From IMG/VR virus record IMGVR_UViG_2541047905_000018: a stretch of DNA of 36,344 nt. One strand, written 5' to 3'. Of the stretch, positions 1-36,344 are shown in pieces (positions within the stretch are counted from its first letter, which is position 1; each line of letters starts with the position of its first letter). The notes under the pieces are model-generated. The model did not search any database. It was not told the DNA's origin and was given only the letters and a program-made list of their open reading frames with translations. The position numbers and the translations under genes were made by a program. Origin of the DNA: a virus (taxonomy: Duplodnaviria; Heunggongvirae; Uroviricota; Caudoviricetes).

Positions 1-221
1 ACCCGCAAACCACACTTCCCTTTAAAACGCGTAACATACATTGCCTGCGTTTAACTTTCTTTGAACTCTTGCAGAAAAATGAGAATTCGTGAGTACGATC
101 ACTCAAAATCGCCTGGCAAAAATAAAATCACCCTATAGATGCACAAAAAACGGGCAAAACTACCTGGTTCGCAAAACTGCGTCTAAAGTTAAACCGGGAC
201 CTCGCGAGCAAGGGTGAGACG

Positions 222-290
222 ATGGCGCTTTACACAATTGGTGAAGTGGCGTTGCTTTGTGATATTAATCCTGTCACGTTACGCGCGTGA
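222..290 (+). pseudogene. mlrA: 5' fragment of host MerR-family regulator mlrA (yehV), truncated by prophage insertion
   Basis: ATG at 222 translates to MALYTIGEVALLCDINPVTLRA, which I recognise as the MlrA N-terminus. The expected continuation (WQRRYG...) is replaced by TGA at 288-290 followed by unrelated AT-rich DNA. mlrA/yehV is a known lambdoid and Stx1 phage integration site. Confidence 0.75.
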
Positions 291-405
291 CGCAACATTT
301 TTAAAAATCGACGAAGATCGTCCAGGAGCGCCATTTTTCAAGGGTTGGACAGATGATTCGTTTTCGATGTCGACGAACTTCGACGGATTTCGCCGATAAA
401 AAGTG

Positions 406-436
406 TCCCATACATGCCCCATAGATGCCCCATAGG
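406..436. repeat. three tandem ~11-bp repeats (tCCCATACATG / CCCCATAGATG / CCCCATAGG) about 120 bp inside the prophage end
   Basis: Direct reading of the sequence. The position next to the att junction suggests integrase arm-type binding sites, which is inference only. Confidence 0.35.
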
Positions 437-448
437 CAATATTACCAA

Positions 449-477
449 TTGACACTGGTTATCCACACAGCTAAAAA
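449..477 (+). promoter_or_regulatory. sigma70-like promoter for the dinI-like gene (TTGACA-17 nt-TAAAAA)
   Basis: TTGACA at 449-454, a 17-nt spacer and TAAAAA(T) at 472-477, about 40 nt upstream of the ATG at 515. Confidence 0.5.
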
Positions 478-483
478 TAACAC

Positions 484-499
484 CTGTACATAACTACAG
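484..499. promoter_or_regulatory. LexA (SOS) box CTGT-N8-ACAG
   Basis: CTGTACATAACTACAG matches the CTGT(N8)ACAG consensus. It lies just downstream of the -10 element of the dinI-like promoter. Confidence 0.75.
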
Positions 500-514
500 T
501 TACAGGAGGGGGTT

Positions 515-763
515 ATGCGTGTTGAGATCTGTATCGCTAAAGAAAAAATCAGCAAAATGCCGAAAGGTTCTGTTCCTGCTCTGCAGCAAGAAATGCTGCG
601 CCGCATAGGTAAGCGATATGACGATGCAGATGTGATCGTTAAATCTGCCAGCAATGATGGACTCACCATTTTAAGAGCCGTCGATAAAGAATCAGCACTG
701 GAGTTCGTACAGGAAACACTACAGGAAGTCTGGCAAACCGCGGACGACTGGTTTATGCAATAA
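515..763 (+). CDS. dinI: DinI-family DNA-damage-inducible protein (prophage moron)
   Basis: 82 aa. It aligns by eye with E. coli DinI ([11 protein letters not shown]..., C-terminal [15 protein letters not shown] versus DinI ILQETWESADDWF). A strong SD (AGGAGGGGG) precedes the ATG. Confidence 0.85.
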
Positions 764-854
764 CGGGATCATAATCACTGTAATGACCTGTTTTGTATGA
801 CATTCTTAAAAGGCATAACAACGAGCTTGTCGTTTCAAGCGACTTCTTCTGGTT

Positions 855-881
855 GGGGAGCCTGAGTGCTCCCCTTTTTTT
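855..881 (+). terminator. rho-independent terminator downstream of the dinI-like gene
   Basis: GGGGAGC-ctgagt-GCTCCCC followed by T7. Confidence 0.6.
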
Positions 882-1177
882 CAGCTAAAAATCAGCATAC
901 AGCCATACAATCCCGCACAGGCCACCACCGGCACCACAAAATCCATCAGACTGGCCACATTCCACACACGCGGATCAAAACCGCCCCACCACGGCATGTT
1001 CTGTCTGTGACCATCACCAAAACGCTTAATCCAGCGATATTCTGCCTGGGTATGTTCTCGGGCAATAAAGAACGTACAACCCGCTATCGCTCCGTAAACC
1101 CAGTCACCGGTAATGCACCCGACCAGCCCCTGCACGGCTACTGCACAAATTGCATGAAGTATCGGCGTGATATCCAT
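881..1177 (-). CDS. hypothetical small membrane protein (hydrophobic, about 3 predicted TM segments)
   Basis: 98-aa ORF. AGGGGAG lies 4 nt upstream of the ATG, immediately after the stop of the upstream gene. The hydrophobic composition suggests a membrane protein. I do not recognise a family. Confidence 0.55.
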   Translation of the reverse strand: MDITPILHAICAVAVQGLVGCITGDWVYGAIAGCTFFIAREHTQAEYRWIKRFGDGHRQNMPWWGGFDPRVWNVASLMDFVVPVVACAGLYGCMLIFS

Positions 1178-1186
1178 CTGCTCCCC

Positions 1187-1465
1187 TTAAAACCACTCCC
1201 TGAGCGGGCGCTCTGGTGTAACCACCCACTCACGGAACACGGATTCATCAAAGCCATCGTCAAGAAGACGAATATTAACAAAGTACCCTTCGTCTCGCGT
1301 GTATTCAGGCTCCCCGTCAGCAGAAACACCTGACTCACTGAACGTAAAACCAATCTCATCAACCAGAATGGCATTCTGCAGCTCTTCGTCCTCTTCCCAG
1401 TTAAGTTTCCTGAGAAATGCCCTGAAATCTGCTTTATCACTGAAACGCAACGTGAAATCTCTCAC
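1187..1465 (-). CDS. hypothetical protein downstream of the tail fibre gene
   Basis: 92-aa acidic ORF. Its GTG start overlaps the tail-fibre stop (GTGA), which suggests translational coupling. Function unknown. Confidence 0.55.
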   Translation of the reverse strand: MRDFTLRFSDKADFRAFLRKLNWEEDEELQNAILVDEIGFTFSESGVSADGEPEYTRDEGYFVNIRLLDDGFDESVFREWVVTPERPLREWF

Positions 1466-3525
1466 TCCACAACCTCCCCAAGCTGCGCATCTGTTAGCTC
1501 TTTATGCCAGAGACGAAAATTCCTCACATGCCCAAATAAATGGCGTAATCCTGCTGTAGTTTGTCCACCAATGCGAATGGTTGCTGTACTCCGGATATAT
1601 TCCCATGTGGTTTTTGTTTCGCTGGATATACGCCCGTTACTTACTGCACATGTAGACTGATCTGACTTTACACGCATCCCCATAACCATTTTTTTCAACG
1701 ATGCGTTTTCGTTAACACGCCTATTTGATCCACCAATATCGCAATAAGGAAATCCGTCTGGCCCATCTGCCGAAGATCCGAAGCCAAGAATAATAGCCGC
1801 TCCGGTTTGATGACCGCCGGTATCAAAAACACGTGGCGCTGCATTTGGCGTTTTATACCAGTTCTTATGTACCTCACAAAGAACCGTAAAAGGAAGATTA
1901 TAAAGATTATTCTTAATCGGAACTGTAACCATATCGCTTGCGCGCGTCGCCGCCGTCGTTCCTGATATAATAAAAGATGATACACACGAACCATCCTCAA
2001 CCTGAGGGGTGGCCAGATAAATATAGTCACCAGATTCAACGACACCACCTTTTTTTGGTGCGTATTGTATTGCAGAGGTTATGTAAGTTTCTTTACTTGC
2101 TTGAATCGTTGCCTCTACAAAAATCCAGCCCGTAGCTTCATCTTTGTTAACTCGTGCGGTGAGCCTGTCGGCAGCTACACCGGTGATTTCAACCAATAAA
2201 GACCGCGTATTAACAATGGCATATCCAAGATTAGATGAAGCGCTGCCATCGAAGGCTTCAAACCTGATCCTTAACAGGAGTTCCAAATCCGTTTTAAATC
2301 TGCACGATGTCGTCACACACTTATTATCGCCTGATACATCGACAGCCCCCGAGGTTGAAACTACTGCCATATTAAGGGTTGTACTTTGCCCAATTAATGA
2401 TTCATTACAAACAAACTTTCCATAAGTAAAACCAAAACTATCAGTTCCAACCTCAGCGACATTCATATTTGCAGATTTACCCCAAGAAGCTGGAGTTGCT
2501 GAATTCAACATGTAGTTGGTTCGCTGACCTTCAATCAATAAACCTTCTTTTTCAAATCGTGGCTCATTAATTTCCGCCGTTTTCAGTTCGCCAGATTTGT
2601 TGATATATGTTGCCGTTGATGCGCGACTGAAATTAACCTGTTTATCACTGGCAACCTGAACCACATTATCACCAATCTTCACTTTTTTATAACCCGGAGA
2701 ATAGCCCGTAATCATATCCAGCGAATCATTAAAGGGTATCCACACATCCGGCAGCGGCTGTAAAACATATCTGTACGGCTCTGCTGTCTGGTTTGCGTAT
2801 TCTCTGGCAGCATCTTCACTTGCTTTTGCTGCCGTCTGGCTTGCTGCCGATGCTTTCGCCGAGTTCGCCGCCGCTGTTTCGCTCACCTTTGCGTTGGCTT
2901 CACTGTCTTTGGCATTCGTCTCACTGGTTTTCGCTGCCGTCTGGCTGGATTTTGCGTTTTTTTCGCTGGCCTTTGTGGCTGTCTCGCTATTTTTCGCGCT
3001 GGTTTCTGATTTTTTGGCTGCTGTCGCGGAGTTTGCCGATGCAGTCTGCGAGGCCGCTGCCGCCTGTGCGCTGTTAGCTGCATTCGTTTCTGAGGTTTTC
3101 GCCGCATTCTTCGATGAGGCTGCTGCCGTTTCGGATTTCTTTGCCGCCGCTGCACTCTGTGATGACGCTCCGGCATGACGTGCCACTTCATTCACCATCA
3201 GCTCAAAACGGCGCAGTGCCTCCGGACGAACATCATCCTCCGTCATGGCGCCGAGAAAATCATTCAGCGTACCTGGTCTGGAACCTTCATAGACGGTAAT
3301 GGTCCCGGCATGTGAAGGCGGAAAACCTTCAACCAGCAGGGTGACGCTGTACTGGCCATACTCAACATCCATGCTGTAACGCCCGGCTTCATCCGGATTT
3401 TCAGAGGCCACCGTGTTCACCACCACCGTGCTGCTGGTCCGTCTGGCCTTCAGCACAATGGTGCAGTTCTGTACTGGTTTTCCTGTGCCATCTTTCAGCA
3501 CACCTGAGATTTTTACTGCTGCCAT
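1462..3525 (-). CDS. side tail fibre protein
   Basis: The N-terminus MAAVKISGVLKDGTGKPVQNCTIVLKARRTS... is the prophage tail-fibre N-terminal domain. A long Ala/Ser/Thr/Lys-rich repeat region follows (SETAA.. / AKTSETNA..), then a C-terminal jelly-roll-like region. I chose the ATG at 3525, which has GGAG 5 nt upstream, rather than the GTG at 3531. Confidence 0.85.
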   Translation of the reverse strand: MAAVKISGVLKDGTGKPVQNCTIVLKARRTSSTVVVNTVASENPDEAGRYSMDVEYGQYSVTLLVEGFPPSHAGTITVYEGSRPGTLNDFLGAMTEDDVRPEALRRFELMVNEVARHAGASSQSAAAAKKSETAAASSKNAAKTSETNAANSAQAAAASQTASANSATAAKKSETSAKNSETATKASEKNAKSSQTAAKTSETNAKDSEANAKVSETAAANSAKASAASQTAAKASEDAAREYANQTAEPYRYVLQPLPDVWIPFNDSLDMITGYSPGYKKVKIGDNVVQVASDKQVNFSRASTATYINKSGELKTAEINEPRFEKEGLLIEGQRTNYMLNSATPASWGKSANMNVAEVGTDSFGFTYGKFVCNESLIGQSTTLNMAVVSTSGAVDVSGDNKCVTTSCRFKTDLELLLRIRFEAFDGSASSNLGYAIVNTRSLLVEITGVAADRLTARVNKDEATGWIFVEATIQASKETYITSAIQYAPKKGGVVESGDYIYLATPQVEDGSCVSSFIISGTTAATRASDMVTVPIKNNLYNLPFTVLCEVHKNWYKTPNAAPRVFDTGGHQTGAAIILGFGSSADGPDGFPYCDIGGSNRRVNENASLKKMVMGMRVKSDQSTCAVSNGRISSETKTTWEYIRSTATIRIGGQTTAGLRHLFGHVRNFRLWHKELTDAQLGEVVE

Positions 3526-3536
3526 ATCCACTCCAT

Positions 3537-3563
3537 AAAAAAGCCCGCCTGAACCGGCGGGCT
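3537..3563 (-). terminator. rho-independent terminator after lom
   Basis: The minus strand reads GCCCGCC-ggttca-GGCGGGC followed by T6. Confidence 0.6.
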
Positions 3564-3589
3564 GTCATAACACTGTGTTACCTGGCTAA

Positions 3590-4189
3590 TCAGAACTTAT
3601 AACCGACACCCACGATGAAACTGTTGGTACGCCAGTCACCGCTGCCGGAGCCTTCATAAGCGACATCAATGGCCACGGATTCGGTCGGGTTAAACTGCAC
3701 GCCAGCTCCCCACGCCAGAGACGTGTTGCTGTGGCGACCGTCATCACTTCCGGTCAGCACATCGTGCTTTTTCCCCTTGTTGTCAGTTACGCGGAGATAA
3801 TCCCCGGAGAAAGTCGACACACGGCTGTAAGCCACACCCACCATCGCATACGCGCTGAACCATTCATTCACGCGTACAGACGGCCCCGCCATCACGCTGA
3901 ACCAGCGGTTACGCACGGAATCTTCATGCCAGCGGGTATCGCTGTAGTGCGTTTTTTGCTCATCCTCAGCATTGGCATAACTGAAGGACGTAATCAGCCC
4001 CAGCGCGTCCGTAAACTCATAACGGTATTTCACGTTAATCCCGTTCAGATTATCGCTGCCGGGAGCGTTCGTACGGGCATGAAGATACCCCGCGCTCAGT
4101 GTGGACTGATGTTCAGACGCCCATGCAGGCGCACCGGATACGGACAGACAGATGGCTGCGGACAAAATGGCTGCACATAATTTACGCAT
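3590..4189 (-). CDS. lom: Lom/Ail/OmpX-family outer membrane protein
   Basis: 199 aa with a signal peptide (MRKLCAAILSAAICLSVSGAPAWA) and beta-barrel strands ending ...GVGYKF. Same position as lambda lom, after J. Confidence 0.9.
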   Translation of the reverse strand: MRKLCAAILSAAICLSVSGAPAWASEHQSTLSAGYLHARTNAPGSDNLNGINVKYRYEFTDALGLITSFSYANAEDEQKTHYSDTRWHEDSVRNRWFSVMAGPSVRVNEWFSAYAMVGVAYSRVSTFSGDYLRVTDNKGKKHDVLTGSDDGRHSNTSLAWGAGVQFNPTESVAIDVAYEGSGSGDWRTNSFIVGVGYKF

Positions 4190-4213
4190 AATTACCTCTC
4201 GCTTTTCTGCAAT

Positions 4214-4237
4214 AAAAAAGGCGCCATTTCTGGCGCC
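4214..4237 (-). terminator. rho-independent terminator after J
   Basis: The minus strand reads GGCGCCA-gaaa-TGGCGCC followed by T6. Confidence 0.6.
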
Positions 4238-4256
4238 CGTATATGGGTTATAAAAT

Positions 4257-7200
4257 TCAGCTAATCGTGATGCCTGCAGTGGCTTTCTTCATCACAACAA
4301 CCAGCAAATCGCTGATACTTGCTGTGGGATACCAGCCATTTACCCACCATGCTGATACAGAAAACTCCAGCGTCATGTCGCCGCGACCAGCAGGCATATT
4401 AATAACACCACTGTAAACCAGCGTATTATCCAGCGCGGTACGGTTATAAATTTCAGCACCGTTTTTCTTCACTATCAGGCGGCATGACGAATAAGTATCG
4501 CTGTTCTCCTGCTCATGTCTGGCACCGCTGAAAGCCACCGCCGGAATAACAATCTGCCGGTTAAACGGCTGATCGTCATAAACCCTGACGGTAATGGTTC
4601 CTGATGGCCAACGCTTCGGTGCACGGGAGTCACGAGGGAAAGCCTTACCCACTGTTTTAACGAGATCGCCTTCAATCTGGTTTGCAGACAGTTTCCCTCT
4701 GATGACACAGTTCTCGTTAATGGTGACATTATTGAGCGTGCCGGTATTCGCCGTGATGGCTCCACTGATATCCGCATTGCGGGCTGTCAGCCTGCCATCC
4801 GGCGTCAGGGAAAACGTCGGAGGATTGCCGGATGACGTGATGCTCACCGCAAACAGTCGCTTCAGGAACACGTCGTTCATGAACAGCTGATTCCCCTGCG
4901 CCACAAATAACGGCGTGGTGTTACCGTTCTCCGGGGTAATCATCGCAATGCGATCGGCCTGCAGCAGAATGTTACTCAGCGTCTGACCATCAACATCCTC
5001 AATCCCCGCGCCAATCCCGGCCACATAGGGAATACCGTTTTTTGTTTTCTGCACCTTCAGCATATACATGGCATTCAGCTCATTGCGCGTGTCTGACTGA
5101 ACCCGCTGGATTTGCTGTATGGTCACGGCCTGGTCACCCAGCTTTTTATCCGTGGTCGAGGTAATTTCACTCCCTTTTTTATCCACGTACTGGCGGACCT
5201 GTGCTATCTGTCGGGCGTTTTCTGACTGCCCCTGGCTGACAGTCTGTGAGATTTCACTGCTCACCCGGTCCACTTTCTGGCTCACCTGCGCGATGGCCAG
5301 TGTCTGGTCCTCATTCTTTTTCGCAACCAGCTGCGTGAGGCTGTTTTCCGCCTTCCCGATTTTCCGGGTCACTTCTGCGATATCCGTGTCCATCCGCTGA
5401 CGGATATCTTCTTCCAGTTGCGTGACCTCCGTACGCAGCGCTGAAGCATCAATGCGCTCTTTCAGTGCCTGACCCAGAAGCGTCTCATCTATCAGCCCCC
5501 GGAAAATTTCCAGATACCCTTCACCATCATTGCTGGGCTGCCCGCTGGCTTCCACAAAAGCAGATTTTCCCACCAGGTTGACGCTTCGCACGTAAAACCA
5601 GAAATCCGTCCCCGGCTTAATCCGGCTCCCCTGGACAGTCCACTGACTGCCGGTCCCCAGATAACGGGCAGATTTTTCCACCTGTGCTGTGTTCGTGATG
5701 CGTTTTTCTGAGAACCAGAATTCAAACTGTACCGTCGGGTCATACACCGCAAGACGCGGGACCGCCGTTATCTGAAAATACCCCGGCGTCAGCTCAATGG
5801 TGGCGGGTTTTGCAGGTGCGTTAATCCGGAACGATACCGACGCCGGATCGCCCTGCTGTCCCCGGGCATTTACCGCCCGGACCGTCAGCGTGTAACGCCC
5901 CAGCGGCAGGCCGCTGAAACGGTGCTCCGTGTCTGCGGTGATGGCGGTGGTCACCAGTCTGGCATCCGTTCCCTTACCACTGGTCAGGCGCAGACTGAAG
6001 CGCACGCCCTTCACCACCTTCGGCGTGTCCCAGCGCGCCAGCACCTGATATTCCCCGCTGTCTGCGGTGACTTCGGCGGTCAGGTGCTGCACCGCTGGCG
6101 GCGTGACACCATTCACCGTGCCGCTCTGGTCGCCGTCAAAGTGCGCCCCGTTATCCACGATGGCCTCTTTTGCCGGTACATGCTGCACGGCGGTGATGGC
6201 ATACGTACCGTCGTCATTCTCACGGATATTCACACAGCGGAACAGGCGCTGGCGCAGCGTCGGCAGCTTCAGCCCCCACACGCTGTATTCAGCAACACCG
6301 TCAGGAACACGGCTCACTTTTACCTTCACGCCGTCGGTGACGGACTGAACCTCCACGCTGACCGGATTGCCACTTCCGTCAACCAGGCTTATCAGCGTGG
6401 TACCGGAGGATGGCAGCGTGATTTCACGGTCGAGCGTCAGTGTCCGCGTCTGGCTGTTCACCGCCAGCACGCGCCCGCCGGTGCTGATACCCGCATAGTC
6501 ATCATCACAGATTTCAATAACATCGCCCGGTACATGGCGAAGCCCTTCTGCGCCCACGCTGAAGTCCACGGTCTGCGTTTCCAGCAGCTCCGTTTTAATC
6601 AGCCACAGCCCGGCGCGGTGTGCCTGCCCCCGGCTGGTACAGCCAAAGGCATCCATCTTCGTGACGTTACGACCGTAACGGGCAATGGCCTGCGTATCTT
6701 CAACAAGCTCTGTCGCCGTCTCCCAGCCGTTATCCGGGTCAATCCAGTTCACCTCAACGGCATTATGGCGGTCCTTCAGGGCGCTGAAGCTGTAGCGGAA
6801 CGGCGCGCCATCATCCGGCATCACCACATTACTGCGGTTATAGGTCCACACCTTATCTGATGGCCGGTCCTGCACGAACGTCAGCGTCTGCCCGTTCCAT
6901 ACCGGCATACAGCGCATCGCCGAGCAGAAATCACTGAGCACATCCCACGCCTTGCGCTGTGTGGTCAGGTACGCATTACAGGTGATGCGCGGCTCCGTGC
7001 CGCCAAAGCCGTCCGGCACTGACTGGTCGCAGTACTGGCCGATGACATACAGCGCCCATTTGTCCACATCCGCCGCACCAAGACGTTTCCCCATGCCGTA
7101 GCGTGGATGGGTCAGCATATCCCACAGACACCAGGCCATGTTATTGCTGTATGCTGGCTTAAACGTTCCGTCCCAGATACCGCTGTATTGCCGAGTCTGC

Positions 7201-7952
7201 GGGTTATAGTTCGACGGCACCTGCAGAATGCGCCCGCGCAGATGATAATTACGGCTCACCTGCTGGCTGCCGAACTGCTCCGAATCCACCTGTACGCCGA
7301 CCAGTGCCGTGTTCGGGTAGCACTGTTTCACATCGATGATTTCGGTGTATGACGACCAGAGCGTTTTGTTCTGCAGCTGGTCTGTGGTGCTGTCCGGCGT
7401 CATCCTGCGCATCCGGATATTGAACGGACGCGGCGGCAGGTCACCCACCACCACCGATGCCAGATACTGTGAGGTGGTTTTGCCTTTAATGGTGATGTCT
7501 TTTTCCGTCACCCAGCCACCATTACGCTGTATCTGAACCAGCAGGCGGACTTCCGACGGATTCCGGTCCCCCTTTGAGGTGGTTTCCACCAGTGCCTGCA
7601 CACCGAAGGTAAAGCGCAGACGGTCGATGTTTGCCGACGTGATGGTCCGGGTAATCGGCGTGTCGTACTTCACTTCCGTACCCAGCACCGTCTCGGAGCC
7701 GGAGGATTCAAATCCCTCCGGCGGTGTCTGCTCCTGCTCACCGGCCCGGAACACCACCGTGACGCCGGATATATTGGTATTCCCCTCACTGTCCAGCACC
7801 GGCGTACTGTTCAGCAGCACGCTTTTTAATCCATCCACCGGACCTTCAACCGGCCCTTCGCTGATGGCATCAATCACACTCAGCAGCTGCGTGGACTTCA
7901 GGTTGTCCTTCGCTTCGCGCGGGGTATGCCCCTTACTGCTGCCTTTACCCAT
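4257..7952 (-). CDS. J: host-specificity / central tail fibre protein J
   Basis: 1231 aa. The N-terminal ~800 aa are near-colinear with lambda J ([34 protein letters not shown]...). It is about 100 aa longer than lambda J (1132 aa). Confidence 0.95.
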
Positions 7953-8012
7953 TCGTCATGCTCCATAAACGATAAAACCGCCCGGAGGCGGTTTCACATA
8001 AAACATTTTGCA

Positions 8013-8684
8013 TCAGCGACCAATCACCACAACCTGACCACCATCCCCTTCGTCTGCCGTGCTGATCTCCTGAGAAACCACGCGTGACCCCACGCGCATT
8101 TCACCGTACAGAACCGGCAGAACATTGCCCTGGGCAACCATGTTATCCAGTGAAGAAAAATAGGTGTTCTGTTTGCCGTTATCCGTTGTCTGTGTGCGGG
8201 GAGTTCTGGCTTTCGGTGCCAGCATCTGCGCCACACCACCGAGCACCATACTGGCACCGAGAGAAAACAGGATGCCGGTCATACCACCGGCCCCAATGGC
8301 TGCCCCCCATGCTGCAAGGGTGGCTCCGGCAGTAAAGAATGATCCGGCAATGGCGGCTGCTCCCAGGACAATCTGGAATACACCACCTGACTTGGCCCCG
8401 GCGACTCTGGGAACAATATGAATCACAGCGCCGTCAGGCAGAGCCTCATGTAACTGCGCCGTTAATCCGGACGTGCTGACATCCTGCCCGGCAATACGCA
8501 CCTGATACCAGCCGTCGCTCAGTTTCTGACGAAACGCCGGGAGCTGTGTGGCCAGCGCCCGGATGGCTTCGGCCCCCGTTTTCACACGAAGGTCGATGCG
8601 GCGGCCAAATCGTTGCAAATCCCCGTAAAGGCAGATGCGTGCCATGCCCGGTGACGCCAGAGGGAGTGTGTGCGTCGCTGCCAT
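8013..8684 (-). CDS. I: tail tip assembly protein I
   Basis: 223 aa. MAATHTLPLASPGMARICLYGDLQRFGRRIDLRVKTGAEAIRAL matches lambda I. Confidence 0.9.
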   Translation of the reverse strand: MAATHTLPLASPGMARICLYGDLQRFGRRIDLRVKTGAEAIRALATQLPAFRQKLSDGWYQVRIAGQDVSTSGLTAQLHEALPDGAVIHIVPRVAGAKSGGVFQIVLGAAAIAGSFFTAGATLAAWGAAIGAGGMTGILFSLGASMVLGGVAQMLAPKARTPRTQTTDNGKQNTYFSSLDNMVAQGNVLPVLYGEMRVGSRVVSQEISTADEGDGGQVVVIGR

Positions 8685-9325
8685 TTGTCGGTATACCTCT
8701 CTCGTTTGCTCAGTTGTTCAGGAATATGGTGCAGCAGCTCGCCATCACCACAGTAAATGGCGGCATGATTCGGCACCGATGAACCAAAACAGCACAGCAG
8801 CACATCGCCCGGTTGTGCTGATGACAACGGCACCTGATACAGCCCTGTGGCCTCCAGATTATCCAGATAGAGATTCTGACCGTGACGCCACCAGTCATCC
8901 TCGCGATGAAAATCCGGCATCTCAATCCCCGCCAGATGATAAGCATCCCGGAACAGCGTGTAACAGTCCGTCACCCCGTGCTCAAAGCGCCGCCCGGTGA
9001 GATGCGGCACACAGCGGAACTTATGAATCGTCCCCCGGCAGACCAGCCACCACGGCAAATCACTCTGCACCTGCAGCCGCCGGTCGGCCTCACTCAGCCA
9101 GGGCGGACCACCGGGGTGGCTGTGGACCAGCGCCACAATCTCACCCTGCATTTCTGCCTGCAGCCAGTCTTCCGGCGACATACGGAAATACGCCTCCGGC
9201 TCACCGGAGATATTCACGCAGGGAAAATATCTTTCCCCCTCCGGCGTTCTCACTACGAAGCCGCACGACTCCGCTGGCGCACATCGCCGGGCGTGCGCCA
9301 GAATCGCTGATTCTGTCTCTGTCAT
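8582..9325 (-). CDS. K: tail tip assembly protein K (MPN/JAB plus NlpC/P60 domains)
   Basis: MTETESAILAHARRCAPAESCGF... matches lambda K and contains the HSHPGG motif. I set the start at the ATG at 9325, 4 nt after the L stop. The 103-nt overlap with I is the same as in lambda. Confidence 0.9.
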   Translation of the reverse strand: MTETESAILAHARRCAPAESCGFVVRTPEGERYFPCVNISGEPEAYFRMSPEDWLQAEMQGEIVALVHSHPGGPPWLSEADRRLQVQSDLPWWLVCRGTIHKFRCVPHLTGRRFEHGVTDCYTLFRDAYHLAGIEMPDFHREDDWWRHGQNLYLDNLEATGLYQVPLSSAQPGDVLLCCFGSSVPNHAAIYCGDGELLHHIPEQLSKRERYTDKWQRRTHSLWRHRAWHASAFTGICNDLAAASTFV

Positions 9326-9329
9326 GGGA

Positions 9330-10028
9330 TTACTGCGAAAGTTTGTTAATAGAAAGGAAGCCGCCAAAGTTGCCGACATTATTGCGAAACTTACAACCAC
9401 TCAGGCATTTGCTGCATTTATCCTTCGTGATATCGGACGTCGGCTGGTCATATTCATCCGCGACCGCCGGACCGTGATAACCGCACTCATCACCGCGATA
9501 GGTCCAGGTGCAGGTGTTGGCCAGCATGGTACGTCCCGGAAAAACAGCACCATCCGTTTCCGTCGGCGTGGACAGTACAAAAGAGGCACTCACCGCGCTC
9601 AGTTCGCTGCACTGCTCGATGCGCCAGCGGCTGATCACCTCCTGCTCCGGATCGGCGTCACTGTTTCCGTTGACGAAGTTCACCGCATCCAGAAAACGGG
9701 CGTAAACCTTACGCCGGACCACCGTTCCGCCGACCAGACTCTGCAGATCTTCCGCCATCCCGGTGACCATGCCGTACAGGTTAGAAACCGTCAGCGTGGG
9801 GCGCGTACTGGTGCCTTTGCCATTCAGTTCGAAACCACTCCCCTGAATGGGATATGCCTGATACTGTCGCCCCTGCCAGGTGACCGGCTCACCTTTTTCG
9901 TTCTGCTCATTACAGAAAAAATAACGTTCTCCACCAACCTCTGTCAGATCGATTTCCCAGAGCACCACGCTGGCAGACTGCTCCGCACGGGTGCATTCAT
10001 TCAGTGTTTCCTGTCGGATATCCTGCAT
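9330..10028 (-). CDS. L: minor tail protein L
   Basis: 232 aa. MQDIRQETLNECTRAEQSASVVLWEIDLTEVGGERYFFCNE... matches lambda L. Confidence 0.95.
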   Translation of the reverse strand: MQDIRQETLNECTRAEQSASVVLWEIDLTEVGGERYFFCNEQNEKGEPVTWQGRQYQAYPIQGSGFELNGKGTSTRPTLTVSNLYGMVTGMAEDLQSLVGGTVVRRKVYARFLDAVNFVNGNSDADPEQEVISRWRIEQCSELSAVSASFVLSTPTETDGAVFPGRTMLANTCTWTYRGDECGYHGPAVADEYDQPTSDITKDKCSKCLSGCKFRNNVGNFGGFLSINKLSQ

Positions 10029-10369
10029 CAGTTCACCACCTGCTCAATCGTACAGCTGAAATCACTGTACCGGGCGTTATCCGTGACGCTCCACTCCCGA
10101 CACACCACCCTCACCGTCCGGTTATGTTTCGGCGGTCGCCACAAAAAGGCACGGTAACCACCATGCCAGGATAAAAATTCATCCAGCCAGCGCCGGGTTG
10201 ACTCATCCGTCACCCGGAACACCGCCTGAAACGTCTTCAGTTGAGGATTCAGTCCTGTGGGGCGGCGCTGTTCATAACCGTCACCAAACCGAACCCTCAC
10301 CACCGACGGTTTCTCACTCACCTGCATCCCTTCACGCGGGACCAGATGCAGCGTTTTTATCTCAGCCAC
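10028..10369 (-). CDS. M: minor tail protein M
   Basis: 113 aa in the lambda M position, with M-like sequence (HLVPREGMQVSEKPSVVRVRFGDGYEQR). Confidence 0.9.
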   Translation of the reverse strand: MAEIKTLHLVPREGMQVSEKPSVVRVRFGDGYEQRRPTGLNPQLKTFQAVFRVTDESTRRWLDEFLSWHGGYRAFLWRPPKHNRTVRVVCREWSVTDNARYSDFSCTIEQVVN

Positions 10370-13300
10370 TCAGCATTCCTCCGTCACGTCGCATGGACAG
10401 CATCACCGCCTGCACCCGCTGGTCAATCAGCTGCACAAGACTGCCTGCCGCCTCCGGCCCTATCTGTCCGTTAGCCCCGTCATTCTGAATGGCGATGTGG
10501 TAGACCGGGGAATACACCAGACCGGCGCTGCCGTTCATACTGCCCACCGCGCGTACGCCCAGCGAGCCATCCGCCGCCCGGGTCAGGGGCATAATGGCTT
10601 CAGGTCCGGCTTCCCCCATCAGCCCGGCCCCTTTTGCAAACGCAAAGTACGTGGGCGTGTCCACAATGCTGTTGCTGTACGCACTCAGATTTGCCGATGT
10701 GTAAACACCACCTTTTGCGTTTGCCACTGCCCCCGAAATCCATCCGCCGACCGTACCAAGCCACCCTCCGGCACCGGAGAGTGATTTCAGTCCGTTAACA
10801 ATGGCTGCATTCATCAGAATTTTTGAAACTTCCCGGAGAACTGAACTCCCCCAGTTCCTCCAGTCCACAACATTCCCGGCCAGTGCATCGGAAATATTTG
10901 ATACCAGCCCGTCCATCGTGGAAACGACAGCATCTGCCGCCTGCGAAGCATAATCGGTGGCACTGTCTGCCCAGTTCGTCAGCCCCTCTTTGAGCCCGGC
11001 ATTCCAGTTACTGCGTAAAGCATCAGCCTTTGCATAATAATCCTGCTGATCGCTGAGACGCTCTTCCAGATATTTTTTATTCAGCTCTTTCTCCTGTTTC
11101 CACAGGGCTTCTTCAATTTCTCCGGCCTGATACTGTCTCAGTAGCTCGTTATTTTTCTGCTCAAACTCCTGCCGGATGCTCCACATTTCCTGAAGTCGTT
11201 CACGCATCCGTGAGCCTTCACCATATCCCAGTAACTGAGCCTCATTTGATGCTCTGACACTGGCATTACTGTCCGCCAGACTGCTCTCATACGCAGCAAG
11301 CTGCTCACGAATCTTTTTCTGGTCGATAAGTGCTGCATTCTGCAAAAGCGTTTTTTTCTGCGCTTCTGACAGGGTTGATAATTCGCCCTGACTGACCTGA
11401 TATTTCATCTTAGCCAGTTCAGTATTCTGCCCTGCCAGTGCTATCTGTTCTTTTTGCTGTTTAATCAGCCGTTTATAAATATCCTCTGTTTTTTCCGCTT
11501 CGGTCTTTTTATGCGCTTTGGGTTTATTTGCCTGGTTATTTCGCCATGCATCCAGTGAGTTATTTATATAATTCAGTCTTGCTGTCTGATACGCCTCTCC
11601 CACAAAGCCGAGATCATCCGCAGCATAACCCAGGCGGGCACGCTCACGAGCTTCCCCCTTCAGGCGGGACAGAGCCAGTTCGCGCTCGCTGTTATTCAGT
11701 GCGGTCTGCTGTTTATCATCCAGGGTTGCCTGTGGTAGCCGTAACGGTACATTCACCAGCCCCTGTCGCTGCTGAAGTAATTCATTACCGAGCCCGAGAA
11801 GGCGATTAAACTCGGTATGCTGCCCATTCATGATCAACAGGGACTGATACGCTTTGTTTTGTTCCGCTGCCTGTTGACGGATCAACGCCACCCGTCGCTC
11901 CTCCAGCCCGGCAAGCACATCCTGAATGGATTGCGCTTTGCCCTGCATTTGAGTGAGGCGAGACTGTTCAACTGCCAGTTGATTTGTTGCTTCTGCAAGC
12001 CCTTCTGTGACAGTTTTTACCGACGTCATGTGGTTAATCATAAAACCGTTATCGGTTGTCCAGCCCGGGTTTGCCAGCACATACTGATAGCCAGCAATTT
12101 TTTCCTGTAAGGATTTAATCTTACTTTTCTGCTCGTCAATTAACCTGTTTTGCTCCTTCAGTGCCTGTCGCGTCTTTTCCTCATTATCTGACGCTTCAGG
12201 AAGCGACATTGCCGACGTTTTCTGGCGAATTTCGTCGATTGTTGCGGCATACTGGCGTGCAGATTCTCTGGCCTGCTCCTGATTCTGATACATCGTGTAC
12301 CAGGCCGCAGCCCCCAGCATGACGAGTCCCGGCACACCACCAACCAGCCCCAGCGCGCCACTTAATAAACGACTCCCCACTGACGTAACATTATTCAGCG
12401 TTGTCTGTGCCGCTGTTCTGGCCGCAATATTACGGGTAAGTGACACCTGGGCAGCTGTCAGCTTCGCTTCTGCTGCGGCCTGCCTTTCGGTACCGCGAGC
12501 AGCAACAACCGCCTGTTGCGCACGATAAACCGCCGCACGCGCCCTGGCGGTTGCTATCTGTGTCCCCCGAAGTTGCACTTCAGCAAGAGCCACTTCGTTT
12601 CTGGCTGCAGTAATTAATCCGGCAGTTGCAGATCCAGCAGACGACGCCATATTGCCAAAATATCGGGCTACCCCGACGGCAACCAGAGCACCGGCAGCGG
12701 TTGCCACGGTGTCAATATTGCCTGCAATACCATTCAGCACACCGGAGAGCGTCTTCGTCACTCCGCTTGCCTCGTTCGCACCACCAACCCAGGCCATAAA
12801 GGCGTTTTCAACTTTGGTTGCAGAGGATGAAACCGTATCAGGCATTGCCGCATATTCATCACGTAATGCCCCAAGCTGACTAATCAGTGCAGGAACAACC
12901 TTATCGGCGGTCAACTTTCCGTTATCCGCCATGGCCTTCAGATCCTTACGGGCAACTCCCATTCCCGCAGCCAGAGCACGAATAACACGATCGCCGTTCT
13001 CATTCACCGAGTTAAACTCTTCACCGCGCAGCACTCCCTGCGCCAGAGCCTGACTGAACTGCGTGATCACCGAACTGGCTTCTGCTGTACTGGCACCGGA
13101 TAATTTCAGGCCCGTGGAGATCGCCTCGGTGACTTTCAGTACCTCCTCAGAACTGTAACCATACTCCCGCATGGAAGCTGCAGAGCGGGCAAAAAGGCTG
13201 GCGTTATCAGAAAAAGCCGTCCCCGTTCTCTGGCTGATCGCCATTAATTCACGCTGTGATGACTGAAAATCATCACTGGACTGTGAGGCCTGCTTCAGAC

Positions 13301-13595
13301 GGGCATTTACTGAATTCCACTCATCGGCGAGAGAAATAAGATGACCGGTAGCAAAAGCCCCGGCAAATGCCCCCGCCATGTTCAGTGCCGAAGATTTAGC
13401 TGTATTTATCTGATCCGTCACTTCTGCCAGTGCACGCCGCATTTCACGGGATGCAGCAGCGGACTGTCGGCCTCCGTTCTGCATGGTACGGTAGTAATCC
13501 TGCCCCATACGCGAAGCCCGGGAGATCTCTGACTGGAATGACCGGGAATTTGCCGAGATTTTAATAATCAGTTCACGTAATGTCGCCACACTCAT
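10362..13595 (-). CDS. H: tail tape measure protein (H)
   Basis: 1077 aa, alpha-helical and Ala/Gln-rich. It sits between G-T and M. The C-terminal region resembles lambda H. Confidence 0.9.
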   Translation of the reverse strand: MSVATLRELIIKISANSRSFQSEISRASRMGQDYYRTMQNGGRQSAAASREMRRALAEVTDQINTAKSSALNMAGAFAGAFATGHLISLADEWNSVNARLKQASQSSDDFQSSQRELMAISQRTGTAFSDNASLFARSAASMREYGYSSEEVLKVTEAISTGLKLSGASTAEASSVITQFSQALAQGVLRGEEFNSVNENGDRVIRALAAGMGVARKDLKAMADNGKLTADKVVPALISQLGALRDEYAAMPDTVSSSATKVENAFMAWVGGANEASGVTKTLSGVLNGIAGNIDTVATAAGALVAVGVARYFGNMASSAGSATAGLITAARNEVALAEVQLRGTQIATARARAAVYRAQQAVVAARGTERQAAAEAKLTAAQVSLTRNIAARTAAQTTLNNVTSVGSRLLSGALGLVGGVPGLVMLGAAAWYTMYQNQEQARESARQYAATIDEIRQKTSAMSLPEASDNEEKTRQALKEQNRLIDEQKSKIKSLQEKIAGYQYVLANPGWTTDNGFMINHMTSVKTVTEGLAEATNQLAVEQSRLTQMQGKAQSIQDVLAGLEERRVALIRQQAAEQNKAYQSLLIMNGQHTEFNRLLGLGNELLQQRQGLVNVPLRLPQATLDDKQQTALNNSERELALSRLKGEARERARLGYAADDLGFVGEAYQTARLNYINNSLDAWRNNQANKPKAHKKTEAEKTEDIYKRLIKQQKEQIALAGQNTELAKMKYQVSQGELSTLSEAQKKTLLQNAALIDQKKIREQLAAYESSLADSNASVRASNEAQLLGYGEGSRMRERLQEMWSIRQEFEQKNNELLRQYQAGEIEEALWKQEKELNKKYLEERLSDQQDYYAKADALRSNWNAGLKEGLTNWADSATDYASQAADAVVSTMDGLVSNISDALAGNVVDWRNWGSSVLREVSKILMNAAIVNGLKSLSGAGGWLGTVGGWISGAVANAKGGVYTSANLSAYSNSIVDTPTYFAFAKGAGLMGEAGPEAIMPLTRAADGSLGVRAVGSMNGSAGLVYSPVYHIAIQNDGANGQIGPEAAGSLVQLIDQRVQAVMLSMRRDGGMLSG

Positions 13596-13605
13596 TCTCC
13601 GGACG

Positions 13606-13627
13606 AAAAAAAACCGCCGAAGCGGTT
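13606..13627 (-). terminator. terminator-like UUCG-tetraloop hairpin with a U-run between T and H
   Basis: The minus strand reads AACCGC-ttcg-GCGGTT followed by T8, and then GGAGA-ATG of H. Confidence 0.45.
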
Positions 13628-13635
13628 ATGTTGAC

Positions 13636-14324
13636 TCACTGAGACACTATTAAAAGCGCGTTTTCCAGTCCGGCAAATGGATCTGAGACGCCTTCTGTCT
13701 GCTCCTGCTCCCACTGAAGAAGCGCATCATTCAGTGGCACTTTGACCCCCTGCGCACCGTAAACAGCTGAAACAATCTGGGCAGCCCGGATATCAGCCCG
13801 CTCGTCACCCAGCGGGCTGAACCTGTCAAATTCTGCCCACATCATGATTTCTGATGCGGACATTTCCCGGCGTAACTCTGACAATGTGCGCCCCATCCTG
13901 AGCGCCAGCATCATCAGAAAACGCATCCCCGGAAGCGCTACTTTTTTTTAACCTCGCCGGCATCACTGATCAGTTCCAGAGACTGCCGAAGAAGCCGCGC
14001 ATGCACCGGGCCATACACGGCAATCACCTGTTCACGATCATCCTCTGAAAATACGGGTTGCAGTCCGGTATCACACAGAACATCAATGAACAGTTCAACA
14101 TCTGCCTCCAGATTTCGGCGGGCGCGCTCCGCAACGGATAACGGTGTCTCATCATCTTTTGCTTTAACGATCTCCTGCCAGCGCAACCAGGCTTCTGCAG
14201 AAGGTTCCCGTAACACAACCGTTGCTCCCTCCCATTCAGGCACATCAACGGTTTTATGGCGAAACCCCGACATCGTTGCCAGTGCCAGATTACGGATATT
14301 TTTAGTCATCACATCCATCCTCAT
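13636..14324 (-). CDS. tail assembly chaperone G-T fusion, made by a -1 programmed frameshift
   Basis: The zero frame ends ...GTT AAA AAA AAG TAG. Slipping -1 on A_AAA_AAG (13947-13941) reads GTA GCG CTT CCG GGG ATG CGT..., i.e. VALPG-MRFLMMLALRMGRTLSELRREM, which is the T-family ORF at 13636-13926. Confidence 0.75.
13938..14324 (-). CDS. G: tail assembly chaperone G
   Basis: ORF directly after V and before T. The real start may be the ATG at 14309 (MTKNIRN...), which has AGGA upstream. Confidence 0.75.
   Translation of the reverse strand: MRMDVMTKNIRNLALATMSGFRHKTVDVPEWEGATVVLREPSAEAWLRWQEIVKAKDDETPLSVAERARRNLEADVELFIDVLCDTGLQPVFSEDDREQVIAVYGPVHARLLRQSLELISDAGEVKKK
13941..13947 (-). promoter_or_regulatory. 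-1 ribosomal frameshift slippery heptamer A_AAA_AAG
   Basis: The minus strand has an A8 run followed by G, one codon before the G stop codon. The -1 frame is open into the T ORF. Confidence 0.75.
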
Positions 14325-15028
14325 TAACTGACGGTTACAGTGCAGGAAGTAGAGGTCACTTTGTTAACCGGGCTTGCTGAATCAGAAATCTCGCAGGTAT
14401 ATGCACCCGCATCACCGGATACTGCCGATGCCTTACTGAACGTTGCCGCCGTCTGTCCGGAAACAGGAGAACCACCTTTCTTCCAGACATAAGAATAAGG
14501 CGGCATACCACCCGCAGCCTCAACCGCCATTTCAAGTTTCGCTCCGGAAGCAACCCGCAGCGTGCTTTTTAAATTGGCCTTCACTTTCAGCGGCTCTGTC
14601 GTCAGCACAGGTTTACCTTTCAGACGCAGGGAAAACGTTGCAGCCACAACACCATTGGTTCCTGCAGACCAGGTATGCTGACGCACCTCTGCCATAAAGG
14701 TAAATCCGTTGCCTGACGGAAAAATAACTTTAAAGCCATACGTGGTGTCATTGTCATAGGCACTGCGCAACGCGTTCTGGGCAGCATTCAGATAAAAGTT
14801 GCCTGACATGGAAATCTCTGAAGCAGCCCCAAGGCCGTTAATATTTTCCTGCTCAACAGAACACAGCGTGGTGACATCAATATCCTGCTTTTGTCCTGCG
14901 GTAAACTGCACCTCTTTGATTGTACAGCTCAGGCCAAGATAGCTGGCAGAATCCAGGGTTTCTGCTGTTACCGGTGCAGACGAAATCATAATTTTCGTCA
15001 GTTGCGAACGCTCAAAATTAGAGGACAT
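14324..15028 (-). CDS. V: major tail protein V with a C-terminal Ig-like domain
   Basis: I set the start at the ATG at 15028 (MSSNFERSQLTK...), which has AGGAG upstream. The C-terminus ...PPYSYVWKKGGSPVSGQTAATFSKASAVSGDAGAYTCEISD... looks Ig-like. Position is before G. Confidence 0.85.
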   Translation of the reverse strand: MSSNFERSQLTKIMISSAPVTAETLDSASYLGLSCTIKEVQFTAGQKQDIDVTTLCSVEQENINGLGAASEISMSGNFYLNAAQNALRSAYDNDTTYGFKVIFPSGNGFTFMAEVRQHTWSAGTNGVVAATFSLRLKGKPVLTTEPLKVKANLKSTLRVASGAKLEMAVEAAGGMPPYSYVWKKGGSPVSGQTAATFSKASAVSGDAGAYTCEISDSASPVNKVTSTSCTVTVS

Positions 15029-15045
15029 ACTCGTCTCCTGAAAAT

Positions 15046-15067
15046 AAAAAAACCCGCCAGCGGCGGG
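15046..15067 (-). terminator. terminator-like hairpin upstream of V
   Basis: The minus strand reads CCCGCC-gct-GGCGGG followed by T7, and then the SD and ATG of V. Confidence 0.45.
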
Positions 15068-15087
15068 TGGGTAAATCATTAACGACC

Positions 15088-15432
15088 TCAGGCTATTACC
15101 TGAAATTCAAGCGTGGCTCTGCTCAGACGGGAGTCAGGATCATACCCCTGCGTTTTAGAAATAACGGAGGGTGCCAGTTTTCTTACCGCATCAAGCGCCT
15201 GCTCACGAATATTATCTGCGTCATCAGGTACTGTCGCCCAGACATCGATCTGCACGGTAATTCTGGATTCAGCCTGCCCATCAAGCACATCAGATGCCGT
15301 GTCAGACACCACAGAAAACACCAGCCACGGCGGAGATACCGCAGGCTTTCCCTCCGTCAGCGGGACCACATAAGGATAAACCTGTCCTCCGGCCAGCTGA
15401 GACAACAGGGAATACAGTGTGCCCTCCCTCAT
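15088..15432 (-). CDS. tail terminator / tail completion protein (DUF3168, gpU-like position)
   Basis: 114 aa, in the HK97-type order between the gp10-like gene and the major tail gene. The sequence style (YPYVVP...PWLVFSVVSD...VQIDVWA) is typical of this family as I remember it. Confidence 0.7.
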   Translation of the reverse strand: MREGTLYSLLSQLAGGQVYPYVVPLTEGKPAVSPPWLVFSVVSDTASDVLDGQAESRITVQIDVWATVPDDADNIREQALDAVRKLAPSVISKTQGYDPDSRLSRATLEFQVIA

Positions 15433-15878
15433 TTACTTAAGACCTCATCAATAGCCTGATTCATTCGCTGTATGGCAACCTGCGCCGCCAGCTCCTCTGT
15501 CGTATCGAAAGCCGGACGAATGAATGGATGCGCGGGCATGTTTATCGTTCCCAGCTCCACAAAGCGCCAGTAAAATGCATTTCGGGGATCGCTGGCTTTC
15601 ATGCTGTTATCACTGTTTCCGGTTCGCAGGTTCCGTCCGCGAATGTGGACACCCGAGATAATTTCCCCCCGACGCTTTGAACGCTGAGTGAGAACAACCA
15701 CATTTTTCTTCAGTTTCCCGGTTCGCTCCGGCGCACGTTCAACAACTGCATCCCGCATAACTTCAGCACCGGCACGGGTGGCATCGCGCAGAACCTTATT
15801 GTTTTCTGCCCTGCTGAGCGCCTCCAAATCCCGTGCAATATCCGCCAGGCCGGAAAAATCAAGACTGAAATCCATCAC
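15429..15878 (-). CDS. HK97 gp10-family tail component
   Basis: 149 aa with motifs ...ERAPERTGKLKKN... and RFVELGTINMPAHPFIRPAF, characteristic of the HK97 gp10 family. It has 4-nt overlaps with both neighbours. Confidence 0.8.
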   Translation of the reverse strand: MMDFSLDFSGLADIARDLEALSRAENNKVLRDATRAGAEVMRDAVVERAPERTGKLKKNVVVLTQRSKRRGEIISGVHIRGRNLRTGNSDNSMKASDPRNAFYWRFVELGTINMPAHPFIRPAFDTTEELAAQVAIQRMNQAIDEVLSK

Positions 15879-16213
15879 ACATTTCCCTTCAGGCTGCAGA
15901 GCATTTCAAGCCGGGTAGCGCGTGCATCCGGTATTGGTGGACCTTCTATACCCAGAATCGCGCCTTTGAATGCACCGGTCAGCACTTTCAGACGTGAAGT
16001 CGCTGTCACATCGCGCCGGAATCTCATCCAGACTCTGACCGTAGCCTGAGCGGTTTCTGCTCCGCCTGAGATTATCTCCCTCCCGCTGATACCCTTAACT
16101 TCTGCCCATACGGTAGCTCCCTCCGTCACCGTCTCCACCGGATGCCCTGACGGAGAGCGGGCGGTGGTGACATTCAGAATAATTACGCGATCACGTAATC
16201 TGCCCGCCTGCAT
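15875..16213 (-). CDS. head-tail joining (head closure) protein
   Basis: 112 aa. MQAGRLRDRVIILN...VWAEVKGISGRE... is the typical phage head-tail joining family pattern. Confidence 0.8.
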   Translation of the reverse strand: MQAGRLRDRVIILNVTTARSPSGHPVETVTEGATVWAEVKGISGREIISGGAETAQATVRVWMRFRRDVTATSRLKVLTGAFKGAILGIEGPPIPDARATRLEMLCSLKGNV

Positions 16214-16221
16214 GTCTCCTC

Positions 16222-16539
16222 CTACAAAGGAATAAAACGATAAGGCTCCAGAAGAGAAGAAAAACCAAACGGGACTGGTGCCTTGCTGACATCTGAGGAA
16301 TTTTCCCGGTTTTCGTACCAGTGCCCGACCAGCAACATGAGCGCCAGCAAAACATCATCAGCTATAAGCACCCCTTCAGGATCACCTTCCGGCACCGTCT
16401 CCTCATAAAGCTTACGGTTGATAAAATTTTCTGCCTTGCGGCAGGCAGCCCGGAAATACAGCATCAGTAACTCATCATCAGTTGCATCATCTGTATCAAT
16501 ACGGCACTGCGCCCTGAGTTTTTCCACTATTGCTGCCAT
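16222..16539 (-). CDS. gp6-like head-tail connector protein
   Basis: I set the start at the ATG at 16539 (MAAIVEKLRAQCRIDTDDATDDELL...), which has AGGAG upstream. The longer ORF to 16719 overlaps the capsid gene and a terminator hairpin. Confidence 0.8.
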   Translation of the reverse strand: MAAIVEKLRAQCRIDTDDATDDELLMLYFRAACRKAENFINRKLYEETVPEGDPEGVLIADDVLLALMLLVGHWYENRENSSDVSKAPVPFGFSSLLEPYRFIPL

Positions 16540-16572
16540 CAGAAACTCCTGCCCGCAACACTGTGCGGGCAT

Positions 16573-16594
16573 AAAAAAACCGCGTCGGCGCGGT
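16573..16594 (-). terminator. rho-independent terminator / attenuator after the major capsid gene
   Basis: The minus strand reads ACCGCG-ccga-CGCGGT followed by T7. A second hairpin follows (GCCCGCA...TGCGGGC). Confidence 0.55.
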
Positions 16595-16615
16595 CTGTAA
16601 CTGAACAACGAGTGG

Positions 16616-17833
16616 TTATTTGCCAGTGAGCGCCTTGATGGCTGCCACATCTTCCAGCACACAGTCAAAACGATGGAAAGCCAGAAATGCCACCTGATCA
16701 AACTCAGCATAACGCTCAACCAGACGTTTCAGTTCCATATAAGTAACGCGGCGAATGATAAAGCGGTTGAAATCCCCCAGGAAAATGAATTTTTTTCCGG
16801 TACCAATCCCGTCAATAGCCTGATCAATAACATAAGGGATCCCCAGCACAGTAGCCGGCGTACCGCCTGCAATATCCGGCAGCCATAACGGGCGTTTCTG
16901 TCCATCCTCCATCTCTTCAATAGTCTGCAATGTGGCATCATTGAATGCCCAGCGGTATTTCGGCCCACCACGATATGCCGGATCAATGGCATGTTTCAGG
17001 GCATTCATTTCTTTCCAGGTGAAAGCGGCAGAGGCTGCAGTCTGGATGGTTCCCGTCACCGACGCTGCCAGCCCTTTTGGCTGTAACGGTGATCCCGTTC
17101 CGGTCCCCTGAACCAGATATTTTGCCTCTCCACGACCAATACGCTGGGCAATACGGTTTGCCAGATAAGATTCAATATCCACCCCACTGTCCTGGAGCAG
17201 CTCATTGGACACACGAATTATTTTTGATGACAGCTTTTTAGCCCCCAGAATAGCGGTCCCGAACGTCACATCCTGTTCCGTTGCGGCTGTATTTTCCGCC
17301 AGCAGTTCGCCCTCTTCAGTCGTGCCATCAGACGTTGACCAGGTGATATCCTGCCCGGTTGATGTGGTCAGAAGTTGCGCCACACTGGCAATCCCGCCAT
17401 AAGCCTTCATGGTGTCAATGATTTTGTTACGCATCTGCGTGGGCACCGTATATCCGCCCTGAGAATCCGTTGTTACACTCTGAGCCCGCAGTTCACGCAT
17501 CAGATTACGCTCTTCAGCATTCAGTTCTGCAAATCCGGCACGCAGAAAACGGTTAAATGCCGCAGCGCGCTTCTCTTCCACCGCCTTTTTCCCGTTCTCC
17601 GCCTCATTATTCTGGCGCTCTTCCGGCCCGGACTCATCCACATATGCCTGATCCTGACGGCGCAACTCTTCTTCACGGGCGATTTGCTCATCCAGCGCAT
17701 CCAGCTCAGCTTTCGCCCTGTTCCACTCTGCCCGTTGCTCATCAGTCCATGCGTTATCACCAATTTTTTCATGCAGTGCACGCATATCCTTTGCAATGGT
17801 GTTTCGTTTTTGCTTCATCTCATGAAGTTTCAT
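16616..17833 (-). CDS. HK97-family major capsid protein
   Basis: 405 aa. It has a coiled N-terminal delta-domain-like region and a conserved core, and follows the protease. Confidence 0.95.
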   Translation of the reverse strand: MKLHEMKQKRNTIAKDMRALHEKIGDNAWTDEQRAEWNRAKAELDALDEQIAREEELRRQDQAYVDESGPEERQNNEAENGKKAVEEKRAAAFNRFLRAGFAELNAEERNLMRELRAQSVTTDSQGGYTVPTQMRNKIIDTMKAYGGIASVAQLLTTSTGQDITWSTSDGTTEEGELLAENTAATEQDVTFGTAILGAKKLSSKIIRVSNELLQDSGVDIESYLANRIAQRIGRGEAKYLVQGTGTGSPLQPKGLAASVTGTIQTAASAAFTWKEMNALKHAIDPAYRGGPKYRWAFNDATLQTIEEMEDGQKRPLWLPDIAGGTPATVLGIPYVIDQAIDGIGTGKKFIFLGDFNRFIIRRVTYMELKRLVERYAEFDQVAFLAFHRFDCVLEDVAAIKALTGK

Positions 17834-17847
17834 CGTCAGTAGTATCC

Positions 17848-18447
17848 TTATGCATTAAGAAGGGTCAAAAGACGCTCACGCGCCATTCGTTCGTTAACAG
17901 CTTTCTTCAGCGCACCACTCGCCCGCGCTTCCTGCCAGGCTTTCATTGAGCGGACACCAGAGTCTGCGTCCTGATAGGCCGGATATGTCACCGGGCTGAC
18001 GTCATACAGACGAGAAATGCGCGTGATTTCCCGGATAACAATCCCCTCGTCGTCTTCATACCAGCTCTCTCCGTCACGGGCGACACGAAACGCGAACGAG
18101 GACTGATTAATGTCACCACGCAACATTGGAGACAGCACCAGGTCACAAATAGTCGGAGTATCCGGTGCAACAATGTCATAACGTAAACCGCGTTCATCCA
18201 CCGACAATGACAACGTGCCGGCAGAACTTCGTCCGAGAATGAAATTAGGATCATGATTAAACAAGCCACGTACATCATCATTCAGTACATCATCAAAAGC
18301 CCCCGGCTTGATGATTTCACGAAATCCCCACAGAGGTTCTGAACGACTGTTAAATACCGAGCCATAGCCCAGAATGTGGGTCGGGGCATTATCATATTGT
18401 TCCGCCCGCACCTCCCCGCTGTAACAGCGCGTTTCACGGTCATTCAT
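17848..18447 (-). CDS. HK97-family prohead protease
   Basis: 199 aa. ...ILGYGSVFNSRSE...FNHDPNFILGR... is the typical S78/U35 protease pattern. It lies between portal and capsid. Confidence 0.9.
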   Translation of the reverse strand: MNDRETRCYSGEVRAEQYDNAPTHILGYGSVFNSRSEPLWGFREIIKPGAFDDVLNDDVRGLFNHDPNFILGRSSAGTLSLSVDERGLRYDIVAPDTPTICDLVLSPMLRGDINQSSFAFRVARDGESWYEDDEGIVIREITRISRLYDVSPVTYPAYQDADSGVRSMKAWQEARASGALKKAVNERMARERLLTLLNA

Positions 18448-19666
18448 CGTTCTTTTCCTCTTTGCCTTTCGTATCTTTAAAGTTATTCAACGGATTTGCT
18501 GCATTTACGCTGACCAGCATTTCATCCAGACCGTCAACCGGGTTCATATCCTCAAATGCCCTGGCTTCATTCCGGCTCATCCAGCCATCTGTAATGGCAA
18601 AGTGATAGAACTGCGCACGCTCCTGTGGGGTCCCACGGAGCAACCCCGTGAGGTTGAAGCGAACGTAATACCCGGCAGCCCGTTCTGTACGGGTAAACAG
18701 GCGACGGTTAAGCTCCTGCTCCCAGTTCGCAACCCAGGGCATCATCGTGTAGCGAACAAACTGAATCGCCTGCTGCGTAATATTCGAAAATGTGGCTTTT
18801 TCCAGGTCATTAATCATGTGCGCCGGGACATTAAAAATCCCGGCAATCATCGACCGGTTCAGCTTGGTCATATCAATGATCTGAGCATCCACCGGAGAAA
18901 CTGTCAGAGCGCGGTAATCCAGTTGCGCAGGCAGCAACATGGTTTTATTTTCCTGGCTGCGAAGCGCTGTCACCGCCCGCTGCCACATATTCTTGAGCCT
19001 GCTCCAACTCTGTTCGTTCAGTTCATTTTTCACAGAAATAATCCCGGCAGGACGGGCATTACCGTTAAAAAAAGCACTGGTATACTGCTGACCACTCATT
19101 CCCATACCAATGGTTTCAGCATGCTGCATGATCGGACTCAGTCCCATTTTCTGATTGTTTCCCAGCGCCCTGATATGGATCATGTCGTCCGGACTTACCG
19201 CAAATGCACCCTCTTCGTTATACACACCGTAGGTATGACGCCCTCCGGTGTTAAGTAACGTGGTTTCCCATGGCATACAGCATTCAAGACTGGTAACCTC
19301 GCCACGACGATTACGTTTCACCCACGTATAACCATTGCCCCACCCCAGCACATGACGCTGCTTCAGTTCCCGCCACTTATAGCTGGTCTGCCAGGCATTC
19401 GGTTCATCATGAACGAGCCAGAACAACGGGTGATCGCGTGCCGGCTGAACATGCTCATTCGTTTTTCGCATCACATGCAGGGGCATCTGAGCCACACTGG
19501 ATGAAATAACATAAATACAGGCATAGACAGCAGCCAGCCTCATGGACGTTTCCGGACTGACATACACATCCCGGGCAAAAATATTATCCGTCTCAGCGGC
19601 CTCTCCGGTTACCGGAACCGAGGGATTTTCCAGAGGCTCACTGCGAAACAGAGCATCAAGAAGCAT
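18440..19666 (-). CDS. HK97-family portal protein
   Basis: 408 aa. Assigned from position and family-like sequence. Confidence 0.95.
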   Translation of the reverse strand: MLLDALFRSEPLENPSVPVTGEAAETDNIFARDVYVSPETSMRLAAVYACIYVISSSVAQMPLHVMRKTNEHVQPARDHPLFWLVHDEPNAWQTSYKWRELKQRHVLGWGNGYTWVKRNRRGEVTSLECCMPWETTLLNTGGRHTYGVYNEEGAFAVSPDDMIHIRALGNNQKMGLSPIMQHAETIGMGMSGQQYTSAFFNGNARPAGIISVKNELNEQSWSRLKNMWQRAVTALRSQENKTMLLPAQLDYRALTVSPVDAQIIDMTKLNRSMIAGIFNVPAHMINDLEKATFSNITQQAIQFVRYTMMPWVANWEQELNRRLFTRTERAAGYYVRFNLTGLLRGTPQERAQFYHFAITDGWMSRNEARAFEDMNPVDGLDEMLVSVNAANPLNNFKDTKGKEEKNDE

Positions 19667-19796
19667 GTTTTCTCCTCATGGACACCACCAGTGCATAAAG
19701 CAGCAACAAACAGCCAGACAGCATCAGAGACGCTGGCAGACCTGCATACAGATAAACGCCAGCAGTGAGCAGACCGAAACCGATCAGCCCGGTCAT
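19656..19796 (-). CDS. possible small membrane protein between terL and portal (46 aa, or 53 aa from the GTG at 19817)
   Basis: My own translation is MTGLIGFGLLTAGVYLYAGLPASLMLSGCLLLLYALVVSMRRKHAS. It fills the terL-portal gap exactly and overlaps the portal ATG. It is too short for the supplied ORF track. Confidence 0.35.
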   Translation of the reverse strand: MTGLIGFGLLTAGVYLYAGLPASLMLSGCLLLLYALVVSMRRKHAS

Positions 19797-19813
19797 ATCA
19801 GTAATAAGCTGTT

Positions 19814-21571
19814 TCACAGAATTAACAGGTCCTCATCAGGATCAAGCGTGGACAGAAAGTCATTCACGCCCCCGCCATTTACCAGAAAGCGGCTCATGGC
19901 TGTAAAAAGCGCAACAGGGCCGTCGATTTTGGCTTCCGGCGTGGATTTATTCGGGAAGATGTTGTCGTTTTTGTCCGGTTTTACAGTAACGTTAGACATC
20001 ATCCAGTTCATGACCGGATGATTGCTGTGATGGAAACGCCCGGCATAAACCAGTGATTCCGTTTCCTTCATGGCCTCTGACAGATTGCGGACCGTCTGCG
20101 GAACCTCCACCAGCGGTATCCCTTCTTCAGCCAGTGCCAGGCTGAACTGCATTGCGCTCCACGGGTCAAATCCCAGTTCCCTGAGGTTTTCACCGCCAAT
20201 CCATTCCAGTAAGTCACTTTTTATCTGAGCATGATCGATAACATCACCATCCGTCAGGATGAGCTTATCCATCTCCGCCCACTTCCGGTAAAGTTCTGCC
20301 TGCTGCCGCGAGCATCGCTCCAGCCGTCCTTCCGGAAGCCAGAATTTAAAATCAGCATGAACATGTCCGTTATCGGTTCGCCAGAGTTTTGCCGCCGCAC
20401 AGATATCAATCTTATGAGCAAGGTCTACGCCGACCCACATGGGATATGTTTTCAGCTCATGTTGTGGAGCAATGTATTCGCACTTCTCCCACTTAATCAT
20501 ATCCATCCAGGCAGATTCGGCAGTGACCCACACATTCATGTGTTTGGTAAAAAAATTCACCCGCGCAGAGACCTGCTCCTTCGCTTTTTTCGCCAGACGA
20601 CGCAGATCATCCCAGCGTTTACAGATGCCCAGGCCAGGATTCGCTTTCTGCCAGACCGTTTCATCAAACGGATCATCTCCCTCATCAAGCGTGTAAATGA
20701 TCGCAAAGTAAGAGTCGTCTTTTACAGCGCCCTCCACGTCGCTGTTATAGCCTCGCAATACCTTGATGGCGTAATCACGCTGCTCGTAACAAATCCCTTC
20801 CTTGTTAAAGCCAGCCGTGGTGATACCAAATAACAGGGACTGCAGACGGGCACCGGTTGCCGTTTCCAGAACGTCCCACACGTCGCGGGTTTTATGTGCA
20901 TGCAGCTCATCAATAATGGCGCAGTGGATGTTCAGACCGTCCAGGTTGTTTGCATCCGAGGAAAGCGGTTCAAATTTTGATGCGCTCTGCTCCTGGTAAA
21001 TCGCCAGCTTGTTGAAATCAAACAACCGCCCGAGTGTCGACCGGGCTTTTCTGACCATATTTTTGGCGTCTTCAAACACGATTCTGGCCTGGTCACGCGT
21101 GGTTGCGGCTGAATACACCTCAGCTCCGCCTTCACTATCTGCCCCCGTCATATACAGGCCGATACCCGATGACAGTGTTGATTTTGCGTTTTTACGGGCG
21201 ACTTCGTTGTACGCCGTCCGGAACCGGCGCACCATCACCGGACGTCCGCTGCCATCGCTGCGCATGACAACTTCCCCGGTTTCTTCATTGACCAGCGGAA
21301 TGACAAAACCAAAAATATTAATGAGGATAAATACATGCCAGTCCATCAACTCAATGGGCTGGCCTGCCAGTGCCCCTTTTACATGAGGCACAAATTTGTA
21401 GAAATTCAGGATGTGCTGCGCACGGGGTTCACTGAAATAAATCCCCCGCTTTTCGCCGTACTTCAGATCATCAAGAAAACGCTGGCAGGCCAGGCGGACA
21501 AATTCGCCAGCAACAATTTCTCCTGCAACAACACGTTCGGCGTAGCGGATCCCGTCAGCCACTTTTGCCAT
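19814..21571 (-). CDS. terminase large subunit
   Basis: 585 aa with a Terminase_1-type sequence. It has a 1-nt overlap with terS. Confidence 0.95.
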   Translation of the reverse strand: MAKVADGIRYAERVVAGEIVAGEFVRLACQRFLDDLKYGEKRGIYFSEPRAQHILNFYKFVPHVKGALAGQPIELMDWHVFILINIFGFVIPLVNEETGEVVMRSDGSGRPVMVRRFRTAYNEVARKNAKSTLSSGIGLYMTGADSEGGAEVYSAATTRDQARIVFEDAKNMVRKARSTLGRLFDFNKLAIYQEQSASKFEPLSSDANNLDGLNIHCAIIDELHAHKTRDVWDVLETATGARLQSLLFGITTAGFNKEGICYEQRDYAIKVLRGYNSDVEGAVKDDSYFAIIYTLDEGDDPFDETVWQKANPGLGICKRWDDLRRLAKKAKEQVSARVNFFTKHMNVWVTAESAWMDMIKWEKCEYIAPQHELKTYPMWVGVDLAHKIDICAAAKLWRTDNGHVHADFKFWLPEGRLERCSRQQAELYRKWAEMDKLILTDGDVIDHAQIKSDLLEWIGGENLRELGFDPWSAMQFSLALAEEGIPLVEVPQTVRNLSEAMKETESLVYAGRFHHSNHPVMNWMMSNVTVKPDKNDNIFPNKSTPEAKIDGPVALFTAMSRFLVNGGGVNDFLSTLDPDEDLLIL

Positions 21572-22053
21572 CAGTCTCTCGCTTTTAAAAGCTCTGCCAG
21601 CGGATCAACATTATCCGGTCCGGCGGTATTTACTTTTGCCCGGCTTGCCGGTGACATACCAAATTCTGCAAGCATCGCCCGGATCCGCTTCCAGGCATCC
21701 GCTTTCATCGCAGCAGCTGGGTGTGCCTTAATCAGCACATCACCGTTCTGCGTTTCCGAGCGGTAGGTGTACCCCTCAACATCGAGTGTTTCGCAGTGAT
21801 GCCGGTATTCGGTATAGGCTTCCACCAGTAGCTCAAGCGCACGCGCATCAAGCTGAGAAATGATCCCTTCCGCATTCAGCTCTTCCGCCATTCGCCTGAA
21901 CCAGTACTTCCCCTGCGCCCCTAAATGTTGCGGAATTTTAGGGAGACCTTTTTCATCCTTTTTAGCGGTTTTTTTGAGGTCTTTAACTGGCCGCTTTGAG
22001 GGGTTGCCTCGTATCAAATGCAGGCGTGGCGGGGTTTTCGGGGGTCCAGACAT
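21571..22053 (-). CDS. terminase small subunit, P27 family
   Basis: 160 aa. MSGPPKTPPRLHLIRGNPSKRP... is the typical P27-family TerS N-terminus. Confidence 0.85.
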   Translation of the reverse strand: MSGPPKTPPRLHLIRGNPSKRPVKDLKKTAKKDEKGLPKIPQHLGAQGKYWFRRMAEELNAEGIISQLDARALELLVEAYTEYRHHCETLDVEGYTYRSETQNGDVLIKAHPAAAMKADAWKRIRAMLAEFGMSPASRAKVNTAGPDNVDPLAELLKARD

Positions 22054-22282
22054 AATCGGTTTTACCTATCAATCATTTAATCACATTCCAAAAAAAAGTT
22101 TTCGAACCTGCGGCGATGCGAGGAAAGGTCAGGCGGCGGTACTGAGCAGCCTGGGTTGCAGAGATTTGATCCCCCCCCTCCCCCTTGAAGATGGCGGCAA
22201 AAAGCAGATACTGGCCACCCATCAGGATGCTCAGCATGGTGTATTCAGTTAATCTCAATAAATAAAAGATGGAGTCTAAGAA

Positions 22283-22798
22283 ATGGATAAAACCAGAAAA
22301 TATGACAGAGCCTTACAACTTGAAATCCTCAATGCCCTTATAGATTGCGCGCCTAACTCTTTAAACAAGGCACAGGAGCGAGACCTCATTGAGAAGTTTG
22401 ACAGTTACGATCACTTTGTGGCGTGCATGTTATACCTTGAAATGCATGGTCTCGTTTCCACCCCCTTCATACGCAGTGACACCATGGCTGGCGTTGAGTT
22501 TATCTTCTGTGCCCCTAACTGCTACATTACAGAAAAAGGAATTGATTTTCTTCTCGATGATGGCGGCTTAAGTGCGATCCTTAAAGTTCAGACCTTTCGG
22601 TTACACAGTGACACGATTGTTGCCCTTGAGGATATAATCCGTGTCGCAAATATATCTGAAGATCAGAAGAAGGGATTGATTTCAAAACTCCGAGAGCTTC
22701 CGGGAGACGCCATAAAACATTTGACCCTACAGTTACTGACTCAGGGGGTTCTGAATCTGCCGAACGCACTTCGACTAATTCAAACAACCCTCCAGTAG
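22283..22798 (+). CDS. unknown 171-aa protein, winged-helix-like N-terminal half (copy A1 of a duplicated module)
   Basis: Paralogue of the ORF at 33611-34114 (shared blocks YLE.HGL, IT..GIDF..DDGGL.AIL, LR.LP.DAIK.LT..LL.QG...LP....IQ..L). It lies opposite to the late operon. GGAG sits 8 nt upstream of the ATG. Confidence 0.7.
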   Translation: MDKTRKYDRALQLEILNALIDCAPNSLNKAQERDLIEKFDSYDHFVACMLYLEMHGLVSTPFIRSDTMAGVEFIFCAPNCYITEKGIDFLLDDGGLSAILKVQTFRLHSDTIVALEDIIRVANISEDQKKGLISKLRELPGDAIKHLTLQLLTQGVLNLPNALRLIQTTLQ

Positions 22799-22937
22799 GG
22801 CTAAACTCATCTGAGGGGCGAATTAACTCAAATTTGCCCCATCCCAGTTTTTCACTTAAAACAACCCAAAATCCCTCCCGGGTATCTGCATGAATATAGA
22901 AACTATTTTTATGCATTACAGCAGTGAATATTATCAT
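22581..22937 (-). CDS. unknown small protein (copy B1 of a duplicated module), translationally coupled to HNH
   Basis: Its ATG at 22937 overlaps the HNH stop (ATGA). The first ~77 aa are paralogous to the ORF at 33478-33771 (FW..LS...GWG.F.LIRP..EF...GGLFEL.E.R.AD...P..V..S.VLWR). Its 3' 218 nt overlap A1 on the opposite strand, and the true stop is uncertain. Confidence 0.55.
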   Translation of the reverse strand: MIIFTAVMHKNSFYIHADTREGFWVVLSEKLGWGKFELIRPSDEFSPTGGLFELVEVRSADSEPPESVTVGSNVLWRLPEALGVLKSIPSSDLQIYLRHGLYPQGQQSCHCVTERSEL

Positions 22938-23284
22938 CGAATACGTTCCCTTGCTGTCTTCTCTCTGTGGCATTCCCTGCATAACGACTCAAGATTGGAG
23001 TCATCATCGGTGCCGCCATGAGCTTTTGGAATCATGTGGTCTACAGTCCTGGCCTCAACGGCTCGTCCATTGCGCAGACAGTTCTTACACAGATGGTTAT
23101 CACGCTTCAGTATACGCGCACGTATAACATCCCATTTCGAGCCATAGCCACGCTGGTGGCGACTCAGTCCGCGTTGATGCTGTACCCATCCTTCACCACG
23201 ATGTTTATCGCAGTAACCAGAACTGTCTGTGGTTGTACCTGCGCATCCACGCTTACGGCAGGCACGTGGGATTCGTGATGGCAT
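22934..23284 (-). CDS. HNH endonuclease (terminase-associated)
   Basis: 116 aa with ...VDHMIPKAHGGTDDDSNLESLCRECHREKT... and Cys-rich flanks. HNH enzymes are the usual partner of HK97/P27-type terminases. Confidence 0.9.
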   Translation of the reverse strand: MPSRIPRACRKRGCAGTTTDSSGYCDKHRGEGWVQHQRGLSRHQRGYGSKWDVIRARILKRDNHLCKNCLRNGRAVEARTVDHMIPKAHGGTDDDSNLESLCRECHREKTARERIR

Positions 23285-23326
23285 AAATACCTCATACCCT
23301 GCGAAATGTTTACCACGATAAAAAGG

Positions 23327-23791
23327 CTACTTAATGCACTGAGTGCGGATATACTCCTGTGCCCCTTCCAGTTGCATCTGCATCGTCATCAGCCGCTCTC
23401 TGAGGGTGAAATAATCCCGTTCAGCGGTGTCTGCCAGTCGGGGGCTGGTTGCATTATCCACGCCGGAGGCGGTGGTGGCTTCACGCACTGACTGACAGAC
23501 TGCTTTGATGTGCAACCGACGACGACCAGCGGCAACGTCAGCGCGAAGAGTTTCATTTTCAGCCTTCGCATCAGCTAACTCCTTCAGGTATTTTGCATCG
23601 AGTGCAGCAACATCACGCTGGCGTATCTGCATGTCAGTAATGATTGCGGTCGCCTGGTTGAGTTTTTCCATCACATTATCGCGTTGCGCTTTGTAGGTAA
23701 TGGCATTATCACGGTAATGATTGACCGCCCACGACAGGCAGACGATGATGCAGATAACCAGAGCATAAATAATCGCGGCGACTCTGCTCAC
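23327..23791 (-). CDS. Rz: i-spanin Rz
   Basis: Near-colinear with lambda Rz ([37 protein letters not shown]...). The GTG start overlaps the endolysin stop (GTGA). Confidence 0.9.
23389..23571 (-). CDS. Rz1: o-spanin Rz1 lipoprotein, embedded in Rz in the +1 frame
   Basis: 60 aa with lipobox LVVVGC. ...[38 protein letters not shown] matches lambda Rz1. Confidence 0.9.
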
Positions 23792-24321
23792 TGATCTATC
23801 CCCCAACAGGCTAATGCGCTTTCCTGGTCACGACGAATAACCTGTCCATAGCAGTTATTTGAACGAATACGGCAGTCTCTGCCACCGTCCTTAATCCACC
23901 AGCGAATCGCCTCGCATGCGCCCTTACGATCACCGGCATTCAGCCGCTTATAAAACGTCGACGGAAAACACTTACCGGGGCCAATGTTATAGGGACAGAA
24001 TGACGCGATACCCGCTTTTTGTGGTTCGGTCATTGGTACTTTAATATTGCGCTCTACCCATGCCAGCGCCTTATCACGTTCAATAGCGTTAACCTGGTCG
24101 CATTTTTCCTTCGACAGTTTCATACCGGGAAAAACGGGTTTTCCATCCACCATCGTGGCACCCCGACAGATGGTCCAGATGCCGGAACCATCGCGGTATG
24201 CCGTTGTGTGGTTACCTTCTTTTTCATCCAGAAACTGGTCGAGAATGTCAGGCGCAGGCGCACCTGCGGCAATCAGCGCCAGAACGGCAGCCGACAGGCC
24301 GTATCTGATTTTTGCGTTCAT
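23788..24321 (-). CDS. R: SAR endolysin (GH24 T4-type lysozyme)
   Basis: 177 aa with an N-terminal weakly hydrophobic SAR-like segment ([15 protein letters not shown]) and catalytic-region style [20 protein letters not shown]. Same size and class as the 933W-type R as I remember it. Confidence 0.9.
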
Positions 24322-24371
24322 GGATATTTATCAGGATTTATCGGTTCCGAATACCTGGATATGTTAAGTCT

Positions 24372-24716
24372 TCAGCCCAGCGGTGGAGTCTTCAGAGAAC
24401 CAGTAATTCTTCCCGGTAGCTTTCCTTTGTAGGTTATCCACACATTCTGCGCCTCTAAAATTACGGGGCGCTTTTCCGGCGACTGCTCACCCCCTTCACA
24501 TAACCCGGCAGCAACATCCAGGAAGACCTGTCTGATGCTCCTTCTGGCTGCTGCCTCATAAAACTCCAGCGCGGCACCTTCAACACGGTCCAGCGAGATG
24601 TCCAGGTCAAAAATTTCACCGTCAAAGCGTTTTTTGTCCCGTAACGCTAAAGTTACCGTAACTTTATTCTCAAAATTGCGGATCCCTTTCACAATCAGTT
24701 CATAGTTTTGAGTCAT
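24372..24716 (-). CDS. hypothetical protein in the lysis cassette (DUF1327-like)
   Basis: 114-aa ORF between holin and endolysin. I recall this small conserved protein from Stx-phage lysis regions. Function unknown. Confidence 0.6.
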   Translation of the reverse strand: MTQNYELIVKGIRNFENKVTVTLALRDKKRFDGEIFDLDISLDRVEGAALEFYEAAARRSIRQVFLDVAAGLCEGGEQSPEKRPVILEAQNVWITYKGKLPGRITGSLKTPPLG

Positions 24717-24720
24717 TGAA

Positions 24721-24936
24721 TTACTCTCCCCGTGCAGCCTTACGCTTGTCTTCTCTGATTTTGAAGTACAGATTTGTCAGATAAGTCAGGAAGCCCAGAA
24801 CCAGACTCCCCAGTACACCAATCGCAGCCCACTGTGACGGACTGACCTGATCAAGCCACTGTAAAAACCAGTAGCCAGCACTGCCTGCGGAGGTGCCGTA
24901 GGCAATGCCCGTTGAAATTTTGTCCATGGATTTCAT
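24721..24936 (-). CDS. S: phage-21-type pinholin with a dual-start motif (MKSM)
   Basis: 71 aa. [71 protein letters not shown] is essentially S21. A strong SD (GGAGGTGAGG) is present. Met1 and Met4 give the antiholin and holin forms. Confidence 0.9.
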
Positions 24937-25073
24937 AGCCTCACCTCCGCAGCGAACGGATGGCGTAGTTATAAGGGGAGCGAAAAAGAAAGAATGCGCG
25001 ATTGCGCAATATGGTAACGTCAGGGTATTATCCACTGGCTGAATAGATCACTTCACGTTTTTTGTTCCTTGCC

Positions 25074-25101
25074 GCCCGTATCCATATGCGGGCTTTTTTT
25101 T
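25074..25101 (+). terminator. plus-strand hairpin with T8, facing the lysis genes from the antisense side
   Basis: GCCCG-tatccatatg-CGGGC followed by T8 on the plus strand. No plus-strand gene lies upstream, so its role is unclear. Confidence 0.4.
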
Positions 25102-25107
25102 GCATGT

Positions 25108-25137
25108 AAAAAGGCCCCAACACATGTGCGTGGGGCC
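25108..25137 (-). terminator. rho-independent terminator closing the 230-nt ORF-less unit downstream of the tRNAs
   Basis: The minus strand reads GGCCCCA-cgcacatgtgt-TGGGGCC followed by T5. Confidence 0.6.
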
Positions 25138-25167
25138 TGAGAGTATACATGGTTTCAGTCAACTGCA

Positions 25168-25189
25168 TGGTGCCGGGTGCCTCCCGGTG
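25168..25189 (-). repeat. 22-nt element CACCGGGAGGCACCCGGCACCA (copy 1, sense in the late transcript)
   Basis: Exact 22/22 match to 34354-34375 on the plus strand. It contains a CCGGG-aggca-CCCGG hairpin and tandem GGCACC. Confidence 0.8.
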
Positions 25190-25337
25190 AATTCAGTACC
25201 AGCACCTGAATCCGCGATTATCCCATATACCTACTCGCTGATTGCCCATCCGCACAGGGGGATTCACCATGCCAGTTTCTTTTAACAAACTCCCCGCAAA
25301 ACAGACAACTGTCAACCGTCTGAATTGTGAGACATTT

Positions 25338-25363
25338 AAAAAAAAGGCCCGCAAAAGCGAGCC
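25338..25363 (-). terminator. rho-independent terminator immediately after the tRNA cluster
   Basis: The minus strand reads GGCTCGC-tttt-GCGGGCC (one G-U pair) followed by T8. Confidence 0.6.
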
Positions 25364-25377
25364 GGGAAAAATAAGTC

Positions 25378-25454
25378 TGGCGCGTTGTACTGGATTCGAA
25401 CCAGTGACCGATTGCTTAGAAGGCAATTGCTCTGTCCGGTTGAGCTAACAACGC
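25378..25454 (-). tRNA. tRNA-Arg (anticodon UCU)
   Basis: I folded the cloverleaf by hand: acceptor GCGTTGT/ACAACGC, D arm GCTC..GAGC, anticodon arm ATTGC-CTTCTAA-GCAAT, T arm ACTGG-TTCGAAT-CCAGT, CCA encoded. Confidence 0.9.
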
Positions 25455-25467
25455 AGGGTACAGATAA

Positions 25468-25544
25468 TGGACCGCCATCGAGGACTCGAACCCCGCGCAA
25501 CCAGCTTCGAAGGCTGGTGCTCTATCCTGATGAGCTAATGGCGG
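25468..25544 (-). tRNA. tRNA-Arg (anticodon UCG)
   Basis: Cloverleaf: acceptor CCGCCAT/ATGGCGG, anticodon arm CCAGC-CTTCGAA-GCTGG, T arm CGGGG-TTCGAGT-CCTCG, CCA encoded. Confidence 0.85.
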
Positions 25545-25551
25545 TATGTGA

Positions 25552-25627
25552 TGGTGGCCCTTGCTGGATTTGAACCAGCGACCTGGCGATTATGAGTCGC
25601 TCGCTCTCACCACTGAGCTAAAGGGCC
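25552..25627 (-). tRNA. tRNA with CAU anticodon (Met, or Ile2 if lysidine-modified; the ileZ-like position of Stx phages)
   Basis: Cloverleaf: acceptor GGCCCTT/AAGGGCC, anticodon arm GCGA-CTCATAA-TCGC, T arm GCTGG-TTCAAAT-CCAGC, CCA encoded. Confidence 0.85.
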
Positions 25628-25667
25628 GGGAGCCGCATAATAACGACGCGTAATTAATTCTTCAATA

Positions 25668-25946
25668 TCATCCGTTCTGGCTGACTAAATCCTGTACTTC
25701 CCGAACCGTCTGCTCAAAACGTTCAGTCTCCAGCTCAACGCCAATTGCACGACGCCCGAGCGCCAGTGCCGCTTTCACTGTCGAACCCGACCCCATGAAA
25801 AAATCTGCAATCAGGTCACCCGGACGACTGCTAGCGCTGATTATCTGCTGCAGCATTTCTGCCGGTTTTTCGCACGGATGTTTCCCGGGATAGAACTGCA
25901 CCGGTTTATGCGTCCAGACATCGGTATACGGCACCTGCGCCGTCAC
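25668..25946 (-). pseudogene. C-terminal remnant of a beta-class N6/N4 DNA methyltransferase
   Basis: It has the AdoMet motif DFFMGSGSTVKAALALGRRAIGVE but no upstream DPPY-type catalytic motif. The frame opens with GTG only 60 nt from the tR'-like terminator. A short out-of-frame piece upstream (..LVVVNADCGGILA*) could be the original N-terminus. Confidence 0.6.
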
Positions 25947-26004
25947 GCCAAAATACCGCCGCAGTCGGCATTCACAACCACCAGCGCATTTAACGTTCAG
26001 CCAT

Positions 26005-26029
26005 AAAAAAACCCGCTCGCGGCGGGTTT
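26005..26029 (-). terminator. tR'-like rho-independent terminator about 70 nt downstream of Q
   Basis: The minus strand reads AAACCCGC-cgcga-GCGGGTTT followed by more T (7 T in all). The late promoter (pR') and qut site should lie in 26030-26097, but I could not assign convincing -35/-10 hexamers. Confidence 0.65.
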
Positions 26030-26097
26030 AAGCTGTGTGGCGAAGTAACCACTCTTAACATACTGACATACTTTTTGCGGACCGCACTAATCATTTT

Positions 26098-26478
26098 TTA
26101 CTTTTTTAGCAGCCAGTCGTCCATCTCCAGTCTTACCCCCAGCACAGACAAACATCCGTCAATAAACCCTTCGGCTATCTGCATCTCAATTCGTATTGCT
26201 TTTTCGCTTTTCTTTCTCGTCCTGGCTATCTGTCTTTTTGATATTCGCAACAAATAATGAGCAATGAGAAGCGAATACTCCTCAGGTTTTTTCTGCTTCA
26301 GACGAGCAAGACAGTTTTCAATGATAAGTCCGTCATCATCGCAGCAGGCCGGACGTGGTTTAGTGGCAGATGGTAAAAGTCCTTTGAATCCGGCAGCGAT
26401 CGGAGAATAGTCCACCCCGGTGTTACCACTTGCAGCCCATGCCCCCCAGCGTTCAAGAACCATCTGAATATCACGCAT
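26098..26478 (-). CDS. Q: late-gene antiterminator Q
   Basis: MRDIQMVLERWGAWAA... is the typical phage antitermination Q family opening. I chose the ATG at 26478, which has GGAG upstream. Position is immediately before the terminator, tRNAs and lysis genes. Confidence 0.85.
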   Translation of the reverse strand: MRDIQMVLERWGAWAASGNTGVDYSPIAAGFKGLLPSATKPRPACCDDDGLIIENCLARLKQKKPEEYSLLIAHYLLRISKRQIARTRKKSEKAIRIEMQIAEGFIDGCLSVLGVRLEMDDWLLKK

Positions 26479-26495
26479 CAACTTTCTCCACAAAA

Positions 26496-27491
26496 TCAGG
26501 CCAGCACGCCAATTGCCAGCGCACGATCGATAAAACGAAATATCAGCTCCAGCTGGGAGCCATACTTCTCTTCAAATGCCACGGTATCCGCATGCAGCTC
26601 GTCGTGATGCTTTCTGCACAAAGGCAACACAAAGAGGTCATGCGCTTTTGTACCCATTCCCCCCTGACCGTGGCCTATCAGGTGGTGGGGATCATCAGCT
26701 GGCTTTCCACAACATGCACACGGCTGTGTCTTAACCCAGCGCGTGTACTTTTCATTAACCCAGCGGCGACGTTTTGGGCGTAACATAAAAGACTCCGGCG
26801 ACTCCGGATCCACTTTCAGCGCCAGCACCTTTTTCGCTTTATCCTGGATAATGCTGGTGGCAGGAACCGAAGGAACAAGGTCACTCTCCCGGGTGACAGA
26901 CGGCACAACAGGCTTCGGTAATCTCAGTGCCTTACGGGCTGCACTTTCCGGTAAGGCATCCGCCAGGTCATTACGAATCAGCCACCAGCACAGTTCCGGC
27001 ATTGTCACAACGTGACTGTCATCAAAACCGAGATCACGGCGCACAACAGATAACACCCAGCGGGCACAGTTATCCGTTGCCATTGATTCCAGCCGTTCCG
27101 TGAACTGATCGCGCAACTGGTTATCGCAGTGCCAGCACAGACGGATTGCGCCCGGAGCGTGCCGCATTGTGGTCATGTTCTCGCTGTGCCAGTCGGAATG
27201 AGGCCACTGGCAGCCTTTTTCACGAAGTAACCAGCTTTCAAGACATTCCACGCCACCAGCACGACGGATCACTGCCTCATTGCGGAACACGGCCCGAACG
27301 GCAGGATCATCCGCCAGCGGTTGTGATGCCGCCGGAACGGCACCACTGGCGAAAGATGAATAACGCTCCGGCTCAGGCTCCAGCAGGACACGCCCCTGCA
27401 TAAACAGGGGCATCAGCTCTGAACCTGGCCTGAACAATACGATCCCCATACGCGGGGCAATTTCAGGGGTCAGTAGTGCTCTCACAGTCAC
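26496..27491 (-). CDS. DUF968-family protein with a C-terminal HNH/Zn-like motif
   Basis: 331 aa. The C-terminus CACCGKPADDPHHLIGHGQGGMGTKAHDLFVLPLCRKHHDELH is typical of the DUF968 proteins found upstream of Q in lambdoid prophages. The start (GTG at 27491 or 27485) is uncertain. Confidence 0.75.
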   Translation of the reverse strand: MTVRALLTPEIAPRMGIVLFRPGSELMPLFMQGRVLLEPEPERYSSFASGAVPAASQPLADDPAVRAVFRNEAVIRRAGGVECLESWLLREKGCQWPHSDWHSENMTTMRHAPGAIRLCWHCDNQLRDQFTERLESMATDNCARWVLSVVRRDLGFDDSHVVTMPELCWWLIRNDLADALPESAARKALRLPKPVVPSVTRESDLVPSVPATSIIQDKAKKVLALKVDPESPESFMLRPKRRRWVNEKYTRWVKTQPCACCGKPADDPHHLIGHGQGGMGTKAHDLFVLPLCRKHHDELHADTVAFEEKYGSQLELIFRFIDRALAIGVLA

Positions 27492-27492
27492 C

Positions 27493-28335
27493 TCAATGAA
27501 CGGTATCGAGCAGCTTTAACAGCTCAGGAAATCGGGATTCGAAGAAATGCGGCTGCGTCTCGCGCGGATTTGCAGGACTGGTGATGTTCTTGCCGAACAT
27601 GCAGCCTTTCGCCGTCAGCGACCAGAATTTTTTGATGTTGTTAATCGCGGTACGGCTGTATCGTTCGCGTTGTTCAACGATCCCCAGCTTCACCATCTGG
27701 TGATATGCCTGATTAGCCGTCAGGCGGATACCATACTGTTTCAGCAGTGCACTCAGCGACAGCGTGGGGCGACTTGAGCCATCAGGCGCGTCAGCAGGAG
27801 CATCAATGGCATAGCGCGGTGCCAGATTCGGTAAGCCAACAGCCTCCTGAAGCTTCTGACAGGCTCCAAGCACTGATGAGTTAGACAGGTTTAATTCCCG
27901 GCGCATAAAGTCCAGCAGGATCACGCCAGCCTGCATCTTGTCAGCAGCCTGCCCGGATAATTTTTCCGGTGTGCTGGTTACCATATCGAAAGTACGGATC
28001 ACCTTCAGATGGAATGACGGGCTGATCCACATTGCATAGGCATACACCAGTTCATTGCAGACATACGTTCCTCCATTCCGCCCTTCTATTTTACTTACTG
28101 GTTTACTACCCAAATTTTGGGTAGTTTCATTGAATGAACCGACACCCAAATTTTGGGTATCGATCAATTCCTGAACCAGCTCAGTAATCTGTTGGCTGGA
28201 AAGAAACTTTCCCGGCTCCTTAGTTCTGGCATTTGCACCAGATGCAACAGCAGCCCGATGCAGATCGTTCAGGCTGTAACGCCCATAAGCATCACGACGA
28301 ACTTCAATACCATCAATGACCATCAGATTATTCAT
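27493..28335 (-). CDS. KilA-N domain protein (Roi / antirepressor-like)
   Basis: I set the start at the ATG at 28335 (MNNLMVIDGIEVRRDAYGRYSLNDLHRA...GGTYVCNELVYAYAMWISPSFHLKV), which is KilA-N. AGAGGAGAAA is the SD. Confidence 0.8.
   Translation of the reverse strand: MNNLMVIDGIEVRRDAYGRYSLNDLHRAAVASGANARTKEPGKFLSSQQITELVQELIDTQNLGVGSFNETTQNLGSKPVSKIEGRNGGTYVCNELVYAYAMWISPSFHLKVIRTFDMVTSTPEKLSGQAADKMQAGVILLDFMRRELNLSNSSVLGACQKLQEAVGLPNLAPRYAIDAPADAPDGSSRPTLSLSALLKQYGIRLTANQAYHQMVKLGIVEQRERYSRTAINNIKKFWSLTAKGCMFGKNITSPANPRETQPHFFESRFPELLKLLDTVH
28106..28158. repeat. two copies of the palindrome ACCCAAA-T-TTTGGGT, 38 bp apart, inside the KilA-N/Roi-like gene
   Basis: CTACCCAAATTTTGGGTAG at 28106-28124 (9-bp arms) and ACCCAAATTTTGGGT at 28144-28158. 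They encode the repeated peptide TQNLG. Confidence 0.75.
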
Positions 28336-28354
28336 ACTTCGTTTCTCCTCTTGA

Positions 28355-28744
28355 TCAGGCGGCTGCACCCGCCGTTTTCTCGTACTTACTGATAGTGATC
28401 TCGACCTTCCCTTCCGGGATAACCGGTCCCCACTCCACCAGCATTCTTTTCACCTGGCTGTCGTCTTCCCACACACCCGCGTGGGTCAGGGCGTCAAACA
28501 GCGCCTTGTTATAGTTGTCCAGATCGCGGATCCGGTTATCCGGAGGAAACAACACGATCTCCACTGAAGCAGGTGCCGACGTTGGTTTCGGCAGACGACG
28601 TAACTGCTCAACTATTGCTGTGCACGCCGCACTCTGGAATTTTCGCCCCGCCGCGCTTATCAGGCTCTTACCAGCAAATGCCCCTTTGTTGGGGTGTCGC
28701 CAGTAGGTGTTCACGCTGGGTGGAAAAGGCAGAATCAGCTTCAT
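28355..28744 (-). CDS. rusA: RusA Holliday-junction resolvase
   Basis: 129 aa. ...RDLDNYNKALFDALTHAGVWEDDSQV... matches the RusA core motif. Confidence 0.9.
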   Translation of the reverse strand: MKLILPFPPSVNTYWRHPNKGAFAGKSLISAAGRKFQSAACTAIVEQLRRLPKPTSAPASVEIVLFPPDNRIRDLDNYNKALFDALTHAGVWEDDSQVKRMLVEWGPVIPEGKVEITISKYEKTAGAAA

Positions 28745-29067
28745 ACTTTCAGCCCCCTCTCATGTAACCAGTGGGCTGCACGCAGCCTGGCGTTTTCCTC
28801 ACCAGCAAGCAGTGCGCGGATAATCCCGGCCACCTCGCTGTCGTCGTCCTTCACCGCGGTATGAAGCGTGATGCCCCGGGCCACGCCACGCTTTATCGTG
28901 ATGACGCCTTTTTTCTCCAGTGCGCGAAGATGCTCCACCGCTGCATTCACTGAACGGTATCCCAGCATGGTAGCCACCTCCTGATTGGTTGGCGGGAAGC
29001 CACGTTCTTTCTGGTAAGAAATCAGCATATCCAGCACCTGCTGCTGGCATTGAGTTAACGTCGTCAT
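28741..29067 (-). CDS. LexA DNA-binding-domain-only protein (no S24 peptidase domain)
   Basis: MTTLTQCQQQVLDMLISYQKERGFPPTNQEVATMLGYRSVNAAVEHLRALEKKGVITIKRGVARGITL aligns by eye with LexA residues 1-69. The remaining ~40 aa are unrelated and lack the Ser/Lys dyad. Start and stop are coupled to neighbours (TAATG and ATGA). Confidence 0.8.
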   Translation of the reverse strand: MTTLTQCQQQVLDMLISYQKERGFPPTNQEVATMLGYRSVNAAVEHLRALEKKGVITIKRGVARGITLHTAVKDDDSEVAGIIRALLAGEENARLRAAHWLHERGLKV

Positions 29068-29555
29068 TAAGCCCCCACGTAATTCCCTGACAGATACCAC
29101 TCTTCACCCGATACAGCGCGCTTGCTGCTTTTCCGTAAACACCGCTCACGACGCGCAAGAAAATTGTTTCGCTCTTGCTGGGAGTGGCTTTCACGGAATG
29201 CCGCCATCCACACCGTTGCAGCACGACGGTATAAGCCCCTGGACTCCAGTTCTTCAGCCTGACGGGTCAGGCACAAAATCACCCAGGGGTCGTTAGTGCC
29301 GACATAGAAATTGCTCACAGGTATGGTTTCAAGAACAGGTTGCAGTTTCTCCTCCTGCGATATCTCAGCCTGGTGTGGGAAATGTCTGCGTGTTTTCCCT
29401 TCACAACGGTGAGCCACACGCCCACTCTGACGTAACTTGCTTGCTGACTGCAGTACGCGCTGCCGTGAGTAACCTGCAAAAGCATCCGCAATGTCTCCGG
29501 AAGTACAGCCCGGATGGGCTTCAATGAATTTCTGAACTTCATTCAAAAGACTCAT
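29067..29555 (-). CDS. PerC/Pch-like regulator (wHTH-like N-terminus plus PerC-type C-terminal motif)
   Basis: The C-terminal segment LESRGLYRRAATVWMAAFRESHSQQERNNFLARRERCL resembles the PerC/PchA motif (..GLWRRAATRWL....R..W....R..C). I chose the ATG at 29555, after AGGGGG. Confidence 0.55.
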   Translation of the reverse strand: MSLLNEVQKFIEAHPGCTSGDIADAFAGYSRQRVLQSASKLRQSGRVAHRCEGKTRRHFPHQAEISQEEKLQPVLETIPVSNFYVGTNDPWVILCLTRQAEELESRGLYRRAATVWMAAFRESHSQQERNNFLARRERCLRKSSKRAVSGEEWYLSGNYVGA

Positions 29556-29557
29556 GA

Positions 29558-30499
29558 TCACCCCCTGAATCCTTCCGGGATCTGGCTGTAGTCCACGTTG
29601 TCGTAACTGGCTTTGAAGTACGGGTCCTCACGTTTTTCTGTGTGCGTGCTGACGGACGGCGATAAGCGCAGGGAAAGCTCATCCCATTTTTCCCGCAACT
29701 TCGACGGGCTGAGCACGTTACGGCACCAGAACGGATCACGGCTGACGCGGCTGTACATCTCGCAGATTTGTTTGTGAGTACGACCATCCTGCACACACAT
29801 CAGGCGAATTTCGTTTGCCCATGCTGTCCAGTTCGGTTCTTTGGGACGAACCACCTCGCCGTCACATTCGGCGGCCTGCTCGTACAGGGCGATGATTTTT
29901 TTCCAGAGCCACTGTGCGCAGGTCAAATCATCCTGCGTTCCCCACTGGCGCTTTTTAGGGCTGAATACAACCGCATCAGGATGGCGAGTTAAAAAATCCT
30001 GTTCAGCCGTCTGCGTGTCCGGTTGCAAAGCGTCCGGACGAGAAGGTTTTTTATCTGACGGATCATGTTTTGATTTTACTGACGGATCCCCGCCAGATTC
30101 TGACGGGTGAAAACACGCTTTTTTGCCAGATTTCGACGCATCAAATTTTGACGGGTCAGATTTTGATGCGTCAGATTTTGACGGGTCAGAATCTGACAGT
30201 TGAGAAAATGCCGCAGCCTGAAGCTTCGCAACGTTAAGCTGATAAACATTCGACGCATTGCGGTTACCCTGGCGACGCGCCTTACGCGTTAACCAGCCTT
30301 CTGCTTCCAGCCGTGCGATAGCCGTTCTGACGGTACTCATCCCCGCGCCAATCTGGCGGGCAATGGTTTCAATTGATGGCCAGCACACACCCTCGTCATT
30401 ACTGAAATCAGCCAGACGGGCCATAATTGCCACACTGGATAATTTCATGCCTGACGCTGCGCAACCATCCCATACATAGCCGGTTAATTTGGTGCTCAC
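29558..30499 (-). CDS. replication initiator (HTH N-terminal domain, iterons inside the gene)
   Basis: 313 aa with an N-terminal wHTH (VCWPSIETIARQIGAGMSTVRTAIARLEAEGWL). The central PSKSD/ASKSD repeats are encoded by the iterons. Position is equivalent to lambda O. Confidence 0.8.
   Translation of the reverse strand: MSTKLTGYVWDGCAASGMKLSSVAIMARLADFSNDEGVCWPSIETIARQIGAGMSTVRTAIARLEAEGWLTRKARRQGNRNASNVYQLNVAKLQAAAFSQLSDSDPSKSDASKSDPSKFDASKSGKKACFHPSESGGDPSVKSKHDPSDKKPSRPDALQPDTQTAEQDFLTRHPDAVVFSPKKRQWGTQDDLTCAQWLWKKIIALYEQAAECDGEVVRPKEPNWTAWANEIRLMCVQDGRTHKQICEMYSRVSRDPFWCRNVLSPSKLREKWDELSLRLSPSVSTHTEKREDPYFKASYDNVDYSQIPEGFRG
30064..30200. repeat. origin-like iteron array (15-bp repeats, consensus TCAGATTTTGACGGG)
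   Basis: Five contiguous 15-mers at 30126-30200 (CCAGATTTCGACGCA, TCAAATTTTGACGGG, TCAGATTTTGATGCG, TCAGATTTTGACGGG, TCAGAATCTGACAGT). Degenerate copies lie near 30093 and 30071. Confidence 0.8.
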
Positions 30500-31053
30500 T
30501 TACGCACCTCCTTATGCTTTTCGTTCAGTTCCGAGTCCACCAGCCCGGCAACGAATACACCATCGTTGATGTAGTCGTAGAGCGATGAAGCCAGCGGAGA
30601 CTGAACTGAAACCAGCATCGGATAAAGTTGTTCTAACCAAACGCGGTGAATTTCAGCCATGTAGAGGTAAACAACGTGGGCATTGTGCGCGACACATGAA
30701 GTATCAACCTTTCCGATCAGCGCCTGTTCCATCTGGTTAAAGGCATTGATGTATGCCTCTTTGAACTGGGCAGCACGTTTACCCGTGAAACCCATAGCAA
30801 GAAACGCAAAGCCATCGCGGGTTATTTGATAGCAAGGTAGTTTGCGAGTACCGCCGTTGGGCTGGCGTACCAAAATTGATGTCTCCGCAAAATTGCGGGC
30901 ACAAAACTCTGGAGAACAATCCAAAATGCGAATCTTTTTCAGAACATCGTCATGACGTTTAGAGAAGAAGTCAGCAACAGCCAAAGAAGATGTAACAGCC
31001 TGACCATCAACGATGGCAATTTCAGGTTGAGAGAGGGTTGGGAGAGTAGTCAT
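30496..31053 (-). CDS. Rha-family phage regulatory protein
   Basis: From the ATG at 31053: MTTLPTLSQPEIAIVDGQAVTSSLAVADFFSKRHDDVLKKIRIL..., a typical Rha domain. The supplied ORF extends to 31353, but that extension contains terminator hairpins (see the leader feature at 31054-31330). Confidence 0.7.
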   Translation of the reverse strand: MTTLPTLSQPEIAIVDGQAVTSSLAVADFFSKRHDDVLKKIRILDCSPEFCARNFAETSILVRQPNGGTRKLPCYQITRDGFAFLAMGFTGKRAAQFKEAYINAFNQMEQALIGKVDTSCVAHNAHVVYLYMAEIHRVWLEQLYPMLVSVQSPLASSLYDYINDGVFVAGLVDSELNEKHKEVRK

Positions 31054-31330
31054 AGTGACAGCCCCGGTAGTCAGTTTTTTAGAAAACTCACCACATGGGA
31101 CGCCAATCACAGAGGTGGTGAGACGTACAGGGTTGGCGTTACCGGAGACTACCGAACCCGGCCCGACCGAAGTCGGCCCTGTACGCCCCACCATAATTTG
31201 GGCGTAGCAATGCTCATGACACGAAAAAACCGCATGAGCGCGGTTATGCTCAGTAATCAATTTCAGGACGCCAATCCCGGCAACGGATTTTGCCGCTGCC
31301 AGAACAATATAACGCCCAGAATTATCAGAA
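31054..31330 (-). promoter_or_regulatory. highly structured leader with intrinsic terminators upstream of rha and the replication gene (tR1-like region)
   Basis: On the minus strand: AACCGC-gctcat-GCGGTT followed by T6 (31224-31245); TACGCCC...GGGCGTA; a 9-bp stem CGTACAGGG/CCCTGTACG enclosing CCGAC-UUCG-GUCGG; and CTCACCAC...GTGGTGAG followed by TTTTCT (31081-31122). Confidence 0.55.
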
Positions 31331-31522
31331 TCAATCATTACTGGTTTGCTCATGATCGTCCCTTATCTCCCTGAACTTTTGCCTGAAATGCTCAAGCGGG
31401 CTGAAGCATTCATGTTCATAGCCTTCACGGAGGTAGATAACCCGTTGTGTTTCCGGCTCCCAACGAATGACTCTGACGGGCACTCCGTAGTGATCTTTGA
31501 ACCAGCGGTTAACTTGTCGCAA
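31331..31522 (-). CDS. DUF4222-like small protein
   Basis: ...[44 protein letters not shown] fits my recollection of DUF4222. The likely start is the TTG at 31522, with AAGGAG 8 nt upstream. The supplied ORF begins at a GTG at 31564. Confidence 0.5.
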
Positions 31523-31701
31523 AGGACTGTCTCCTTCTGCCGGTTGAAATCCCCCACAGCCCACTCTGCAAAGCAGTGGGTTACAATTTCCCTGTCACCT
31601 GGTACATTCACTGCATAGCAATACTCCACCTTCGCTTTTCCACCCGGTACAGGAAGCGCAATCAGTTGCGAGCGACGGTAGTGTGTTGTTAAACTGTTCA
31701 T
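31363..31701 (-). CDS. hypothetical protein, start-coupled to the CII-like gene; its 3' half overlaps the DUF4222 gene out of frame
   Basis: The ATG at 31701 overlaps the upstream stop (ATGA). The N-terminal ~55 aa look protein-like and the remainder looks like out-of-frame read-through. Confidence 0.35.
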
Positions 31702-32339
31702 GCGTTAGTTTCTCCACAACCAGAAGCAATCGACGCCACGACGCCCGGAGCTGCACACTCGCGGGCGTTACTCTTTTCCGGCGCACAAAAAACACGAAAT
31801 AACAGTGTTAAATGCTCCTGCCACTTCGCCATTACTTGGTAGCTGTTCTCTTCGATTTGCTCACGCTCAGCTTGGTCAATAACTCCATCAGCAGTTGCCT
31901 TGCGTAAGTACTGGGAATGCTTGCCAATCCATTCTATTGACTCCATCAGCCGCTGATTAATGTCACCATTGTCAATGTCATCAATGACCACCAGCGGCAC
32001 AAACACCCCATTACTACGACGGGCTATTGCATCCGTTACATGCCTGGTACCACTGGCATCCTGTAAAACCATGGCCCACTCAAGTGGAAAAATTTGATCC
32101 CCACCGCTACGCAGTCTGTTATGCAATTGATCTTTTGCTGGGGTGATATCATCAGATTTATACAAACCAAGAATTTCTGCTGCTTCCTCATAGCCATGAG
32201 GTAAATCAGCAATCGTTCTTCGTATTGCTGCCACCAGCCATGCTGGTTGCTTATCAACTTTCCATTCAGGTTCTTTACCCACGTTTAAGCCCTCATATCT
32301 GTGGTTTCTGTAAATCGATTTATCCATTAGATTTTTCAT
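31698..32339 (-). CDS. CII-like (CP76-type) regulatory protein, in the YdaT/CII position
   Basis: It directly follows the Cro-like gene. Its general pattern (..YEEAAEILG.....L.NRL.....[14 protein letters not shown]..) resembles the phage regulatory CII (CP76) family as I remember it. The start is uncertain (32339 or 32327). Confidence 0.45.
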
Positions 32340-32520
32340 AAAGCTCAGGTTTAAATGGCAACCGTCCGCAAGTTCTATATGCAGCCTCTGCTGCACGTCC
32401 TTTTGGAATTAACTGGCCAGGACGGTTTCGCCACTGATAAACGGCTTCAGTTGTTATGCCGAAAAAAGCAGCAACTTTCTCAATGCTGCCGAAGTAGCTT
32501 TCGATATCGTCAGTCGTCAT
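32320..32520 (-). CDS. Cro-like repressor of the DicC/P22-Cro type
   Basis: 66 aa. ..YFGSIEKVAAFFGITTEAVYQWRNRPGQLIPKGRAAE.. parallels DicC (YFGSKTKLAQAAGIRLASLYSWKGDLVPEGRAMR). GGAGGG is the SD. It is divergent from the CI gene. Confidence 0.8.
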   Translation of the reverse strand: MTTDDIESYFGSIEKVAAFFGITTEAVYQWRNRPGQLIPKGRAAEAAYRTCGRLPFKPELYEKSNG

Positions 32521-32531
32521 ATGCCCTCCAA

Positions 32532-32596
32532 ACTAAGTTTTATTAGATGTTAATTATCAATCTATCTTAGGTCAATAAAAACTAAGATTACTTAGT
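32532..32596. promoter_or_regulatory. three-site operator (OR-like), half-sites ACTAAG/CTTAGT
   Basis: The sites are ACTAAGTTTTATTAGA (32532-47), ATCAATCTATCTTAGG (32556-71) and the perfect palindrome ACTAAGATTACTTAGT (32581-96). Centre-to-centre spacing is 24 and 25 bp. Confidence 0.6.
32547..32575 (-). promoter_or_regulatory. candidate pR (TTGACC-17 nt-TAACAT) driving the cro-like gene
   Basis: The minus strand has TTGACC (plus-strand 32570-75) and TAACAT (32547-52). It overlaps operator sites 1 and 2. Confidence 0.5.
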
Positions 32597-32617
32597 AATT
32601 AAAGAAATGGTGCTCCT

Positions 32618-33244
32618 ATGGAAACGGTTGGTCAGCGTATAAAAGCTCTGAGAAGAGTTACCAGAACGTCCCAGAAAGAATTGGGTAAATTTTGTGGAGT
32701 AAGTGACGTTGCTGTGGGGTACTGGGAGAAAGACATCAATGTCCCTGGTGGGGAAGCACTTTCAAAATTAGCGAAGTTCTTCAATACGTCAATAGATTAC
32801 ATTCTTTATGGTGCGGAGTTTGAAGGCAAACTCGTCACAAACATGCGCAGAGTTCCTGTAATCTCGTGGGTTCAGGCTGGGCAGTTTACTGAGTGCAGGA
32901 CAGCAGAAGTGTTTAGTGAAGTAGACAAGTGGGTAGATACATCATTAAAGATTGGTGATAACTCATTTGCATTGGAGGTTAAAGGCGACTCCATGACTAA
33001 CCCTAACGGCCTCCCAACAATACCAGAAGGCGCAACAGTGATTGTAGATCCTGATGCAGAACCCCGGCATGGAAAAATAGTCATCGCTAGACTTGATGGA
33101 ACAAACGAAGCCACAGTAAAAAAATTAGTTATCGATGGCCCTCAAAAGTTTTTAGTGCCATTAAATCCCCGGTACCCCAACATCCCGATCAATGGTAATT
33201 GCCTCATCATTGGTGTAGTCAAAGGAGTTCAATACGAACTCTAG
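32618..33244 (+). CDS. cI: CI-type repressor (XRE HTH plus S24 LexA-like peptidase domain)
   Basis: 208 aa. N-terminal HTH (QKELGKFCGVSDVAVGYWEKD) and C-terminal S24 domain (VKGDSMTNP...ATVKKL Ser/Lys dyad). Confidence 0.9.
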   Translation: METVGQRIKALRRVTRTSQKELGKFCGVSDVAVGYWEKDINVPGGEALSKLAKFFNTSIDYILYGAEFEGKLVTNMRRVPVISWVQAGQFTECRTAEVFSEVDKWVDTSLKIGDNSFALEVKGDSMTNPNGLPTIPEGATVIVDPDAEPRHGKIVIARLDGTNEATVKKLVIDGPQKFLVPLNPRYPNIPINGNCLIIGVVKGVQYEL

Positions 33245-33266
33245 CCCCCCTTTTCTCTAACCAAAA

Positions 33267-33299
33267 CACCGAACTAAGAAAAGTTTGGTGTTTTCTCTT
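33267..33299 (+). terminator. rho-independent terminator after cI
   Basis: CACCGAAC-taagaaaa-GTTTGGTG (one G-U pair) followed by TTTTCTCTT. Confidence 0.5.
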
Positions 33300-33326
33300 G
33301 CCATCAAAACTAAGTTAAGTTAGATT
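33298..33326 (+). promoter_or_regulatory. candidate pL (TTGCCA-17 nt-TAGATT) with an OL-like operator in the spacer
   Basis: The operator-like ACTAAGTTAAGTTAGA at 33309-33324 lies between the -35 and -10 elements. It shares its half-site with the OR sites. Confidence 0.55.
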
Positions 33327-33409
33327 TTATATCAAAGATAACGAACAGGCAGGACGCCCACGAAGTAGCCGCCCGGGGCATATGAAGTCCAGGATGATTC
33401 GTTAGCAAC

Positions 33410-33432
33410 AAAAAAGCGCCCTACAGGACGCT
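33410..33432 (-). terminator. minus-strand terminator beyond the 5' end of the 97-aa gene (would end the A2 transcript)
   Basis: The minus strand reads AGCGTCC-tgtag-GGCGCT (one bulged base) followed by T6. Confidence 0.5.
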
Positions 33433-33477
33433 TAGCTCTTTAACAATCTTGGTATCCCCGTAACAAAAGAGGGTTCT

Positions 33478-33771
33478 ATGGTCATATTCTGTGCTTACGT
33501 TCATCCTAATGGATTTTTTATCAGCACCAACCAACAAGACGAATTCTGGATTCTACTTAGTAAGCAGGTCGGATGGGGACGATTCTGTCTAATCCGACCA
33601 GAATCAGAATTTACAGAGAATGGAGGGCTTTTTGAATTACGTGAAATACGTCCGGCAGATGGTCAAGCCCCTGACCAAGTAATCGAATCGTCAGCTGTTT
33701 TATGGCGTCGGCAGGAAGCGTTCGAAGCTGAGAGAGTAATTTCTTCTTATCTTCAGTCGTGGCAGAAGTAG
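33478..33771 (+). CDS. unknown 97-aa protein (copy B2 of the duplicated module), first ORF after pL
   Basis: GAGGG SD 5 nt upstream. Paralogue of 22581-22937. Differences between the copies in the non-overlapped part fall mainly at third codon positions. Confidence 0.65.
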   Translation: MVIFCAYVHPNGFFISTNQQDEFWILLSKQVGWGRFCLIRPESEFTENGGLFELREIRPADGQAPDQVIESSAVLWRRQEAFEAERVISSYLQSWQK

Positions 33772-34114
33772 AACTATTGATGATACGTTCAAGTTCACAG
33801 AGAGTCTCATCATGCAATCTTATTGTCATAATCCCAAGAATAGCTTTAAGACCTCCATCATCACGAATGAAATCAATTCCATCTTTAGTAATTCTTAATT
33901 CAGGAATATTTATATTTATGCCATCCAAGTAATAATCAAGAGCATTCTTAATCAAGCCATGTTCTTCGAGATAAATTAAGTTCGAAATTAGGACATTATC
34001 ATCTCCAAATGCGTCACGAACAGACTGCAACGCATCATCAGAAATTTCATAAGGATGAGCATCATACAGTATTTGTAACAACTGCCTTTGTGCACTTCTA
34101 TCAAATTTGTCCAT
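33611..34114 (-). CDS. unknown 167-aa protein, winged-helix-like N-terminal half (copy A2 of the duplicated module)
   Basis: Paralogue of 22283-22798. It is convergent with B2 and overlaps it by 161 nt. A candidate promoter TTGATA-16 nt-GATTAT ends 5 nt before the ATG, so the mRNA may be leaderless. Confidence 0.7.
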   Translation of the reverse strand: MDKFDRSAQRQLLQILYDAHPYEISDDALQSVRDAFGDDNVLISNLIYLEEHGLIKNALDYYLDGININIPELRITKDGIDFIRDDGGLKAILGIMTIRLHDETLCELERIINSSTSATTEDKKKLLSQLRTLPADAIKQLTIRLLGQGLDHLPDVFHVIQKALHSL

Positions 34115-34353
34115 CTTAAATAATCACCATGTTATTGGGGGTATCAAGATTAACCGAATCCTTGTTGTTGGGGAATAACCAGGTCCACCTCGCCTGATGT
34201 GGCTAAAAGCAGGCACATAACAGCTAAGTATTTTCAACCAGAGAGAATCCTTAGCGTTGTGGTGAATGCGGCTCAGCGCACGCGGGTTAAGGTTGAGGCT
34301 GACAGTCGACCTTCTGTGGATACCCACCCGCCTGGTGTGCAACCTTCGCCAGG

Positions 34354-34375
34354 CACCGGGAGGCACCCGGCACCA
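34354..34375 (+). repeat. 22-nt element CACCGGGAGGCACCCGGCACCA (copy 2, sense in the pL transcript)
   Basis: Exact reverse-complement match to 25168-25189. It lies about 15 nt upstream of the DicF-like sequence. Confidence 0.8.
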
Positions 34376-34438
34376 CAACAGCCACTGCTTTGGCGGTACC
34401 AGTTTGTACACTTGCTTCCGGCTGGTACCGCTCTTTTT
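34375..34438 (+). ncRNA. dicF: DicF-like small RNA with its own terminator
   Basis: TTTGGCGGTACCAGTTTGTAC matches the K-12 DicF core TTTGGCGGTATCAGTTTTAC at 18 of 20 positions. It ends in GCGGTACCAG...CTGGTACCGC followed by TCTTTTT. The synteny (repressor, pL, small ORFs, dicF) matches the Qin dicB operon. The 5' end is not determinable from sequence. Confidence 0.65.
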
Positions 34439-34527
34439 ACAAAACAGAGAAGAGCATCACCGGACGACGGGCTCATAACCCAATCCATCCGGGCGGCTGC
34501 CACCGCAGGTGTTCTTCTCTGTTTTGT
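34439..34527 (+). repeat. long inverted repeat (15-bp perfect stem ACAAAACAGAGAAGA / TCTTCTCTGTTTTGT) directly after the DicF-like terminator
   Basis: Read directly from the sequence. The arms enclose about 59 nt containing further GC hairpins. It is a candidate RNase III processing stem, which is inference. Confidence 0.6.
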
Positions 34528-34575
34528 GGAGAAACCAACCGACCTTGCAGGGTCGATATGATGAGGAGCAGCAAA

Positions 34576-34938
34576 ATGGCTAGCGAACGCAGTACTGATG
34601 TGCAGGCATTTATCGGGGAGCTGGACGGCGGCGTATTTGAAACCAAAATCGGCGCAGTTCTCAGTGAAGTCGCTTCCGGTGTGATGAACACGAAAACCAA
34701 AGGTAAGGTCTCGCTCAACCTGGAAATCGAACCGTTTGATGAGAACCGTGTGAAAATCAAACACAAACTCTCATATGTTCGCCCGACTAACCGCGGGAAA
34801 ATTTCTGAAGAAGACACCACCGAAACGCCGATGTATGTCAATCGCGGTGGTCGCCTGACTATTCTGCAGGAAGACCAGGGACAATTACTGACTCTTGCCG
34901 GTGAGCCTGACGGAAAACTCCGCGCAGCAGGTCATTAA
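34576..34938 (+). CDS. yfdP: YfdP-like protein
   Basis: 120 aa from the ATG at 34576 (GAGGAG SD 6 nt upstream). I recognise the sequence and size as CPS-53 YfdP-like, and it is followed by yfdQ and yfdR homologues. Confidence 0.7.
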   Translation: MASERSTDVQAFIGELDGGVFETKIGAVLSEVASGVMNTKTKGKVSLNLEIEPFDENRVKIKHKLSYVRPTNRGKISEEDTTETPMYVNRGGRLTILQEDQGQLLTLAGEPDGKLRAAGH

Positions 34939-35003
34939 TATCGTTCTTAATTAACTGATTATTTATCTCATCACTGAATATCTTAATATAGTGAGGACTT
35001 ATT

Positions 35004-35828
35004 ATGTCTCAGAACTTAGACGCAACCGCAATTAATCAAATCCATGCCCTTATTTCTGCTCAGGGTGTTAATGAAATTATCAGTAAGATTGGTGCCGATG
35101 CTGTGGCATTGCCTGAGAATTTCCGCATTCATGATCTGGAAAAATTTAATTTAAATCGCTTCCGTTTCCGTGGTGCGCTTTCCACTGCCAGCATCGATGA
35201 CTTTACCCGTTATTCTAAAGATCTTGCAGATGAAGGCACCCGCTGCTTTATCGATGCCGATAATATGCGAGCCATCAGTGTGCTTAACCTGGGTACTATT
35301 GATGAACCAGGTCACGCAGATAACACCGCCACTCTCAAACTGAAAAAGACAGCACCGTTCTCTGCCCTGCTGTCTGTTAATGGCGAGCGTAACTCCCAGA
35401 AGTCACTGGCAGAATGGATTGAAGACTGGGCCGACTATCTTGTGGGCTTTGATGCTAATGGTGACGCTATTAAGGCAACAAAAGCGGCTGCGGCAGTCCG
35501 TAAAATCACGATTGAAGCAAACCAGACCGCTGATTTTGAAGATAATGACTTCAGCGGCAAACGCTCTTTGATGGAGTCTGTCGAAGCGAAAACCAAAGAC
35601 ATTATGCCAGTAGCATTTGAGTTTAAATGCGTTCCGTTTGAAGGCCTGAAAGAACGTCCGTTTAAATTACGCCTCAGCATTATCACTGGTGATCGCCCTG
35701 TACTGGTTCTGCGCATTATTCAGCTGGAAGCAGTGCAGGAAGAAATGGCTAACGAATTTCGTGATCTGCTTGTTGAAAAATTCAAAGACAGCAAAGTAGA
35801 AACCTTTATTGGTACTTTCACCGCCTGA
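35004..35828 (+). CDS. yfdQ: YfdQ-like protein (DUF2303)
   Basis: 274 aa. [26 protein letters not shown]... matches my recollection of K-12 YfdQ. Confidence 0.75.
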
Positions 35829-35956
35829 TTTCATTACTGCAAATGCCCCTGCGGGGGCATTTATGGAAACGTAATTAACTCAATAATCGCCGGATGGTGC
35901 GGGATTCCTTTTACCCGAATTCAGCGCGGTGCAGCGCATATAAAGTGGAGAACGAA

Positions 35957-36035
35957 ATGTCATTTATTAAAACTTTTTCCGGGAAGCATTTTTATTATGA
36001 CAAGATAAATAAAGACGACATCGTGATTAACGATA
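35957..36035 (+). pseudogene. yfdR: yfdR-like (HD-domain 5'-nucleotidase) gene interrupted after codon 26 by IS629
   Basis: MSFIKTFSGKHFYYDKINKDDIVIND matches the YfdR N-terminus. The reading frame then runs straight into the IS inverted repeat. Confidence 0.75.
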
Positions 36036-36344
36036 TGAACCGCCCCGGGAATCCTGGAGACTAAACTTCCTGAGAAAGAGGTAAACAGGATGACTAAAAA
36101 TACTCGTTTTTCCCCCGAAGTCCGTCAACGGGCAGTCCGTATGGTTCTGGAAAGTCAGAGCGAATATGACTCACAATGGGCGACAATTTGTTCCATTGCT
36201 CCAAAGATTGGCTGTACGCCGGAGACTCTGCGTGTCTGGGTTCGCCAGCATGAGCGGGATACCGGGGGCGGTGATGGAGGGCTCACCACCGCTGAACGTC
36301 AGCGTCTGAAAGAGCTGGAACGTGAAAATCGTGAACTGCGCCGC
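36036..36344 (+). mobile_element. IS629 (IS3 family), left end, continuing beyond the window
   Basis: Starts with TGAACCGCCCCGGGAATCCTGGAGAC (IS629 IRL as I remember it), followed by orfA. Confidence 0.85.
36090..36344 (+). CDS. IS629 OrfA (transposase N-terminal HTH protein), partial
   Basis: [85 protein letters not shown]. The frame is open to the window end. Confidence 0.9.

Follow-up and report, generated by a model that had tools for sequence, protein, structure and literature searches.

Evidence for dual coding in a convergent gene pair beside terS of an Escherichia coli prophage, and relatives of the pair in other temperate phages

The window (the whole stretch of 36,344 nucleotides that was analysed) represents an HK97-like lambdoid prophage of E. 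coli, and its late operon is read from the minus strand. Between the HNH endonuclease gene and terS lies a plus-strand gene, A1, whose 3' end is overlapped by a minus-strand ORF, B1. The locus raises three questions. Is B1 a protein gene when so much of it is antisense to A1? How did the pair come to lie at the packaging junction? What might A and B do for a prophage?

Layout and insertion at the packaging junction

The features of this locus (copy 1) and its neighbours are as follows.

21571-22053, minus strand, small terminase subunit gene terS (P27 family; PGAP name; Pfam PF05119, E 5e-25), the downstream neighbour
22054-22185, no strand assigned, intergenic segment beside terS, presumed cos region and left insertion edge, conserved in the alignment with the cassette-less phages phi467 and 640R1
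22283-22798, plus strand, A1, ATG ORF of 171 aa
22581-22937, minus strand, B1, 118 aa, start at the ATG at 22937 as supported by homologues
22671-22798, no strand assigned, dual-coding conserved core of 128 nt, with purifying selection on both A and B
22934-23284, minus strand, HNH endonuclease gene, 116 aa (Pfam PF01844, E 9e-16)

A1 and B1 are convergent and overlap by 218 nt (22581-22798); beyond the 128-nt core, the B1 ORF carries the overlap on to 22581. The minus-strand reading of 22937-22934 is ATGA, in which the ATG of B1 and the TGA of HNH overlap. The original prediction had given the coordinates and strands of A1 and B1 and the overlap with the HNH stop codon, and all of these sequence-level claims were verified. 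The ATGA and the strands of the neighbouring genes also uphold its view that translation of B is coupled to that of HNH and that B runs with the lytic operon while A runs against it. The minus-strand ORF that contains B1 is open over 22581-22982. Its more upstream ATG, at 22982, was discarded as the start of B1 because homologues begin at the methionine of an MxIF motif (MIIF or MKIF). The segment 22054-23330 is 99.9% identical to Escherichia phage PhiR49_2.

In phages phi467, vB_EcoS-640R1 and others, HNH is located ~148 nt from terS and the cassette is missing. A three-way alignment of the window with phi467 and 640R1 was collinear to ~22185 and again from ~23010. Since HNH lies directly beside cos/terS in the related phages, ~0.75 kb has been inserted in this prophage, and since collinearity holds only outside ~22185 and ~23010, the inserted DNA comprises the cassette together with a diverged 3' end that replaced the original one of HNH. 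The proposed insertion at the HNH/cos/terS junction was therefore borne out by the comparison with phages that have HNH beside terS, which also placed its boundaries at ~22185 and ~23010. In these alignments the last ~75 nt of HNH (22934 to ~23010) diverge from the cassette-less phages, and the HNH protein is intact with differences restricted to its last ~20 residues. Judged from this pattern, the right recombination boundary is inside HNH, and the last ~75 nt of the gene arrived with the cassette.

Locus L005, which has another genomic context, carries a 78%-identical copy that matches 22283-22937, from the start codon of A to the start codon of B. The GC content of the cassette is 0.43 compared with 0.52-0.53 in the flanks, and the cassette values of 0.43 and 0.39 compare with 0.51 for the window. 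Absence from the same junction in phi467/640R1, a different GC content and the occurrence in several other positions are the properties of a moron. From recurring upstream elements, described below, we infer that A also has the promoter of its own that a moron would carry.

The position of copy 1 could point to a packaging role, in which B1 would be an accessory of the HNH/terminase cos-cleavage machinery. The cassette lies between HNH and terS in 27 loci, with B1 coupled to HNH by ATGA, and a Sutterella prophage has the layout terS, A-like gene, and a 119-aa antisense ORF that is ATGA-coupled to HNH. However, no homology between the Sutterella ORF and B could be detected (hhalign probability 2%), and the ORF was dropped as a family member. 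Close relatives of this phage package their DNA without the cassette. The cassette also occupies several other sites that have no relation to this one, behind a GT2 gene upstream of HNH, behind Rha, cI/pL, a tape-measure gene or a VapE/DUF6441 operon, and inside an immI-like region. We consider a packaging role very unlikely.

Selection on the two overlapping reading frames

B was uncalled by PGAP in 4/4 RefSeq loci inspected and is also unannotated in the depositors' records of phages PhiR49_2 and GF-2. Such omissions would be expected if B were non-functional, either an antisense ORF that is a by-product of the A sequence or the trace of a constraint acting on the RNA or DNA, for instance a terminator or an antisense RNA. 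Three tests bear on this possibility.

Selection on B was examined with 47 distinct B genes at the 43 codons that lie outside A. The median dN/dS of these non-overlapped codons, the measure named in the original prediction, was 0.09, a value that speaks against a non-functional B. Nucleotide diversity at the three codon positions was 0.29/0.21/0.53, third positions being the most variable. The overlapped part of B alone gave a dN/dS of ~0.9, which might be taken to favour a non-functional B, though this value is uninformative because A constrains the same DNA.

The second test used the third codon positions of A, which pair with the second positions of B in the A/B phase. Their diversity is 0.42-0.59 at residues 1-122 (0.48-0.59 at 13-122), then drops to 0.15-0.17 at residues 133-162, exactly opposite the conserved core of B.

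In the third test, the A protein was held fixed and synonymous codons were redrawn from A's own usage. In 0.18% of these trials the B frame kept 42 or more open codons, and the mean was 10.7 open codons, while 41-75 were observed in all 54 distinct A genes. Since only 0.18% of the recodings keep B open, the A sequence does not force the B frame open.

The three tests agree that B is a real protein gene and that the overlap is dual-coding; as judged from these patterns of variation, A and B are both under purifying selection. The B frame has other properties of a gene that are at odds with a by-product. An ATG is found at the conserved B start position in 84/94 full loci and is preceded by a Shine-Dalgarno (SD) sequence, a β-barrel is confidently predicted for the protein, and a whole-library profile search found at least 91 representatives of the family at 50% clustering. 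The proposal that B is non-functional is largely refuted, and we give it hardly any credence.

The most conserved segments of the A and B proteins are those encoded by the shared DNA. To our knowledge, bacteria and phages very rarely have long antisense overlaps whose two frames can both be shown to evolve under purifying selection, and such cases are usually disputed. Given three independent tests and conservation in many lineages, the A/B overlap offers a clean natural system for the study of dual coding. A whole protein family has escaped the gene callers here. B1, B2 and 63 members of the B family had no match in Pfam, NCBIfam, PHROGs or PADLOC.

Distribution, second copy and genomic contexts

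A belongs to phrog_3983, a PHROG of unknown function (A1, E 1e-56 at positions 2-164 of 165; A2, E 3e-59). The A family comprises 194 homologous clusters, mostly from Enterobacterales. Among the 109 A-homologue loci that were fetched, 97 had a B-profile match convergent with A and overlapping its 3' end. All 94 loci with a full A and a full B are convergent with an identical frame relation (94/94), and the overlap in these loci is 128-230 nt long. This pairing is far beyond chance. Even a B member only ~27% identical to B1, at the end of a VapE/DUF6441 operon, is convergent with and overlaps an A homologue. By these comparisons the pair is not peculiar to this prophage, and constitutes a conserved cassette in Enterobacterales phages and beyond. 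The cassette is widespread in temperate phages.

The two partners are not always both present. A is disrupted and B intact in L010, L019, L018, L078/L080 and L101, while B has been lost and A is intact in L015, L106 and L109. B is absent where the A homologue ends in a different C-terminus, as in L020, L022, L026, L028 and L099.

The window carries a second pair (copy 2), directly downstream of cI (32618-33244).

33298-33326, plus strand, putative pL-like promoter TTGCCA-17-TAGATT, proposed from its consensus match and shared repeats
33414-33433, minus strand, intrinsic-terminator-like hairpin and T-run on the A2 strand
33478-33771, plus strand, B2, 97 aa, second copy of B, with a 161-nt overlap with A2
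33611-34114, minus strand, A2, 167 aa, second copy of A

A1 and A2 are 39% identical over 168 aa (E 4e-35), and B1 and B2 are 48% identical over 90 aa (E 4e-32). The codon-phase relation is equal in both pairs, with start-to-start distances of 654 and 636 nt, both divisible by 3. Significant pairwise alignments thus uphold the claim that the window has this convergent pair twice, with A1/B1 as a diverged second copy. The description of the copies as old paralogues held only in part. They are diverged homologues and not the result of a recent duplication, but the divergence did not take place inside this phage.

Complete E. coli genomes were informative on this point. The A1/B1 type occurs in 28/5426 genomes, 27 of these beside HNH, and the A2/B2 type in 77/5426, with the single inspected locus (L007) adjoining cI. 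Only 2/107 of the genomes that have any copy carry it in two places, and no complete genome covers >85% of the 13-kb stretch that holds both copies. PhiR49_2 has A1/B1 and lacks A2. The rare co-occurrence, together with the presence of A1/B1 alone in PhiR49_2, indicates that the copies were acquired separately as members of two subfamilies. On this distribution, the two copies are separately acquired subfamilies and not an internal duplication. Their co-residence is rare, a product of mosaic recombination and not a conserved design.

Frequent neighbours of the cassette are Rha, Ant, KilA-N or Bro-type regulators, cI, and mnt/arc/ant. The recognised upstream neighbours (HNH, GT2, Rha, cI and Q) are on the B strand and are opposed by A, with one exception, L094. 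In 49/66 distinct contexts, B starts at most 30 nt from the stop codon of a same-strand upstream ORF or overlaps it. This abutment leaves no room for a promoter of B's own. B is thus embedded in host operons, A opposes them, and the cassette is mobile.

The region upstream of A1 lies inside the insertion and contains the following elements.

22186-22282, plus strand, A1 upstream region with elements that recur in other contexts
22210-22213, plus strand, ACTG element
22222-22229, plus strand, TCAGGATG element
22250-22255, plus strand, -10-like TAATCT
22271-22274, plus strand, A1 SD GGAG

In several contexts the order upstream of A is ACTG-N8-TCAGGATG, a TAnnCT -10-like element, and an SD. A scan for sigma-70 consensus promoters upstream of A1 found no site at 9/12, and in a manual -35/-10 reading upstream of A the only recurrent feature was TAnnCT. 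The segment 22186-22282 probably holds A's own promoter. A B-strand terminator hairpin is located just beyond these elements in many contexts. Terminator-like matches within B1 are weak and lie in coding sequence.

At copy 2, cI-operator-like ACTAAG..TTAG repeats at 33298-33326 recur between cI and cro, and the first ORF that the pL-like promoter would serve is B2. The A2-strand terminator lies beyond the start of B2, so the A2 mRNA is predicted to cover, in antisense, the complete B2 ORF together with its ribosome binding site (RBS).

In Edwardsiella phage GF-2, a single case, A is translationally coupled downstream of a Mnt/Arc-like regulator gene and divergent from arc-ant, and B is present though unannotated. 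This context suggests that A may be expressed in the lysogen. A cI gene on the A strand, to the left of A, had appeared in a tblastn census for L011/L096. It was dropped as an argument for co-transcription of cI and A, since no such gene is present in the ~1.7 kb inspected upstream of A in L011.

These neighbourhoods bear on the proposal that A and B work together, as subunits of a phage regulator or of an accessory of phage development (linked, for example, to immunity or antirepressor functions), with the overlap being no more than genome compaction frozen by dual coding. Such a partnership could account for the strict co-inheritance of A and B, for the neighbours, which are often Rha, Ant, KilA-N/Bro-type, cI and mnt/arc/ant, and for the location of the most conserved segments of both proteins in shared DNA. 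It sits poorly with the opposite orientation of the genes, since B is locked into lytic operons and the two would be under different transcriptional control. A-only subfamilies and loci with a single intact partner indicate that each can persist alone, and antisense overlaps of 128-230 nt rarely arise by compaction. We regard cooperation of this kind as unlikely, though deserving of some weight.

Possible functions of A and B

A1 is predicted to fold into an acidic N-terminal winged-helix domain (~1-92) and a C-terminal four-helix bundle (109-170). A near-invariant motif, GIDFxxDDGGLxAILxVQT, adjoins the poorly ordered linker that follows the winged helix. The winged-helix domain is fast-evolving and has a median net charge of -5 (range -9 to -1). 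Such acidity is unusual for a DNA binder and argues against simple DNA binding in this predicted domain, without indicating an alternative role. The fold resembles winged-helix regulators of the MarR/PadR/YjcQ type. The Pfam YjcQ match of A1 (E 0.18) is below the cut-off, and the best family member reaches 8e-4. Compared with MarR, PadR, YjcQ and PhiH1-repressor winged helices, A is set apart by sequence matches below the family thresholds, by its acidic domain, and by a C-terminal helical domain and DDGGL motif that have no counterpart in those proteins. In a PDB sequence-profile search the C-terminus was weakly similar to the three-helix bundle of staphylococcal protein A (single-domain E ~0.3), a likeness that we would treat as analogy. 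Searches of Pfam and PADLOC recognised no enzymatic or effector domain in A, and no HEPN or nuclease domain. In PADLOC-DB v2, A1 had no match and A2 matched only CARF_m5 (E 0.013).

B1 is predicted to form a small five-strand β-barrel (residues 1-62), followed by a conserved helix (NVLWRLPEAL) and a variable tail. The AF2 pLDDT is ~88 for residues 1-65, and the protein is acidic and soluble (pI 5.8). The predicted structure had no significant fold neighbour, and a PDB sequence-profile search was also empty. No Rfam family was found within the cassette. Literature searches under the protein accessions, the PHROG id and the phage names found nothing on the A/B cassette.

Our best guess at function, which we hold tentatively, is that A and B are an antagonistic pair gated by the phage life cycle, as Tha and Ith are. 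A1/B1 is one copy of a mobile accessory cassette, or moron, of temperate phages. A would be expressed from a weak promoter of its own that points against the surrounding lytic operon, and its product would build up in the lysogen, where it would perform the function of the cassette, most plausibly exclusion of or defence against other phages, with the winged helix as a sensor or interaction domain. Production of B would depend entirely on firing of the surrounding lytic operon, from pR'/late through HNH for copy 1 and from pL for copy 2. A would then be shut down by convergent transcription and by pairing between the overlapping RNAs, and the B protein, probably by binding, would neutralise the A already present, so that the resident phage escapes its own cassette. 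We infer the timing of expression, the antagonism of A and B, and the defence role from gene arrangement and sequence. Gating fits an anatomy in which A is opposed and has an upstream region of its own, B is locked into lytic operons, and the two overlap by at least 128 nt. The classic moron positions, the low GC of the cassette, the GF-2 context and the A2 transcript predicted to be antisense to B2 speak for expression of A in the lysogen. Points against it are the lack of a PADLOC match for A and B, of an effector domain in A, and of a consensus promoter for A.

A more specific version can be imagined, in which the cassettes are an undescribed, widespread family of prophage switches built on antisense dual coding. 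A, as an exclusion or defence factor of the lysogen, would sense incoming phages via its fast-evolving acidic winged helix, B, made only from the lytic operons of the resident phage, would bind and neutralise A via the segments encoded in the overlap, and the convergent transcripts would silence each other. We find this elaborate scheme improbable but not negligible.

A toxin-antitoxin or addiction module would reverse the roles. B would be a toxic small protein, and A together with the antisense mRNA would keep B silent in the lysogen, as in the type I loci of Bacillus. In the Bacillus prophage loci txpA/RatA and bsrG/SR4, the units are convergent with a 3' overlap of ~100 nt, the toxin being a small hydrophobic peptide and its partner a non-coding RNA. 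The A/B cassette is likewise prophage-borne and mobile, its convergent 3' overlap is at least 128 nt, the predicted A2 transcript covers all of B2 and its RBS, and winged-helix folds such as that of A occur in many antitoxins and regulators. In contrast to txpA/RatA and bsrG/SR4, both A/B partners are conserved soluble proteins. The combination of hydrophobic peptide and non-coding RNA that defines a type I system with 3' convergence was not found, B being acidic and soluble and A a conserved 171-aa protein. Nor is there the co-directional bicistronic operon and recognisable toxin fold of a type II system. At least 5 independent loci have an intact B beside a frameshifted or truncated A, which would be lethal if A were the antidote, and the tight coupling of B in strong lytic operons would produce a toxin in bulk. 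The loci with intact B and broken A, together with the A-only loci, argue against toxin (B) and antitoxin (A), and are compatible with effector (A) and inhibitor (B). We judge an addiction module to be rather improbable. What probability these readings leave over belongs to something unforeseen.

The gating model has an experimental precedent in Tha/Ith, a "noncontiguous operon" of Staphylococcus aureus prophages, where a small antisense gene overlaps and opposes a gene that is active in the lysogen (PMC11087260, Rostol et al. 2024). The Ith product switches Tha off on induction, transcriptional interference contributes, and the small gene was misannotated for years (PMC11087260). The A/B cassette is similar in that a small antisense gene in a prophage overlaps a larger one (128-230 nt, 94/94 loci). 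The differences are considerable. Neither partner is related to Tha or Ith in sequence or fold. Tha is a HEPN RNase, whereas A has no HEPN or other nuclease domain and consists of a winged helix and a helical bundle instead. The ith gene is driven constitutively by a promoter of its own, whereas B lies within lytic operons. Unlike Tha/Ith, at least 128 nt of shared DNA encodes both A and B and is selected on both strands. Finally, expression of the inhibitor late in the cycle was too late to rescue induction in the Tha/Ith work (PMC11087260). Since B1 would be made late, B1 may serve another purpose.

There is thus precedent for a prophage accessory gene with an overlapping antisense partner. 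The novelty lies in the two protein families, in how deep and how well conserved the true antisense dual coding is, and in where the cassette occurs. If gating is true, the Tha/Ith-type solution, by which a prophage carries something harmful to phages without harming itself, would also be in use, with unrelated proteins, among phages of Gram-negative bacteria, and A/B would be a new candidate pair for defence and self-immunity in known prophage moron positions.

The positions themselves resemble those of other accessory genes. The prophage defence genes rexAB, sieB and BstA are placed downstream of the repressor, and copy 2, directly downstream of cI, has a similar position. The self-immunity of BstA is reportedly due to a DNA element inside bstA and not to a protein. 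A and B have no homology to BstA, and they also occupy late-operon positions. Cognate self-immunity of the resident phage is reported in the BstA preprint (Owen et al., bioRxiv 10.1101/2020.07.13.199331).

Neither A nor B is a homologue of Mnt, Arc or Ant, and most A/B copies lie away from immI. P22-type immI regions are accessory immunity loci that lie among late genes and are under antisense control. In GF-2, A is co-transcribed with the Mnt/Arc-like regulator and divergent from arc-ant, an arrangement like that of P22-type immI (mnt / arc-ant).

Calls and conserved elements around the HNH-terS cassette

The HNH endonuclease gene is absent from the annotation of the PhiR49_2 phage GenBank record (PV340570), one of the fetched loci with an A homologue. 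In its place, the record carries a call for an antisense ORF of 61 aa (4040-4225 of that record, corresponding to ~23090-23280 in the window), and this call is likely an annotation error. A second doubtful call lies at the left edge of the A1/B1 insertion.

22073-22237, minus strand, WP_154675861, 54-aa hypothetical protein (PGAP call)

This ORF spans the insertion boundary at ~22185. Since it is half cassette and half conserved cos-region DNA, it is probably spurious.

Upstream of A, the elements ACTG-N8-TCAGGATG and TAnnCT are conserved in many loci (e.g., L054, L071 and L064) and occupy 22210-22255 in the window. Just beyond them, in many contexts, is a strong terminator hairpin followed by a T-run on the strand of B. 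The elements are candidates for an A promoter or operator, or they may mark the end of the B-strand transcript.

Resemblances of the A protein and of the cassette layout

The C-terminal helices of the A family (A1 residues 117-141) repeatedly but weakly match the three-helix bundle of the B-domain of staphylococcal protein A (profile matches; Pfam E 0.1, PDB single-domain E ~0.3). The resemblance is probably convergent.

A betaproteobacterial prophage of Sutterella wadsworthensis (L029, 3446-5092) matches the layout of the HNH-terS cassette: terS comes first, then an A-like gene in the opposing orientation, then an ORF of 119 aa. This ORF overlaps the 3' end of the A-like gene and is coupled through ATGA to the stop codon of HNH. 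Homology between the 119-aa ORF and B was not detectable.

Regulatory RNAs, immunity region and tRNA genes

Two RNAs were found with Rfam.

31111-31198, minus strand, C4 antisense RNA
31223-31299, minus strand, isrK Hfq-binding sRNA

Both lie at the 5' end of a 285-aa ORF (30496-31353, minus strand), whose sequence appears antirepressor-like by eye. This arrangement suggests that the early-right operon holds an RNA-controlled antirepressor module, which may be of the P1/P7 immI type or the Gifsy isrK/anrP type.

The immunity region (31698-32520, minus strand) looks Rac-like by eye, with a YdaS/Cro-like gene (66 aa) then a YdaT-like gene (232 aa), both assigned by eye, and not like lambda cro-cII. 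No N-like gene was seen; the first position after pL is taken by B2, the B gene of the second cassette copy.

An RNA cluster is positioned upstream of the lysis genes.

25102-25301, minus strand, sRNA STnc100
25378-25627, minus strand, tRNA-Arg(tct), tRNA-Arg(tcg) and tRNA-Met

Follow-up and report, generated by a model that had tools for sequence, protein, structure and literature searches.

Evidence for conserved antisense dual coding at the 3' ends of two convergent genes in a prophage accessory cassette

In this work we analysed a stretch of 36,344 nucleotides of DNA from a virus of the class Caudoviricetes (IMG/VR virus record IMGVR_UViG_2541047905_000018), hereafter called the window. 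It carries two copies of a pair of genes, A and B, at locus 1 and locus 2 (Table 1). At both loci A and B very probably represent two real protein-coding genes, which converge and have their 3' ends encoded by the same DNA, within a mobile, low-GC prophage accessory cassette. The two A proteins are 39% identical and the two B proteins 48%. At the DNA level the two loci are approximately 52% identical according to a script estimate, and a tool alignment of wider regions around them gave a mean column identity of 74%. As read from the sequence, the ATG of B1 and the TGA that ends the upstream HNH gene share bases in an ATGA, and the ATG of B2 is preceded by AGAGGG at a distance of 5-6 nt. No CDS is annotated for B1 in the PhiR49_2 or RefSeq records, nor for B2 at its locus in RefSeq. 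One gene of the pair is routinely missed by annotation, B being left unannotated by GenBank/RefSeq in the four records examined.

Table 1. Positions of the A and B genes, their overlaps and neighbouring features in the window
Feature	Coordinates	Strand	Description
A1	22283-22798	+	ORF, 171 aa; PHROG family phrog_3983; predicted N-terminal winged-helix domain and C-terminal helical region
B1 ORF	22581-22982	-	ORF; B1 probably starts at ATG 22937
B1	22937-22581	-	118 aa from the ATG at 22937-22935; unannotated in the public records examined
A2	34114-33611	-	167 aa; paralogue of A1; phrog_3983, E = 2.6e-59; RefSeq WP_000357060.1, hypothetical protein
B2	33478-33771	+	97 aa; paralogue of B1; unannotated in RefSeq
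HNH endonuclease gene	22934-23284	-	ORF; RefSeq annotation; directly upstream of B1 and co-oriented; stop coupled to the B1 start
Jointly constrained dual-coding stretch, locus 1	22658-22798	both	A1 codons 126-171 and stop; B1 residues 47-94; includes the originally reported 22707-22798
Dual-coding stretch, locus 2 (161 nt)	33611-33771	both	A2 codons 115-167 and stop; B2 residues 45-97
Extra C-terminal tail of B1, residues 95-118	22581-22657	-	open frame opposite A1 codons 100-125; no constraint seen
Terminator-like hairpin with a T-run after it (A2 strand)	33414-33433	-	consensus scan; downstream of A2, upstream of the B2 start

Proteins A and B were compared with Pfam, NCBIfam, PADLOC and PHROGs; A matched one family only, phrog_3983, to which no function is assigned there, and B matched none. 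In Pfam, NCBIfam and PADLOC neither A nor B, alignment members included, had a match above threshold, and the Pfam scores of A against winged-helix proteins of the MarR/YjcQ type also remained below threshold. Compared with these proteins, A lacks the MarR dimerisation helices and has a distinct C-terminal helical region, which is co-encoded with B. Among the models of PADLOC-DB 2.0, A2 had a single weak match, to a CARF model (E = 0.013), and no defence-system model matched A1, B1 or B2. The C-terminal helices of A are conserved, and the motif LRELPADAIKHL, located within the last 46 codons or so, is also present in homologues without B. A profile search against PDB sequences gave a weak match as its only result, between residues 103-142 of A and the B-domain of staphylococcal protein A, which we attribute to a helix-loop-helix likeness and not to homology.

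B is predicted to be a small, soluble and beta-rich protein, whose domain would need a strand encoded inside A. In the AF2 model of B1 five beta strands are found in residues 3-58, with a pLDDT of about 90, and the fifth of them (residues 50-58) lies inside the overlap. The mean pLDDT was 84-93 per 10-residue block over residues 1-70; confidence was low after residue 70, with values below 50 for residues 100-118. No structural relative was found. Homologues of B share the start M(K/I)IF and, in their C-terminal part, the motif VLW.R.EA.EA..I..Y, which the B2 tail RRQEAFEAERVISSYLQ fits. The family comprises 90 clusters at 50% identity, and most of its full-length members match across the positions encoded by the overlap. 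The original prediction held that the two B tails diverge completely after VLWR. This is not the case, as the BLAST alignment of B1 with B2 extends to residue 105 of the query (the 133-aa B1 ORF), equivalent to residue 90 both in B2 and in the 118-aa B1, and the family retains its C-terminal motif up to approximately residue 94. Only the 24 additional residues of B1 appear unconstrained.

The cassette has a GC content of 0.39-0.43, versus 0.52 for the flanking genes at locus 1 and 0.44-0.47 at locus 2, and 84% of the long ORFs in its flanks lie on the B strand. Its position differs among phages, beside HNH/terminase, lysis genes or cI, and other cargo occupies the same flanks in related phages. 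Like a moron or accessory cassette, it is dispensable cargo with a deviant base composition, located at a variable slot between conserved modules. Promoter-like sites and the terminator-like hairpin after A2 are present, in numbers no higher than in shuffled sequence. Recombination also shapes the divergence along the cassette, as seen in the mosaic pairs L019/L020 and L015/L093. No Pfam match was obtained for the neighbours of A homologues without B or for the alternative Kati cassette. A survey of the literature on overlaps and on the RefSeq accession of A2 revealed no description of the A/B family.

In phage lambda, bor is transcribed antisense to the late operon and rexAB lies downstream of cI. 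These lambdoid morons and immunity-region accessory genes occupy the same slots as the A/B cassette, the interval from lysis/HNH to terminase and the position just downstream of cI, and they resemble it in a GC content below that of the flanking genes, a variable presence, the occurrence of other cargo in the slot and one gene running against phage transcription. They have no sequence or family relationship to A or B, and neither bor nor rexAB is known to have an antisense coding overlap. Toxin-antitoxin systems were also considered. A type II system was rejected, as the genes converge instead of being co-directional and neither protein has a match in Pfam, NCBIfam or PADLOC. A type I system was rejected as well, since B is predicted to be soluble and beta-rich, its antisense partner is the gene of a conserved 170-aa protein and there is no Rfam family.

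In the overlap position 1 of the A codons faces position 1 of the B codons, position 2 faces position 3 and position 3 faces position 2, so that nearly any synonymous change in one gene alters the other protein. The overlap length modulo 3 is 2 in both copies, and the same register was found at every other locus examined, which confirms the identical register proposed originally. The codon strings and peptides that had been quoted for the two loci are present as given, but those of A and B are shifted by one base relative to each other instead of being exact reverse complements. The dual coding, first described as covering about 100 nt, is well supported and extends further. The ORFs overlap by 218 nt at locus 1 (22581-22798) and by 161 nt at locus 2 (33611-33771), and, B being conserved to approximately residue 94, about 140 nt are dually constrained; the intervals 22707-22798 and 33611-33711 of the original prediction reach only to VLWR.

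This arrangement is conserved throughout the family. All 50 distinct intact A/B pairs recovered show a convergent overlap of 128-230 nt in a single register; their hosts include Enterobacterales as well as GC-rich ones, and B identity among them falls to as little as 31%. Among diverged representatives (50-95% nucleotide identity) the B frame is open and overlaps A by 128-230 nt in this register in 27 of 27. A search of viral contigs with a narrow B alignment gave access, through distant B relatives with identities down to 31%, to 24 further unique lineages (GC 40-62%), every one of them with a convergent A and an overlap of 161-221 nt in the same register. When the last 42 codons of A were recoded synonymously in the 27 representatives, the B frame remained open in 0.1-1.6% of the trials (geometric mean 0.3%), and the stop of B is never found earlier than 42 codons into A. 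The length of A is steady (166-174 aa among homologues), and that of B varies from 89 to 119 aa, its stop lying at different positions in different homologues.

Natural losses of B are also found. A persists at L103, where B is absent, at L010, where a deletion removed the N-terminal half of B, and at L100, where B is frameshifted upstream of the overlap. Stops in the B frame inside the overlap occur only at these three loci, in which B is absent or decayed; a frame broken in this region, which had been named as evidence against dual coding, was never encountered where B is intact and full-length. A-type proteins without B exist, and these homologues carry 3-5 stops in the B register. B without A was found at one locus only (L014), where A is truncated to 100 aa. 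As A is found without B, the A motif is present in homologues devoid of B and B lacks A only at L014, the C-terminal half of B was probably overprinted on the pre-existing 3' end of A, after which the two genes would have co-evolved.

Outside the overlap, residues 2-46 of B evolve with a pN/pS of about 0.12, denoting purifying selection, and a Shine-Dalgarno-like motif precedes B in 22 of 28 representatives. These motifs, the ATGA coupling and the pN/pS value are indirect signs that B, and with it the part encoded by the overlap, may be translated. Within the overlap B leaves a trace in the synonymous sites of A. Among pairs of codons for the same residue, the fraction of identical codons is 0.43 in A codons 5-95 as well as 96-129 and reaches 0.75-0.77 in codons 130-170 (Mann-Whitney p = 4e-10). 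In 13 sequence-disjoint pairs the pS was 0.34 for A codons 5-95, 0.29 for codons 96-125 and 0.053 for codons 126-170, and 0.37 for B codons 2-46; the overlap had the lower value in every one of the 13 (Wilcoxon p = 1.2e-4). Synonymous divergence in A therefore falls approximately 6-fold where B overlaps (9-fold after Jukes-Cantor correction) and is normal on either flank. Opposite the extra tail of B1, synonymous variation in A is at the level of the non-overlapping part (identical-codon fraction 0.43; pS 0.29 vs 0.34). The trough was seen again in an independent deep clade, and the C-terminal pS of A homologues without B is 0.70-0.79, like that of the rest of their gene.

Particular codons are frozen in this region. 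Isoleucine is encoded by ATA in 46 of 46 sequences, where ATT or ATC would give TAA or TGA in B; lysine is AAA in 55 of 55, and the codon opposite the second base of the B tryptophan is NCC in 62 of 63. This fixation persists in hosts with 58-62% GC, and at locus 1 the frozen codons GCC-ATA-AAA correspond to 22709-22717. Site classes in the style of OLGenie indicated selection on A within the overlap (dNN/dSN 0.57, 95% CI 0.43-0.74). For B the corresponding dNN/dNS was 0.88-0.99 with CIs spanning 1 (controls 1.06-1.13), a ratio which has little power in this register because position 1 of A is compared with position 2 of A. Selection on B was judged from the A-synonymous rate instead, the B ratio itself not differing from 1. 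Inside the overlap A-synonymous sites vary more (0.31) than A-non-synonymous sites (0.18-0.21), so that A is the more strongly constrained partner. The roughly 6-fold deficit of A-synonymous, B-non-synonymous changes, confined to the stretch opposite B residues 48-94, and the fixed codons together support the action of purifying selection on B within the overlap.

Other explanations of this pattern were weighed. B might be real with only its first 50-60 residues of importance, the VLW.R.EA motif beyond them merely mirroring the LRELPADAIKHL motif of A. Indeed the best-conserved residues of B face the best-conserved motif of A, the dNN/dNS of B in the overlap is not different from 1, the last 24 residues of B1 are clearly unconstrained, and NVLW can still be read in the remnant at L010, where the B gene has been destroyed. 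Yet a passive image of A could not fix the wobble bases of A, whereas GCC, ATA and AAA do not vary, GC-rich hosts included, and homologues of A which have a similar motif and no B use ATC or CTG-AAG and contain stops. Nor does it account for a drop in pS which reaches back to codon 126 or so and no further, for the lack of any B stop before 42 codons into A, or for a frame that is open in every intact B lineage when chance openness is about 0.3%. We consider this reading unlikely. The view expressed originally, that B is a genuine protein and not a shadow of A, is supported by these observations and by the purifying selection outside the overlap, the Shine-Dalgarno-like motifs, the 90-cluster family and the overlap-encoded strand.

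The constraint might also come from an element acting at the nucleic-acid level and not from a second frame, for instance a winged-helix operator, a terminator or an sRNA target within the 3'-terminal part of A, since convergent transcripts have to terminate or interact hereabouts and a weak terminator-like hairpin spans the stop of A1 (22785-22803). However, no conserved RNA structure was detected on either strand (alifold energies of -1.3 to -1.8 kcal/mol, single-sequence z-scores near 0), Rfam gave no match at locus 1 or locus 2, and the count of hairpins was not above that of shuffled sequence. The constrained 140 nt or so coincide with the B ORF, and such an element would not predict codon-specific avoidance of stops together with preservation of the tryptophan codon; it is a highly improbable source of the pattern. 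We regard as just as improbable that the cassette centre was repeatedly exchanged or homogenised and is younger than its flanks, mimicking constraint. This is what the nearly identical centre of L019/L020 (pS 0.02, flanks saturated) and the pair L015/L093, with only the C-terminal module in common, would suggest. The trough is, however, bounded on both sides by normal pS in A codons 96-125 and B codons 2-46 in all 13 independent pairs, and identical codons are fixed between clades at approximately 31-35% protein identity. Moreover, pN/pS is about 0.32 inside the trough against 0.10 outside, as predicted by depressed synonymous rates and not by recent exchange, and stop avoidance would be left unexplained.

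The A/B pair is thus a rare and, as far as genome comparison goes, well-supported case of antisense dual coding. In this interpretation the last 46 codons or so of A would specify its C-terminal helices with their motif and, in antisense, approximately residues 48-94 of B, in which strand 5 (GGLFELVE) is followed by a linker and then by VLW.R.EA.E, and purifying selection on both frames would freeze the choice of codons.

A function of the pair may tentatively be proposed as follows. A would have a promoter of its own and be transcribed in the direction opposite to that of the phage genes. B has the orientation of the phage operon around it; at locus 1 it would belong to the late operon, coupled to HNH, and at locus 2 it lies downstream of cI. 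Given the position of the terminator-like hairpin downstream of A2, the transcript of A2 would be antisense to the entire B2. The two mRNAs being mutually antisense, either gene, when expressed, should damp its partner, so that lysogeny and lytic growth would be under reciprocal control; the overlap would also lock A and B together as a unit. It is conceivable, although we hold it only tentatively, that A, with its winged helix, binds nucleic acids or acts as a regulator, and that B is its small partner protein. A somewhat more speculative proposal is that A and B form an obligately co-evolving pair, whose core motifs (the LRELPADAIKHL helix of A and VLW.R.EA.EA of B) are drawn from the same 60-140 nt or so, the overlap acting as a genetic interlock and not as mere compaction. 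The interacting C-termini of the two proteins would then be forced to co-vary, recombination would be kept from separating or mismatching the partners, and expression of A in the lysogen and of B from the phage operon would be mutually antagonistic through fully antisense mRNAs. Such an interlock would represent a novel type of lysogeny/lytic switch or of self-immunity device for a prophage-encoded exclusion function.

Long antisense overlaps with selection on both frames are nearly undocumented in bacteria and phages. The rarity of conserved antisense dual coding, as stated in the original prediction, agrees with a survey of 929 genomes, which found essentially one credible long antisense candidate (bioRxiv 10.1101/724807). 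The finding reveals a conserved B protein family, comprising 90 or more clusters at 50% identity, as well as an uncharacterised two-gene cargo in classic prophage slots, sometimes present in two copies per prophage. It also indicates, by the example of ATA, that rare codons become fixed under dual coding, in GC-rich hosts too. With its internal-control regions, dozens of diverged lineages and natural knock-outs, the A/B family is a natural test case, in which single-base changes can silence A or B without altering the partner protein.

Antiparallel overlapping pairs with experimental support include dmdR1/adm of Streptomyces coelicolor, Pfl_0939/iiv14 of Pseudomonas fluorescens and antisense genes of E. 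coli O157:H7 (summarised in bioRxiv 10.1101/724807 and PMC9927249). Like A/B, they specify proteins from opposite strands over more than 100 nt, and their second gene was missed by annotation pipelines. In these cases one ORF lies nearly wholly within an older and longer gene, usually with a narrow range of conservation, whereas A and B overlap at their 3' ends only, each has a non-overlapping part under ordinary purifying selection, and the arrangement is conserved through a deep family, down to 31% identity. The embedded pairs have protein-level evidence, and A/B is known here from sequence comparison. The register of A/B is the 'phase 1' reported to be favoured among overlaps longer than 4 nt (bioRxiv 10.1101/2025.11.07.687268), and short tail-to-tail overlaps of prokaryotic genes have the same orientation and phase. 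These typically range in length from a few bases up to some tens of bases and cover unimportant termini, whereas A and B share 128-230 nt, which encode, besides a beta strand of B, the best-conserved motif of either protein.

The window, a lambdoid E. coli prophage, contains two diverged cassettes belonging to two subfamilies (B1 type RLPEALEVLKS, B2 type RRQEA.EAE), each consisting of a gene for a winged-helix-type protein (A) and, on the opposite strand, a gene for a small beta-rich protein (B). The ORFs overlap by 218 nt at locus 1 (A1/B1) and by 161 nt at locus 2 (A2/B2). A1 and A2 are 39% identical in protein and B1 and B2 48%; the loci are approximately 52% identical in DNA by a script estimate, and a tool alignment of wider windows gave a mean column identity of 74%. 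Locus 1, 99.9% identical to Escherichia phage PhiR49_2, is flanked by lysis/HNH genes on one side and by both terminase genes (small and large) on the other. Locus 2 has a cI-like repressor gene just upstream and yfdP/yfdQ-like genes downstream, and its flanks are common to related phages, whose cargo there differs. The GC content is 0.43 in the locus 1 cassette versus 0.52 in its flanks, and 0.39 versus 0.44-0.47 at locus 2. At a coverage of at least 80%, 76 of 5426 complete E. coli genomes contain locus 2 and 28 contain locus 1.

Coordinates, strands and product lengths of the cassette genes and of candidate ORFs next to locus 2
Feature	Coordinates	Strand	Product
A1	22283-22798	+	171 aa
B1, whole ORF	22581-22982	-	133 aa
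B1, from ATG at 22937	22581-22937	-	118 aa
A2	33611-34114	-	167 aa
B2	33478-33771	+	97 aa
Candidate ORF	34273-34764	-	163 aa
Candidate ORF	34390-34938	+	182 aa
Candidate ORF	34199-34561	+	120 aa

A alone is annotated in the GenBank/RefSeq records examined, and the unique N-terminal half of B falls in an apparent intergenic gap. The shorter form of B1 was retained because its homologues begin at the same Met and because its ATG shares bases with the stop codon (TGA) of the HNH endonuclease gene upstream as ATGA (22934-22937), a sequence arrangement suggesting that B1 is translationally coupled to the late operon. The HNH/B1-type adjacency was also seen in two homologous loci (L028 and L072). 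In the GenBank record of PhiR49_2 (L001), HNH is unannotated and a 61-aa hypothetical CDS lies opposite its ORF (L001 3894-4079; PV340570.1 17749-17934); this is probably a strand mis-call, since RefSeq has HNH at the equivalent place.

In both copies position 1 of the A codon faces position 1 of B, 2 faces 3 and 3 faces 2, a register named convergent phase 1 in a recent preprint (bioRxiv 10.1101/2025.11.07.687268); site counts showed that it leaves practically no site synonymous for A and B at once. The original prediction of one register for both copies was borne out, and the register recurs far beyond this prophage. Searches via A retrieved 21 loci from genomes and 80 from viral contigs, and a convergent B of 89-119 aa was present in all 27 representatives (DNA identity 50-95%), extending 128-230 nt into the A gene with this register. 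Queries with distant B sequences yielded 24 further unique lineages from viral contigs (identity to B2 down to 31%, GC 40-62%), every one with a convergent A homologue, an overlap of 161-221 nt and the register unchanged. An exhaustive profile search gave 90 B clusters at 50% identity, with the family motif FW..LG..GWGRF ... FELVE ... P.P.V ... VLW.R.EA.EA..I..Y, and the overlap-encoded positions were matched by most full-length members. Two Pseudomonas loci missed by tblastn also have a B-like convergent ORF (pS 0.73 and pN 0.26 in its non-overlapping part).

Synonymous recoding of the last 42 A codons, with codons sampled according to usage within the family, preserved an open B frame in only 0.1-1.6% of trials (geometric mean 0.3%), as compared to 27/27 representatives in which it is actually open. 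Pairs sharing an A residue used the same codon in a fraction of ~0.42-0.43 at codons 5-95 and 0.43 at codons 96-129, rising to 0.75-0.77 at codons 130-170 (p=4e-10). For 13 moderately diverged, sequence-disjoint pairs, pS was 0.34 for A 5-95, 0.29 for A 96-125, 0.053 for A 126-170 and 0.37 for B 2-46, so that the trough is bounded by normal values on both sides. In every pair pS was lower in the overlap (p=1.2e-4; Jukes-Cantor dS ratio ~0.11), and the inner edge of the trough near A codon 126 corresponds to the end of conserved B near residue 94. An independent deep clade showed the same jump in codon identity, from 0.45 to 0.76-0.86, with its centre at LRSLPADATKHL in A and VLWRRQAAIEA in B.

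Individual codons of A are frozen, as seen in 63 unique sequences that contain B. Within ...AIKH..., Ile is encoded by ATA in 46/46, ATT or ATC giving TAA or TGA in B, and Thr at that position by ACA in 15/17; the Lys codon is AAA in 55/55, and opposite the central base of the Trp codon of B the A codon is NCC in 62/63. These codons are kept in hosts of 58-62% GC, which disfavour them. Outside the overlap, the pN/pS of B (~0.12) is near that of A (0.10), and a Shine-Dalgarno-like motif lies 6-16 nt ahead of the B start in 22/28 representatives. An OLGenie-style dNN/dSN of 0.57 (CI 0.43-0.74) confirmed selection on A within the overlap; the dNN/dNS for B, a low-power measure that in this register contrasts A codon positions 1 and 2, was uninformative (0.88-0.99 versus 1.06-1.13 in controls) and is a weakness of the case for B.

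Natural controls were provided by A homologues without B (L015, L017, L018, L022, L023, L093 and L103), whose last 45 codons contain 3-5 stops in the B register and which use ATC, CTG or AAG at the sites equivalent to the frozen codons. In the B-less subfamily the C-terminal pS was 0.70-0.79, the same as in the rest of the gene in 5/6 pairs. The N-terminal half of B is lost in L010 and B is frameshifted in L100, indicating that B can decay while A survives. Together with stop avoidance, the synonymous trough, the frozen codons and the pN/pS of B, these controls uphold the earlier proposal that B is a real protein and not a shadow of A. The B-less subfamily (L093, L015, L018 and L023; A at ~4001-4480) carries a distinct C-terminal module, …STLG(D/E)MPTEALKAVV…, which in L093 is joined at GIDF..DDGGL to an A1-like N-terminal winged helix. 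The convergent neighbours of L093 include a 301-aa protein with no Pfam match, in which a caspase-like H..G / QC.AG pattern was read by eye.

These data are best explained by dual coding under selection, which we consider highly probable. RNA structure as the cause of the constraint was rejected, the consensus fold of each strand reaching only -1.3 to -1.8 kcal/mol, with single-sequence z-scores around zero; Rfam gave no match at loci 1 and 2. Recombination within the cassette does occur, as the chimeric L093 illustrates, and mosaic exchange is indicated by two Pseudomonas loci (L019/L020, ~4275-4733) that hardly differ at the centre, across the last ~65 codons of A and the part of B overlapping them (pS 0.02), and are saturated in both flanks (pS 0.72-0.73). 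It does not, however, explain the trough, which is bounded on both sides in 13/13 pairs, has a pN/pS 3x the outside value and involves the same codons in clades ~31-35% identical in protein; stop avoidance would also be left unaccounted for.

The sequence observation behind the original prediction is confirmed, and it extends from ~100 nt to ~140 nt of dually constrained DNA (22658-22798 at locus 1, the entire 33611-33771 at locus 2). The B tails, thought to diverge completely after VLWR, in fact align (B1 LPEALGVLKSIPSSDLQ, B2 RQEAFEAERVISSYLQ); the B2 tail is the family consensus version, and only the last 24 residues of B1 (22581-22657) appear unconstrained.

A was assigned to phrog_3983 and matched no Pfam, NCBIfam or PADLOC family; for B no family was found in Pfam, NCBIfam, PADLOC or PHROGs, nor a structural relative. 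The AF2 model of B is a five-stranded beta domain (mean pLDDT 84-93 per 10-residue block, residues 1-70), whose fifth predicted strand (residues 50-58, GLFELVEVR) is coded inside A. Residues 103-142 of A1 (22589-22708) gave a weak profile match to staphylococcal protein A B-domain repeats in PDB (E=2e-6; E=0.007-0.1 against the Pfam B domain), which probably reflects three-helix-bundle resemblance and not homology.

Cassettes were found near HNH/terminase genes, near lysis genes and near cI, and the pair probably travels between these slots as a single unit. As 84% of the flanking long ORFs are on B's strand, B would follow phage transcription and A oppose it. At locus 1, B1 would be coupled to HNH within the late operon. 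The A2 strand of locus 2 carries a terminator-like hairpin (33414-33433) beyond the B2 start, so that the A2 transcript is expected to be antisense to the entire B2. We tentatively favour a cassette of a putative regulator and its partner, in which the A and B mRNAs might antagonise each other and the overlap would tie the two co-evolving C-termini together. The C-terminal half of B was probably overprinted on A, since A-type proteins occur without B and B without A only in L014, where a truncated A of 100 aa remains.

Few bacterial antiparallel pairs have experimental support, in each case with one ORF nested within an older gene, and among 929 surveyed genomes hardly any pair showed negative selection on both genes (bioRxiv 10.1101/724807). 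In contrast to known pairs, A and B form a 3'-3' overlap in which each gene has an independent part, the arrangement is conserved through a deep family, and the overlap encodes the most conserved motif of A as well as that of B. The pair, of which our literature searches gave no description, adds to the rare but known phenomenon of antiparallel dual coding.

Three phage tRNA genes lie at 25378-25627 (Arg-tct, Arg-tcg and one with anticodon cat). The last may be a tRNA-Ile2 reading ATA, as in Stx phages, which is noteworthy because dual coding forces this rare codon in A. Rfam matches elsewhere in the prophage (25102-25301; 31111-31299) were to the sRNA STnc100, C4 antisense RNA and isrK. Downstream of cI, phages Kati (L002 860-1487), vB_EcoM-689R6 and vB_EcoS-569R4 carry a different convergent pair in the same slot, in which a 73-aa gene on the cI strand and a 144-aa gene on the other strand share 29 nt at their 3' ends; neither protein has a Pfam family or similarity to A/B. 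A region common with phage Kati (34124-34938; L002 1406-2318) contains several long candidate ORFs overlapping on both strands.

Follow-up and report, generated by a model that had tools for sequence, protein, structure and literature searches.

Two copies of an STnc100-type pseudoknotted RNA domain in one prophage, sharing a 22-nt repeat

Two loci in the 36,344-nucleotide stretch of phage DNA analysed here (the window) share a 22-mer, CACCGGGAGGCACCCGGCACCA, which is the most conserved stretch of an RNA domain of about 120 nt comprising five helices and a pseudoknot. Locus 1, upstream of the lysis genes, is by its sequence already known, belonging to the published Hfq-binding prophage sRNA family RF02076 (EcOnc27/sRNA103, PasD-related). 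Locus 2 is a second complete copy of the domain, previously unannotated, at the head of the early-left operon. The present analysis establishes family membership, the fold, the existence of two classes of copy and the genomic contexts of those classes. The explanation we favour, and hold to be probable, is that both loci carry the STnc100/EcOnc27/PasD scaffold, locus 1 as an sRNA-type gene and locus 2 as a class B copy transcribed from pL, the scaffold serving as a stable 5' body.

The 22-mer within a covarying domain

At up to three mismatches the 22-mer has only two matches in the window:

25168-25189, minus strand: copy 1, running from the final base of P4 through one unpaired A and hairpin P5 into the P1 3' strand, of which it takes in the first 5 nt
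34354-34375, plus strand: copy 2, at the same structural position as copy 1

None of 100 dinucleotide-preserving shuffles contained it (chance expectation 0), placing the perfect match beyond chance, as a preliminary description of this DNA had argued. That description also saw both copies as sense to a lytic transcript, the segment CCGGG-aggca-CCCGG as a hairpin and the whole as an RNA-level element on the transcribed strand, and on each count the present data agree: the strands are those of the neighbouring operon genes (Q, the tRNAs and the holin at locus 1, the cI-like repressor and yfdP/yfdQ at locus 2), the hairpin is helix P5, which is supported by covariation, and Rfam, our covariance model and the covariation analysis all point to an RNA structure on that strand. 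Two other claims need revision. The element had been taken as discrete, with unrelated flanks, but the complete domain of about 120 nt is present at both loci, with a common helix plan and with GGUGAAU about 80-95 nt upstream. Nor are tandem GGCACC repeats a motif, as the second CACC is the 3' strand of P1, which covaries freely among other copies (e.g. GGAACG/CGUUCC, GCUAUG/CAUAGC).

In the modelled fold, closing helix P1 leads through a 3-nt AAU joiner into hairpin P2 (5 bp with one bulge and a U-N-N-G-C loop), the strand just 3' of P2 is predicted to pair with the P4 loop to form a pseudoknot with a variable insert inside, and an invariant hairpin, P5 (CCNGG-AGGCA-CCNGG), appears to stack directly on P1. 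Both loci fit this P1-AAU-P2(U-N-N-G-C)-pseudoknot-P4-P5(AGGCA) architecture. A covariance model of the flanking structure, proposed as a check in the preliminary description, was purpose-built on both classes (R1); it matches locus 1 with 85.2 bits and locus 2 with 80.7 bits, and has no other significant match in the window.

Covariation strongly supports the fold. In a set of 35 diverse copies, pairing holds in 92.8% of cells, compared with 79.7% in shuffles, both sides of a pair are changed in 118 cells (34 in shuffles), and the covariation score is 0.384 against 0.143, a value reached by 0 of 500 shuffles and well separated from slid controls (0.06-0.11). For the 145 model hits the corresponding figures are 94.3% of cells paired, double changes in 20 of 24 pairs, and a score of 0.452 against 0.155. 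The pseudoknot reaches at least 6 bp in 42 of 54 representatives, as against 16-23% in controls. At the middle pair of P5, 213 copies have G-C, 47 have U-A and 2 have A-U, and three compensatory pairs set the P2 stem of class A (CCCCC/GG-N-GGG) apart from that of class B (GCGGC/GC-A-CGC). In the RF02076 structure the pseudoknot is missing and class B copies have P2 wrongly paired. Conservation is highest in the junctions and loops (AAU, U-N-N-G-C, GCG, AGGCA), which are constant from Escherichia to Pantoea, Erwinia and Rahnella.

These data bear directly on the view that the 22-mer has no function of its own and is a short patch of mosaic homology, marking where phage modules recombined. The preliminary description had allowed that it might be the edge of a longer homology block, and a longer block is indeed common to both loci, but as a covarying structure and not as a passive joint. 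In many phages the homology to locus 2 begins inside the 22-mer (query 124/132, equivalent to window 34363/34371), and the MS8345 and mEp460 prophages keep the P1 strands and flanks around a different interior. Against this, every helix, and the pseudoknot too, shows compensatory changes across more than 140 copies from many genera, the orientation is always sense to the operon, and RNAs have been detected experimentally. What looks like a joint is the point at which an exchangeable interior meets a shared P1 strand, and so reflects RNA modularity. A mosaic joint, effectively refuted by the covariation analysis, is extremely improbable.

An STnc100 gene upstream of the lysis genes

Locus 1 comprises the following features:

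25102-25301, minus strand: complete sRNA gene of the STnc100 family, with scaffold, linker and terminator, matched by Rfam RF02076
25158-25276, minus strand: scaffold domain, matched by R1
25272-25265 / 25172-25165, minus strand: P1, covariation-supported helix
25264-25262, minus strand: joiner J, AAU
25261-25257 / 25251-25245, minus strand: P2, covariation-supported helix
25242-25236 with 25204-25198, minus strand: pseudoknot, from the complementarity test
25213-25206 / 25196-25189, minus strand: P4, covariation-supported helix
25187-25183 / 25177-25173, minus strand: P5, covariation-supported helix
25104-25139, minus strand: intrinsic terminator, GGCCCCA.../...UGGGGCC followed by U5, at the 3' end of the Rfam match
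25346-25363, minus strand: terminator after the tRNA-Ile(CAT)/Arg/Arg cluster, the upstream border of the unit
25074-25100, plus strand: convergent terminator abutting the STnc100 terminator, from the terminator search

This is an ordinary STnc100 member, with scaffold, single-stranded linker of about 30 nt and Rho-independent terminator, and it matches RF02076 over model positions 1-206 of 206 with 133.1 bits (E=2.6e-29; gathering score 47 bits). Its neighbours, all on the minus strand, are Q (26098-26493), the tRNAs (25378-25627) and the holin (24721-24936), and such a location, between Q/pR'/moron genes and the lysis cassette of a lambdoid prophage, is typical of STnc100/EcOnc27; locus 2, in the pL operon, does not share it. 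VT2-Sakai has Q, three tRNAs, stx2AB, STnc100, nanS-p and S, in this order. The unit had been said to occupy the position of stx, but it is STnc100 itself, the element normally found after stx2B; the catalogued family was not identified in that description. The bracketing of the unit by minus-strand terminators (25363-25346 and about 25139-25104) and the lack of a credible ORF were correctly recognised, the overlapping ORFs being without Pfam support. A protein-coding reading was rejected for either locus, as the overlapping ORFs of 46-120 aa have no Pfam match and an ATG inside P1 is not a conserved feature of other copies. We found no good sigma-70 promoter directly upstream of locus 1; E. 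coli-type copies have a conserved block about 40-70 nt upstream. Anti-sRNAs of the AsxR/AgvB type lie at the convergent-terminator position in O157 prophages, and this convergent-pair architecture has been described (PMC4104026); the opposite strand of locus 1 has no Rfam AsxR/AgvB match.

For relatives, expression as a discrete Hfq-bound RNA of about 160-250 nt and effects in trans are documented. EDL933 has 11 expressed STnc100 copies, one of them confirmed by Northern blot (PMC5331693). EcOnc27, of 235/247 nt, is destabilised without Hfq (PMC4104026 supplement), and because its Hfq-CRAC peak falls on the 3' 80 nt (Tree 2014, PMC4104026 supplement) the Hfq-bound region in family members would be the linker and terminator. 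EcOnc27 is identical to sRNA103, overexpression of which raises fimZ and espA transcripts (PMC12711010), and a machine-learning study placed variants in the STnc100 copy directly after stx2B among the strongest genomic predictors of HUS (PMC12711010). PasD1 and PasD2 are Hfq-dependent, with RIL-seq targets (Pearl Mizrahi 2021, PMC8550237), and PasD and STnc100 are described as structural homologues in a recent preprint (Zhu, Shabalina & Storz 2026, bioRxiv 10.64898/2026.05.13.724894). The same preprint never mentions DicF or dicB, so that copies beside them, such as locus 2, are not covered.

By analogy with these relatives, to which the two copies in the window would conform, the locus 1 RNA would be about 180-245 nt long, bound by Hfq and active in trans through its linker/terminator part. 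In the lysogen its terminator may in addition help to keep moron transcription from upstream away from the holin. Most likely the scaffold forms a compact 5' body that resists nucleases and offers a conserved host factor a surface to bind; it is unlikely to bear a target-pairing seed. The conservation of junctions and loops fits neither target pairing nor a generic stabilising hairpin, which counts against our favoured explanation as it stands.

A class B copy in the early-left operon and the contexts of the domain

The features of locus 2 are:

34253-34385, plus strand: scaffold domain, class B, matched by R1
34256-34264 / 34371-34379, plus strand: P1, in the minimum-free-energy fold
34268-34272 / 34278-34283, plus strand: P2, in the minimum-free-energy fold
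34289-34295 with 34340-34346, plus strand: pseudoknot
34330-34337 / 34347-34354, plus strand: P4, in the minimum-free-energy fold
34356-34360 / 34366-34370, plus strand: P5, in the minimum-free-energy fold
34392-34439, plus strand: partly DicF-related terminator hairpin, a 12-bp stem then CUUUUUA, from fold and alignment
33298-33326, plus strand: likely pL, a promoter-like site overlapping the operator repeat AAACTAAGTT..., which is also present in the cro/cI intergenic region

RF02076 scores 36.0 bits here (E=3.8e-6 in a 701-nt search), below its cut-off and with P2 flagged as mis-paired; since the both-class model reaches 80.7 bits, locus 2 is a relative outside the curated RF02076 boundary. 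A terminator follows each copy, as had been noted earlier, the stem at locus 2 (34392-34432) beginning 17 nt past the 22-mer. With no promoter of its own the copy would be transcribed from pL, and termination at the partly DicF-like hairpin would give a scaffold-plus-hairpin RNA of about 190 nt and attenuate yfdP-yfdQ-yfdR expression. Such an RNA would arise only upon pL derepression.

The wider collection of copies falls into distinct classes. In class A a TAnnnT hexamer lies 12-17 nt before GGUGAAU in 79 of 123 copies (23 in a shifted control), 34 of the 79 having a TTGACA-like -35 as well (control 4), a spacing that would set the transcription start on the first P1 base. Class B has such a hexamer in 0 of 35 copies; it is distinct, promoterless and embedded in pL/dicB-type operons (K-12 Qin, e14, SfV, P1). 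About 65% of copies have a terminator within 100 nt downstream, some lie 34-44 nt ahead of start codons (e.g. dicB), and others form head-to-tail tandem arrays of up to 6 copies with AU-rich spacers of about 10-20 nt and without internal terminators. Copies directly follow tRNA genes in lambdoid prophages and in phage P1, and others occupy the 5' leader of chromosomal kdgM porin genes, in a kdgM-pectate lyase operon that is conserved in Klebsiella, Kosakonia and Enterobacter. Copies that were unannotated include those in the K-12 Qin dicF-dicB spacer, under the doubtful 'ymfH' ORF of e14, in SfV, in P1 and in the kdgM leaders, and a search of the literature on dicF-dicB spacer structure, 'ymfH' RNAs and a kdgM leader element found nothing relevant. 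In K-12 the spacer copy falls within 1649440-1649590 and the e14 copy within 1201250-1201390. IpeX of DLP12 is not an equivalent, the Q-nmpC-essD region having no Rfam STnc100 match at E<=0.01, and ManS/STnc500 was compared and is unrelated.

Arrays without internal terminators, copies near start codons such as that of dicB and the kdgM 5' leaders fit a stand-alone sRNA gene poorly. It is possible, though we rate it well below our favoured explanation, that the domain (classes A, B and a variant, C) is a tRNA-shaped pseudoknotted module in its own right, binding one conserved host machine and used in cis. RNA polymerase, an RNase that processes transcripts or some other RNA-binding protein could be that machine. 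Enterobacterial phages, together with a few host operons (kdgM), would insert the domain in untranslated stretches for processing, stability or read-through, as a single copy, as an array of up to six, or linked to interchangeable 3' effector hairpins of the DicF-like kind.

A rival reading, which we think unlikely, makes the domain a tRNA-shaped processing or 'punctuation' module. Host enzymes (RNase P, E or III) would recognise it and cleave polycistronic phage transcripts into pieces that are each stable, freeing a 3' sRNA (the DicF-like hairpin) or a downstream mRNA (dicB). The geometry invites a cloverleaf, with P1 stacked on P5 in the place of the acceptor and T arms, P2 in that of the D arm, and contact between the P2 and P5 loops: P1 (6-9 bp) abuts the 5-bp P5 with 0 nt between, P2 begins 3 nt after P1, and class C has a perfect 6-bp kissing pair, GCUGAU/AUCAGC, between the P2- and P5-equivalent loops, both of which are nearly invariant in 52 unique sequences and so leave little covariation to score. 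Placement after tRNA genes and arrays resembling tRNA arrays accord with this, as does the K-12 Qin copy, in which P1 is lengthened to about 25 bp (z=-5.4) and coincides with the reported RNase III cut that gives the 3' end of 72-nt DicF (PMC5069750). However, the extended P1 is peculiar to the Qin type and measures only 8-9 bp in the window copies, ARAGORN finds only the three true tRNAs, the element has no Rfam tRNA/tmRNA match at E<=10, the loops are unlike D- or T-loops, and NCCA follows P1 in some subgroups only. The main EcOnc27 species is moreover full length (235/247 nt), with the scaffold still joined to the 3' part. The tRNA resemblance is topological only.

Junctions and loops that do not vary, stems that covary freely and a pseudoknot also make an aptamer-like pattern, and a riboswitch-like or protein-binding leader, whose junction and loop bases would hold a small molecule or protein and so steer use of a terminator or ribosome-binding site, would suit an element always upstream of and sense to a gene, followed by a terminator or by a start codon at 34-44 nt, and present in the 5' UTR of the kdgM-pectate lyase operon. 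We find this improbable. The downstream genes (dicB, holins, nanS-p esterase, kdgM, yfdP) are mixed and share no metabolic theme; at locus 1, inspected by eye, the 3' strand of P1 shows no competing complementarity to the 5' arm of the terminator; no riboswitch is known to come in arrays of 4-6 copies; and class A copies, with predicted promoters that would start exactly at P1 and with their own terminators, accumulate as stable RNAs.

Relation to known systems

In EHEC and EPEC, STnc100-type RNAs rank with the most abundant transcripts that prophages produce. What is new here is a family-wide, covarying pseudoknotted scaffold whose invariant bases do not appear to be a pairing seed, and the presence of the same scaffold, unannotated, at the Qin, 'ymfH', SfV, P1 and kdgM sites given above, which brings its role within reach of experiment in laboratory K-12, beyond pathogens. 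The Rfam STnc100 model under-detects a whole class of copies.

Of the roles proposed in the preliminary description, a shared sRNA 5' module comes nearest, whereas a boxB- or put-like signal finds no support. The pentaloop of boxB is of the GNRNA type. P5 shares with the lambda/P22 nut boxB a 5-bp stem and a pentaloop in phage early and late transcripts, but its loop is AGGCA and it forms part of a larger fold, as one of its helices. No boxA was recognised, nor, in ORF lists and Pfam scans, an arginine-rich N-like ORF near pL, and a boxB-like identity is not supported.

The HK022 put sites offer a parallel to locus 2, as structured RNA in a lambdoid early-left transcript upstream of terminators, in a prophage where an N-like gene was not recognised in the ORF lists and Pfam scans. 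Put promotes terminator read-through in cis, an effect that depends on the zinc-binding domain of the RNA polymerase beta' subunit. By this parallel the nascent domain would bind RNA polymerase and cause processive read-through of the following and further terminators, replacing the N/nut system in the early-left operon and aiding late transcription. Locus 2, like the SfV copy, lies between the likely pL and a strong terminator ahead of yfdP-yfdQ-yfdR; without exception the elements have the sense of their operon, and they occupy untranslated stretches, mostly ahead of terminators; arrays could increase the fraction of modified polymerase; and long kdgM leaders would face Rho. We nevertheless give such antitermination little credence. 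The terminated transcripts build up as abundant sRNAs, so termination right after the element must be efficient, class A copies, with promoters and terminators of their own, resemble self-contained genes, the late operon has its Q protein, and the K-12 Qin element comes after, not before, the DicF terminator. Put is a two-stem RNA of about 70 nt (PMC9378689), whereas the present domain is a 120-nt pseudoknotted five-helix structure that also forms stand-alone promoter-to-terminator genes. HK022 gave no match in a 3-mismatch motif search, an Rfam scan of the immunity region or an R1 search of the whole genome, and homology to put was rejected for lack of sequence or structural similarity.

DicF (RF00039) belongs to an early-left operon analogous to that of locus 2, and the locus 2 hairpin shares with it UUUGGCGGUAyCAGUUU (the terminator 5' arm) and the 3' arm with U-tract, CCGCyCUUUUUA. 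The description of this hairpin as a DicF-like sRNA holds for that partial likeness and no further: Rfam DicF has no match in 34000-34700 even at E<=10, while the same tool scores K-12 dicF at 76.7 bits (gathering score 48), and the 5' single-stranded part and loop of DicF are not conserved at locus 2. Identity with DicF was rejected on the missing Rfam match, the partial alignment and target-pairing regions that are not both conserved. The order also differs, scaffold then hairpin at locus 2 and DicF then scaffold in Qin, where the class B scaffold directly follows the 3' end of dicF and runs up to the ribosome-binding site of dicB.

The closest relatives of both loci remain the published sRNAs. 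Locus 2 departs from STnc100/EcOnc27 in its RF02076 score of 36 bits, its P2 sequence, its lack of a promoter, its early-left operon and its partly DicF-like terminator. PasD1 and PasD2 of EPEC, likened here by their published description, are Hfq-dependent structural homologues of STnc100 near Q and holin/lysozyme genes, and locus 1 agrees with STnc100/EcOnc27 in its whole-model match, its Q-three tRNAs-[stx]-STnc100-lysis context, its terminator type and its convergent opposite-strand terminator.

The repeated element and its surroundings

The 22-base string CACCGGGAGGCACCCGGCACCA occurs at 25168-25189 (-) and 34354-34375 (+), and a motif search of the window gave no other match even at up to three mismatches, and none in shuffles. 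The window is a lambdoid prophage, and its re-annotation bore out the coordinates, strands and terminators of the preliminary description. The features concerned are:

26098-26493 (-), Q antiterminator (PF06530)
26029-26009 (-), tR'-like terminator
(-), DNA-methylase fragment, between the tR'-like terminator and the tRNAs
25378-25627 (-), tRNA-Ile(CAT)/Arg/Arg
25363-25346 (-), terminator between the tRNA cluster and the ORF-less unit
(-), ORF-less unit, between terminator 25363-25346 and the holin
24721-24936 (-), P21-type holin
(-), DUF1327 then lysozyme, after the holin
32618-33244 (+), LexA-family cI-like repressor
33298-33326 (+), likely pL overlapping an operator repeat
34147-34120 (-), promoter-like site of an antisense moron
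33611-34114 (-), 167-aa ORF of the moron
33433-33414 (-), terminator of the moron
(+), second 22-mer copy then a strong terminator, ahead of yfdP
(+), yfdP and yfdQ (DUF2303), after the strong terminator

The antisense moron (33414-34147) lies between the likely pL and the second copy; its ORF has no Pfam match, and in SfV this position is taken by another small ORF, with two terminators annotated. The tRNA at 25552-25627 (-) is called tRNA-Met (CAT) by ARAGORN, yet the identical gene is tRNA-Ile in RefSeq; it is of the ileZ type seen in the tRNA triplets of Stx phages, and presumably lysidine-modified. An Rfam scan identified C4 antisense RNA (82 bits) followed directly by isrK (69 bits) at 31111-31299 (-), a P1/P7-type c4/ant-style immunity RNA module within a lambdoid prophage, and the pair is also present in another locus compared, L220. 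A 25-nt inverted repeat, 34439-34463/34503-34527 (+), 84% complementary with a 39-nt loop, separates the DicF-like terminator from the start of yfdP, and is a second large RNA structure of the yfdP leader.

A pseudoknotted RNA domain at both loci

The first locus, 25102-25301 (-), is STnc100 (RF02076), matched in a curated Rfam scan over the full model length at 133 bits (gathering score 47 bits), and the 22-mer coincides with the part of the family consensus that is conserved best. Locus 1 is already known, as a published family. STnc100 is EcOnc27, an RNA of ~235/247 nt defined by Hfq-CRAC, directly 3' of stx2B in Sakai Sp5, destabilised without Hfq and with its Hfq peak in the 3' 80 nt (PMC4104026 supplement). 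It is also named sRNA103 (PMC12711010), 11 expressed copies are reported in EDL933 with Northern blot proof for one (PMC5331693), and a structural tie to PasD was reported in a 2026 preprint (bioRxiv 10.64898/2026.05.13.724894). The order in VT2-Sakai is Q, three tRNAs, stx2A, stx2B, STnc100, nanS-p esterase and S, and the window prophage is without stx and nanS-p. Because STnc100 comes after stx2B in VT2-Sakai, the earlier reading of locus 1 as occupant of the stx position is wrong, and the unit is instead the usual downstream neighbour of stx. A strong convergent terminator at 25074-25100 (+), GCCCGTATCCATATGCGGGC followed by T8, abuts the STnc100 terminator, an arrangement similar to what Tree et al. 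describe as a 'convergent sRNA pair', in which this position in O157 prophages is taken by the AsxR/AgvB anti-sRNAs (PMC4104026). No Rfam model match to AsxR or AgvB was found at 25074-25100 (+), and the terminator may be the sign of a short sRNA, convergent and so far without annotation.

At the second locus, 34238-34440 (+) aligned end to end with STnc100 at only 36 bits (Rfam at E-value threshold), below the gathering score of 47, and DicF gave no Rfam match in this region even at E<=10. K-12 Qin has an equally sub-threshold STnc100 match (34 bits) between dicF and dicB, the hairpin of which, CCUGG-AGGCA-CCAGG, shows a compensatory G-C to U-A change. The second 22-mer therefore belongs to a second full copy of the domain, and is not the isolated motif it had been taken for.

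A search for CACCNGGAGGCACCNGGCAC covered viral contigs as well as public genomes. Among the matches listed it is present in Escherichia, Shigella, Salmonella, Citrobacter, Klebsiella, Enterobacter, Kosakonia, Pantoea, Erwinia, Rahnella and others. In 272 of these matches, helix P5 has G-C as its N-N pair in 213, U-A in 47 and A-U in 2, and 227 have GGUGAA no more than 160 nt upstream, mostly at 73-111 nt. The fold, derived from 177 unique cores, comprises a P1 helix of any sequence (6-12 bp), an AAU joiner, and P2 of 5 bp with a one-base bulge and U-N-N-G-C loop, directly 3' of which 6-8 nt form a pseudoknot with the P4 loop; there follow a variable insert, GC, P4, a single A, P5 (CCNGG-AGGCA-CCNGG) and the P1 3' strand. 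The pseudoknot is AUCAGCG/UGCUGGU at locus 1, AAGGUUG/CAACCUU at locus 2 and CAGUUAA/UUAACUG in Qin. The 22-mer thus runs from the last base of P4 through the A and P5 to CACCA of P1. Of the tandem motif noted earlier, the second CACC is nothing but P1, which in arrays can be GGAACG/CGUUCC or GCUAUG/CAUAGC.

Across 35 diverse copies 92.8% of helix cells are paired, with a covariation score of 0.384; shuffles give 0.143 and slid controls 0.06-0.11. The 145 model hits, in an alignment fitted to the model and so favoured by it, give 94.3%, a score of 0.452 and double changes in 20/24 pairs. A pseudoknot of at least 6 bp is present in 42/54 representatives (16-23% in controls). This covariation excludes a passive mosaic joint as the origin of the repeat. 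A covariance model built from the scaffold copies found here, R1, scores 85 bits at locus 1 and 81 at locus 2. It also matches SfV (82 bits), phage P1 (74), Qin (73.5) and e14 of K-12 (66.6), and has no match in HK022.

Classes, settings and exchange of interiors

Two classes are told apart by P2, CCCCC/GG-N-GGG in class A (locus 1) and GCGGC/GC-A-CGC in class B (locus 2). Class A is called STnc100 at the gathering score, often as 2-4 tandem copies after the tRNA triplet; class B falls below that score and hence goes uncalled. A TAnnnT hexamer precedes GGUGAAU by 12-17 nt in 79/123 class A copies, 34 also having a TTGACA-like -35 (23 and 4 in a shifted control), which predicts transcription start at the first base of P1, and an own-promoter hexamer is found in 0/35 of class B. 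Typical class A copies are self-contained promoter-to-terminator units and typical class B copies lie within early-left operons; a terminator follows within 100 nt in ~65% of all copies examined. Among E. coli-type class A copies an upstream block is conserved (25285-25345 (-), CTCACAATTCAG-n3-GTTGACAGTTG ... TTTGTTAAAA), the TTGACA of which is surrounded by a covarying hairpin. From the published 235/247 nt of EcOnc27 (PMC4104026 supplement) it follows that the RNA includes this block.

Class B lies 3' of the DicF terminator and 34 nt ahead of the dicB start in Qin-type prophages, ahead of yfdP in SfV-type phages and ahead of tciA in phage P1. Genes downstream of all copies are dicB (32), nanS-p esterase (20), holins (~23), KdgM porins (11) and YfdP-like (10). 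The KdgM cases are chromosomal, in the kdgM-periplasmic pectate lyase operon of Klebsiella, Kosakonia and Enterobacter, where the scaffold occupies the 5' leader, preceded by a promoter/operator-like block that is conserved (L070 1841-1976 (+) and 10 related loci). Pantoea/Erwinia prophages carry head-to-tail arrays of up to 6 copies upstream of a holin. Arrays of 4-6 copies on one strand are L082 6394-7837 (-), itself upstream of a holin gene, L101, L054 (on a Pantoea plasmid), L092, L038 and L050, some copies being only ~10-20 nt apart; one array copy has a deviant P5, CCG-UCUAACGAG-CGG. A riboswitch, which the conservation pattern would suit, is quite improbable given such heterogeneous downstream genes and the arrays.

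The e14 scaffold (L247 4756-4887 (-), 66.6 bits with R1) overlaps the annotated 'ymfH' CDS (b1142), which is therefore probably a spurious ORF over structured RNA. PGAP 'hypothetical protein' calls cover both window loci in other genomes. In the Qin class B element (L001 1939-2098) P1 is extended to ~25 bp (fold z=-5.4), its 5' strand spanning the reported RNase III position and its 3' strand stopping 6 nt short of the Shine-Dalgarno sequence of dicB. The 3' end of the 72-nt DicF is reportedly an RNase III product (PMC5069750). This RNase III site, the topology, the tRNA neighbourhood and the arrays would all suit a tRNA-shaped processing module, a reading we regard as unlikely, the full-length EcOnc27 species speaking against it.

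Locus 1 of the window is found unchanged in E. coli MS8345. Ahead of its yfdP, MS8345 keeps the locus-2 P1 strands and flanks around a different interior, in which the 22-mer is absent and the two equivalent loops are perfectly complementary (GCUGAU/AUCAGC). This class C, which has no Rfam family, is present in MS8345, mEp460, Stx2 phages, Klebsiella phages and phage P1, with examples at:

L003 3776-3919 (-)
L246 2380-2523
L248 (phage P1) 3005-3148

Since class C combines locus-2 P1 strands with another interior, the apparent homology breakpoints within the 22-mer show where an exchangeable interior meets a P1 strand that is shared. The phage P1 unit lies ~80 nt after tRNA-Asn/tRNA-Thr. The region from these tRNAs to tciA (L248 2772-3828) also contains a stretch resembling a pseudo-tRNA, its T-arm being GGTTCGAATCC, a weak third R1 match (3434-3544) and class B (3695-3828, 74 bits), and CACAACAGGTAAGGG is repeated on either side of the class C unit.

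Predicted action and relation to known RNAs

By homology, locus 1 most likely makes a scaffold-linker-terminator RNA, the 3' part of which would bind Hfq and act in trans, and its terminator and the post-tRNA terminator would, in the lysogen, bar moron transcription from reaching the holin. Locus 2 is most likely transcribed from pL only, its transcript stopping at the partly DicF-like hairpin to give a scaffold-hairpin RNA, and this termination would simultaneously attenuate the early-left operon. Put-like antitermination by the scaffold would also suit where locus 2 lies, no N-like gene having been recognised in this phage, but it is very doubtful, being without homology support and a poor match to efficient termination directly after the element. 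The scaffold bases that never vary lie in junctions and loops and are the same across genera, a pattern that points to a constant partner, whether protein, RNA polymerase, an RNase or a ligand, and away from a seed for pairing.

The 22-mer finding is thus largely explained, and exposes a highly conserved RNA fold testable in K-12. Compared with the literature consulted, the recurrence as sign of another paralogue that scores below threshold, class B with its lack of a promoter and its place inside operons of Qin, e14, SfV and phage P1, the pseudoknot, the arrays and the kdgM leader scaffold all appear new. They are extensions of a known family, and no new kind of system.

Follow-up and report, generated by a model that had tools for sequence, protein, structure and literature searches.

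The locus examined here raises the question of what a phage does with a LexA DNA-binding domain that has lost the LexA protease domain. The stretch of viral DNA under analysis (IMGVR_UViG_2541047905_000018; 36,344 nt, hereafter the window) carries on its minus strand a gene for a 108-aa protein of the LexA N-terminal domain type, for which we coined the name LexN (MTTLTQCQQQVLDMLISYQKERGFPPTNQEVATMLGYRSVNAAVEHLRALEKKGVITIKRGVARGITLHTAVKDDDSEVAGIIRALLAGEENARLRAAHWLHERGLKV). The features of the window are compiled in Table 1. An in-frame GTG at 29100 offers an alternative start and would add 11 residues, yielding a protein of 119 aa. In alignments, all members of the LexN family as well as LexA itself begin at the MTTLT/MKALT position, and a Shine-Dalgarno-like GGGGG run is located 4 nt 5' of the ATG. 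Therefore, the 108-aa version is considered a sound gene call. Base 29067 is common to the LexN ATG and the TAA that ends the upstream PerC-like ORF (TAATG), and the TGA overlaps the ATG of rusA (ATGA, 28741-28744), which bears out the translational coupling proposed in a preliminary description of the window.

Table 1. Features of the window discussed in the text, ordered by position.
Feature	Position	Strand	Basis or details
Two SOS-type boxes over the dinI promoter	453-501	+	453-472 CACTGGTTATCCACACAGCT; 482-501 ACCTGTACATAACTACAGTT
dinI, 82 aa	515-763	+	PF06183, E=6.7e-17
Q	26098-26493	-	Pfam
DUF968	26496-27491	-	Pfam
KilA-N	27493-28368	-	Pfam
rusA, Holliday-junction resolvase, 129 aa, downstream of LexN	28355-28744	-	PF05866, E=7.4e-15
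LexN gene, 108 aa (ATG 29067-29065; TGA 28743-28741, stop included)	28741-29067	-	ORF and sequence; PF01726, E=2.9e-19; PHROG 362, E=7e-58
Codons 70-108: linker 70-74 and predicted two-helix hairpin (H75-88, H93-103) replacing the S24 domain	28744-28860	-	AF2, homologues, tail profile search
Codons 1-69: LexA-type winged helix-turn-helix	28861-29067	-	AF2, Foldseek (3jso), phmmer
Codons 39-52: recognition helix SVNAAVEHLRALEK	28912-28953	-	Alignments, published contact list, family variation
PerC-like regulator, 164 aa, directly upstream of LexN	29067-29561	-	PF06069, E=8.9e-10; phrog_1324, E=1.8e-76
Replication protein (HTH_36/DnaD_N)	29558-30499	-	Pfam
Ash/Rha	30496-31353	-	Pfam
CII-like	31698-32396	-	Pfam
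CI-type repressor (HTH_3 and Peptidase_S24)	32618-33244	+	Pfam

The relationship of LexN to LexA was analyzed by profile, sequence and structure comparison. In Pfam, residues 1-65 of LexN matched the LexA_DNA_bind model over its entire length (PF01726, model positions 1-65 of 65), while other winged-HTH families (Crp, Rrf2, HrcA) reached just E=1e-3 to 0.1. The best phmmer match in the PDB was the DNA-binding domain of E. coli LexA (1lea, E=8.2e-16), with residues 2-69 of LexN aligned to residues 2-69 of LexA without gaps. A single-chain AF2 model was obtained with a mean pLDDT of 85.7 (83-93 within codons 1-69), in which the winged HTH is formed by helices 6-22, 28-35 and 40-52 and strands 56-58 and 66-68. 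When the model was subjected to Foldseek, the LexA-DNA complex 3jso was the top match (rmsd 0.8 Å over 68 residues, 50% identity), and the best 12 matches were LexA structures throughout. The resemblance of the first ~69 residues to the N-terminal domain of E. coli LexA, and the recognition-helix strings quoted for both proteins in the preliminary description, agree with the phmmer alignment, and the structure modelling it had proposed returned the LexA fold. It had also named a generic winged HTH unrelated to LexA as the outcome that would speak against its reading; Pfam, phmmer and Foldseek all led to LexA. Judged by sequence comparison and predicted structure, the domain is specifically LexA-type and not a generic winged HTH.

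In LexA, the Peptidase_S24 domain holds the catalytic Ser119/Lys156 dyad as well as the dimer interface, and cleavage takes place between Ala84 and Gly85 in an exposed loop. No match to Peptidase_S24 (PF00717) was obtained for LexN in Pfam; the protein ends at residue 108 and contains no Ser/Lys dyad. The NCBIfam equivalog model for LexA (TIGR00498) gave 67.4 bits, below its cut-off of 110.95, and covered model positions 1-91 of 203 only. Since the catalytic domain is absent, self-cleavage of LexN is excluded, and the earlier claim that LexN has no autocleavage machinery holds. Its companion claim, that LexN has no Ala-Gly site, is literally wrong: an A88-G89 dipeptide is present ('LLAGEE'), which MAFFT sets opposite the cleavage site of LexA ('VAAGEP'). 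A88-G89 was considered as a cryptic cleavage or decoy site and rejected, as a predicted helix (75-88 in the AF2 model) ends there and the glycine is not conserved in relatives, which have LLANEE, VERES, LTRKE or IDDQP at this place.

Downstream of the winged HTH, the AF2 model shows a linker of low confidence (pLDDT below 50 for residues 71-73), followed by two helices packed as a hairpin (pLDDT around 86-88). Both helices are amphipathic, with hydrophobic stripes formed by V79, I82, I83, L86 and L87 in the first and A93, A97, W100 and L101 in the second helix, and the pattern hhRxLLxxxxxARxRAxxWLxxxG persists in the tails of homologues with 39-52% identity. A profile search with the tail alone retrieved just fragments of the LexN family and revealed no similarity to LexA or to other protein families. 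With the full-length model, weak Foldseek matches were obtained to BlaI-like 2g9w, MecI (1okr) and the MarR-type MepR, all of them winged-HTH repressors that dimerise through helical domains at the C-terminus. By analogy with these proteins and from a model of the monomer, the hairpin probably dimerises LexN; two hairpins would then associate as a four-helix bundle and replace the dimerisation normally supplied by the C-terminal domain of LexA.

An alternative use of the truncated protein would be to act against host LexA as a dominant-negative, either by forming mixed dimers with it or by poisoning LexA on DNA, so that SOS genes become derepressed. On an SOS box the wings of the two LexA subunits touch, so that a DNA-templated pair of LexN and LexA is conceivable. 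The C-terminal domain that mediates dimerisation of LexA (PMC3091678) is absent from LexN, and the hairpin found in its place is unrelated to it and to any other family; the mixed dimers with host LexA considered in the preliminary description are thus unsupported. Moreover, an anti-LexA activity would be redundant, since cleavage of LexA is already under way by the time LexN is made. We regard this explanation as very improbable.

To which sequences LexN might bind was addressed by comparing its recognition helix to the DNA contacts reported for helix 3 of LexA, which are Ser39, Asn41, Ala42, Glu44 and Glu45 (PMC3091678, PMC13416735). LexN keeps four of these five residues (S39, N41, A42 and E45), whereas E44 is replaced by Val; a Val is also found at position 40, which is Pro in LexA. 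In total, 10 of 13 positions of helix 3 are identical in the two proteins. In the wing, R64-G65-I66 is kept and the tip reads TIKRGVARG as compared to EIVSGASRG in LexA. Because S39, N41, A42, E45 and R64-G65-I66 are retained, a LexN dimer would be expected to read CTGT-type half-sites, i.e. SOS-box-like operators. Within the family these positions are less constant. Position 44 is never Glu (V, A, F, T, L or Y), some members have Tyr instead of N41, Ser, Thr or Gly instead of A42 and Asp, Gly or Leu instead of E45, and the helix-3 variants SSPYAAYEHL, RSVNTIAGHL and SSSNAVLLHL each occur in a single lineage. This counts against LexN as a surrogate of LexA, as a strict mimic should not tolerate varying contacts when the enterobacterial SOS box is invariant. 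In addition, an identity of 50% to LexA is too low for the specificity of LexN to be assumed.

Such variation would be accounted for if LexN were a phage-specific regulator of diverged specificity. It would then recognise a phage operator other than the SOS box and could act as an activator or a repressor at phage promoters, such as those of the late or moron regions, leaving the host SOS regulon unaffected. A precedent exists in gp6 of the Bacillus thuringiensis tectivirus GIL01, a truncated LexA homologue which recognises a palindrome of its own (GaCACAnnTGTGaC) and acts as an activator of the late promoter P3 (Fornelos et al. 2018, PMC6182141). The loss of Glu44 throughout the family, in combination with variable positions 41, 42 and 45, resembles diversifying specificity, and the wing tip of LexN differs from that of LexA, in which the wing is credited with fixing the spacing of the half-sites (PMC8565304). 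However, helix 3 is far closer to that of LexA than a new specificity needs. When CTGT and ACAG half-sites separated by 0-20 nucleotides were searched for (CTGT-N0-20-ACAG), none of the spacings was overrepresented in the window, and distant loci had no site in common in their early regions. The genes of the LexN module overlap, leaving almost no non-coding DNA, and the SOS genes that share an operon with LexN in a second subfamily (see below) point to SOS biology. We consider a diverged specificity like that of gp6, the main rival to the surrogate, possible, if rather unlikely.

The genomic context determines when LexN is made. The gene resides in a lambdoid, CI-controlled early-right operon on the minus strand, between the replication genes and Q. 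The gene order derived from Pfam agrees with the preliminary description, which had placed LexN in the early lytic operon extending from the replication genes to Q and had pointed to an S24-type CI and an SOS-boxed dinI in the same prophage, both of which were found. On the minus strand, a promoter-like site at 32575-32547 is oriented towards the early-right operon, and none was detected from the LexN gene up to 31334. RecA-stimulated cleavage of CI would hence switch on the operon that includes LexN. The region upstream of dinI contains an exact CTGT-N8-ACAG at 484-499. With a position weight matrix built from 18 E. coli SOS boxes, the scores of which are relative and not published heterology indices, the two dinI boxes scored 14.9-15.4 (453-472) and 16.4-16.5 (482-501), followed at a distance by a site with 10.1. 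By these scores the dinI boxes appear to be the only LexA-type operators in the window, which makes them the only candidate for a phage-borne target of LexN. They lie far from the LexN gene, which counts against the surrogate.

A second group of homologues, referred to as subfamily B, strengthens the connection to the SOS response. Its members are encoded in Klebsiella and Enterobacter prophages, carry an N-terminal extension and are 39-43% identical to the LexN of the window; they belong to the same protein family (PHROG 362, E=1.6e-39). In the P0138-type members, helix 3 departs from the LexA contact set at E44 only. At six loci of subfamily B, a sigma-70-like promoter stands at the head of the LexN unit, and a near-consensus SOS box overlaps the -10 element of this promoter or lies directly beside it. 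The unit comprises dinI, a RecA_C-like gene or neither of the two, followed by a small ORF, LexN, a 67-aa ORF, in some cases rusA, then DUF968 and Q. L086/L087 have the box ACCTGTACATTCATACAGTA followed by an 82-aa ORF, LexN, a 67-aa ORF, RusA, DUF968 and Q. In L091, L094 and L095 the box is TACTGTTTATTTATACAGTA/G and precedes DinI, a small ORF, LexN, a 67-aa ORF, DUF968 and Q. L092 has TACTGTATAAAAATACAGTT together with a second, overlapping box, followed by a RecA_C-like ORF, a small ORF, LexN, a 66-aa ORF, RusA and DUF968, and in L096 the box AACTGTACATTCATACAGTG is followed by a small ORF, LexN, a 67-aa ORF, RusA, DUF968 and Q. The record of Klebsiella phage ST846-OXA48phi9.1 displays the same order, annotated as DinI, hypothetical, 'DNA-binding protein', hypothetical, DUF968 and Q. 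When genome contigs were scanned with the alignment of subfamily B, host lexA genes dominated the matches, and L094-L096 were the only useful loci obtained.

The boxes of subfamily B scored 21.8-26.6 with the same matrix, and in 1.09 Mb of shuffled sequence no site reached a score of at least 16. Co-transcription with an SOS gene was found at four of the six loci (dinI at three, the RecA_C-like gene at one). The SOS box in front of these units reflects control by host LexA and not occupancy by LexN. In both subfamilies, LexN would therefore be made only once an SOS signal has removed a RecA-sensitive repressor, CI in one case and LexA in the other. The context of subfamily B thus provides new, contextual support for an SOS link of LexN. 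A comparison of LexN-positive loci with LexN-negative lambdoid nin regions revealed SOS boxes in the surroundings of 34/80 and 1/8, respectively, a difference that is not significant and is confounded by the relatedness of the loci, which are not independent; this counts against the surrogate.

The neighborhood of LexN was further compared across relatives. In all 85 related loci, rusA is the next gene detected downstream of LexN, and in 84 of them the two genes abut; this arrangement also holds for homologues of 43-52% identity (L082-L090), and rusA follows LexN in most of the distant homologues as well. The gene upstream varies and encodes a PerC-like protein, a Dam methylase, a C5 methylase or a replication protein. 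The LexN gene often follows a single replication gene. LexN was considered as a surrogate of the lambda P helicase loader and this was rejected, as L086 has DUF1376 (O-like) and lambda-P genes in addition to LexN.

The close association with rusA raises the possibility that LexN is not a transcription factor at all. It could serve as the DNA-targeting accessory of a recombination or nuclease module formed by RusA and DUF968 (HNH-like), in which the hairpin docks on RusA or DUF968 and the winged HTH tethers them to DNA. Besides the synteny and the overlap between the stop codon of LexN and the start codon of rusA, it is in line with this that DUF968 and Q always follow and that a preceding LexN is confined to the RusA subclade with about 50% identity or higher, while phage-82-type RusA follows YbcO. 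The latter enzyme, however, works without LexN, and rusA is missing from the LexN units of L091, L094, L095 and phage ST846-OXA48phi9.1, in which LexN is kept; these units also weaken the idea of LexN as an obligate partner of RusA. Selection on the recognition helix fits sequence-specific binding better, and we consider an accessory role improbable.

LexN is widespread. At a threshold of at least 90% nucleotide identity to the LexN gene, it was found in 2233 of 5426 complete E. coli genomes (~41%), with one to four copies each. Among phages, tblastn identified 61 records with LexN, including SfII, SfIV, SfV, cdtI, mEp460 and Stx2a, Stx2c and Stx2k converting phages. LexN matches PHROG 362 over its full length (residues 1-108 on positions 1-106 of 106); the designation of this family as 'transcriptional repressor' is an annotation by homology. 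Proteins with 97% identity are named 'LexA family transcriptional regulator' by PGAP (WP_000210176-type), and other database names are 'LexA DNA binding domain protein' and, wrongly, 'SOS-response repressor and protease LexA'. The family is listed without comment in a catalogue of Stx phages (pham 237, pfam01726, 15 Stx phages; PMC8136144). When the literature was searched for a functional study of LexN, none was found, leaving the catalogue entry and the precedent of gp6. LexN is therefore not new as a sequence or annotation; it belongs to a family of LexA-derived phage proteins without the C-terminal domain that has been annotated but not studied for its function.

The resemblance to a truncated lexA, along with the many partial or fused entries in databases, might suggest that LexN is a decaying gene fragment without function. 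The conservation data effectively refute this. Pooled over 49 alleles, pN/pS is ~0.10 and the gene is under purifying selection; the length of the family members is constant (106-112 aa), the tail is conserved at 39-52% identity, the fold is predicted with confidence by AF2 and the gene is present in a large share of complete E. coli genomes.

Taken together, the results confirm what the preliminary description had observed and bear out its interpretation in part. We tentatively favour LexN as a RecA-proof surrogate of LexA, predicted to bind SOS-type operators during induction, a reading we hold to be quite possible but short of probable. LexN would be produced only after the inactivation of CI or LexA, at a time when host LexA is being destroyed, and being uncleavable it would bring SOS-type operators back under repression in the course of lytic development. 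Candidates for these operators are the dinI boxes of this phage, the SOS-box promoter of its own unit in subfamily B and possibly host SOS genes. More far-reaching, and in our view doubtful, is the idea that LexN resets the SOS regulon from inside the induced cell by re-occupying SOS boxes after the cleavage of CI or LexA. If this were true, error-prone polymerases, SulA, TisB and colicins would be shut off for the rest of the lytic cycle, as would the LexA-gated antirepressors of rival prophages and the dinI/induction unit of the phage itself. LexN would then be an unrecognised modulator of SOS output, mutagenesis and prophage competition, as widespread as its presence in E. coli genomes indicates.

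Even binding to SOS boxes as such would mean that a LexA-like repressor resistant to cleavage is present, in one to four copies, in two fifths of E. coli strains and is turned on at the very time of LexA destruction, and SOS dynamics in lysogens would have to be reinterpreted. It would bear on antibiotic-induced mutagenesis, on the competition between co-resident prophages and on the induction of Stx phages, as the gene is found in Stx2a, Stx2c and Stx2k phages. Should LexN recognise a phage-specific site instead, it would represent the second independent recruitment of the LexA fold by a phage after gp6 of GIL01 and would help to understand the evolution of LexA specificity. The interest of LexN lies mainly in its wide spread and in the ease and low cost with which it can be tested.

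Compared to known systems, LexN shares the winged-HTH fold of E. coli LexA (1lea, 1jhh, 3jso) at the identity and rmsd given above. It differs from LexA in lacking the S24 dimerisation and protease domain and a functional cleavage loop, in the exchanges E44V and P40V and in a wing tip that is more basic (K59, R60); if LexN dimerises, it does so via an element other than that of LexA. By analogy, it would functionally resemble a LexA(Ind-) super-repressor (S119A, G85D), which is immune to RecA*. BlaI/MecI- and MarR-type repressors likewise combine an N-terminal winged HTH with C-terminal helices. They have no sequence relationship to LexN and superimpose with an rmsd of 7-10 Å, and serve here to illustrate that such tails commonly dimerise.

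In temperate phages, induction or moron units under LexA control answer to the LexA of the host, and they are not known to include a paralogue of LexA themselves. An example of these units is dinI of phiKO2-type phages (PMC7556043). LexN of subfamily B resides in an SOS-box-headed unit like that of phiKO2-type dinI and directly follows dinI at three loci, and the phage of the window likewise has an SOS-boxed dinI.

The nearest characterised analogue of LexN is gp6 of GIL01, the sole truncated phage homologue of LexA that has been characterised. Among the 61 and 66 tblastn matches of LexN at E<=1e-5, no Bacillus or tectivirus record was present. Therefore LexN and gp6, the latter compared by its published description, are viewed as separate offshoots of LexA. 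Both are phage-encoded LexA winged HTH proteins without an S24 domain, both are expressed from an early operon under SOS or repressor control, and their divergence from host LexA is similar, with 44% identity for gp6 (Fornelos et al. 2018, PMC6182141) and 50% for LexN. The model of gp6 consists of three helices and a 14-residue C-terminal extension that forms a two-stranded beta-sheet (PMC6182141). Thus gp6 is a winged HTH only, with no C-terminal hairpin, whereas LexN carries a conserved helical hairpin of 35 aa. Unlike gp6, LexN mostly retains the helix-3 contacts of LexA and is encoded in a lambdoid nin-type region upstream of Q.

In the distant LexN subfamily of Klebsiella and Enterobacter prophages, the operon encoding LexN (a LexA-type DNA-binding protein without an S24 domain) is headed by a near-consensus SOS box located at a sigma-70-like promoter, as seen in six loci (L086, L091, L092 and L094-L096; coordinates in the table). 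The SOS box is followed by dinI, a RecA_C-like ORF or no gene at this position, and then by a small phrog_1813 ORF, LexN, a 67-aa phrog_1212 ORF, optionally rusA, DUF968 and Q. As the prophage repressor of L086 comprises 128 aa with only an HTH_3 domain and without an S24 domain, the LexA-gated LexN unit may serve phages of this type as induction module.

SOS-type boxes were also found at other phage genes. A weaker second box (CACTGGTTATCCACACAGCT, window 453-472) lies 10 bp upstream of the main dinI box, where it overlaps the promoter's -35 element (TTGACA); the dinI promoter would thus carry tandem operators. In related phages, the linker region of S24-type CI repressor genes contains, within the coding sequence, a perfect or near-perfect SOS box (TACTGTTTTTATATACAGTA, the reverse complement of the umuDC-type box; L034, L088 and 18 further loci). 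Downstream of Q, an N6_N4 DNA methyltransferase gene survives in the window only as a C-terminal remnant of 92 aa (25668-25946). In relatives with the full gene, a near-consensus SOS box (TACTGTAAAAATAAACAGTG) covers codons 4-10 (M K N T V K I N S V), suggesting that the phage methylase of these relatives is regulated by LexA.

Coordinates of SOS boxes, methyltransferase genes, RNA elements and terminator-like hairpins in the window and in related phage or prophage loci
Feature	Position	Strand	Remark
Near-consensus SOS box, distant LexN subfamily	L086 5560-5579		
Near-consensus SOS box, distant LexN subfamily	L091 513-532		
Near-consensus SOS box, distant LexN subfamily	L092 4907-4942		
Near-consensus SOS box, distant LexN subfamily	L094 4381-4400		
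Near-consensus SOS box, distant LexN subfamily	L095 4380-4399		
Near-consensus SOS box, distant LexN subfamily	L096 4560-4579		
SOS box inside CI gene	L034 2444-2463		
SOS box inside CI gene	L088 836-855		
N6_N4 DNA methyltransferase, full gene in relative	L034 10539-11591		
N6_N4 DNA methyltransferase, full gene in relative	L001 7459-8520		
C4 antisense RNA (82 bits) and isrK Hfq-binding sRNA (69 bits)	window 31111-31198 and 31223-31299	-	Rfam
tRNA cluster Met-CAT, Arg-TCG, Arg-TCT	window 25378-25627	-	between Q and lysis genes
STnc100 sRNA match (133 bits)	window 25102-25301	-	between Q and lysis genes
Strong terminator-like hairpin	window 26029-26009		directly downstream of Q
Strong terminator-like hairpin	window 25363-25346		

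LexA DNA-binding domains occur in further arrangements among the database proteins. P0130, P0152, P0158 and P0160, like about 15 others with two matched stretches, are 140-165 aa long and made up of two such domains in tandem, with no S24 domain; they look like 'single-chain dimers', another independent route to a RecA-insensitive LexA-type binder. P0133 (127 aa) likewise has no C-terminal domain but carries a different tail, and so represents a third type. In P0024, P0092 and P0098 (179-185 aa) a Dam domain (PF05869) is combined with LexA_DNA_bind; these proteins probably arose when the neighbouring dam and LexN genes were fused by a deletion or frameshift.

The upstream partner of LexN (window 29067-29561; L001 13068-13556) encodes 164 aa with a C-terminal PerC domain, preceded by a region that is MarR/Ren-like according to weak PHROG hits; PGAP names the gene yfdN. 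In the closest complete genome yfdN is a pseudogene with an internal stop and LexN is intact.

Terminator-like hairpins are three times more common between positions 25000 and 33500 of the window than in shuffled sequence (27 versus 9.3 ± 3.6). A promoter-like site (31334-31306) precedes the C4 antisense RNA and isrK matches, and all three fall in the 5' portion of the ORF for 'Ash/Rha' (285 aa). This region lies within the early-right operon, ahead of the replication gene and LexN, and looks like an antirepressor unit under C4 control, resembling immI of P1.

Follow-up and report, generated by a model that had tools for sequence, protein, structure and literature searches.

Hairpins preceding rha in a lambdoid prophage are an unannotated copy of the IsrK/C4 RNA switch

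The hairpins that precede rha on the minus strand of the window (i.e., the whole 36,344-nt stretch of caudoviral DNA analysed here) are an unannotated copy of a known RNA switch, IsrK/C4. Both RNA genes, the covarying pairings among their recognition segments, and the position of one target segment, b2, beside the Shine-Dalgarno sequence and ATG of rha were observed or computed in the window, as were the homology of the internal promoter (P_isrK) to known promoters, the selection acting on the openness of the overlapping long frame, and the position of the start of that frame upstream of the internal transcription start. It is likely that the interval constitutes an antisense-RNA immunity module of the P4/P1 type nested in a long reading frame, with regulatory outcomes that would follow those of its relatives. 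The module is a member of a known RNA immunity kind and introduces no new kind of system. The initial annotation had described a passive leader with two terminators in the manner of lambda tR1; instead, the interval has its own promoter, two catalogued RNAs and covarying targets (Table 1).

Table 1. Features of the IsrK/C4 interval and its neighbouring genes, in window coordinates.
Feature	Position	Strand	Description
DUF4222 gene	31331..31564	-	Last pR-operon gene before the module; Pfam DUF4222 64.4 bits, PGAP annotation; stop overlaps the P_isrK -35
Long ORF, 285 aa ('Ash'-Rha)	30496..31353	-	ATG 31353 with AAGGGA Shine-Dalgarno; corresponds to P4 eta
P_isrK, internal promoter	31306..31334	-	-35 TTGATT 31334..31329, 17-nt spacer, -10 TATATT 31311..31306 (promoter scan)
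IsrK sRNA	31223..31299	-	Two 5' hairpins, single-stranded linker, intrinsic terminator; equivalent to P4 seqA and the P1 a1b1 region
a1, UUGGCGU	31268..31274	-	IsrK hairpin-2 loop and 3' stem; complementary to C4 a'
b1, GAUUACUG	31251..31258	-	IsrK linker; 8 bp with C4 b', two of them G-U
IsrK intrinsic terminator	31224..31245	-	AACCGCG-CUCA-UGCGGUU, then U-run; terminator scan and Rfam isrK 3' hairpin
C4-type antisense RNA	31111..31198	-	17-bp basal stem enclosing a UUCG hairpin and a second hairpin, with a single-stranded junction
b', CGGUAGUC	31147..31154	-	Loop of C4 hairpin 2
a', ACGCCAA	31133..31139	-	Single-stranded C4 junction
a2-presenting hairpin	31087..31122	-	CUCACCAC (31122..31115) with GUGGUGAG (31094..31087), then UUUUCU
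a2, UUGGCGU	31106..31100	-	In the 20-nt loop of the presenting hairpin
b2, GACUACCG	31072..31065	-	Directly 5' of the GGGG Shine-Dalgarno 31064..31061, 7 nt before ATG 31053
Short rha, 185 aa	30496..31053	-	Rha domain; cargo with its start putatively under C4 control; ATG position conserved relative to b2
Putative replication initiator, HTH_36 domain	29558..30499	-	GTG overlaps the rha stop as GTGA

Two catalogued RNAs and their recognition segments

IsrK matched Rfam RF01394 over the entire model (positions 1-77 of 77) at 68.6 bits, compared with a gathering score of 50 (E = 8.5e-13), and its predicted fold agrees with the Rfam model. C4 matched RF01695 over positions 1-87 of 87 at 82.3 bits (gathering score 45, E = 7e-15), while c4-a1b1 (RF03163) reached 44.3 bits at 31312..31260, slightly below its gathering score of 46.7. 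Rfam places isrK and then C4 in the same order in P4, in Gifsy-1 and in P1, the P1 isrK match being below threshold. Judged by sequence, the window C4 is the equivalent of P1 C4 and P4 CI, and Salmonella STnc1160 is probably a C4 equivalent as well. For C4/CI of P1 and P4, a stable RNA of ~77 nt is known to be excised by RNase P from a longer transcript (references in PMC5499578), and a processed RNA of ~80 nt, STnc1160, has been seen in Gifsy-1 (PMC4825925).

Folding, one of the checks proposed in the initial annotation, points the same way. The whole 271-nt stretch folds better than 200/200 shuffles (z = -4.7), and C4 alone reaches -47.7 kcal/mol (z = -6.0), a value matched by 0/200 shuffles, with a minimum-energy fold identical to the model structure. 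All four hairpin structures lie on the minus strand where they had first been placed, and the Rfam matches, the comparison with shuffles and the relatives bear out the earlier reading of the first 100 codons of the 285-aa ORF as DNA for a conserved structured RNA. The 9-bp stem around CCGAC-UUCG-GUCGG is real and forms the core of the C4 antisense RNA; the 7-bp hairpin TACGCCC/GGGCGTA is present (31206..31200 with 31188..31182) but weak when taken alone (-10.9 kcal/mol, z = -1.7). In C4 hairpin 1, four free pairs are kept through two-sided changes in 15-23 of 35 sequences, with 0 broken. Because the mid-stem was misaligned in a MAFFT alignment of these 35 C4 sequences, RNAalifold recovered no more than hairpin 1 and the basal-stem ends, and the Rfam model was therefore used for the full structure.

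The predicted IsrK transcription start is the G at 31299 (TTGATT-17-TATATT-6-G), where the Rfam isrK model begins; the numbering of the mutants in PMC4825925 is consistent with a +1 at that base. The annotated P1 promoter P1c4/P51b, the P4 PLE region and Gifsy-1 PisrK can each be aligned position by position with P_isrK, a predicted promoter. No CI-operator-like palindrome was found near P_isrK.

The recognition segments pair over 8 bp for b'/b2 and over 7 bp each for a'/a2 and a'/a1. We compared own-locus with cross-locus duplexes of at least 7 bp in 97 unique related loci, which together carry 62 different a'/b' combinations, and found that the recognition pairings covary. Own-locus duplexes occurred in 90% of cases for a'/a2 (cross-locus 3.4%), 99% for a'/a1 (cross-locus 7%), 82% for b'/b2 (cross-locus 3.7%) and 75% for b'/b1 (cross-locus 3.4%). 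The result was reproduced in 59 loci from a species-level genome set, a weak replication and a useful negative control in that the scan consisted mostly of Pseudomonas and chance high-G+C matches and held four enterobacterial loci. The same comparison does not discriminate for two alternative helices, one joining the C4 3' arm to a downstream segment (own-locus 93%, cross-locus 75%) and one joining the spacer to the 5' arm (96% and 94%), because their arms are conserved across the family.

In nearly all related loci, b2 adjoins a Shine-Dalgarno sequence and an ATG. This position, together with the precedent of P1, suggests that C4 represses the downstream gene here. Mutations made in Gifsy-1 fall in the corresponding segments: G28 and G31 lie in a1, and C159 and C162 of the Gifsy-1 transcript lie in a'. 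G28A and G31A abolish IsrK action in trans, an action that otherwise raises anrP translation 139-fold, and C159U and C162U were also made (PMC4825925).

Terminator-like hairpins and antitermination

The first hairpin is a true intrinsic terminator, as had been proposed, and it lies between pR and the replication genes and Q. The site 31245..31224 was the sole canonical terminator-like site called by the scan in the interval, it falls within the isrK match, and a hairpin with a U-run occupies the IsrK-terminator position in 78 of 97 related loci. Hfq binding by IsrK and its activation of the downstream gene in trans are experimental results for Gifsy-1 only (PMC4825925).

The second supposed terminator is a conserved hairpin that displays a2, and not a canonical terminator. 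Although the hairpin is present, it has a 20-nt loop and a predicted energy of only -13.9 kcal/mol; its 5' arm doubles as the 3' arm of the much stronger C4 stem; and the U-run that follows it pairs with the next A-run in a leader hairpin of -24.2 kcal/mol. For these reasons, and because the U-run is mostly unconserved (present 3' of the equivalent hairpin in only 37 of 90 relatives), we do not regard it as a terminator; the terminator scan did not call it either. The hairpin itself is found in 93% of the 97 loci, with loops of 17-25 nt.

The claim that no N is visible holds: no N-like ORF could be seen among the window ORFs, including those after the pL-like promoter, where neither such features nor Pfam matches were found, and the NZ_AP024112 prophage, whose 851 matched bases are the same as in the window, has no annotated N gene. 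The boxA-like motif YGCTCTTWA is absent from the whole window, and Rfam found no put-like or other antiterminator RNA. The 'dicF' listed among the first ORFs after pL was not upheld; Rfam gave no match to it or to another relevant RNA in the pL region, and dicF was not found even at E <= 1.

The canonical terminator, the lack of an N-like ORF and of a boxA-like motif, and the documented leakiness of the homologous Gifsy-1 terminator, which allows partial read-through (PMC4825925), could all be accommodated by an untranslated leader with two terminators like lambda tR1, crossed by leaky read-through, a put-like RNA or an unrecognised N-like protein. We nevertheless consider such a leader improbable: the structures are members of two catalogued families of trans-acting RNA and have their own promoter, the covariation between recognition loops and targets at the rha ribosome-binding site is left unexplained by a passive terminator, and neither the second hairpin, with its large loop and its U-run lost in most relatives, nor the Rfam search for antiterminator RNAs speaks for it. 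Nor is the module tied to the tR1 position, since P1 and P4 carry it too and Gifsy-1 has it downstream of Q. The earlier argument that the phage needs a way past these terminators applies to the first of them, which does lie in the pR-to-Q path. A likely way past the block, one that requires neither N nor put, is translation of the long ORF by ribosomes on pR transcripts.

The overlapping long reading frame

The ATG of the long ORF at 31353 lies 54 nt upstream of the IsrK start and within a 23-nt overlap with the 3' end of the DUF4222 gene, so the long ORF is translatable only from upstream (pR) transcripts. The ATG of the short rha at 31053 lies 100 codons into the long ORF and 11 nt after b2. 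The 185-aa Rha itself is well supported (Pfam Phage_pRha, 96 bits; NCBIfam TIGR02681, 89.9 bits), and the replication gene is probably translationally coupled to it because its GTG overlaps the rha stop. By position, the short rha would be the counterpart of P4 kil, P1 icd-ant and Gifsy-1 anrP. Most genes that follow a C4 module belong to the antirepressor or Bro-network type.

We show that, in enterobacterial relatives, selection keeps stops out of the long frame. In the window, its first 100 codons contain 0 stops, compared with 8 and 9 in the other two frames. It is open in 54/54 enterobacterial loci from four lineages with different cargo, including the 19 of 54 in which the short gene is out of frame with it (the short gene is in frame in the other 35). 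The enterobacterial lineages are related, and openness in the conserved part is inherited; therefore, only the hypervariable segments count independent events, and there the stop triplets divide by phase as 0, 20 and 22 (n = 42, P = 4e-8), with none in the long-ORF frame. Among 55 non-enteric C4 loci of similar G+C, used as a control, the frame held a mean of 2.65 stops, 8 loci being open and 47 not. Of the 54 relatives, 52 have their first ATG ahead of the internal start site, and among 12 close relatives whose upstream sequence differs, 7 retain a Shine-Dalgarno sequence with an ATG 17-20 nt before the -35. If the long ORF is translated, what is selected appears to be openness and not the peptide, because the 100 upstream codons lack an excess of third-position variation: variable columns by codon position number 32, 46 and 44 of 100 there, and 95, 85 and 133 of 160 in rha.

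This codon pattern is also what would be expected if IsrK and C4 worked as RNAs and the 285-aa ORF were an annotation artefact, with Rha always made from ATG 31053 and the match to the Ash family a by-product. NCBIfam is blank for the 100-aa extension, Pfam Phage_ASH has a further match in the obsolete P4 'cI protein' ORF, which covers the CI RNA, P1 has a stop in the corresponding frame, and orf45 is conserved as nucleotides and variable as amino acids (PMC12197685). We consider this reading unlikely, however, given the missing stop triplets in independently varying segments, a frame open in all four enterobacterial lineages even when out of phase with its cargo and not open in most of the non-enteric loci, and the recurrence of a start codon with its Shine-Dalgarno near the internal promoter. 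In addition, PMC10111431, citing Forti et al. 1999, reports the long ORF of P4, eta, as translated and functionally important. The 285-aa ORF is thus probably not an artefact, contrary to what the initial annotation implied, given the stop-free frame, the ATG upstream of the IsrK start and the eta/kil layout. On the basis of the selection for an open frame, an ATG that precedes the internal start, and the arrangement shared with P4 eta/kil, we predict that the full 285-aa protein is made after induction.

The N-terminal extension has a name in protein databases. Pfam PF10554 (Phage_ASH) matches the long-ORF translation at 51.7 bits over model positions 1-105, databases and two papers list Ash as a domain found in Rha or Bro-network proteins, and in recent work on Shiga-toxin phages the 'Ash domain' figures as a protein domain whose function is unknown. 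We show that the 'Ash domain' is the translation of IsrK and C4. That Ash is instead a genuine folded domain fused to Rha, with the RNA-family matches incidental to coding, is highly improbable, since the covariance-model scores are far over threshold, hairpin 1 shows compensatory changes, the intermolecular covariation falls in segments that are hypervariable as 'amino acids', the upstream codons lack a codon-position signature, and experiments have established the homologous RNAs of P1 and P4 and, in Gifsy-1, IsrK. A published equation of Ash with the P4 epsilon antirepressor was also rejected, as epsilon is PF25738 and Ash matches the old P4 'cI' ORF.

Relation to P4, P1, Gifsy-1 and lambda, and a proposed mechanism

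The nested eta/kil genes of satellite phage P4 are the nearest known parallel to the window. P4 immunity is said to be organised as seqA, CI RNA and seqC nested in eta/kil. We reconstructed the layout of P4 eta and kil from sequence and confirmed the nested arrangement. As in the window, isrK/c4-a1b1 and then C4 matches are separated by a hairpin with a U-run, the promoter lies within the long ORF, and the long ORF, which begins where the preceding gene stops, spans both RNAs. Furthermore, the short gene is in frame with the long ORF, its Shine-Dalgarno and ATG come right after b2/seqC, replication genes lie downstream, and Pfam Phage_ASH matches both translations. The two differ in cargo (185-aa Rha in the window, 65-aa Kil in P4), in setting (an N-less lambdoid prophage with pR as the upstream promoter, whereas P4 has PLL), and in recognition sequences, hence in immunity specificity. 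C4-caused termination is reported for P4 and might by analogy apply to the window. According to PMC10111431, which cites Forti et al. 1999, translation of the long form in P4 suppresses RNA-imposed termination and allows immunity-insensitive read-through from the upstream promoter.

The P1 module (NC_005856) shares with the window the order promoter, a1, b1, hairpin with U-run, C4, a2, b2, Shine-Dalgarno and ATG, at almost the same distances: a2 and b2 are 22 nt apart in P1 and 27 nt in the window, and b2 precedes the ATG by 10 and 11 nt, respectively. Spacer and C4 5' arm share sequence, the promoter aligns with P51b, and the cargo is of antirepressor class. The immI locus of P1/P7 reportedly runs c4, icd, ant. 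Unlike the window, P1 has a stop 14 codons into the frame, and thus no nested long ORF; since P1 is the founding member, nesting is not common to all C4 modules. P1 differs further in the small ORF icd that precedes ant, in a C1 operator in the promoter region, compared with no CI-operator-like site near the window P_isrK, and in an isrK score of 35 bits, below threshold. Two contigs of ~90 kb (L076 and L012) considered as P1-like were rejected because BLAST gave no P1 match.

Gifsy-1 carries isrK (79.3 bits) and a C4-family RNA (69 bits) with a1, a' and a2 identical to those of the window (UUGGCGU / ACGCCAA), with b2 adjoining the anrP Shine-Dalgarno, and with the same promoter architecture (TTGACA-17-TATATT-6-A). 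Terminator read-through, the ~80-nt STnc1160 and activation of the cargo by IsrK in trans have been found there by experiment (Hershko-Shalev et al. 2016, PMC4825925). In contrast to the window, the Gifsy-1 module is located downstream of Q, beside isrJ, and outside the early operon; its frame across C4 terminates in an ATGA on the anrP start, leaving a separate 'orf45', while the window frame is fused. The Gifsy-1 cargo, AnrP, has an ORF6N domain. Orthology of the window Rha with AnrP was rejected, and only the RNA module is homologous, because the two proteins lack detectable similarity (E = 1.1). The Gifsy-1 study was framed without the P1 C4 model and read the a1:a' helix as a cis structure of the mRNA (PMC4825925).

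With lambda tR1 and HK022 the window has in common an intrinsic terminator between the cro/cII-type genes and the replication-to-Q genes of a lambdoid prophage. It differs in that no N-like ORF, boxA or put-like RNA was found, in having its own promoter, trans-acting RNAs and an overlapping ORF, and in the proposed override, which would be effected by ribosomes and not by a modified RNA polymerase.

We propose the following model, in which the function of the module in the window prophage and all regulatory outcomes are borrowed from P1, P4 and Gifsy-1. In a lysogen, the promoter in the 285-aa ORF, having no repressor operator, would initiate at about 31299 and make the 77-nt IsrK, which would stop at its own terminator. 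Read-through transcripts would be processed to a C4 RNA of ~80 nt, as RNase P cuts in P1 and P4, and C4 would pair through loop b' and junction a' with b2 and a2 of the rha leader. Because b2 adjoins the ribosome-binding site, the short rha would not be translated, and the replication gene overlapping its stop would also be silent through coupling and polarity. IsrK, since it carries the look-alike sites a1 and b1, would compete for C4, as a decoy in trans or as a co-target in cis. After induction, pR transcripts would include ATG 31353, and ribosomes translating the long ORF would cross a1/b1, the terminator, C4 and a2/b2. Their transit would block formation of the terminator, folding of C4 and its pairing, so that transcription could reach the replication genes and Q without N. 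As its main output, the module could either repress translation, as in P1, or terminate transcription, as in P4.

In Gifsy-1, co-expression of STnc1160 strengthened and did not weaken IsrK toxicity (Hershko-Shalev et al., PMC4825925), an effect not expected from a simple decoy model. Gifsy-1 physiology may not transfer, because its module is located downstream of Q and outside the early operon. A broader proposal, which we advance tentatively, is that in N-less lambdoid prophages of enterobacteria the block before the replication-to-Q genes is a C4/IsrK module, crossed by ribosome transit and not by a modified polymerase. If this is true, the Ash peptide would itself be functionless, with selection only for the absence of stops, even in hypervariable recognition segments; the eta/kil device of P4 would stand in generally for N-type antitermination; and Gifsy-1 'orf45' would be a C4 RNA, with IsrK as its decoy or co-target.

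IsrK and C4 are both unannotated in the genome records examined, which list in their place a protein of 279-287 aa named 'Rha family', 'antirepressor' or 'immunity region'. Sequence similar to an 851-base query (isrK, C4 and flanking genes) is present in 3016 of 5426 complete E. coli genomes. Our analysis joins three literatures, on P1 c4, P4 CI/eta/kil and Salmonella IsrK/orf45, in one element, and the stop-codon phase test gives cross-lineage sequence support to the view, derived from P4, that RNA-imposed termination is overridden when an overlapping ORF is translated. For rha and the replication genes, the module probably provides a second layer of immunity, based on RNA. The 62 a'/b' combinations in 97 loci imply many specificities, which bears on prophage cross-talk and on the induction of toxin phages.

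RNA identities and recognition segments in the rha leader

The four minus-strand structures that the initial annotation described ahead of rha are all found in the sequence, and an Rfam scan covering the whole window returned two full-length, above-threshold matches within the interval, to IsrK and the C4 antisense RNA (see the table). The first proposed terminator is the 3' hairpin of IsrK (AACCGCG-CUCA-UGCGGUU plus a U-run, 31245..31224, minus strand), the sole canonical terminator-like site called in the interval by a terminator scan, while the 9-bp stem enclosing a UUCG hairpin is present but belongs to C4, whose core it makes up. The predicted fold of C4 has an energy of -47.7 kcal/mol (z = -6.0 vs shuffles), and the entire 271-nt stretch folds better than all 200 of 200 shuffles (z = -4.7). 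A promoter scan identified a promoter-like site inside the long ORF (P_isrK; TTGATT-17-TATATT, 31334..31306, minus strand), which aligns column for column with the annotated P1 P1c4 (P51b), the P4 PLE region and Gifsy-1 PisrK; by this alignment the predicted start is G 31299, position 1 of the IsrK model.

Recognition segments and RNA matches in the window and in related elements
Feature	Coordinates	Strand	Details
IsrK (RF01394)	31299..31223	-	68.6 bits, gathering score 50
C4 antisense RNA (RF01695)	31198..31111	-	82.3 bits, gathering score 45, E = 7e-15
c4-a1b1 (RF03163)	31312..31260	-	44.3 bits, slightly below threshold 46.7
a1	31274..31268	-	In IsrK hairpin 2; complementary to a'
b1	31258..31251	-	GAUUACUG; 8 bp with b', 2 of them G-U
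b'	31154..31147	-	CGGUAGUC, C4 loop; complementary to b2
a'	31139..31133	-	ACGCCAA, C4 junction; complementary to a2 and a1
a2	31106..31100	-	Complementary to a'
b2	31072..31065	-	GACUACCG; followed directly by GGGG, then ATG 31053 7 nt on
P4 isrK/c4-a1b1 match	8705..8615		seqA region of P4
P4 C4 match	8507..8420		P4 CI immunity RNA; kil next
Gifsy-1 isrK match	34316..34240		
Gifsy-1 C4 match	34214..34131		69 bits; anrP next
P1 c4-a1b1 and C4 matches			isrK below threshold; C4 match is the annotated c4 RNA; then a2, b2, icd

We gathered C4 loci from viral contigs with a search pattern that fixed the invariant core only, yielding 97 unique loci with 62 different a'/b' combinations. Across these 97 loci, duplexes of at least 7 bp formed far more often between segments of the same locus than across loci, for a'/a2 (90% vs 3.4%), a'/a1 (99% vs 7%), b'/b2 (82% vs 3.7%) and b'/b1 (75% vs 3.4%), and the same picture emerged from a second set of 59 loci from species-level genomes. 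A Shine-Dalgarno sequence and ATG adjoin b2 in nearly all 97 loci. The covariation proposed as a check in the initial annotation is thus present, and it is intermolecular in nature, a feature left unexplained by a passive terminator; the covariation also sets the regulated rha start at ATG 31053, from which the 185-aa product carries a complete Rha domain. The genes under C4 control are diverse: the 34 genes downstream of C4 modules (contigs L002-L121) include Rha (5), the P4-epsilon 'Derepression' family (4), Bro-N (2), DUF3077 (2), DUF6124 (2), and one each of a P22 antirepressor, a large helicase with an intein and a Tad2-like anti-defence domain.

The second proposed terminator is a hairpin of CUCACCAC (31122..31115) with GUGGUGAG (31094..31087) on the minus strand. 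CUCACCAC serves both as its 5' arm and as the 3' arm of the C4 basal stem, a2 lies within its 20-nt loop, and its energy is only -13.9 kcal/mol. When the leader is folded alone, the UUUU that follows pairs with a downstream AAAA as part of a -24.2 kcal/mol leader hairpin (z = -4.1), which buries b2 and the Shine-Dalgarno sequence as well. An equivalent hairpin occurs in 93% of the 97 loci, with loops of 17-25 nt, and a U-run lies 3' of it in only 37 of 90. We therefore read it as a conserved a2-presenting hairpin rather than a terminator; in the window's lineage it may also cause weak termination. Two conserved alternative helices compete with the C4 basal stem. We noticed that the spacer UACGCCC (window 31182..31206, minus strand), conserved in P1 (L124, ~3330..3362) and Gifsy-1 (L123, ~34195..34228), is complementary to the 5' arm of that stem, such that, with the a2 hairpin, each arm has a conserved alternative partner.

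The overlapping 285-codon frame

We at first took the 285-aa ORF (31353..30496, minus strand) for an artefact. Its 100 upstream codons show no third-position excess among 19 close relatives, with 32, 46 and 44 of 100 columns variable by codon position, vs 95, 85 and 133 of 160 in rha. The Pfam family Phage_ASH matches residues 15-110 and also an obsolete P4 ORF lying over the CI RNA, while the true P4 epsilon antirepressor belongs to another family. In the P4 record (L122, NC_001609), RefSeq still carries this ORF at 8168..8584 (minus strand) as 'cI gene product (AA 1-137), transcriptional repressor'; its translation is what PF10554 Phage_ASH (59.7 bits) describes, and one paper took PF10554 as an epsilon marker, whereas the true epsilon (7888..8175) is PF25738.

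The frame is nevertheless too clean for an artefact. It contains 0 stops in 100 codons vs 8 and 9 in the other two frames (chance ~0.01 by shuffling). Taken relative to the C4 core, this frame runs open through C4 in 54 of 54 enterobacterial loci, which represent four lineages, related to each other, with different cargo genes (those downstream of the C4 module), and it does so even in loci whose cargo gene lies in another frame. When each variant is counted once, the recognition segments, which vary independently, hold 0, 20 and 22 stop triplets by phase (binomial P = 4 × 10−8). The first ATG of the frame lies upstream of the internal start in 52 of the 54 loci, and 7 of 12 close relatives with differing sequence upstream of the -35 element have a Shine-Dalgarno sequence and ATG 17-20 nt upstream of it. 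In 55 non-enteric C4 loci that served as a control (mostly Pseudomonas, with similar G+C), the frame holds 2.65 stops on average and is open in only 8; in P1 the corresponding frame meets a stop after 14 codons. Conservation of the RNA therefore does not account for the open frame, and this cross-lineage test on sequence indicates that its openness is maintained.

ATG 31353 itself has an AAGGGA Shine-Dalgarno sequence and lies 54 nt upstream of the IsrK start; there is a 23-nt overlap with the end of the DUF4222 gene. A 112-aa ORF (31363..31701, minus strand) overlaps that DUF4222 gene (31331..31564) in another frame, filling the gap after the YmfL-like gene, where PGAP annotates DUF4222 only. 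In the MAN (L016, L037, L043) and MLA (L024, L113) lineages, the long 'Ash' ORF and the cargo gene lie in different frames, yet the 'Ash' frame stays open across the entire cargo gene (76 or 64 codons), and in MLA it re-enters the next, epsilon-like gene in frame; this could be coincidence or an additional layer of overlapping translation.

Comparison with P4, Gifsy-1 and P1

A hairpin and U-run between b1 and C4 is common to P1, P4, Gifsy-1 and the window; in the P1 record, annotated a1 and b1 sites precede c4. The P4 ORF 8812..8168 contains kil (65 aa), whose ATG 8365 directly follows b2 and a Shine-Dalgarno sequence, and, in frame, the 197-codon eta, which begins at the stop codon of the alpA-like gene ahead of it and extends across seqA and CI. 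In P4, seqA is a co-target, not a decoy. The window shares this eta/kil layout, with ATG 31353 upstream of the IsrK start and in frame with rha. According to the summary of Forti et al. 1999 in PMC10111431, a constitutive P4 promoter inside eta gives a transcript terminated via RNA interactions at CI and seqA, Kil is made through occasional read-through, and full-length Eta is translated only from an upstream promoter, its translation preventing termination.

In Gifsy-1, published mutations G28A and G31A fall in a1 and C159U and C162U in a' (mutations from PMC4825925). That anrP translation rose 139-fold with IsrK in trans, and that double mutants restored repression only partly (PMC4825925), as expected if mutated a' no longer pairs with wild-type a2, fit the IsrK/C4 reading. 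Two effects are unexplained by a simple decoy model, namely the higher basal anrP translation when a1 was mutated in cis and the stronger IsrK toxicity upon STnc1160 co-expression (PMC4825925). Gifsy-1 'orf45' starts at an AUG in the C4 5' arm and ends as ATGA on the anrP start; as published (NC_010392, 34076..34214, minus strand) it coincides with the C4-family RNA and the a2 and b2 targets, and the published helix b-I is the a1:a' pairing. IsrK and c4 were handled as unrelated systems in the 2016 paper (PMC4825925) and in a 2025 review.

Proposed regulation and its reach

The analysis itself shows which RNAs are encoded, how their segments pair and covary, that b2 sits at the ribosome-binding site and that the promoter is homologous to known ones, and there is selection for an open long frame starting upstream of the internal start. 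In the lysogen, P_isrK would produce IsrK, and read-through with processing would release C4; RNase P processing is known for P1 and P4 (references in PMC5499578), and an ~80-nt species was seen for Gifsy-1 (PMC4825925). C4 would pair with a2 and b2 and block rha translation, and since the rha stop and the next gene share the sequence GTGA (30499..30496, minus strand), we propose that this gene is silenced too, by coupling and polarity. IsrK, bearing a1 and b1, would compete for C4. Upon induction, ATG 31353 would be present on pR transcripts, and ribosomes on the long ORF would override the terminator, C4 folding and C4 pairing, allowing transcription to reach the replication genes and Q (26493..26098). 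The main output may be translational repression, as in P1, or termination, as in P4.

CI-operator-like palindromes are confined to pR/pRM and pL, with none in the vicinity of P_isrK. Palindromes of the form ACTAAG-N4-CTTAG (32532..32547, 32581..32596, 33309..33324) flank the divergent cro/cI promoters and the pL-like promoter and occur nowhere else in the early region. As the initial annotation remarked, the window shows no N-like ORF after the pL-like promoter. None is annotated in the NZ_AP024112 prophage either, which agrees with the window at every one of the 851 matched bases. No boxA-like motif was found in the window, and Rfam detected neither a put-like RNA nor the DicF named earlier. 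The module is not bound to the position of lambda tR1 that the initial annotation suggested: Gifsy-1 carries it downstream of Q, P1 in a plasmid context and P4 in a satellite context.

Elsewhere in the window, tRNA genes Met-CAT, Arg-TCG and Arg-TCT (25378..25627) and, just downstream, a strong STnc100 sRNA match (133 bits, 25102..25301, minus strand) lie between Q and the lysis genes; a second STnc100-like match (34238..34440, plus strand; 36 bits vs gathering score 47) is located ahead of yfdP in the pL operon. The early operon also encodes a 119-aa protein with a LexA DNA-binding domain only, without the protease domain, and a PerC-family regulator, placed between the replication gene and rusA (28741..29100 and 29067..29561, minus strand).

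Both RNAs were already catalogued, the nested-gene logic is published for P4, and CI and seqA homologues inside 'Bro network' genes were noted in 2023 (PMC10111431). Here, what is new is 1) the assignment of this prophage and a very common E. coli module family to the P4-type system, with 3016 of 5426 complete E. coli genomes containing sequence that resembles the 851-base query, 2) the recognition that 'Ash' and Gifsy-1 'orf45' are translations of RNA genes, and 3) a cross-lineage sequence test of the openness of the overlapping frame.

Follow-up and report, generated by a model that had tools for sequence, protein, structure and literature searches.

We found that B2, a 97-aa open reading frame in an E. 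coli prophage, is a real protein-coding gene of a previously unannotated family, and that it shares its last 161 nt with the convergent gene A2, this stretch coding for protein on both strands. The window, that is the whole stretch of DNA analysed, comprises 36,344 nt (IMG/VR record IMGVR_UViG_2541047905_000018), and the two genes face each other there beside the repressor. To our knowledge, few long antisense overlaps of protein-coding genes are well supported in bacteria and their phages, and A/B is a good test case for overlap evolution because clean comparative evidence is available and two paralogues lie in one prophage.

Layout and control signals of the pair

The features of the repressor-proximal locus are as follows.

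32618–33244, plus strand: cI-type repressor with Peptidase_S24 and HTH_3 domains (context)
33298–33326, plus strand: pL-like promoter, TTGCCA-17-TAGATT, from a promoter scan
33307–33325, within the span of the pL-like promoter: OL-like operator, the 19-mer AAACTAAGTTNNNTTAGAT
33408–33433, minus strand: intrinsic terminator of the A2 strand, hairpin 33433–33414 followed by U6
33467–33473, plus strand: Shine-Dalgarno sequence of B2, AAGAGGG, 4–5 nt before the ATG, read directly from the sequence
33478–33771, plus strand: B2, 97 aa, first ORF after pL, candidate counter-defence/self-immunity protein
33611–33771, both strands: dual-coding overlap, 161 nt
33611–34114, minus strand: A2, 167 aa, PHROG 3983, candidate lysogen-expressed defence protein
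34120–34158, minus strand: candidate A2 promoter region, a TTGATA-16-GATTAT match plus motif TTCGGTTAATCT, consensus match only

The first-pass annotation had placed the pair directly after the cI terminator and a pL/OL-like site, and this placement holds, as do the coordinates given there for A2, B2 and their overlap. The terminator hairpin of the repressor gene at about 33263–33295 folds with −15.6 kcal/mol (z −4.8, RNA folding), the pL-like promoter follows it, and the 19-mer AAACTAAGTTNNNTTAGAT is matched a second time in the window in the cI–cro operator region at 32530 and nowhere else (chance expectation 0.01). B2 does have the good Shine-Dalgarno sequence attributed to it. The minus-strand terminator that had been proposed beyond the B2 start was also found, 45 nt beyond the start codon; it folds with −11.5 kcal/mol on the minus strand, whereas the plus-strand version reaches −7.5 kcal/mol with one mismatch and lacks a U tract, and on these grounds we regard it as a one-way terminator for the A2 strand. 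Since it lies past the B2 start, the predicted A2 transcript would run antisense to the complete B2 gene together with its ribosome-binding site. Terminators on the A strand occur 16–55 nt beyond the B start in about 10 other, independent lineages.

At the other end, a leaderless A2 mRNA from the candidate promoter TTGATA-16-GATTAT had been suggested. The promoter scan does give this match upstream of A2 (34147–34120, minus strand), but such matches near A2 are at chance frequency (4 found versus 4.1 expected in shuffled sequence), and the A2 ATG is preceded, at a distance of 10 nt, by an SD-like GGTG that aligns with a GGAG of the paralogue described below. The leaderless reading is therefore doubtful, and we do not retain it. 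The motif TTCGGTTAATCT at 34158–34147 (minus strand) is common to the upstream regions of A2 and its paralogue A'.

A2 consists of an acidic winged-helix domain (residues 1–85) and a helical C-terminal domain, and the winged-helix flavour noticed in its N-terminal half is borne out by a fold similar to MarR, PadR and YjcQ. Both A2 and A' match the PHROG 3983 profile over its full length (E 2.6e-59 and 1e-56), a family without assigned function. Against winged-helix DNA-binding families no family-level Pfam match was obtained, the best being YjcQ with E 0.18, below the cut-off. The winged-helix domain (87 residues, net charge −10) has a pI of 4.25, the family median being 5.4; these values do not fit a basic DNA-binding surface, and this strong acidity means that a DNA-binding regulator cannot be assumed. 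The A family comprises 1131 clusters at 50% identity and has no Pfam model. Its profile, run against 1.84 billion proteins, returned only stand-alone proteins of about 165 aa, with no domain fusions hinting at function, and a literature search for WP_000357060 found nothing.

Gene B and the dual-coding overlap

The diverged second copy that had been noted at 22283–22937 is present in the late operon of the same prophage.

22283–22798, plus strand: A', 171 aa, paralogue of A2, antisense in the late operon between the HNH gene and terS
22581–22937, minus strand: B', 118 aa, paralogue of B2, overlapping A' by 218 nt
22934–23284, minus strand: late-operon gene for an HNH endonuclease, with translational coupling to B' (context)

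A' is 39% identical to A2 and B' is 48% identical to B2 over 90 aa, and one prophage thus carries two diverged cognate A/B pairs. The HNH gene ends within the start of B', stop codon and ATG sharing the sequence ATGA. B' is annotated neither by PGAP nor in PhiR49_2; B2 is likewise not annotated by PGAP, and the B family is absent from the RefSeq annotation of E. coli prophages, an annotation gap concerning a family with relatives across Gamma- and Betaproteobacteria.

B2 is a soluble, acidic, beta-rich protein predicted to form five beta strands and a C-terminal helix (AlphaFold2 pLDDT 85.5), a fold without a known match. The first-pass annotation recognised no family for it and had named membership of the two proteins in well-characterised families with an unrelated housekeeping role in phages as a point against its reading; searches of A2, B2, A' and B' against Pfam, NCBIfam and PADLOC gave no significant match (best E with the PADLOC-DB 2.0 profiles 0.013, not significant), and PDB sequence searches with the A and B family profiles found nothing.

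Co-occurrence of the two genes was examined in a biased sample, namely the best 80 of 452 viral matches and 23 genomic matches, in which B is convergent to A in 89 of the 104 homologous loci, with A identity going down to about 35%. Absence or frame disruption of B in most homologous loci had likewise been named as a point against, and this is not the case: the B ORF is intact, at 94–118 aa, in 67 of the 68 non-redundant pairs, with an overlap of 152–218 nt. Over the last 150 nt of A, the 68 loci together contain 3 stops in the B frame, the two remaining antisense frames having 233 and 172, and the B frame over the first 300 nt of A contains 442. When codons were resampled with the A protein fixed, the median probability that the B frame stays open was 0.001. 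The non-overlapping part of B shows a dN/dS of about 0.10 and a coding-type profile of.061/.052/.259 at positions 1/2/3, the pairwise statistics on A/B, here and below, treating related sequences as independent. Between the B paralogues, the 44 N-terminal residues encoded outside A are 48% identical (E 1e-18).

That B is not a functional protein, its open frame and conservation being by-products of A coding constraints or of an RNA element, is strongly disfavoured and in our view highly improbable: the gene was left unannotated by PGAP and by the depositors of phage records, and B conservation inside the overlap is confounded by A conservation, but its first 44–47 codons lie outside A and show the low dN/dS and the paralogue identity just given, among the antisense frames only that of B avoids stops, resampled codons so seldom keep that frame open, the fold is predicted confidently, and B' is ATGA-coupled to the HNH gene.

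The overlap encodes the C-terminal helices of A2 on the minus strand, and strand 5 and the C-terminal helix of B2 on the plus strand. Position 1 of A codons lies opposite position 1 of B codons, and position 3 of A opposite position 2 of B. The dS of A drops about 5-fold, from 0.58 outside the overlap to 0.12 within it, and its dN stays the same. Diverged homologues retain both ORFs in intact form, and purifying selection in both frames goes together with synonymous suppression, as antisense dual coding requires.

Genomic contexts and spread

B lies in lytic operons in the settings examined: after pL in the window, ATGA-coupled to the HNH gene in the late operon, behind Cox in a Salmonella prophage, and behind cro-position genes in Paraburkholderia, a metagenomic phage and Pseudomonas phage P54. 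The nearest ORFs on both sides are on the strand of B in 46 of the 68 loci, and A is the lone opposite-strand gene in the operon. In Acinetobacter phage AbIPP1, A is the gene immediately after cI; in Edwardsiella phage GF-2 it comes immediately after an Arc/Mnt-like repressor and next to Arc-Ant. These gene contexts fit a scheme in which the lysogen makes A, and B appears once the lytic promoter is active. The B gene of AbIPP1 runs opposite to the presumed direction of pL, which makes a lytic-operon position of B less certain in that phage.

In Gamma- and Betaproteobacteria alike, and in five genomic contexts, the two genes stay linked in the same frame relation, and no conserved operator accompanying the cassette across these contexts was found. 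Gilliamella and a metagenomic phage have B together with a truncated A, and A-only loci exist as well, A being widespread without B. Among 5426 complete genomes, the pL-type cassette is present in 76 and the late-type in 28. Late-type A genes are preceded by an inverted repeat, CTG-N9-CAG, which was considered as a LexA box and dropped, being one base short of CTG-N10-CAG. At the pL-type position, the slot between cI and yfdP has conserved flanks and alternating convergent cargo, with SfV and Kati carrying other convergent pairs.

Possible functions of A and B

As A and B match nothing in PADLOC, Pfam or NCBIfam and are not homologous to Tab/anti-Tab or Tai/Ati, function was assigned from architecture alone. 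We give about an even chance to the reading, made by analogy, that A is a defence protein expressed in the lysogen and B a counter-defence protein of the lytic cycle. A2/B2 and A'/B' each form a self-contained cassette of temperate phages, about 0.8 kb long, in which the last 150–220 nt of both genes are predicted to be translated on both strands. From the layout we infer the timing of expression, the defence activity, A–B binding and interference at the RNA level as follows. A, probably produced in the lysogen, would have a promoter of its own that drives transcription opposite to the lytic operon; the A transcript, ending past the B start, would be antisense to the whole B message, and B would be made only when the lytic operon fires. 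A may act as a prophage defence or superinfection-exclusion protein, and B would neutralise it, probably by binding, allowing the prophage to complete its own lytic cycle, while convergent transcription and an RNA duplex could make the A and B messages mutually exclusive. Loci having B with a truncated A, or A without B, would be expected of an anti-defence gene and a defence gene.

This exclusion or defence reading is suggested by precedents of the same architecture that have been tested experimentally, namely Tab/anti-Tab, Tai/Ati, TERi and Fc02. The architecture of A/B matches the first three in that a lone opposite-strand defence candidate lies in a lytic operon with its partner in the operon direction. 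In Pseudomonas phage JBD26 the order is terS, anti-tab and, facing them, tab (PMC10884400), and in its record (JN811560) the 3' ends of tab and anti-tab overlap by 47 nt. Like the counter-defence candidate of the late A/B pairs, anti-tab stands in the late operon with a 1–4 nt overlap with the upstream late gene; as in A/B generally, the defence gene (for A/B, the candidate A) converges on it on the other strand, under a promoter of its own that is only predicted for A, and the 3' ends overlap; and, as with A'/B', the pair lies beside the terminase genes. Tab and anti-Tab are only 83 aa each, however, the A/B overlap is 3–4 times longer and conserved as dual coding, and the A/B cassette, unlike Tab/anti-Tab, is also found in early operons. 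Homology of A/B to the JBD26 proteins gp31 and gp30 was rejected (hhalign probability 0.2% each).

Tai/Ati of phi80 are arranged as a non-contiguous operon; binding occurs between each Ati and its cognate Tai, and late transcription lowers Tai levels (PMC11364771). Like the defence candidate A, Tai is encoded by a lone opposite-strand gene that interrupts the lytic operon before the packaging module, and Ati, like the counter-defence candidate B, by a small adjacent gene in the operon direction; phi80 orf63 and orf64 are nevertheless head-to-head with a 20-nt overlap of their 5' ends, whereas A and B are tail-to-tail, and homology to the two was rejected (hhalign probability 0.3% and 0.1%). 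In TERi (TerI/anti-TerI) of Listeria phage phi10403S, the defence ORF is encoded opposite the early lytic module, where it shares sequence with an ORF of the lytic strand, with different cargo genes alternating behind its own conserved promoter (bioRxiv 10.1101/2025.02.27.640495). We set TERi beside A/B by layout, and its alternating cargo resembles the cI–yfdP slot of SfV and Kati; TerI has 65 aa, and the gene it overlaps is not the immunity gene, unlike what is proposed for A/B. Fc02 has antisense-overlapping protein genes, olg1/olg2 versus gene 10, in its lysis-lysogeny region, one strand being transcribed in lysogeny and the other, the second gene after cro/ner, in lytic growth, and products of both strands exclude phages (PMC9936078). 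The overlap in Fc02 is complete, while that of A/B is limited to the 3' ends. A tblastn search with A gave no match in beetreviruses (B3-like Pseudomonas phages including Fc02), and homology to the Fc02 genes was dropped.

An exclusion or abortive-infection gene near the repressor and pL, with the determinant of self-escape in the same DNA, is also seen in P22 SieB/Esc with the sas antisense RNA and in BstA/aba. The escape determinants there are an in-frame internal product (Esc), an RNA (sas) and a DNA element (aba); the escape candidate of A/B, by contrast, is a separate protein from the opposite strand. If A is a defence protein countered by B, the pair would be a widespread, non-homologous addition to the emerging class of prophage defence/self-immunity modules, B would be a new counter-defence protein, and the cI-proximal slot of SfV-like phages would be a swap site for such pairs.

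The first-pass annotation listed a toxin-antitoxin-like pair among its options, and this fits poorly. B would then be a toxic or host-takeover early protein that the A protein and/or its antisense 3' UTR silences or neutralises in the lysogen. Type I toxin-antitoxin systems of the par/fst type typically have convergent transcripts that overlap at their 3' ends, and the layout here resembles them; moreover, the predicted A transcript covers the B ribosome-binding site and ORF, and B occupies immediate-early positions after cro and pL. We consider such control unlikely all the same, since B is kept in Gilliamella and the metagenomic phage with a truncated A, where an unopposed toxin would be lethal, A is common without B, in the late operon B comes last before the packaging genes, and a soluble, beta-rich protein of this size is not a small hydrophobic peptide. 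A par/fst-like type I system is further at odds with an antisense transcript encoding a conserved 167-aa protein, and a type II system with convergent genes that do not form a co-transcribed two-gene operon.

Two further readings seem to us rather improbable. One has A acting as a transcription factor of the winged-helix type, either a second repressor or a factor for maintenance, with B as its antirepressor, in an immI-like circuit tuning lysis and lysogeny. The MarR-, PadR- and YjcQ-like fold, the position of A behind cI in AbIPP1 and behind the Arc/Mnt-like gene next to Arc-Ant in GF-2, and the inverted repeat upstream of late-type A genes speak for it. The acidity of the winged-helix domain is, however, atypical of DNA-binding winged-helix-turn-helix proteins, the cassette occupies unrelated positions (pL, pR and the late operon) like a mobile accessory rather than being wired into one circuit, and no conserved operator travels with it. 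The other holds that A/B is a new defence/self-immunity system whose dual-coding overlap is itself functional. If the A and B segments encoded there are mutual contact surfaces, every mutation in them would alter both partners and the specificity of defence and counter-defence would be genetically locked; the same stretch would also work at the RNA level to switch between lysogenic and lytic states, and the C-terminal half of B would have been overprinted on an older A gene.

Somewhat less probable still is that A and B are two independent accessory genes, both real and unrelated in function, sharing space through an overlap that is a compaction or transcription-interference device. A-only and B-only loci would agree with this, as would the other convergent pairs that SfV and Kati carry in the same slot. 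Against it stand the linkage and frame relation kept across Gamma- and Betaproteobacteria in five contexts, and the presence of two co-diverged pairs in one prophage.

The convergent pair and its immunity region

The window is a lambdoid E. coli prophage of the SfV/HK97-like kind, in which the A2/B2 pair lies beside the repressor gene.

32320-32520, minus: cro-like gene, divergent from cI
32618-33244, plus: cI-type repressor gene with Peptidase_S24 and HTH_3 domains (domain scan)
33298-33326: pL-like promoter TTGCCA-17-TAGATT, following the cI hairpin (promoter scan)
33478-33771, plus: B2, 97 aa, the first ORF behind the pL-like promoter, with a good Shine-Dalgarno sequence
33611-34114, minus: A2, 167 aa, converging on B2

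The cI stop codon is followed by a strong hairpin and then a U tract (-15.6 kcal/mol, z -4.8 by folding). The 19-mer AAACTAAGTTNNNTTAGAT overlaps the pL-like promoter, and it recurs just once in the window, within the cI-cro operator region (chance expectation 0.01). Right behind pL, a 60-nt stretch (33345-33405) is near-identical in the window, SfV and Kati despite their differing downstream cargo, and could serve as a leader or as a nut/put-like element.

The first-pass annotation had described A2 and B2 as convergent genes sharing 161 nt of antisense 3' overlap, with B2 leading the pL transcript behind a good Shine-Dalgarno sequence, and our analysis of the sequence confirmed both points. 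It had also placed the only terminator on the A2 strand beyond the B2 start; we found this terminator, followed by U6, at 33433-33414, and it is one-directional because its plus-strand version contains a mismatch and has no U tract. Therefore, an A2 transcript would be antisense to the entire B2, including its ribosome-binding site. The proposed promoter of A2 fared less well. The TTGATA-16-GATTAT match is present before A2, but four such matches were found versus 4.1 expected in shuffled sequence, and a GGTG 10 nt before the A2 ATG aligns with the GGAG of A2's paralogue, making the suggested leaderless mRNA doubtful.

B as a protein-coding gene

PGAP annotates A2 alone of the pair (hypothetical protein WP_000357060.1), and B is absent from the depositors' annotation of phage records. 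Five lines of evidence, namely paralogues, co-occurrence, stop avoidance, substitution patterns and structure, show that B codes for protein. The diverged second copy noticed at 22283-22937 is indeed present and consists of two genes.

22283-22798, plus: A', paralogue of A2, 39% identical
22581-22937, minus: B', paralogue of B2, 48% identical over 90 aa

The N-terminal 44 residues of B2 and B', which are encoded outside A, are likewise 48% identical (E 1e-18). The late HNH endonuclease gene and B' overlap in an ATGA, made up of the HNH stop codon and the B' start codon, by its sequence a classic translational coupling.

We fetched 104 A-homologue loci from genomes and viral contigs, a selected sample, and B was found by tblastn in 89 of them, always convergent; this was the neighbourhood check suggested in the first-pass annotation. 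B also withstood the check for disrupted frames: its ORF is intact (94-118 aa) in 67 of the 68 non-redundant pairs, and in these 67 it starts 109-166 nt beyond the A stop and overlaps A by 152-218 nt. The sole disrupted B, at about 4300-4640 of locus L043, is frameshifted and split over two frames (HMM positions 1-26 and 22-99), possibly through a sequencing error or because it is a pseudogene.

Over the 68 loci, the B frame contains 3 stops within the final 150 nt of A versus 233 and 172 in the other two antisense frames, and the B-equivalent frame across the first 300 nt of A contains 442. When synonymous codons were redrawn according to the codon usage of the family, with each A protein fixed, the B frame remained open with a median probability of 0.001 (range 0-0.07). 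Pairwise statistics, which treat related sequences of this selected sample without phylogenetic correction, gave for close pairs (Nei-Gojobori) a dN/dS of 0.10 in B outside the overlap; A showed dS 0.58 and dN 0.036 outside the overlap, and dS 0.12 and dN 0.039 inside it.

Diversity at codon positions 1, 2 and 3 in pairs at least 80% identical
A outside overlap:.086,.043,.350
B outside overlap:.061,.052,.259
A inside overlap:.061,.043,.089

Since the third positions of A are the second positions of B, all three are constrained inside the overlap, as dual coding predicts.

An AlphaFold2 model of B2 from a 44-sequence alignment (pLDDT 85.5) consists of five beta strands and a helix at the C-terminus; the overlap encodes this helix and strand 5. 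Past the conserved VLWRxxEAxE motif, the tail is variable in length and sequence. A profile search gave 58 relatives of B, among which there was no functional name or Pfam domain; the few named are called 'hypothetical protein'. A2 and A' are members of PHROG 3983, a family without assigned function, and Pfam, NCBIfam and PADLOC scans of the two gave no match. The A family is large and uniform. At an E cut-off of 0.001 it comprises 1131 cluster representatives; among the matches listed, nearly all have ~150-175 aa, cover the profile from end to end and carry no extra domain. The winged-helix domain of A is strongly acidic (pI 4.25, net charge -10; family median pI 5.4), and A is at least as likely to bind protein as DNA.

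Genomic contexts and likeness to defence/self-immunity pairs

The location of the cassette differs between phages, and in nearly all of them B is co-directional with the lytic operon and A opposed to it.

Window, copy 1: pL, then B2
Window, copy 2, and PhiR49_2: lysis genes, HNH, B' (A' antisense), terS
Salmonella prophage: Cox, HTH gene, B
Paraburkholderia prophage: cro-position gene, B
Metagenomic phage: cro-position gene, B, starts overlapping
Pseudomonas phage YMC11/07/P54: cro-position gene, B

In a crude ORF census, the nearest ORFs on both sides were on B's strand in 46 of 68 loci; thus A stands against its neighbours, the pattern of a non-contiguous operon. A-strand terminators of unrelated sequence lie 16-55 nt beyond the B start in about ten lineages. 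A is directly behind an Arc/Mnt-like gene diverging from Arc-Ant in Edwardsiella phage GF-2, and directly behind cI, the position of lambda's rexAB, in Acinetobacter phage AbIPP1, where B still converges on A.

Each gene also occurs without a full partner. A stands without B in Xanthomonadales and other groups, including Rudaea (L021) and Dokdonella (L024), where a profile HMM detected no B; these two loci have a different convergent ORF (66-103 aa, mutually similar) overlapping the A 3' end by ~120 nt, possibly a highly diverged partner or an analogue. Conversely, in Gilliamella (L112, 5134-5445) and one metagenomic phage (L115, 5140-5316) B is intact and A is cut to its C-terminal 45-58 residues, the part antisense to B. 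This stump is either a decayed A held by the coding constraint of B or a functional mini-A.

In several recently published systems, a prophage defence gene is paired with a self-immunity gene on the other strand. JBD26 has terS, then anti-tab (coupled by 1 bp), facing tab with its own promoter, then terL, and its own growth requires Anti-Tab (PMC10884400); in its GenBank record, the 3' ends of gp30 and gp31 share 47 nt. In phi80, the Q-dependent late operon is interrupted by taiEcA, which the adjacent atiEcA counteracts, Tai being bound by its cognate Ati (PMC11364771). The terI of Listeria phi10403S, opposite to the early lytic module and overlapping a lytic ORF, has a conserved promoter with alternating cargo genes behind it (bioRxiv 10.1101/2025.02.27.640495). 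Fc02 carries antisense-overlapping genes, one strand read in lysogeny and the other in lytic growth, and products of both exclude phages (PMC9936078). Homology of A/B to Tab/anti-Tab and to Tai/Ati was rejected (hhalign probability below 1% for each), and no A/B was found in beetreviruses (B3-like Pseudomonas phages including Fc02). Therefore, the cassette has the architecture of the class and belongs to none of its families. By this analogy, we infer that A/B represents a new variant of the prophage defence/self-immunity architecture, one that is widespread and mostly missing from annotation; what sets it apart within the class is a conserved antisense dual-coding overlap of unusual length.

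Possible roles, the swap site and other elements

In a lysogen, A would be made from its own promoter, and its transcript, crossing B and ending just past the B start, would silence leaky B message. Upon induction or in an infecting phage, a lytic promoter would drive B; this transcription would also collide with that of A, the two RNAs being complementary over at least 161 nt, and B would neutralise A protein already present, sparing the phage from its own defence. Cognate specificity and a counter-defence role agree with the presence of two diverged pairs in one prophage and with the phages that keep only B. We give this model, drawn from anatomy and analogy, about an even chance, and the initial interpretation (prophage-state sensor, exclusion, toxin-antitoxin-like pair or interference switch) is supported in part. 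The foremost rival, a toxic early gene under toxin-antitoxin-like control, seems unlikely; a repressor/antirepressor switch is slightly less probable, and two unrelated accessory genes in shared space less probable again. A non-functional B is very improbable given the coding evidence.

The cI-yfdP slot holds other, unrelated convergent pairs within conserved flanks in Kati and SfV.

Kati (L002), 875-1487: plus-strand 68-aa and minus-strand 144-aa genes, 29-nt overlap
SfV (L003), 2091-2550: orf33 (plus, 98 aa) and an unannotated minus-strand 81-aa ORF, 83-nt overlap

All three phages share the terminator on the minus strand as well as the sequence upstream of the minus-strand gene, and the slot looks like a swap site for convergent cargo, alternating as in TERi. 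In the conserved flank (window ~34186-34203) there is a hairpin, CCACCTCGCCTGATGTGG; ~70-90 nt upstream of A in L097 and L105, its stem and flanks are the same and the loop is reverse-complemented, a pattern like that of template switching at a quasi-palindrome. An inverted repeat, ACTGxx...xxCAGT (CTG-N9-CAG), lies ~55 nt upstream of late-type A genes, those in the late operon (window ~22216-22232; L007, L008, L053, L086 and L089-L106), and is often preceded by the late-strand terminator GCCGCCATCGTGCGGCTTTTTT. The repeat could be an operator at the A promoter or a cos-related site; a LexA box was rejected, the repeat being one base short.

Between A2 and yfdP, a conserved GC-rich non-coding stretch of ~420 bp (34140-34560) is common to SfV and Kati. 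It matches the sRNA family STnc100 over the full length at a sub-threshold score (36 bits, E 8e-6; 34238-34440, plus), and a strong copy (133 bits) is in the late-operon leader (25102-25301, minus). Each copy comes shortly after a lytic promoter, and the phage has no evident N gene, so they may be put-like antitermination RNAs. Two further features are on the minus strand.

31111-31299, minus: adjoining C4 antisense RNA (82 bits) and isrK (69 bits), Rfam
25381-25627, minus: three tRNA genes, with the early/Q region on one side and the STnc100 element and lysis genes on the other

C4/isrK is upstream of or within a Rha/antirepressor-like ORF (30496-31353), an arrangement resembling the P1 c4-icd-ant and Gifsy isrK antirepressor control modules. 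The PhiR49_2 equivalents of the tRNA genes are annotated tRNA-Met, tRNA-Arg and tRNA-Arg.
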